Origin: Bdellovibrionota bacterium
Lineage (GTDB): Bacteria; Bdellovibrionota_C; UBA2361; JBGSMV01
NCBI GenBank assembly: GCA_044356455.1
Contig: JBIKWF010000088.1
Coordinates: 1-19,041, forward strand
DNA length: 19,041 bases
Reading direction: 5' to 3'
Part shown: positions 1-19,041 of the stretch, in pieces
How positions within the stretch are numbered: the stretch's first letter is position 1
How the letters are laid out: every line of letters starts with the position of its first letter
The notes under the pieces: generated by a model
Seen by the model: the letters and a program-made list of their open reading frames with translations, nothing else
What the model was told of the DNA's origin: nothing
Database searches by the model: none
Made by a program: the position numbers and the translations under genes

Positions 1-87
1 CCGTTCGCCACGACAGAGTGTCGAACTGCGAGGGGGCTCCAAATCGCTCCCGATGGTCGCGATTTGCTAACGCCATCCGGGCGTTAG

Positions 88-137
88 CTAGCCTGGTCTT
101 CTCTCGGCCCTTGGGGGCCGTGAGAAGACCAGGCTAG
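88..137. repeat. CTAG-bounded 50-bp near-perfect inverted repeat (REP/MITE-like hairpin)
   Basis: CTAGCCTGGTCTTCTC-T-CGGCCC / TTGG loop / GGGCCG-T-GAGAAGACCAGGCTAG; 22 of 23 stem positions pair. Smaller hairpins precede it (AAATCGC...GCGATTT; GCTAACGCC...GGCGTTAGC). Confidence 0.7.
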
Positions 138-166
138 TGAGGTAGTGTCCTCATGGAAAGGGGCTT

Positions 167-1405
167 ATGCAATTTATAAGGAAGGTGCTTTCCTGCACGC
201 GAAGTGCGGCGTTGATGCTTCTTCTCGCACTTACTTCCTTTCTGTCTATTTCTCGAGGGGCGTTTGCAGAAGAGCCGCCAGCTACAAAAGCAGTTACAAA
301 AGAGGTCCCACTATTTGTCGATTTTCTCCAGTATCGCTCCGCGGCCACCGCACTCGTTACGGGACAAAACCCCTATGATCCAGCAGTTATTGCCGCACTA
401 GAATACCAAGAATTTCCGAATCTGCCTGAGGCGGTCTTGCAGTGGAATCCGCCGTTACTTTTCCCCTTCACGCTACCTTTTGCTGGAGTGAGTTTTGGCC
501 TTGGGAGCTTATTGTGGGCAAGCCTACTTGTCGCTCTTCTTGCATGGAGTGCTCAGCGTCTTCTTCATTATCAATGCTTTCTCAATCAAGAGAGGCAGCT
601 TTCTCGCTCTTGGTCGCAGAAAGTTACCTTCGTCTTAGGGCTATTCTTGTTTTTCCCGCTTTGGGAATGTTTTCGATATGGCCAAGTTTCGCCATTACTC
701 TTAGCCGGGTTTACAGGTTTCTTGCTACTACGGCTTCAAGGAAAGGAGAGTTTTTCGAGTCGCTATGCCGCAGGGCTTTGCTTGTCCCTGACCCTCATTA
801 AGCCGCATCTCCTCTATCTGCTGTATTTAGGCTTAAGTTTTGAAGCACTTCGGAAGAGACGATACGGCGAGCTCCTTGGATTTATCTCCGGAGCCTTCGT
901 TCTGGGAGGGATTCCTCTCTTCTGGAGGCCATCGATCTGGCAGGATTACTTCTTCGCGCTACAGTCGATGCCGCTCTATTTCCAGACCCCAACCTTGGGG
1001 AGCCTCCTGCAATCTTTGGATCCCACGGCGCAGTGGATTCGATTTCTGCCCATGTTTGCTGTTGGAGCTGGGTCCATCCCTTTTCTTTTTGTGTATTCGA
1101 GAAAGGCAATTTCTCAGGAGGTCTACCTCTTTCTCGCGGCTCTTTCTCTCTTTACTTCGCCCTATGGTTGGATTTACGACCTTGTACTTCTCCTGCCTCT
1201 TGTGGTGGCGCTCTTGTCTTCCCACTTTTCACACAGGAAGCTTGTGGCAGCATATTTGGCCCTGAGTGCGCTTGGATTTCCCTGGTACGGGACTATCGAA
1301 ATACAAGAGTACTGGTGGTATTCCCTTGGACTAGTAATGCTTGGCTGGTTTTACGCACGTTCGTCGAGTCCTGCGTTCGCCGAGTCCTCTGCCTCCGCGC
1401 GTTAA
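167..1405 (+). CDS. GT-C fold membrane glycosyltransferase, GT87/DUF2029-like
   Basis: 412 aa with many hydrophobic helices and the motifs DFLQYRSA...GQNPYD, WNPP, YGQVS, IKPH and PYGWIYD typical of GT87-like proteins. Confidence 0.8.
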   Translation: MQFIRKVLSCTRSAALMLLLALTSFLSISRGAFAEEPPATKAVTKEVPLFVDFLQYRSAATALVTGQNPYDPAVIAALEYQEFPNLPEAVLQWNPPLLFPFTLPFAGVSFGLGSLLWASLLVALLAWSAQRLLHYQCFLNQERQLSRSWSQKVTFVLGLFLFFPLWECFRYGQVSPLLLAGFTGFLLLRLQGKESFSSRYAAGLCLSLTLIKPHLLYLLYLGLSFEALRKRRYGELLGFISGAFVLGGIPLFWRPSIWQDYFFALQSMPLYFQTPTLGSLLQSLDPTAQWIRFLPMFAVGAGSIPFLFVYSRKAISQEVYLFLAALSLFTSPYGWIYDLVLLLPLVVALLSSHFSHRKLVAAYLALSALGFPWYGTIEIQEYWWYSLGLVMLGWFYARSSSPAFAESSASAR

Positions 1406-1417
1406 ATACGATAGCAA

Positions 1418-1726
1418 TTAGGAGAACTTCTCCCCGCGCAGCACTTCCACTTCAGTGCGAAAGGCAACAAGGGCATATTTGCCAATGAATTCATCTCGAA
1501 TTGCTGCGAGGATGCGCTCGGAAAGTTCCTCGCTTACGAGGGTCTTAATTTCAACGTTGTGACCTTCCCAATCGCTTGCGCGAACCGAGCCGAGGGAGTC
1601 GCCCCGGCATGTTCCCACCGAATAGCCCTTTACACCGAGCCCCTTAATAACCTCGAGGAGCCGCGCCTCTATCAGCGCTTCTGAAACGATAGTGATGAGC
1701 ATCCGCTTTTCGGTTTTAATTGCCAT
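1418..1726 (-). CDS. sbtB: P-II-like signal transduction protein (SbtB-like)
   Basis: About 102 aa (MAIKTEKRMLITIVSEALIE...GVKGYS...NVEIKTLVSEE...VEVLRGEKF). ATG at 1726 is preferred over 1756 because it lies 5 nt after the sbtA-like stop. Adjacent to an SbtA-family permease. Confidence 0.8.
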   Translation of the reverse strand: MAIKTEKRMLITIVSEALIEARLLEVIKGLGVKGYSVGTCRGDSLGSVRASDWEGHNVEIKTLVSEELSERILAAIRDEFIGKYALVAFRTEVEVLRGEKFS

Positions 1727-1731
1727 GCCAC

Positions 1732-2688
1732 TCAGTAAAGTAAGGTAGTCATCCAATAGTAGAGAGGAATGCCGAGAGAGAGGTTGAAGGGAAAAGTAAT
1801 TCCGAGGGAGGAGGTGACATAGTAACTCGGGTTAGCCTCGGGCAGTGCAATTCTTACCGCGGCAGGAGCTGCGATGTAGGAAGCGCTTGCCGCCATAGTG
1901 GCAAGGACCGTAGTTCCTCCAAGAGAGAGGCCGGCGCTATAACCAGCGAATACCCCAAGAATGCCATGCAGGATTGGCACAAGAATTCCGTAGGCGATTA
2001 GGGTGGCTCCGATTTTCCCAATATCTGAAAGTCGACTCCCGCACACCATTCCAATTTCAAGCATGAAGAGAACAAGAAGACCGGGGAAAAGGTCCTGAAA
2101 GAGGGGGGCCACTTTGGTAAACCCCGTGGGGCCGCTTAAGAAGCCGATGAGAAGGCCGCCAATTAGCAAGACGATGCTCTTGCCCGCAACAACTTCGTGG
2201 AGGGCTTTCCGCATGGGGACTTGGCTTGAGCCTCTTGATTTCGCAAGGAGTAGGGCAATTACAATCGCGGGAATCTCAAGCGTGGCGACTAACGCTGGCA
2301 TAAAAGATTCCGCTTTTAGCGACAGGCCCTGGAGGAATGAGAGGGACGCAAAAAAAGTTACGACTGATACCGAACCATAGTGTGCCGCAAGAGCCGCCGA
2401 ATCAATGCGGCCGAACTTTCCAAGGTGCCTTGCAATTAAATAAGCAATCAAGGGGGTGATGATTCCGAGGCAGAGGGTTGCAAGTAAGGGAGCAATAATC
2501 TGACTCAGCCCGCTCTCCCGAAGTGCGACACCACCTTTCAAGCCGATGGCGAGTAAAAGGCAGATTGAAAGCGAAGAGTACAGGGCGTCGGGGAATCTGA
2601 GATCGCTTTTTATCAGCACCGCGAAGATGCCGAGAATAAAAGCGAGAATCATCGGCGAGCTAAGATTTGTTAGAATGAGATCCAACAT
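1732..2688 (-). CDS. sbtA: sodium-dependent bicarbonate transport family permease (SbtA/DUF897)
   Basis: 318 aa polytopic membrane protein with signature motifs KSDLRFP, LLLAIGLKGG, AAHYGSVSVVTF, ASASYIAAPAA and SLGITFPFNL. Confidence 0.9.
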   Translation of the reverse strand: MLDLILTNLSSPMILAFILGIFAVLIKSDLRFPDALYSSLSICLLLAIGLKGGVALRESGLSQIIAPLLATLCLGIITPLIAYLIARHLGKFGRIDSAALAAHYGSVSVVTFFASLSFLQGLSLKAESFMPALVATLEIPAIVIALLLAKSRGSSQVPMRKALHEVVAGKSIVLLIGGLLIGFLSGPTGFTKVAPLFQDLFPGLLVLFMLEIGMVCGSRLSDIGKIGATLIAYGILVPILHGILGVFAGYSAGLSLGGTTVLATMAASASYIAAPAAVRIALPEANPSYYVTSSLGITFPFNLSLGIPLYYWMTTLLY

Positions 2689-2922
2689 AAGGCTTTGGCC
2701 TTGCTTATAGCAGCTAGGCTTGTGAACCGTTCGAAGGTTGCACGGCAGAACAATATGTTCAAGTAAGAAAAGGGGGAATCCAGGTAGGGATGCACATAAG
2801 GAGATGCTTCTAAAGTTCGATAATGAACGAGCCAGTGTGTGCTGGCTTCCTGCCCCTGCTGATGTGGGGCTTCTTAGGGCGGGCTCAGTAGATCTGTGGA
2901 TGATTAGCTGCGAGGAAAGGCT

Positions 2923-2969
2923 CTAGGAGCCTGTTCCATAAAAATCTTTGCTACTACATGTTGTGGTGT
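2923..2969. mobile_element. partial copy (left end) of the CTAG-ended miniature element at 4358-4473
   Basis: CTAGGAGCCTGTTCCATAAAAA...CTACTACATGTTGTGGTG aligns with CTAGGAGTCTGTCCCGTAAAAA...CCACTACAAGTTGTGGTG. No clear right end was found. Confidence 0.5.
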
Positions 2970-3011
2970 GGGAACGGGAGAACCTCTTAGTCATTATTGC
3001 TCACGGGATTC

Positions 3012-4301
3012 CTACCCTCGAAGGAGCGTAAGGGCGAGCTGCGGCTGCTGATTGGCCTGAGCAAGCACCGCGGCTCCAGCCTGCTGCAGAATTTGGAGCC
3101 TGGATAAATTCGCAGATTCTGCTCCGATATCGGCGTCCCGTATTCGGGATTCAGCCTGAGCGCGAGTTTCGCCTGAGGTAAATGCGAGTAGAAGCGCGGA
3201 CTCAAGCCGAGATTGAGTAGCGCCGATCGATCCGCGAATAGAGTTCAATTCGTCCTGACGGGAGCGCACAGCCGTGAGGGCATTTCGTGCGGCCTCTACT
3301 GTGGCAACTGAAGTGAAATCAATGGCACTTGCCTGATTGCCCGCTGAACTATCCCGAAACGAGAGGCCAGACAGGTCCAGTAAGATGCTTGAGCCAAGAC
3401 CAGTGTCTACACTTATAGAACCATCACCGTTTATCTTTCCCGTTGATTCATTGAAGGAGTAACTGCCAGTATTGCCCGCGTAGAATTCGCTATAAGCTGT
3501 ATCAGAGGCGCCTTTTGCTTCGAACAGCCCCGTATCCGAGTTCTCAAGAAAACTTACAGGGCTAAAAGTATTCCCCTGAGCCACGAGCCCTATGACTAGA
3601 CGTCTGGTATTTCCGGCTGAGTCTTGGACCTCTAATACTGCGGCTTGCTGATTGAATCTCTGAAGGAGAGTATCGAGGTCCTGCGCTGCGCGAAAGGCAT
3701 CTAGGTCTCCATCTTGGGGAAAGACTCCATCTTGGTTCCAATCGACGGTGGCAAAGCGGGAGATATCAAAATTGCCGCTCCAAGACCCAGTATTGTAGCC
3801 CTGTAGCGAAATGATGGAGTTACTGCTGCTATTGATTCCCGCTTGTAGGCTCAAGCTAGAGGCTTGACCTCTTCGCCCGGCAAGGAGCAGGCTTTGACCG
3901 TTAAATTCAGTGCTATCGCCAAGGCGTCCGAGTTCTCGAACGAGTTGTTGGTACTCCTTGTCGAGATTTCCCCTTTGCGCGGAACCATAGGTTCCATTAG
4001 CTGATTGTTCTGAGAGTTCTGCAAGGCGTGTGAGAATAGTCGATTGTTGAGTGACTGAGCTGTCCATGATTCCAAGAGCGGAGAGCCCATCGCCGATATT
4101 GCGCTGAGCAACGATAAAGAGTCGGCGTTCTGCGCCTAGCTTGTCAGCAACCGCGAGTCCGGCAGCATCATCGGAAGCGCGATTGATTCGTTGACCAGAG
4201 GACAGGCGTTCGTACACGCGCTCGAGCGCGGACGAAGAGTCCGCCAATCGTCGCTGAGCTATTTGCGACGCCAGATTTGAGCGTATCCCGATACCTGACA
4301 C
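3012..4301 (-). CDS. flagellin-family protein (orphan paralogue)
   Basis: Flagellin N-terminal motifs ERLSSGQRINRASDDAAGLAV and QSANGTY; C-terminal RGSIGATQSRLE, AESRIRDADIG, LQQAGAAVLAQANQQPQ. GTG start preceded by AGGGGA. Confidence 0.93.
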   Translation of the reverse strand: MSGIGIRSNLASQIAQRRLADSSSALERVYERLSSGQRINRASDDAAGLAVADKLGAERRLFIVAQRNIGDGLSALGIMDSSVTQQSTILTRLAELSEQSANGTYGSAQRGNLDKEYQQLVRELGRLGDSTEFNGQSLLLAGRRGQASSLSLQAGINSSSNSIISLQGYNTGSWSGNFDISRFATVDWNQDGVFPQDGDLDAFRAAQDLDTLLQRFNQQAAVLEVQDSAGNTRRLVIGLVAQGNTFSPVSFLENSDTGLFEAKGASDTAYSEFYAGNTGSYSFNESTGKINGDGSISVDTGLGSSILLDLSGLSFRDSSAGNQASAIDFTSVATVEAARNALTAVRSRQDELNSIRGSIGATQSRLESALLLAFTSGETRAQAESRIRDADIGAESANLSRLQILQQAGAAVLAQANQQPQLALTLLRG

Positions 4302-4357
4302 GTCTATCCCCTAGGTCGGCCCAGTCGTGTAGTTCCCAAAAAGCCGACACACCTCGG

Positions 4358-4473
4358 CTAGGAGTCTGTCCCGTAAAAACTCTCACCACTACAAGTTGTG
4401 GTGGCAGCGGGACAGCCCACCTACGGATTGTGTCCAGAATGAAGATTTATGTTTCTTCGGGACACACTCCTAG
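4358..4473. mobile_element. 116-bp MITE-like element with terminal inverted repeats and CTAG at both ends
   Basis: Left end CTAGGAGTCTGTCCCG; right end reverse complement CTAGGAGTGTGTCCCG (15/16 identical). No coding capacity. Confidence 0.7.
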
Positions 4474-4732
4474 TTAAGTTGAAAACACAGGGCATTCGAC
4501 ATCTCTAGAGTTCGGCAGGAAGTCCCCCTTCGCCCAAGCGGGAACTTTAGAGAAGGTGGCGATTTCTATTTGATTTCTGAGGCCTGGAGCTCTTCTCAGA
4601 GAAATGCCTAAGCAACTTACCTAGGTTCTCACGGTCTCGAGGGGAAAGCGTGCTCGCCCCGAGACCCCGGCAGCCCATAAGAATAAGTACCGATGACCAC
4701 TTCATCGCTACCGTGATGTTCAGATTACAGTC

Positions 4733-4771
4733 TGGAGCTACTGCTTGGAGCTGCTGATTGGAGCCGCGGGA
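4733..4771. repeat. three TGGAGC-led units at 13-bp spacing
   Basis: TGGAGCTACTGCT / TGGAGCTGCTGAT / TGGAGCCGCGGGA starting at 4733, 4746 and 4759. Confidence 0.6.
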
Positions 4772-4809
4772 ATTGATTCAGATAAGAAAGCCGAGAAGCC
4801 TCGCGTGTT

Positions 4810-5043
4810 TTATGCAGGCACTTTCTTAGGTCCTGGTAAATTCCCAGTGAGTTGGCGACCCAATTTTGTCGGCTCTCCATCGACTGGTCCGATCGCGGGA
4901 ACGCCCGGGATTGCTAGCTCATTCAGGATTGTCTCTTCAAGATCAGCGAGGGCAGCGCCGCCTTCCTTGGTCTGTGGTCTCATGGCGAGTTTGCGCTGCT
5001 CTTCAGCAGAAGGAGTAGGTGCGGGTGTCATTGAAGCGACCAT
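4810..5043 (-). CDS. small hypothetical protein, probably co-transcribed with the GNAT gene
   Basis: 77 aa; ATG 6 nt after the GNAT stop on the same strand; Pro/Gly-rich with one predicted helix; no recognised family. Confidence 0.5.
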   Translation of the reverse strand: MVASMTPAPTPSAEEQRKLAMRPQTKEGGAALADLEETILNELAIPGVPAIGPVDGEPTKLGRQLTGNLPGPKKVPA

Positions 5044-5049
5044 AGGTTT

Positions 5050-5730
5050 TCAATCCTTGCCAAAAACTTTCGCCAGTAACCCAAGCGCGGCGTCCGAGGA
5101 CAGCTCCATCGCCATCAAGTTCTCGTGATGCGGGTCATGCCCAAGTGTAACAAACCCTAGCCTTGCATAAAAGGCTTCTGCTTGGGGGAGTGCATGCAGA
5201 ACCACCCGGCCACCTAAGCCATTGTAAAGACTGAGTCTAACTGCGCCGATGATCATCTGAGTTCCCACCCCGGAGAACCTAGGTTCTTGTTCGACCTCCG
5301 GAACTCTGAGGTTCCAAGGCGCGGATTCTAGAAACCGCACATAGATGAACTCTCCGATCAGTGGTGCCGCATGATATCCGTCAGCGGACTTTTCATACAA
5401 TCCCAGTCCCTGCCAGTGGGTCTCGGCCTCGATGCCGAAAAAACGTACATCGTCTGCTGCCGTAGAAAGAGATACAGGGTCCACAAGGGGATTAAATCTG
5501 AGAAGTTGCGAAATCTTTCGAGTCCAGCTCCAGTGACCATGCTCAAAATCGAGCTGGCGTAGAGTACCGGCTTGCAAAGCCCTCTCTAAAATGGAAGCCC
5601 GGGCATCCGCCCATTGACGCTCGGCGGTGATGACGGACTGTGCATTCATGCGCGGGTCAAGCGACGCCTCCATCGGTTGCGGCGGACTGCTTTTGTTATC
5701 GCGAAGCCATATTTGCATCTTGTCGAGCAT
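5050..5730 (-). CDS. GNAT family N-acetyltransferase
   Basis: Acetyl-CoA binding motif RFSGVG, plus YVRFLESAPWN and GRVVLHALPQAEAFYARLGF. Confidence 0.85.
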   Translation of the reverse strand: MLDKMQIWLRDNKSSPPQPMEASLDPRMNAQSVITAERQWADARASILERALQAGTLRQLDFEHGHWSWTRKISQLLRFNPLVDPVSLSTAADDVRFFGIEAETHWQGLGLYEKSADGYHAAPLIGEFIYVRFLESAPWNLRVPEVEQEPRFSGVGTQMIIGAVRLSLYNGLGGRVVLHALPQAEAFYARLGFVTLGHDPHHENLMAMELSSDAALGLLAKVFGKD

Positions 5731-5796
5731 GGGAAGAGATTACTCGGTGCGCAGCGGTAATCAACTAACGAGCCATCGCGCAAGCTGTTGATTCGA

Positions 5797-5808
5797 TTGG
5801 AGCTCCAA
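5797..5808. promoter_or_regulatory. perfect 12-bp palindrome TTGGAGCTCCAA between divergent genes (candidate operator)
   Basis: Seen directly. It shares the TGGAGC core with sites at 4733-4771 and 6653-6665. Confidence 0.35.
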
Positions 5809-5991
5809 AGCTCAGCCTGCCAAAAATAAATTATGAAATCTCAAAGGGGCAGATCGTTACTGGCATACTTGTGAAGCGGAGTAGTAGGTAAAAATTCCCC
5901 GCACGCTGCGTAACATTTTCATCGGCTCTCCCCATAACGGAATCGGGTGGGTCTCCGCATAGACCTTTCGGACCTCTTTTGAGTAAGTTCC

Positions 5992-6648
5992 ATGTATTAT
6001 CTTCGCAATCAACTCCTCACTCCGCTGGAAATTCTGGTTACCCTCAACGGGCCCGACTTTGATGTCTCGACCCCGCACGATAGAGCGGTCTTCTATTCCG
6101 GGAATAATTCATTCGAGCGCTCAATAACAGGAGACCCTGGTCGTAAAGGAGAAAACTGGAAAATCGCACAGTTTGTGAGTGAAGGGTCTTCTTGGGTAAG
6201 CATCGGAGATACTCCGGGTGGCAAGTGGCTTGAAGCACAGAACACCAAGCGCTTTGGAAAGGAAATTGACGAGAAACTGTGGGGGGCGGCTTCGTTAGAA
6301 TATGCACGTGCTGCATCGGGAAACGTTTTGGTGTACGTTGAAGGCGCCCTTCCGAACAAAGTTTTTCGCTCCATAGAGTTGCCAGCTCTTCTTCAGAACC
6401 AAAAGGTGAGTTCCATCAATGAGCTTGATTGCGGTGTTTTCCGTTTGATCGCCGCAGCTCACCCAGGTCAGGAAGGACTTGATGAGATTTATAAGCTCAT
6501 CCTTGATCCGGATAGATTCCATTTGCTTCGAGCCAATATTTTGGAGCGCCAGAACGATGGCCTCATTGCCCCAGAAGATTGCTTGCCGCGTGAAATTAGT
6601 AGTTTTCCTCTTCCTCACTCGCGGAGGGTGCTAACGAGGGCTGCGTGA
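5992..6648 (+). CDS. stand-alone ADP-ribosyl cyclase (CD38-like / Tox-ARC-like) domain protein, putative NAD+ glycohydrolase
   Basis: Ordered motifs VFYSG, SIGDTPGG, LWGAASLEYARAASGNVLVYVEG, VFRSIELPAL and KVSSI match CD38 LLWS, [41 protein letters not shown] and KVQTL. Aligned by eye against the remembered CD38 sequence. Confidence 0.72.
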   Translation: MYYLRNQLLTPLEILVTLNGPDFDVSTPHDRAVFYSGNNSFERSITGDPGRKGENWKIAQFVSEGSSWVSIGDTPGGKWLEAQNTKRFGKEIDEKLWGAASLEYARAASGNVLVYVEGALPNKVFRSIELPALLQNQKVSSINELDCGVFRLIAAAHPGQEGLDEIYKLILDPDRFHLLRANILERQNDGLIAPEDCLPREISSFPLPHSRRVLTRAA

Positions 6649-6886
6649 GTTTCCGCAGCTCCAATTTGGGCAGGTTCAATAACTAATCGCACCACGCAAG
6701 TTCGGGAACTCCCGAGGCGATTCAAAATACCTGTTCTGCGAGGATCTCCCTTTAAGGGGGCGAAGTTCGCCTTTTTGTTTCACTCATATCGGCGCAATCG
6801 GACTGCGGCGAGAAAAGGCGCTTAGGATTCTGTCTTGAGATTGTAAGTGGACATCAGATCTCCAAAGAAAAAGGCGACGATACCGA

Positions 6887-7822
6887 TCACAATTGCGAGG
6901 CAAACTCACCAATCCTTTCAAGGATCATCTCAAACGAAGGCTGTCCGGCATAATAAAGCGACGAGCTACGACGATAGGCCTCGGCGTATAGTTTCTGTGT
7001 TCTAGGATTACTTAAGATGAACGCATCATTCCTCGTAAGATCCTTTTCATCTTGCACGCGAAACTTTCTGTTTTTATGAGCATGATATTCTGAAGAGCCT
7101 ATGAAGCTAACAACCCTCTCTTGGCCAAGCAGCTCATATACATCGTGATAATGCCGCATGAAATTAACAGGCATGGTTGTCTGCTGTTGTTGCTGCCTAA
7201 ACTTTTTCGAAATCGCGCTCAGTTTTTCAATCAGCGTATACTCTGGATTATAGCAAGAAACTCCCTTAGCCCGATTATCAAGAAGATCTGCTCCCACTAA
7301 AGCAGCGTGATCATAAACCCAGGATGAAATGTTGTGTGGTTCGTTCGGAGTCGTGACATCAAACCCGATTTCTAGAAGTACAAAAGGTTTAACTCCTTCC
7401 AGTGATTCAAATTGAGTTGGGTAGAGCAGTCTTATGCCGAAGTTCCGCCTATCGGCATCATCAAATTCAATATCTCGCTCGGTTATCATTCCAGGAATTG
7501 AAAGTTTCTCAAAAATCCATTGGAAAAAGACTTCCCGCGACTTTACGTGAGATGGTTTGTCGTGATTCTTCCCGGTCTTTACGTCCATGTTGGGAGGCGG
7601 TTCGATCTGAATATCCACGTCTTCCGAGAATCGCTCAATCATTCTCCACCCCTTGGAGAGGGATGTTCCTCCTTTTAGAGCAAAGGTGAAGTTTTGATTC
7701 TGAAGTCCCCAAAGAGCATGCATTAGCCAATAGTCTTTCTCGATCAACTGCGGACGGATATTCTTTTGTCTAAACAAAAGATAAATTAGCTGCTCAAAAT
7801 CAGTACTATCATGAAGAACTCT
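6887..7822 (-). CDS. AbiEii/AbiGii-family nucleotidyltransferase toxin with a disrupted 5' end (first in-frame start is TTG at 7777; homologous-looking reading frame is open to 7822)
   Basis: Motifs LIEKDYW, LKGGTSLSK, RFSEDVDI, TLIEKLSA and RHYHDVY. Fifteen upstream in-frame codons (RVLHDSTDFEQLIYL) run back to the antitoxin TAG. Confidence 0.88.
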   Translation of the reverse strand, partial: RVLHDSTDFEQLIYLLFRQKNIRPQLIEKDYWLMHALWGLQNQNFTFALKGGTSLSKGWRMIERFSEDVDIQIEPPPNMDVKTGKNHDKPSHVKSREVFFQWIFEKLSIPGMITERDIEFDDADRRNFGIRLLYPTQFESLEGVKPFVLLEIGFDVTTPNEPHNISSWVYDHAALVGADLLDNRAKGVSCYNPEYTLIEKLSAISKKFRQQQQQTTMPVNFMRHYHDVYELLGQERVVSFIGSSEYHAHKNRKFRVQDEKDLTRNDAFILSNPRTQKLYAEAYRRSSSLYYAGQPSFEMILERIGEFASQL

Positions 7823-8410
7823 CTATGAGGCATGGGCAATCAACGCCTCAATTTTCTTTTGAGTGCCAACCTTACCGAAAGACCGCGAAGCTTTTTGAAG
7901 CTTCAAGACAGGTAGCTCGTGTAATCTTCTACGGAGCCGGTCTTCTAAATCATCGGGCGGTTCAAGCAGGTCATTCCAGTTATTTAGAAGGTCAACGAAA
8001 AGAAATTCCTTCGTGAGCTTTGCAGGATAATTGTGCGGACGCTGAAACTGATATTTGAGCCCATCTAAAACAAATTCTCCAACACGCTTTCTGTTATAAA
8101 CAACTTGAACATTGCTCAATTGAGTCATGCCCAAACCTAAGGGATTGTAGATATCAAGCGACGTCAGTAAGAAGTCGTCAGTCTTCAGAAAAGCTCGAAC
8201 AATGTCTCTTTGATCTGCTGGAACTTCCCCCCAACGAGATTGCCTCGGACGATAGTAGAGACCTGCCGCTGGCTGACGTAGAAGCCTCTTCGTTACCAGC
8301 GCTTTCAAGTCGCGATCGACTGCCTTTGAAAACTGCGCGAGCTCGGCACGGCGGTACACTCGGCCGGGTTTCATTGCCTTGAAAAGCATATCTGCGTTTG
8401 GCGTTCTCAC
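7823..8410 (-). CDS. AbiEi-like antitoxin / transcriptional regulator
   Basis: 195 aa; N-terminal wHTH-like PGRVYRRAEL...AVDRDLKALV...GLYYRP and YNPLGLGMTQL motif; directly upstream of the AbiEii-type toxin. Confidence 0.78.
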   Translation of the reverse strand: MRTPNADMLFKAMKPGRVYRRAELAQFSKAVDRDLKALVTKRLLRQPAAGLYYRPRQSRWGEVPADQRDIVRAFLKTDDFLLTSLDIYNPLGLGMTQLSNVQVVYNRKRVGEFVLDGLKYQFQRPHNYPAKLTKEFLFVDLLNNWNDLLEPPDDLEDRLRRRLHELPVLKLQKASRSFGKVGTQKKIEALIAHAS

Positions 8411-8417
8411 AGTTAGA

Positions 8418-8446
8418 ATTCTACCAAGGTGTCTTCTTTAGTGCAA
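8418..8446 (-). promoter_or_regulatory. sigma70-type promoter of the AbiE operon (probably leaderless mRNA)
   Basis: Minus strand TTGCAC-17 nt-TAGAAT with a TGn extension; the GTG start follows the -10 box after 7 nt. Confidence 0.65.
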
Positions 8447-8547
8447 GAAATTTAAATAAATATTCATGCAATGAATGCGATAACTAGCTGAAACGATAAT
8501 GTTTATGTGTGGGAGTGTTAGCTAATATGTCGTTGATTTGTGCTGCT

Positions 8548-8637
8548 AGTTACATAGCAGTTACATAAGAATGTCGAATCGTTATAGATAGCTACCCCGA
8601 TCTAAGCCTCGTTTCGGGAATGCCAGTTACATAAGAA
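8548..8637. repeat. three direct copies of AGTTACATA, two extended to CAGTTACATAAGAA
   Basis: Copies at 8548-8556, 8558-8571 and 8624-8637. Confidence 0.65.
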
Positions 8638-8970
8638 AAGTTCACCGGAGTTTTCATCTTCAATTTCAACGGAATTGACGCGAGTGGTGACAGAAAGAAA
8701 ATGGCTGCGTAGCGCAGCAAAGAGGGAGGAGGAGGGCCGCGTCGAAGGGTCGTTTGCGAATGTGCCCACGAACCCATTTGATATGGCGGAGTTAAAAACC
8801 GCCTTCGCTCGCTCTCGCGTGCTTCGGCGAGTCGAGCCCGGCTACGGAGAAATTGCGGCAATGCTCGTGCGCGCAGGGATGAATTTGTAGGGAATAATTT
8901 GATTGATGGGCGGGGTAATTTGGGACGGACGCGTCTCCGCGCGAGGAGAGCAGAGGTGTTATACTTCACC

Positions 8971-9106
8971 TAGGGAGCCTCTGAAGAATGTCTTCCTTCT
9001 TAGTTTCTGTGGTGCTGGTGGGTTAGGAGGGCAGCCACTAAGACTACAGAGAGCATAAGGGGTGAAGAAAGTTTACCAATCTTCCGGGTTCTTCAGAGGC
9101 TGCCTA
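8971..9106. mobile_element. 136-bp MITE-like element, TIR TAGG(G/C)AGCCTCTGAAGAA
   Basis: 8971-8988 and the reverse complement of 9089-9106 are 17/18 identical, with TA at both outer ends and internal degenerate CTGTGGT/CTACAGAG arms. Confidence 0.72.
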
Positions 9107-9483
9107 TTGAGCCTTTCAAGAACCTCCATTTTTTCGGGGCAAAGGAGAGTTGCTCTCACAGTGCTCGCGCGTCGTGTTAATCGGTGAAGGCTCTGGTGGC
9201 GGGTAGGGGTGCTATTTGCACTGCGGCTATATACCTTCTTGCTTGCTCCTGGTCTTGATAGTGCCTGCCGCTGCTTCTCTGGCGGGGTTTGAAATGCCGA
9301 GGTTCTCAGAGCGTGCCAAGGGGAAAAGTTGTGCTGATAATTGCGACGTGAGGTTAAACTGAATACGCAGATGCCCTTATATGCAGGGATGAACTTTATT
9401 GTTGGGCGGGAGGGGCGGGACGTACCCGTCTCCGCTCTTACAGGAATAGGGCGATTTGAGCACCATGCCACGCGGAGCCGCGG

Positions 9484-9508
9484 TAACTTTTCGCGGAGCG
9501 AAAAGTTA
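9484..9508. other. perfect 11-bp hairpin at the distal end of the tRNA trailer array
   Basis: TAACTTTTCGC-GGA-GCGAAAAGTTA. It has no U-tract on the minus strand, so it is not a classic terminator. Confidence 0.5.
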
Positions 9509-9688
9509 GGCCCGACCCGGATTTACTGAGTTGTCCCTTCGGGGATCAAATCCGGGTCGAAGAGGCCCGGAGCGGCGAGCGCGAAAAATAGGCCCGACCC
9601 GGATTTACTGAGTTGTCCCTTCGGGGATCAAATCCGGGTCGAAGAGGCCCGGAGCGGCGAGCGCGAAAAATAGGCCCGACCCGGATTT
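9507..9688. repeat. two identical 82-bp tandem units at the tRNA-Cys 3' end, each containing the last 17 nt of the tRNA
   Basis: TAGGCCCGACCCGGATTT recurs at 9507, 9589 and 9671; units 9507-9588 and 9589-9670 are identical. Confidence 0.93.
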
Positions 9689-9743
9689 GAACCGGGGAAT
9701 GACGGTTTTGCAAACCGTTGCCTTACCACTTGGCTATCGGGCC
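9672..9743 (-). tRNA. tRNA-Cys (GCA), CCA not encoded
   Basis: GGCCCGA/TCGGGCC acceptor stem, GCC-AAGTGGTAA-GGC D arm, ACGGT-TTGCAAA-ACCGT anticodon arm, GTTCAAAT T loop and U discriminator typical of tRNA-Cys. Confidence 0.97.
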
Positions 9744-9937
9744 ACTTAAGGTTGAACTGCTAAAAAACCTGCTTCCCGATAGCCAAGTCTCCGTGCAAAG
9801 CACGGAGCCCCCAGAGGGATAACGCTGCGCTATCGGGCCACTTAAGGTTGAACTGCTAAAAAACCTGCTTCCCGATAGCCAAGTCTCCGTGCAAAGCACG
9901 GAGCCCCCAGAGGGATAACGCTGCGCTATCGGGCCAC
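9733..9937. repeat. two identical 96-bp tandem units at the tRNA-Cys 5' end, each containing the first 11 nt of the tRNA
   Basis: GCTATCGGGCCAC recurs at 9733, 9829 and 9925; units 9733-9828 and 9829-9924 are identical. Confidence 0.93.
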
Positions 9938-9948
9938 AAAGAGCCACC

Positions 9949-9977
9949 TTTATACTCATAACGCCCCATGCTGTCAT
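9949..9977 (-). promoter_or_regulatory. sigma70-type promoter for tRNA-Cys
   Basis: Minus strand ATGACA-17 nt-TATAAA followed by the GC-rich discriminator GGTGGC, as in stable-RNA promoters. Confidence 0.6.
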
Positions 9978-10275
9978 CCTTATGCTCTTCTGAAAAATAC
10001 ACCTCCGCGCGCTTCCACGCTCCCTGAGCTGCAGAATCGTCAATTGCTTCTTCAGACGTGGATGCTGAGATGATGAATGGGGCAGTGGGGGGTGTTTCTT
10101 AGTTATTAACAGGGGTGGCCTGTGATCGGCCTGGTTCAGAGGCCTCGGTCGGCGACGTAAGTGCCTGAAATGCCTCGCCAAACTAAAATCATTAAAAAGA
10201 GCCTCAATTCCTAACAGTTTCTGGCCGAGCGCCGATTTCTATTAGCACAGGCATGACACCATCCTTTCTGCGAGT

Positions 10276-10317
10276 AGGGGGGCGATTCAAATAAGTTTGA
10301 ATCTCCCCTCTTTTTTT
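10276..10317 (+). terminator. intrinsic terminator-like hairpin
   Basis: GGGG-C-GATTCAAA/TAAG/TTTGAATC-T-CCCC followed by a T7 tract. Confidence 0.5.
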
Positions 10318-10447
10318 ATCTCCGAGGGAGGCCTTAAAAAGGACCTCAAAGGTGCTCGGCTAACCCTTGTCTTTTTTCTGCAGCTCATTCAGTCTGCGTA
10401 GTGGCTCGTGCCAATTTTCTTAAACTGCAATTTTCTTTTTCAGTCTT

Positions 10448-10780
10448 ATGGCTTACGTCGTCACGCGCGCTTGTCTCGGAACTCTCGACCGCTCTTGCGT
10501 TGAGGTTTGTCCTGTTGATTGCTTCTATTGGATTAAGAAGAAGAAATACAACGACAAATTTGGCATTGGTGCAGCGCGCGGCACGGACGAGGGCATGATG
10601 ATGATTCACCCTGACGAGTGCATTAACTGCGGCGCTTGTGAGACGGAATGCCCCGTTGAGGCGATTTACGAGGATTCAGGCGTTCCTGATAATCTCAAAG
10701 AGTTTGTTAAGATTAATGAGGAAGAAACTTCTTCATTGTCTGACGAAGAGCTAGATAGTGCTCGTTGTACCTCAAAGTAA
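10448..10780 (+). CDS. 7Fe ([3Fe-4S]+[4Fe-4S]) ferredoxin, FdxA-like
   Basis: MAYVVT-x2-C-x7-CVEVCPVDCFY and IHPDECINCGACETECPVEAIY. Confidence 0.92.
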   Translation: MAYVVTRACLGTLDRSCVEVCPVDCFYWIKKKKYNDKFGIGAARGTDEGMMMIHPDECINCGACETECPVEAIYEDSGVPDNLKEFVKINEEETSSLSDEELDSARCTSK

Positions 10781-10931
10781 TCTCGTTGCATTTCAAATAA
10801 GTCCTCAGGGAGCACAGTAAGTCCTCAGGAAGCACAGGCTGTTTGTGGTGCTTTTGGACGCGCACTTTCGACAAGCTTTCTTCTCTTGTGAAGGGTTCTC
10901 CTCGCAGTGAATCTGGTGTATCCCAGTTCGA

Positions 10932-12485
10932 GTGGAGCTCATTAATAAAATCCTCTCTCGGGTATGTTTAGCCCCAATGCGACGCGGCTTCTCGGTCAGG
11001 CGATTTGTTGCGGGTAGTCTAACAGTAACCCTCTGCGTCTCATTTTTTGCCATCGCTACTTTTTCCGTTACTTTTGCTGATACCCCTGCGGAGGCAGAAC
11101 GCTCAAAGTTTTCTGAGCTTTTGGAATCAAGGGATAGTCTAAGGGAGAGACTAGAGCAGGAGCTAAGAGGGCGAGCTGAAGAATCTTTGGCGCTATATGT
11201 GGCCGATATTTCCCCCGTGCCCGCTTCGGCTACCAATGAAGGAAATGTCTCGAGCGAAGTTTTTGCATTTAATGCCGATCGCTTACTAAAGCCGGCGAGT
11301 GTTTTAAAAGTCTTAACCTCTCTCGCGGCGCTTGAGCTGCTTGGGCCTCATTACCGATTTGCTACACGGGTTTTTGCCGATAGTAGAGAACGAGGCGCGG
11401 TTACTACGCTCTACGTTCAGGGGAATGGGGACCCGGGACTTACCGTTGAAAGCGCTTGGGCTATGGCGCGGGCAATTAAGCGCCGAGGAGTGCAGTCAGT
11501 TCAATCCATAGTGGTAGATGCGTCTCTGTTTGAAGGCGAAAGGGGACCGATAGGGCAGCGTGCTTATCAGACGGGATCCTCAGCACTCGCTTTTAACTAT
11601 AACGCTTTTAGCTTTGAAGTTTGCCCAGGGGACCCCGGAGGAAAGGCTTCGGTTGTCCCAGATCCGTTTGAACTTAAAATCCCGCTTGTGGGGTCAATTC
11701 TCACCAAGAAGGGCGGGGGCTCAGGATTCTCCGTTGAGCAAGCGCTTCCTAGTGCTCCTCCTTCGGGAATACTTTCGTATCGCCTCAAGGGCGCAATAGG
11801 GGAGCGCGAAAAATGCTCTACCGTGTACCGAAGCATGCCAAATCCCGCCATGGTTTTCGGCGCGACCTATGCTGAAATGTTGCGTTCCATAGGGGTAAAG
11901 GTTGTTCAGGGAGCAAAAGAAGGCTCAACCCCGCCAAAACTTGATTTGCTGTATTCCCAGGACTCGGCTCCCCTCTCGCAGCTCTTGAGGGATCTAAACA
12001 ACTTTAGCAATAATTTTATTGCTGAGCAGATATTGTTTTCCCTTGGGCAGACTGAGCTTGGGACGTATAGTCGAGCCCGTGGACTTGAGCGCATGCGGGC
12101 CTTTCTGAGGAGCCTTGGTTTTTCCAGCAGTGAGTTTGAAATTCAAGATGCCTCGGGCCTTAGTCATGCTAATCGCGTTTCGGCGAGAATGATTGGCGCT
12201 GTGCTGAAGAGAGCGGCGCAAAATCAGGAAATTGCGCCAGAGTTTGAGAGTTCGCTTGCCGTTGGTGAGCGAAGCGGGACGCTTAAGAAGCGCCCCTTTG
12301 ATCCACGTGGAGTAATTCTACGGGGAAAGACGGGAACGCTTGATGGGGTAAGCTCCCTTGCAGGGTATGTGGTTGGTGCAAGCGGACGAAAATTCGCTTT
12401 TGTAGTTTTTCAGAATGCAGCTTCTTCAACTGGTCGTGCTCATGCATTTGAGGATAAAATTGTATCCATCTTATCAAGAAGTTAG
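10932..12485 (+). CDS. dacB: D-alanyl-D-alanine carboxypeptidase/endopeptidase (PBP4, peptidase S13); start uncertain (10932 GTG or 10977 ATG)
   Basis: SxxK (PASVLK), GNGDP, SxN (SNN), DASGLS and KTG (KTGTL) motifs; N-terminal hydrophobic segment. Confidence 0.93.
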   Translation: MELINKILSRVCLAPMRRGFSVRRFVAGSLTVTLCVSFFAIATFSVTFADTPAEAERSKFSELLESRDSLRERLEQELRGRAEESLALYVADISPVPASATNEGNVSSEVFAFNADRLLKPASVLKVLTSLAALELLGPHYRFATRVFADSRERGAVTTLYVQGNGDPGLTVESAWAMARAIKRRGVQSVQSIVVDASLFEGERGPIGQRAYQTGSSALAFNYNAFSFEVCPGDPGGKASVVPDPFELKIPLVGSILTKKGGGSGFSVEQALPSAPPSGILSYRLKGAIGEREKCSTVYRSMPNPAMVFGATYAEMLRSIGVKVVQGAKEGSTPPKLDLLYSQDSAPLSQLLRDLNNFSNNFIAEQILFSLGQTELGTYSRARGLERMRAFLRSLGFSSSEFEIQDASGLSHANRVSARMIGAVLKRAAQNQEIAPEFESSLAVGERSGTLKKRPFDPRGVILRGKTGTLDGVSSLAGYVVGASGRKFAFVVFQNAASSTGRAHAFEDKIVSILSRS

Positions 12486-14127
12486 TGGGGAACTCCGCAA
12501 GCTAGGCCGAAGGTGGATCGTGCCTTTCGCTGCCATGCTCATGTTTGTCGCTGCGGCCCTTTCTTTCGCGCCGCATGCTGCGGAGGCTGCTCCGCGTAAA
12601 TTCAAACGAAATCCTGAGTTTATCACCCCTGCGGGACTGAGGGGGCGCGTCGATTTTTGGAAGGATGTATTCGCCAAGTACGAACGTAATCAAGTCAGCG
12701 TTCACCACCGCGCCTTTCCTCAAATAGTATTCGAAGTAGTAGACCTTCGTACTGAAGCTGCGGAAATGGAGCCAGCGGCCTTTGAGCGTTATCGCAAAAA
12801 CCTGTTAGAGGGCCGAGTGAAGCGCATCACCGAAGCGATGAAGCCGCTTTCCGAGGGAAAGGAGCCCTCGAATGAACTCGAGCAGCTTGTCGCCGATAAG
12901 ATGAGCTACATCAAAGACATTCCAAATCGTTATACCTGGACTCTTAAGGAAGATCTCGTCCGCACTCAATCGGGAATTAGAGAGAAGTGGCTTGCCGCGA
13001 TAGAGAGGTCAGGCCGCTACCTTGGAATCATGGAGCGGATTTTTGTAGATGAATACAGCCTGCCTATAGAAATCACGCGCTTGCCGTTCGTGGAATCTTC
13101 TTTCGACTATACCGCGTACAGCTCGGTAGGAGCGGCCGGTATTTGGCAATTCATGCCTCGAACGGGGAAACAGTTTCGCTTGACGGTGAACTCGATTGTT
13201 GACGAGAGGCGAGATCCAATAAAAGCCACCGATGCCGCTGCACGCTATCTTTCCTCAGCCTATCGTAGTTTGGGGAGCTGGCCACTCGCGATCATTTCCT
13301 ACAACCATGGGGTAGGGGGGGTGATGCGAAAAGTCCGAGAAGCGGGGACCTCTGACATCGCAACCTTGCTTGAAAATCCTACTACCAAAGGGTTTGGTTT
13401 TGCCTCGAATAACTTTTTCCCTTCGTTTCTTGCGGCAGTTGAATGTTACGACGAGCGTAAGACTCTTTTTCCTGAAATGACGGTGGCAGCGCCGCTAAAG
13501 TTAACTGAGTACAGGCTTCCAAGAGCAATGTCTGTGGCTCACGTAACTCGGCAGCTAGGTATGTCCGAAGAGAATTTAAAACAGGCTAACTATGCCCTTC
13601 TTGAGAAGGTATGGAGTGGAAGAGCGCTCATCCCGAGTGGCTATGTTTTAAGAGTTCCTGAGGAGTACGGGGTGCGCTTGGCGAGTTTGAGGGCTCCCGA
13701 AGTTGGGGTATCTCCCGTAGCCGCAGCCTCAAGTTCTGTGTATGGCGGCGCTTCTTACCGAGTGAGAAAGGGCGACACCCTTGGGAAGATAGCCAAACAT
13801 TATGGGGTTTCCACCGCTAAGTTGCTGGAGCTCAATGGCCTTAAGTCCGAAGTGTTGAAGGTTGGGCAGGTTCTTGTGGTAAAGGCGCCTCAAGCAGCCA
13901 AGGGGCGCGAAGCTTCAGGGTCTAAGGAGCCTGCTAAAAAAGCGCCGCCACCGGCAAGCGAAAAGAAAAGTAAGGGCCCGGCCACGAACAGTTATCGCGT
14001 CCGGCCAGGGGACTCTCTTTCTAGTATAGGTAAACGCTTTGGGACAACTCCCGAGGCACTCAAGAAACTGAACGGCATGAAGGGCTCGAATCTTAAAGCA
14101 GGTCAGACGCTCGCGATACCCCAGTGA
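12460..14127 (+). CDS. lytic transglycosylase (SLT domain) with C-terminal LysM domains, MltD-like
   Basis: VESSF catalytic Glu, GAAGIWQFMP, DERRDP and SYNHG motifs; two clear LysM repeats (YRVRKGDTL, YRVRPGDSL); signal peptide ending AEA. TTG at 12460 is chosen because GAGGA lies 5 nt upstream; the ORF is open from 12415. Confidence 0.9.
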   Translation: MYPSYQEVSGELRKLGRRWIVPFAAMLMFVAAALSFAPHAAEAAPRKFKRNPEFITPAGLRGRVDFWKDVFAKYERNQVSVHHRAFPQIVFEVVDLRTEAAEMEPAAFERYRKNLLEGRVKRITEAMKPLSEGKEPSNELEQLVADKMSYIKDIPNRYTWTLKEDLVRTQSGIREKWLAAIERSGRYLGIMERIFVDEYSLPIEITRLPFVESSFDYTAYSSVGAAGIWQFMPRTGKQFRLTVNSIVDERRDPIKATDAAARYLSSAYRSLGSWPLAIISYNHGVGGVMRKVREAGTSDIATLLENPTTKGFGFASNNFFPSFLAAVECYDERKTLFPEMTVAAPLKLTEYRLPRAMSVAHVTRQLGMSEENLKQANYALLEKVWSGRALIPSGYVLRVPEEYGVRLASLRAPEVGVSPVAAASSSVYGGASYRVRKGDTLGKIAKHYGVSTAKLLELNGLKSEVLKVGQVLVVKAPQAAKGREASGSKEPAKKAPPPASEKKSKGPATNSYRVRPGDSLSSIGKRFGTTPEALKKLNGMKGSNLKAGQTLAIPQ

Positions 14128-14131
14128 GACC

Positions 14132-14248
14132 TAAGGAGCTTCTGAAAAACCTCGAGATTTTATTTTTTCTCTCTGTGATCTCTGTGTCCTCTGTGGTTTT
14201 TCAACAATTTAAATCAACCACAGAGGGCACAGAGCAGACGATTCCCTA
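14132..14248. mobile_element. MITE/REP-like element with 9-bp-period CTCTGTG / CACAGAG inverted arms
   Basis: Left end TAAGGAGCTTCTGAAAAAC; CTCTGTGAT-CTCTGTGTC-CTCTGTGGTT ... AACCACAGAG-GGCACAGAG; degenerate right end CAGACGATTCCCTA. Confidence 0.6.
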
Positions 14249-14285
14249 AGAGATCAAGCGTCGCCTCCTTTGGAGTAGGGATCAC

Positions 14286-14343
14286 GATAAAAAGTGAAAC
14301 GGGCGCCCCTCCCGTCAGCAGACCGGAGGAGGCGCCCGTTTCA
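14286..14343 (-). terminator. intrinsic terminator downstream of the helicase-like gene
   Basis: TGAAACGGGCGCC...GGCGCCCGTTTCA stem followed by CTTTTTAT on the minus strand; a second hairpin (TGCATTCTC/GAGAATGCA) lies at 14344-14366. Confidence 0.6.
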
Positions 14344-14383
14344 TGCATTCTCTGATTGAGAATGCACGTTGTTTAAATCCCGC

Positions 14384-15973
14384 TTAGTTATAGGACTCCT
14401 CAAGCGTAGAAGGCTCAGCTGCACCTTCTTCGTGTCCATTCTGGTTTGGCTCGCCCTCAAGCGCGCCCTCAGAAGAATCGGGAGGACCTTCATGCGTTGT
14501 CGTAAGAGTTACTGCCTTGGTGACAAATAGTTTCTTGCCGCCAATTTCCTTGTCCTTGAGCGACTCAAGGATCTTAACGCCCGCTTCTTCGGTTACGTCA
14601 GCAAATGAGTAGGCTTCGCGCTGCGAGAACCTTTTCAGCTGATCCGCCGAGAGGCCGCATTGTTCGCTGAGGATTTGCGAGAACTGAGCCTCGGTAAATC
14701 CGTCGCGAGCGCCGCGTCCGATATAAAGCCGCTCTTCCTTGATGCGGATCAGGTTACGCTGGGGGCGGTCATCTCGGGACCCGCGGTCACGAGAATCTCT
14801 ATCTCGGCCTCCCCGATCAGACCTGTCGCCACGGTCATTGCGGTAGCCGCCGCGATCGCCGCCACGCCCTTGGCGAGGTCCACGATCGTACGAGCCGCCT
14901 TCACCGCCCTCATCATAACCGCGTCCGCCGTTATCGCTTGGCTGCCTATCGTCATCGAAGTTTTCTTCGCCGCCAGCGGGTGCATCTTCAAATCTACGCT
15001 CTCCGCCGCGGAATCCGCCACGAGAGTCGCCGCCGCGAGAATCATAGCCGCCGCGACGTCCGCCGCCACCGCGATTATCGCCACCACGGCTATCACGGTC
15101 GCGACCACCACGACCACGTCCATAGCCGCCACCTCCGCGATCGCCATTACCGCGATCATCGTCTCCGCCGCCCTGACGATAGGCGCCGGGTTGTACGCTG
15201 TCGTCTTGGACCCATGAATCGCGCTCAGCTACTGCCTTTTCCAGGTCAGCGCTCAATTGAGGCATGACCTCAAGAACATTCTGCAGGAGGAAGGAGACAA
15301 TTGCGTCCTTTTGCGGATGGCTAAGCACCATGGCCGCCATGGCCTTGAGGTTCTCTTCTCCGCCAGATTGCGACCGCGCGGCCTTACCAGCAAGGTTCTC
15401 GATGCGAGCTGAAAAAACTTGTTCCTTGCTTGGGGGCTCAAGCTTCGTGAACTCGACATTTGCGGCCTTCTTTAAGAAGTGAAAATTGCCGATATCGAGT
15501 GGTCCAACCATGCTTACCACTTTCTTTGCCGGCTGGCGGACAGGTCTTTCTCCCTCGCCACCAGAAGTTTCGGCAGTCGCGCCGGTGGGGATTCCGCAGC
15601 GCTGTAGGTACAGGTCGCCGTCACTTTGGATTGAGTAGTTCACGACAAGATCGAATTCGCCGAGATTGAGATTGCGGGCCGCAATGTCGGTAACAACAAC
15701 GGCGCAGACCTCTTTGCTTCGTACTTGCTGGAGGGTTCTCTCAAGTTTTTGGGGAGGAACATATCCAATCAATTTATTGGCACTGATACCACGCTTCTTA
15801 AGGAGCACTTCGAGTAAGTCGGTGTCCGAAGGGGTGTTGCAAAATACAATAGAGGTAGGGAAGCCAAGCTGCTCAAGGAGGTCGCTAAGGCTGCTGGGCT
15901 TAGAAAGAAGATCTCCACCCACCTCAACGAAACAATGCTGAGTTGAGTTGTGTTCTGATACGGCACTAGTCAT
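14384..15973 (-). CDS. DEAD-box-helicase-derived protein: helicase C-terminal domain + RGG-rich region + DbpA-type RNA-binding domain, with no N-terminal ATPase domain
   Basis: Motif IV IVFCNT, motif V TDIAARNLNL, VVNY and degenerate motif VI YLQRCG; C-terminal RLYIGRGARDG...YSFADV resembles the DbpA/DeaD RBD. Confidence 0.82.
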   Translation of the reverse strand: MTSAVSEHNSTQHCFVEVGGDLLSKPSSLSDLLEQLGFPTSIVFCNTPSDTDLLEVLLKKRGISANKLIGYVPPQKLERTLQQVRSKEVCAVVVTDIAARNLNLGEFDLVVNYSIQSDGDLYLQRCGIPTGATAETSGGEGERPVRQPAKKVVSMVGPLDIGNFHFLKKAANVEFTKLEPPSKEQVFSARIENLAGKAARSQSGGEENLKAMAAMVLSHPQKDAIVSFLLQNVLEVMPQLSADLEKAVAERDSWVQDDSVQPGAYRQGGGDDDRGNGDRGGGGYGRGRGGRDRDSRGGDNRGGGGRRGGYDSRGGDSRGGFRGGERRFEDAPAGGEENFDDDRQPSDNGGRGYDEGGEGGSYDRGPRQGRGGDRGGYRNDRGDRSDRGGRDRDSRDRGSRDDRPQRNLIRIKEERLYIGRGARDGFTEAQFSQILSEQCGLSADQLKRFSQREAYSFADVTEEAGVKILESLKDKEIGGKKLFVTKAVTLTTTHEGPPDSSEGALEGEPNQNGHEEGAAEPSTLEESYN

Positions 15974-16004
15974 GATTATACGTCCTTATTTCATACGGTC
16001 ATTT

Positions 16005-17672
16005 ATGGTGAGAGTTCTAGAACTAACCTACGCTAGCTCGCAGCGAACATCCGAACGGCTCTTCAACAATAGAGCGCCGACGATACTCGCTTCTCTTCGA
16101 ACTCTCTTTGGAGCTGTGAGCTTTAGTGTGCTGGTATCGGGATGCTCCCCCCAAGAAGTCTCGCCAATCGATGTGCGTCTCCACACAAACCTCACATCGC
16201 ATGCGGAGCCTACACAAAGTGAGGGAAACGCACAGATAAGCGGAAGTTTAGCTTTACAAGACGCATCGGATTGGAAGAATCCACGCATCCAAACCATGCC
16301 TTTTGAAGAGCCTTCTAAGGGGCATCCTACTAAGGGCAGTTTGGCGAGGAGGGGTGTTCCAGATACCCGCGCTACACAACTATCAAAAATTCAATCATCA
16401 AAAATTCAGGCGCCTCGCGGCAGCAGCAACTGGGAAGGGGAGCCCATCCCAAGTCACGCCTCCTTCGTCCGCGCTACTGTAGAAGAGAGAGAATCTTTCA
16501 AAATTCTCCTCGCCCACGGCGGCCAAGGATATCCTCGCGAAGATGGGTGGGATGCTAGGGTGATTAGCTCGGTAATACAAGGGGGGTCTGGACAAGTTGT
16601 TGATAGCAAAGACAAAAATCCACCTCGCGCCAATCCCGAGAGCGCTTTGCATGACTGGGTCGTGGGCAAGCTTGAGGAGAAGCCCATAAAGGCCTCACCT
16701 GGAGCCTTTCTCGCGGTGTCTTTGCTTTCGGCCGAGCAGGTCGTGGTGGGGGTGACGAGCACGGGTGCTATTTGTCTTTGGGACCCCAAGAGGGCGCGAC
16801 TCTTTTGGGCGGGGCAGCTCTCAGCTTCGGGTATGCAGGGAAAGAAGTCATCCAAGGACTCTGACCTTACCATAGATGCGGCTGCGGTCGAGCCAAACGC
16901 GGGCATGGTTGGCTTTTGGGCAGGAGGTATTCTACGCGTGGTTGAGCTTTCCTCCGGGGCTCTGATTCGTGAGCAGCGCCAGATCGAGACGCGTCTTACC
17001 TCGGTCTCCTTTCAGCCGCAGAGTAATGCCATTTTAGCGGCCGGAGCCGACGGAGTTGTTTATCGCTGGAAGTACCTTGAGCAGGATGGCGAAAAGAACC
17101 CAGAGCGCTATTTCGGGCCTTCTACAGTAGTAAGTGCACTTGCTGGTTACCCGGCAGGGCGCGTCTTTTTCTCTGGCGACTGGTCAGGGGGGCTTAGTGC
17201 GTGGCTTTCCTATGATTCTGATGTGTACCAGGGAAGCTACGACAAGAATGTTTTTAGGGGAGGGCTCTTCGCGGAGGGAGCTGCTCGAAAAAAAGCGCCG
17301 CGCTCAGACACGGTTTCGGTTACACGCATCTTGGTGACCCCTGATGGAAGTGCCGTGCTTGCCGTGCTTCAAGATGGCCGGATTGAATGGTGGATGACGC
17401 GTGGATTTCGAAAGATTGGGGAAGTGGCCGCCCACAAAGGTGAGATATATGCGGCAGCGTTAAGCCCCTCAGGGAACACTCTTGCGAGTGTAGGCAGGGA
17501 CGGAAAACTTAAGTTGTTTACCCTGCAATTTGTCGACGGATCTCCGCCAACAGCAACCTTCGCCCCGATCTCCCCGCAAGACTCAAAAGGGGCCCGGCAG
17601 CTTGTCTTCACGAGCGAGAAATCGCTCTTCGGGACAGCCGCGGATGGCGTATTGTTGTCGTTTAATTTCTAA
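16005..17672 (+). CDS. WD40/beta-propeller repeat protein, possibly a lipoprotein; start uncertain
   Basis: WD40-like units (ICLWD, AAGADGVVYRW, SGDWSGGLSAW, AHKGEIYAAALSPSGNTLASVGRDGKLKLF); lipobox-like VSGC after a hydrophobic stretch. The 15948 start would overlap the divergent gene. Confidence 0.78.
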   Translation: MVRVLELTYASSQRTSERLFNNRAPTILASLRTLFGAVSFSVLVSGCSPQEVSPIDVRLHTNLTSHAEPTQSEGNAQISGSLALQDASDWKNPRIQTMPFEEPSKGHPTKGSLARRGVPDTRATQLSKIQSSKIQAPRGSSNWEGEPIPSHASFVRATVEERESFKILLAHGGQGYPREDGWDARVISSVIQGGSGQVVDSKDKNPPRANPESALHDWVVGKLEEKPIKASPGAFLAVSLLSAEQVVVGVTSTGAICLWDPKRARLFWAGQLSASGMQGKKSSKDSDLTIDAAAVEPNAGMVGFWAGGILRVVELSSGALIREQRQIETRLTSVSFQPQSNAILAAGADGVVYRWKYLEQDGEKNPERYFGPSTVVSALAGYPAGRVFFSGDWSGGLSAWLSYDSDVYQGSYDKNVFRGGLFAEGAARKKAPRSDTVSVTRILVTPDGSAVLAVLQDGRIEWWMTRGFRKIGEVAAHKGEIYAAALSPSGNTLASVGRDGKLKLFTLQFVDGSPPTATFAPISPQDSKGARQLVFTSEKSLFGTAADGVLLSFNF

Positions 17673-17742
17673 TCAGGCAGCATAAGCCACGCTGCTCATT
17701 TTTCTATACGAGCCGGGAGAATTAGCTTTTTGAGGAAATGAT

Positions 17743-18393
17743 ATGATGAAGAAAAATCAAGAAATTGAGGCTGCGCTCGAGTGGCGCTATGCCACCAAGC
17801 GGTTTGACCCTGCGAAGAAGATCTCGGCTGAGGATTGGCACACGCTGGAGAAGTCGCTCATTCTCTCTCCCTCATCTTTTGGACTTCAGCCATGGAAGTT
17901 TATCGTGGTTCAGGATTCTGGTTTGCGCAAAAAGATTCGTGAGGCAGCTTGGAATCAGCCGCAGATTGAAGAGGCTTCTCACCTCGTAGTTTTAGCCTGC
18001 AAGAAGGCAATGGGGCAGCCGGAAGTTGATAAGTTGATTGGACGTATGTCAGAGGTACGTGGCGTAAAGGCCGAGACCCTCGCAGAGTACCGTGGAATGA
18101 TGCTGGGATTTCTTGCGCCGGGTACAGGCGCGATTTCTGATGTGAAGGCCTGGACCACTCACCAAACGTATTTGGCACTAGGCATGTTCCTTGCGACCGC
18201 TTCACACCTTGGAATAGACGCGTGCCCCATGGAGGGTTTTTTGGCGCCAAAAGTTGATGAGATTCTAGGTCTCGCCGGGGGAGAATACGCGTCGGTGGTA
18301 ATCGCTGCGGCGGGCTACCGGTCGTCGGATGACAAGCTCAGCCAGATGAAGAAAGTACGCTATGCACGGGAAGAGTTGGTAAGCGTGCGATAA
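17743..18393 (+). CDS. nitroreductase family NAD(P)H-dependent oxidoreductase (NfsB-like)
   Basis: WRYATKRFD, SPSSFGLQPWKF, WNQPQI, GIDACPMEGF, GYR and KVR motifs; GAGG ribosome-binding site upstream. Confidence 0.93.
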   Translation: MMKKNQEIEAALEWRYATKRFDPAKKISAEDWHTLEKSLILSPSSFGLQPWKFIVVQDSGLRKKIREAAWNQPQIEEASHLVVLACKKAMGQPEVDKLIGRMSEVRGVKAETLAEYRGMMLGFLAPGTGAISDVKAWTTHQTYLALGMFLATASHLGIDACPMEGFLAPKVDEILGLAGGEYASVVIAAAGYRSSDDKLSQMKKVRYAREELVSVR

Positions 18394-18404
18394 AATCTTT
18401 CGCC

Positions 18405-18468
18405 CCTTTGTGGTCTCAGTGGTCTTAGTGGTTGTTCTTTTATCTGCGAAAACCACCGCGACCATGAG
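18405..18468. repeat. degenerate 9-bp-period repeat with an inverted arm
   Basis: CTTTGTGGT-CTCAGTGGT-CTTAGTGGTT ... AACCACCGCG-ACCATGAG; same architecture as 14169-14234. Confidence 0.5.
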
Positions 18469-18476
18469 GGGGATTT

Positions 18477-18692
18477 TAGGGAACCTCTGAAAAACTCCCT
18501 CTCCGCGTACTCAGCGTCCTCCGCGTTATTTGAAAACTATTGAATAACGCGGAGCCGTCTACGCCTTACGGCTGCGCCGAGCCAGACTTCAGTGCGGCCG
18601 CGGCGCAGCTTTGGCGGAGCCGGGGACGCAGAGTACGCGGAGGGAGAACAGGACAAAAAAGTTCCTTTTCGAGGTTTTTCTGAGGCTCCTTG
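18477..18692. mobile_element. MITE-like element with CTCCGCG / CGCGGAG arms and a nested insert of about 70 bp
   Basis: Left end TAGGGAACCTCTGAAAAAC; right end reverse complement CAAGGAGCCTCAGAAAAACCTCGA, which is 21/23 identical to 14133-14155. Confidence 0.68.
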
Positions 18693-18738
18693 GGTTTATA
18701 TCGCCTCGGCTTTTTCAGTTTTTGAGAGGGAACTTTAC

Positions 18739-19041
18739 ATGCAAGATGCAGCGTCTCCCCAGGCCTCTGGCCCTTCAAGCTCCGAAAAGCATTCTGTCGG
18801 AGCGAAGCAGAAAGTTCCTTTGCTTGAGAAGGGGACCGTAAGGTGGCTCTTAGGCATCGTGGGATGTGTGGTGGTACTCGACCAACTCTCGAAGATTCTA
18901 ATACTCAACTCCTTTGCTTCCGGTGAGATTAGAGAGATTATCCCAGGCTTCTTTAATCTTACCTTGCACTACAACCCAGGCGTTGCCTTTGGGATGTTTG
19001 CCAACCTTGATGATGGTCCTCGGATTCTTGTCTTGACCTTT
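18739..19041 (+). CDS. lspA: lipoprotein signal peptidase II (5' part; runs off the window end)
   Basis: Manual translation from ATG 18739 (GAGAGGG upstream): ...VVLDQLSK...IIPGFFNLTLHYNPGVAFGMF...; DQxSK and NxGxAFG are LspA motifs. Not in the supplied ORF track. Confidence 0.92.
   Translation, partial: MQDAASPQASGPSSSEKHSVGAKQKVPLLEKGTVRWLLGIVGCVVVLDQLSKILILNSFASGEIREIIPGFFNLTLHYNPGVAFGMFANLDDGPRILVLTF

Follow-up and report, generated by a model that had tools for sequence, protein, structure and literature searches.

The only tRNA-Cys(GCA) gene found in this Bdellovibrionota genome (completeness 93%) lies within an array of gene-less fold-back units which, on the minus strand of the 19,041-nt window (the whole stretch of DNA analysed), runs from a putative promoter through two 96-bp units, the tRNA, two 82-bp units and an 11-bp hairpin (Table 1). 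The array quite plausibly records two independent colonisations by fold-back modules, each later doubled in tandem, and the best explanation for the modules themselves, held with moderate confidence, is that they are selfish, gene-less, single-strand DNA elements spread by an enzyme acting in trans. The order of parts had been described in an earlier, sequence-only reading of this DNA and was confirmed by ARAGORN and Rfam for the tRNA, by Tandem Repeats Finder (period 96, 2.1 copies, 100%, 9733-9937; period 82, 2.3 copies, 98%, 9498-9688) and by pairwise identity of 100% both between the two 96-mers and between the two 82-mers.

Table 1. Parts of the tRNA-Cys array, in minus-strand order and in window coordinates
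Feature	Position	Strand	Remark
Putative sigma70-type promoter	9949-9977	minus	ATGACA-17-TATAAA, by eye; inferred start ~9942
Outer 5' unit, 96 bp	9840-9935	minus	stump of tRNA 1-11 at 9925-9935
Outer 5' unit, 8-bp hairpin	9885-9903	minus	
Outer 5' unit, antisense arm to tRNA 3-16	9871-9884	minus	followed by 31-nt linker
Inner 5' unit	9744-9839	minus	same sequence as outer; stump 9829-9839, hairpin 9789-9807
Inner 5' unit, antisense arm	9775-9788	minus	linker 9744-9774
tRNA-Cys(GCA)	9672-9743	minus	ARAGORN and Rfam, 69.1 bits; intact; CCA not encoded
First 3' unit, 82 bp, TLR type	9590-9671	minus	box A motif 9652-9665
First 3' unit, antisense to tRNA 54-67	9628-9641	minus	
First 3' unit, short hairpin	9615-9626	minus	GAA loop
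First 3' unit, copy of tRNA 56-72	9590-9606	minus	preceded by A-rich linker
Second 3' unit	9508-9589	minus	same sequence as first; box A 9570-9583
Second 3' unit, antisense arm	9546-9559	minus	
Second 3' unit, copy of tRNA 56-72	9508-9524	minus	
Closing hairpin	9484-9508		perfect 11 bp; 3-nt loop, plus strand C[GGA]G

Each unit folds back on itself, its antisense arm pairing with its own copy of the tRNA end. The 5' unit comprises a sense stump of tRNA positions 1-11, a 40-nt spacer with an 8-bp hairpin, an exact 14-nt antisense arm to positions 3-16 and a 31-nt linker; the 3' unit comprises a 30-nt trailer, an exact 14-nt antisense arm to positions 54-67 (17 nt if one mismatch is allowed), a short hairpin with an A-rich linker, and a copy of positions 56-72. 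The design first proposed for both units was a direct copy of the adjacent tRNA end, a 14-nt inverted copy of the same end and a stable internal hairpin: both kinds of copy are present, although the arms are near-terminal and do not match the very termini, and the 8-bp hairpin of the 5' unit has no equal in the 3' unit, where the inner hairpin has just 3-4 bp and the main helix is that of antisense arm and sense copy. The promoter and closing hairpin proposed at the same time exist as sequences, but neither was called by the scans; the promoter misses the strict rule of the consensus promoter scan, and the hairpin lacks a T-run and drew no call from the terminator scan. A coding role for the region was rejected, no Pfam match being found for the 152-aa frame that overlaps it (9723-10181) or for two frames downstream, as was membership of a known RNA family, only the tRNA scoring meaningfully in the Rfam scan; no further copies of the whole 96-bp or 82-bp units were found elsewhere in the genome.

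The doubling itself withstood comparison with read data, which covered 4 of 24 listed runs and gave unitig depths for three DNA runs from three studies, one of them possibly the source sample. Unitigs of the units reached ~1.5-2.9 times the depth of the flank unitigs in all three (15.1 and 20.9 against 10.1/9.4; 11.7 and 10.4 against 6.3/4.0; 14.6 and 13.2 against 6.1/5.6), and among the pieces listed the 5' unit-to-unit junction is crossed by pieces of runs X2 and X3. Because of this roughly twofold depth and these junction pieces, a repeat collapsed or duplicated in assembly is extremely improbable, even though the copies are 100% identical and none of the listed contigs or pieces spans the whole array; relatives, moreover, have tandem units that differ by point changes. 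The single-copy outcome that an assembly duplication would give, named beforehand as the alternative, was not seen.

Tandem repeats of this general kind, TLRs, have been known in E. coli since 1978, their function being unknown; they are defined as lying downstream of a tRNA or rRNA gene with each unit ending in 18-19 bp of the gene's 3' end, occur in one to five tandem copies per locus, include the 178-bp repeats of tyrT/tyrV and RttR, and in the TLR text of that source are described only downstream of genes (PMC8144298). The 3' unit is firmly of TLR type: it lies downstream of tRNA-Cys in the same orientation, in two tandem copies, and ends in tRNA 56-72 (17 nt) and the following A, 18 nt in all, CCA not being encoded. 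The 5' unit lies upstream and copies tRNA 1-11, which places it outside that definition; it is a mirror variant, working like a TLR's mirror image. Likeness to the E. coli repeats extends from tandem, gene-less units downstream of a tRNA with an 18-19 bp copy of the gene's 3' end to the internal anatomy, as inspection of the tyrT region revealed an imperfect antisense arm to tRNA 56-77 that forms a stem with the 3' copy, giving the same antisense arm, hairpin-rich spacer and closing stem; the two differ in unit length (178 bp at tyrT/tyrV, 82 bp here) and in the mirror 5' type, seen only here. Sequence likeness between the 82-bp unit and the E. coli unit is not significant (258 of 2000 shuffles score as well), and in 9000-10500 the Rfam RtT covariance model had no match at E values up to 10. 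The TLR text of PMC8144298 makes no mention of antisense arms, which its supplement alignments might show, and neither such arms nor 5' units were found described in the literature covered, older and subscription papers lying outside its scope.

A tRNA-targeting family of miniature elements, one of the possibilities raised from the sequence alone, is borne out by the recurrence of the design at many tRNA kinds of the order. The sample comprises 244 tRNA genes in seven genomes, 47 from this genome and 197 from six relatives (taken from 30 loci per genome out of 34-44 matches each); as four relatives were picked as kin or for their Cys units, all frequencies describe a non-random sample, and because the genomes are kin the P values given here and below overstate. 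Full units, with both sense and antisense parts, flank 46/244 genes on the 3' side and 12/244 on the 5' side, the load ranging from 2/47 tRNA genes in this genome to 16/32 in relative G013. Cognate antisense fragments lie downstream of 63/244 genes and upstream of 17/244, against means of 8.6 and 2.6 for a control with non-cognate tRNAs of the same genome, and cognate sense fragments lie downstream of 55/244 and upstream of 29/244, against 3.2 and 6.8. In this genome the design recurs, whole or in part, at four further tRNAs: a 3' unit complete with arm and copy follows Val(CAC), Trp and Met are preceded by 5' units, and the 3' copy at tRNA-Asp is interrupted. Orthologous tRNA-Cys genes are patchily occupied, with a 3' fragment in 18 of the 73 that have enough downstream DNA (both kinds in 12) and a 5' fragment in 3/78; tRNA-Cys of the same-genus genome G001 is followed by a single 3' unit and lacks a 5' unit, the layout of the Cys 5' unit recurs in G034, where the arm has a gap of one base, and decayed stumps remain in G015 and G084 (by eye). 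Searches for the Cys 5' unit returned three metagenome matches to its junction pattern, none at a tRNA, and its stump-plus-arm pattern in one of 124 genomes of the class, its own. In the viral collection the core motif described below had one match, off a tRNA, and the 3' pattern had none; as the latter was too strict (5/124 genomes), little can be read into these near-empty results.

The symmetry of the locus, for which the sequence-only reading knew of no parallel, is real but neither unique nor coupled. Five genes in the sample are two-sided (Asp in G001, Trp in G013, Asn and Met in G084, and this tRNA-Cys), where 3.4 would be expected by chance within genomes (P=0.19); a coupled 5'+3' design was therefore rejected, and the two-sided layout is best read as two independent events. 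The two units, called unrelated in the sequence-only reading, are indeed unrelated to each other, whereas modules of both recur in units at other tRNAs. A common 3' core, consisting of an arm ending in GAAC, an optional small hairpin, an A-rich run and a sense copy, occurs at Cys, Asp, Met, Asn, Lys, Trp, Ser, Arg, Gly, Pro, Tyr, Ala and Leu. The spacer of the Cys 5' unit begins, directly after the stump, with the right half of a core hairpin known at other tRNAs, joined at a common TAGC. A covariance model of 28 3' cores gave 32 matches in five genomes (150 candidates scored per genome), and all 30 matches with loci lie downstream of a same-strand tRNA, many of them being training sequences; a pair count on the core (92% paired) is partly circular, the cores having been chosen by those matches, and is not used as support. 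The core hairpin was found at 39 public loci, 18 of them <450 nt from a tRNA gene and mostly titled Bdellovibrionota or Deltaproteobacteria, and some of the 39 may repeat genomes already counted. Away from tRNA genes it occurs as a free intergenic repeat in Treponema-type records (L311, L313, L316, L320 and L328, with further ones in L330, L332, L337, L339 and L347). The box A motif lies 6-7 nt downstream of five further tRNA genes, on the tRNA strand (G000 C24, C114, C177, C186 and C200), and is tandem at Thr(CGT) and Phe.

The arms match the tRNA beside them: one spacer recurs at five tRNA kinds (Cys, Thr, Gly, Arg and Asn), its arms retargeted each time, and arms in G001 and G005 lag behind, retaining a base that fits another tRNA allele. 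Since the linkers of 33 units cluster by genome (permutation P=0.0004) but show no such grouping by amino acid (P=0.11), units would appear to move between tRNA genes and to be retargeted there, although the same clustering could also reflect gene conversion without true transposition. On the 5' side, the break of the sense stump falls inside the stretch covered by the antisense arm in 12 of the 12 units that have both parts, where shuffling expects 4.5 (P=2e-5); these units were listed by hand, leaving out single-part genes and upstream matches due to the 3' unit of an adjacent tRNA; one of the twelve is borderline, and the orthologous Trp units are not independent. This rule is partly structural, as some Asp sense copies resume beyond hairpins inserted in them, on either side of which the arm pairs; in some units the stumps are interrupted by further hairpins. 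The break points themselves range from tRNA position 11 to 47, so that of the targeting of tRNA ends first suggested, the tRNA part stands and the restriction to ends does not.

Hairpins with C[GNA]G loops, a three-base class (GNA) that is a stable, DNA-favoured fold, number 45 in 143.5 kb of tRNA flanks, whereas 1.5 Mb of this genome has 23, i.e. 31 against 1.5 per 100 kb or ~20-fold, the control being drawn from one genome; the sense strand has 17 of those in the flanks and the opposite strand 28. For other loop classes the rise near tRNAs is 2-4 fold, and RNA-type cUNCGg loops occur twice. Spread at the level of DNA is argued for by this enrichment on both strands together with the stumps broken by hairpins, by the patchy occupation of orthologous tRNA-Cys genes and the clustering of linkers by genome, by the single spacer at five tRNA kinds and the arm spanning the break in 12/12, by the occurrence of the core hairpin away from tRNA genes in Treponema-type records, and by the position of small GIY-YIG genes, 19/27 of which lie near a tRNA or tmRNA gene against 0/3 UvrC loci. 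Such spread might begin when heavy transcription or replication leaves a tRNA gene's sense strand single-stranded, allowing the arm of a donor unit to pair across a site in the gene. A trans-acting enzyme would then make a hairpin-specific nick (small stand-alone GIY-YIG nucleases and Y1/HUH enzymes are candidates), and template-switch repair would copy the unit in while duplicating the gene end, leaving an intact tRNA; fold-back copying could subsequently perfect the arm against its new host tRNA, and the 11-18-nt direct repeats could then give tandem copies through slippage or unequal crossing between them. Insertion may be tolerated by the host if the arm is bound by its own sense copy, cut away or absent from the transcript.

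Several observations count against spread as DNA, among them the missing ties to GIY-YIG genes and to the SRM motif and the G-U bias of the arms, all described below. No unit holding both an internal gene and an antisense arm was found; an E. coli mobilome study attributed the raised coverage of tyrT-rttR to RNA/DNA hybrids and not to circles (10.1101/2024.07.17.603846); and co-transcription of the units is predicted to abolish the acceptor stem, a cost that a neutral passenger should not impose. The last of these touches on a possible, though doubtful, alternative, in which the units are an RNA device under selection, their co-transcribed arms competing with the cloverleaf to tune or time tRNA maturation, and/or tRNA-processing enzymes freeing unit-length small RNAs from them, a release likened to E. 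coli RrA/B/F. Some 5' units sit between the tRNA genes of one cluster and are therefore probably transcribed. In folding predictions, the 5' arm of tRNA-Cys is more stable on the real tRNA (-27.8 kcal/mol) than on its own stump (-18.1 kcal/mol) and forms a 14-bp helix with the nascent tRNA, to which a 5-nt overhang (tRNA 12-16) beyond the reach of the stump could seed strand exchange; within the 460-nt precursor, forming the cloverleaf carries a cost of +17.8 kcal/mol. Predicted acceptor-stem probability falls at equilibrium from ~0.9-1.0 to <=0.02 in 12/12 genes with 5' units, in part through competition of the stump for it, and an essential tRNA might cope if the stump trapped the arm kinetically, if cleavage came early or if transcription began at an inner site. 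In a scan of the linkers for an internal promoter, a TAnnnT hexamer scoring at least 4 was found in 4/12 last linkers, not including that of Cys, and in 80/226 controls.

Strand-specific signals bear on the same alternative. Across 90 arms, mismatches permit G-U pairing on the tRNA strand in 20 cases against two on the opposite strand, with 43 transversions, a bias absent from the sense copies (4:6); this fits an RNA fold as well as it would fit single-stranded DNA of the sense strand. The core motif is on the tRNA strand in 13/13 cases and the box A motif in 11/11, E. coli units share the anatomy, and E. coli TLRs in rRNA operons are transcribed, processed and bound by Hfq and CsrA, whereas the 19 in tRNA operons scored <0.01 for CsrA binding in the same source (PMC8144298). 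Doubt about an RNA device arises from the absence of units at most orthologous tRNA-Cys genes (no 3' fragments at 55/73, no 5' fragments at 75/78), from break points and arms that vary freely, from loops of a DNA-favoured type on both strands and from the lack of an apparent regulatory input; coverage in the single RNA run examined (X24, share 0.06) is confined to tRNA-like pieces and gives no evidence of expression. If the units did act in RNA, they would control in cis how the tRNA of an essential, single-copy gene matures.

Fold-back template switching yields a sense-antisense-sense order, and it has to be considered whether the units are neutral scars, formed by template switches at tRNA hairpins as sense-antisense-sense triplications, later joined by unrelated palindromic repeats and homogenised through gene conversion, without dedicated mobility. 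That order, arms that follow the local tRNA, an inner hairpin that itself matches tRNA 40-51 in G005, G015 and G046, and the failure to find an enzyme link are all in keeping with such an origin. It nonetheless seems distinctly unlikely, given that the spacers are not copies of local DNA and are conserved across tRNA kinds and genera, that the order arm-GAAC-hairpin-A-rich-ACTGC-sense is fixed, that the covariance matches with loci lie without exception downstream of a same-strand tRNA (training sequences included), and that the part shortened or interrupted is nearly always the sense copy, not the arm. Even neutral units would explain why many tRNA flanks break assemblies and mimic att sites in environmental genomes.

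In integrative elements at tRNA genes the duplicated tRNA end keeps the gene intact, as it does here, and decoy att sites that divert integrases from the essential tRNA-Cys gene had been among the first proposals. Integrase-like ORFs (by eye) do lie directly downstream of tRNA-Cys in the three relatives G033, G025 and G019 (loci L009, L012 and L027), marking it as an integration site in the order; all four distant tRNA-Cys 3' fragments examined, however, start at 28-33, in the anticodon arm and outside both sense copies, the units copying 1-11 and 56-72, and a decoy would have no need of antisense arms. Decoys were accordingly rejected for the resident integrases and are very improbable in general. 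The units further differ from tRNA-integrating elements in having an antisense arm and neither integrase nor cargo, and their break points are unlike those of the islands at tRNA-Cys in the order. Integron attC sites have consensus ends RYYYAAC...GTTRRRY, and no such ends were found in the units.

Precedents for movement in trans are offered by REP/REPIN with RAYT and by IS200/IS605, in which hairpin repeats are moved as single strands with the target chosen by base pairing. The present units are likewise gene-less hairpin repeats, and would on the preferred reading also move in trans as single strands to a target chosen by base pairing; unlike REPs, they lack GTAG and have CGTC only within the tRNA, carry target-matched arms of 14-20 nt, duplicate part of their target, and as whole units are confined to a single locus instead of many copies. 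Three Y1-type matches occur in this genome, one adjoining a different repeat family. A CGTC-type palindromic repeat is present in 18 copies (G000 C191, C190, C146 and C168), four of them near a Y1_Tnp gene on C191, and the two are likely a REP/RAYT pair.

Small stand-alone GIY-YIG genes, common in the order and hairpin-rich in their flanks, form a second group of candidates. SsnA cuts single-stranded DNA beside a hairpin, which two separate strands can form, and Ssn nucleases are GIY-YIG proteins of cd10448 associated with NTS/SRM hairpin repeats, tRNA not being mentioned in the main text of that paper (PMC11893778). The genes of the order are comparable in being small, single-domain, of a size class similar to SsnA, flanked by hairpins and placed at tRNA or tmRNA ends: among the top 30 loci, 19 of 27 lie within ~1.5 kb of a tRNA or tmRNA gene, and tRNA-proximal cassettes occur at His, Ala and tmRNA, with none at Cys. 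This genome's one small GIY-YIG gene, a 92-aa stand-alone frame with a repeated hairpin leader (G000 C146 10511-10789, L035), lies ~600 bp downstream of tRNA-His, among other repeats. The units here differ from the Ssn system in having no SRM motif, which was matched nowhere at the tRNA-Cys array and at 1/27 small GIY-YIG loci, and no adjoining GIY-YIG gene (0/39 core-motif loci); presence of the gene is not significantly associated with Cys 3' units (11/18 with units, 21/55 without, P=0.11), and the link is a lead only. Two tmRNA genes (L103 in G009, L122 in G072) were also noted that have 5' stumps and hairpin inserts and a GIY-YIG gene downstream.

Whatever moves them, the locus and its relatives yield a set of rules in which the arm is retargeted to each host tRNA and spans the break while spacers spread within a genome. 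An extension of DNA-level spread, improbable enough to be put forward only tentatively, is that the antisense arm acts as a programmable 14-20-nt guide fixing the point of cutting or strand transfer in the tRNA gene for a small nuclease or a transposase supplied in trans; that a 5' or 3' version would then result according to which tRNA end is duplicated is offered just as tentatively. Such an arm would be a new, compact way of targeting DNA insertion, and the guide reading, if true, an undescribed guide-directed insertion system that would account for E. coli TLRs after almost 50 years.

The surroundings of the array contain several further features. Divergent from tRNA-Cys, at 10250-10320 on the plus strand of the window, lies a candidate small RNA of ~70 nt with a near-invariant 20-26-nt 5' part that includes a Shine-Dalgarno-complementary stretch, a covarying hairpin and a T-run; present in 30/80 tRNA-Cys loci (many too short to reach it) and once in this genome, it had no Rfam match and looks undescribed. 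A conserved GCCGAT-like hexamer upstream of it resembles a sigma28 promoter. An FdxA-like ferredoxin gene is also divergent from tRNA-Cys (10448-10780, plus strand), and on the minus strand at 6887-8410 an AbiEii-type nucleotidyltransferase toxin, with an upstream partner that found no match, probably forms a type IV toxin-antitoxin pair. Two ORFs in 5050-6648 gave matches below the cut-off, one being GNAT-like and the other, of 218 aa, weakly similar to ADP-ribosyl cyclase. Outside the window, G000 C209 10252-10685 carries a tRNA-Leu(TAA) gene with a 348-nt intron, group I-like by eye, and partial tRNA copies upstream.
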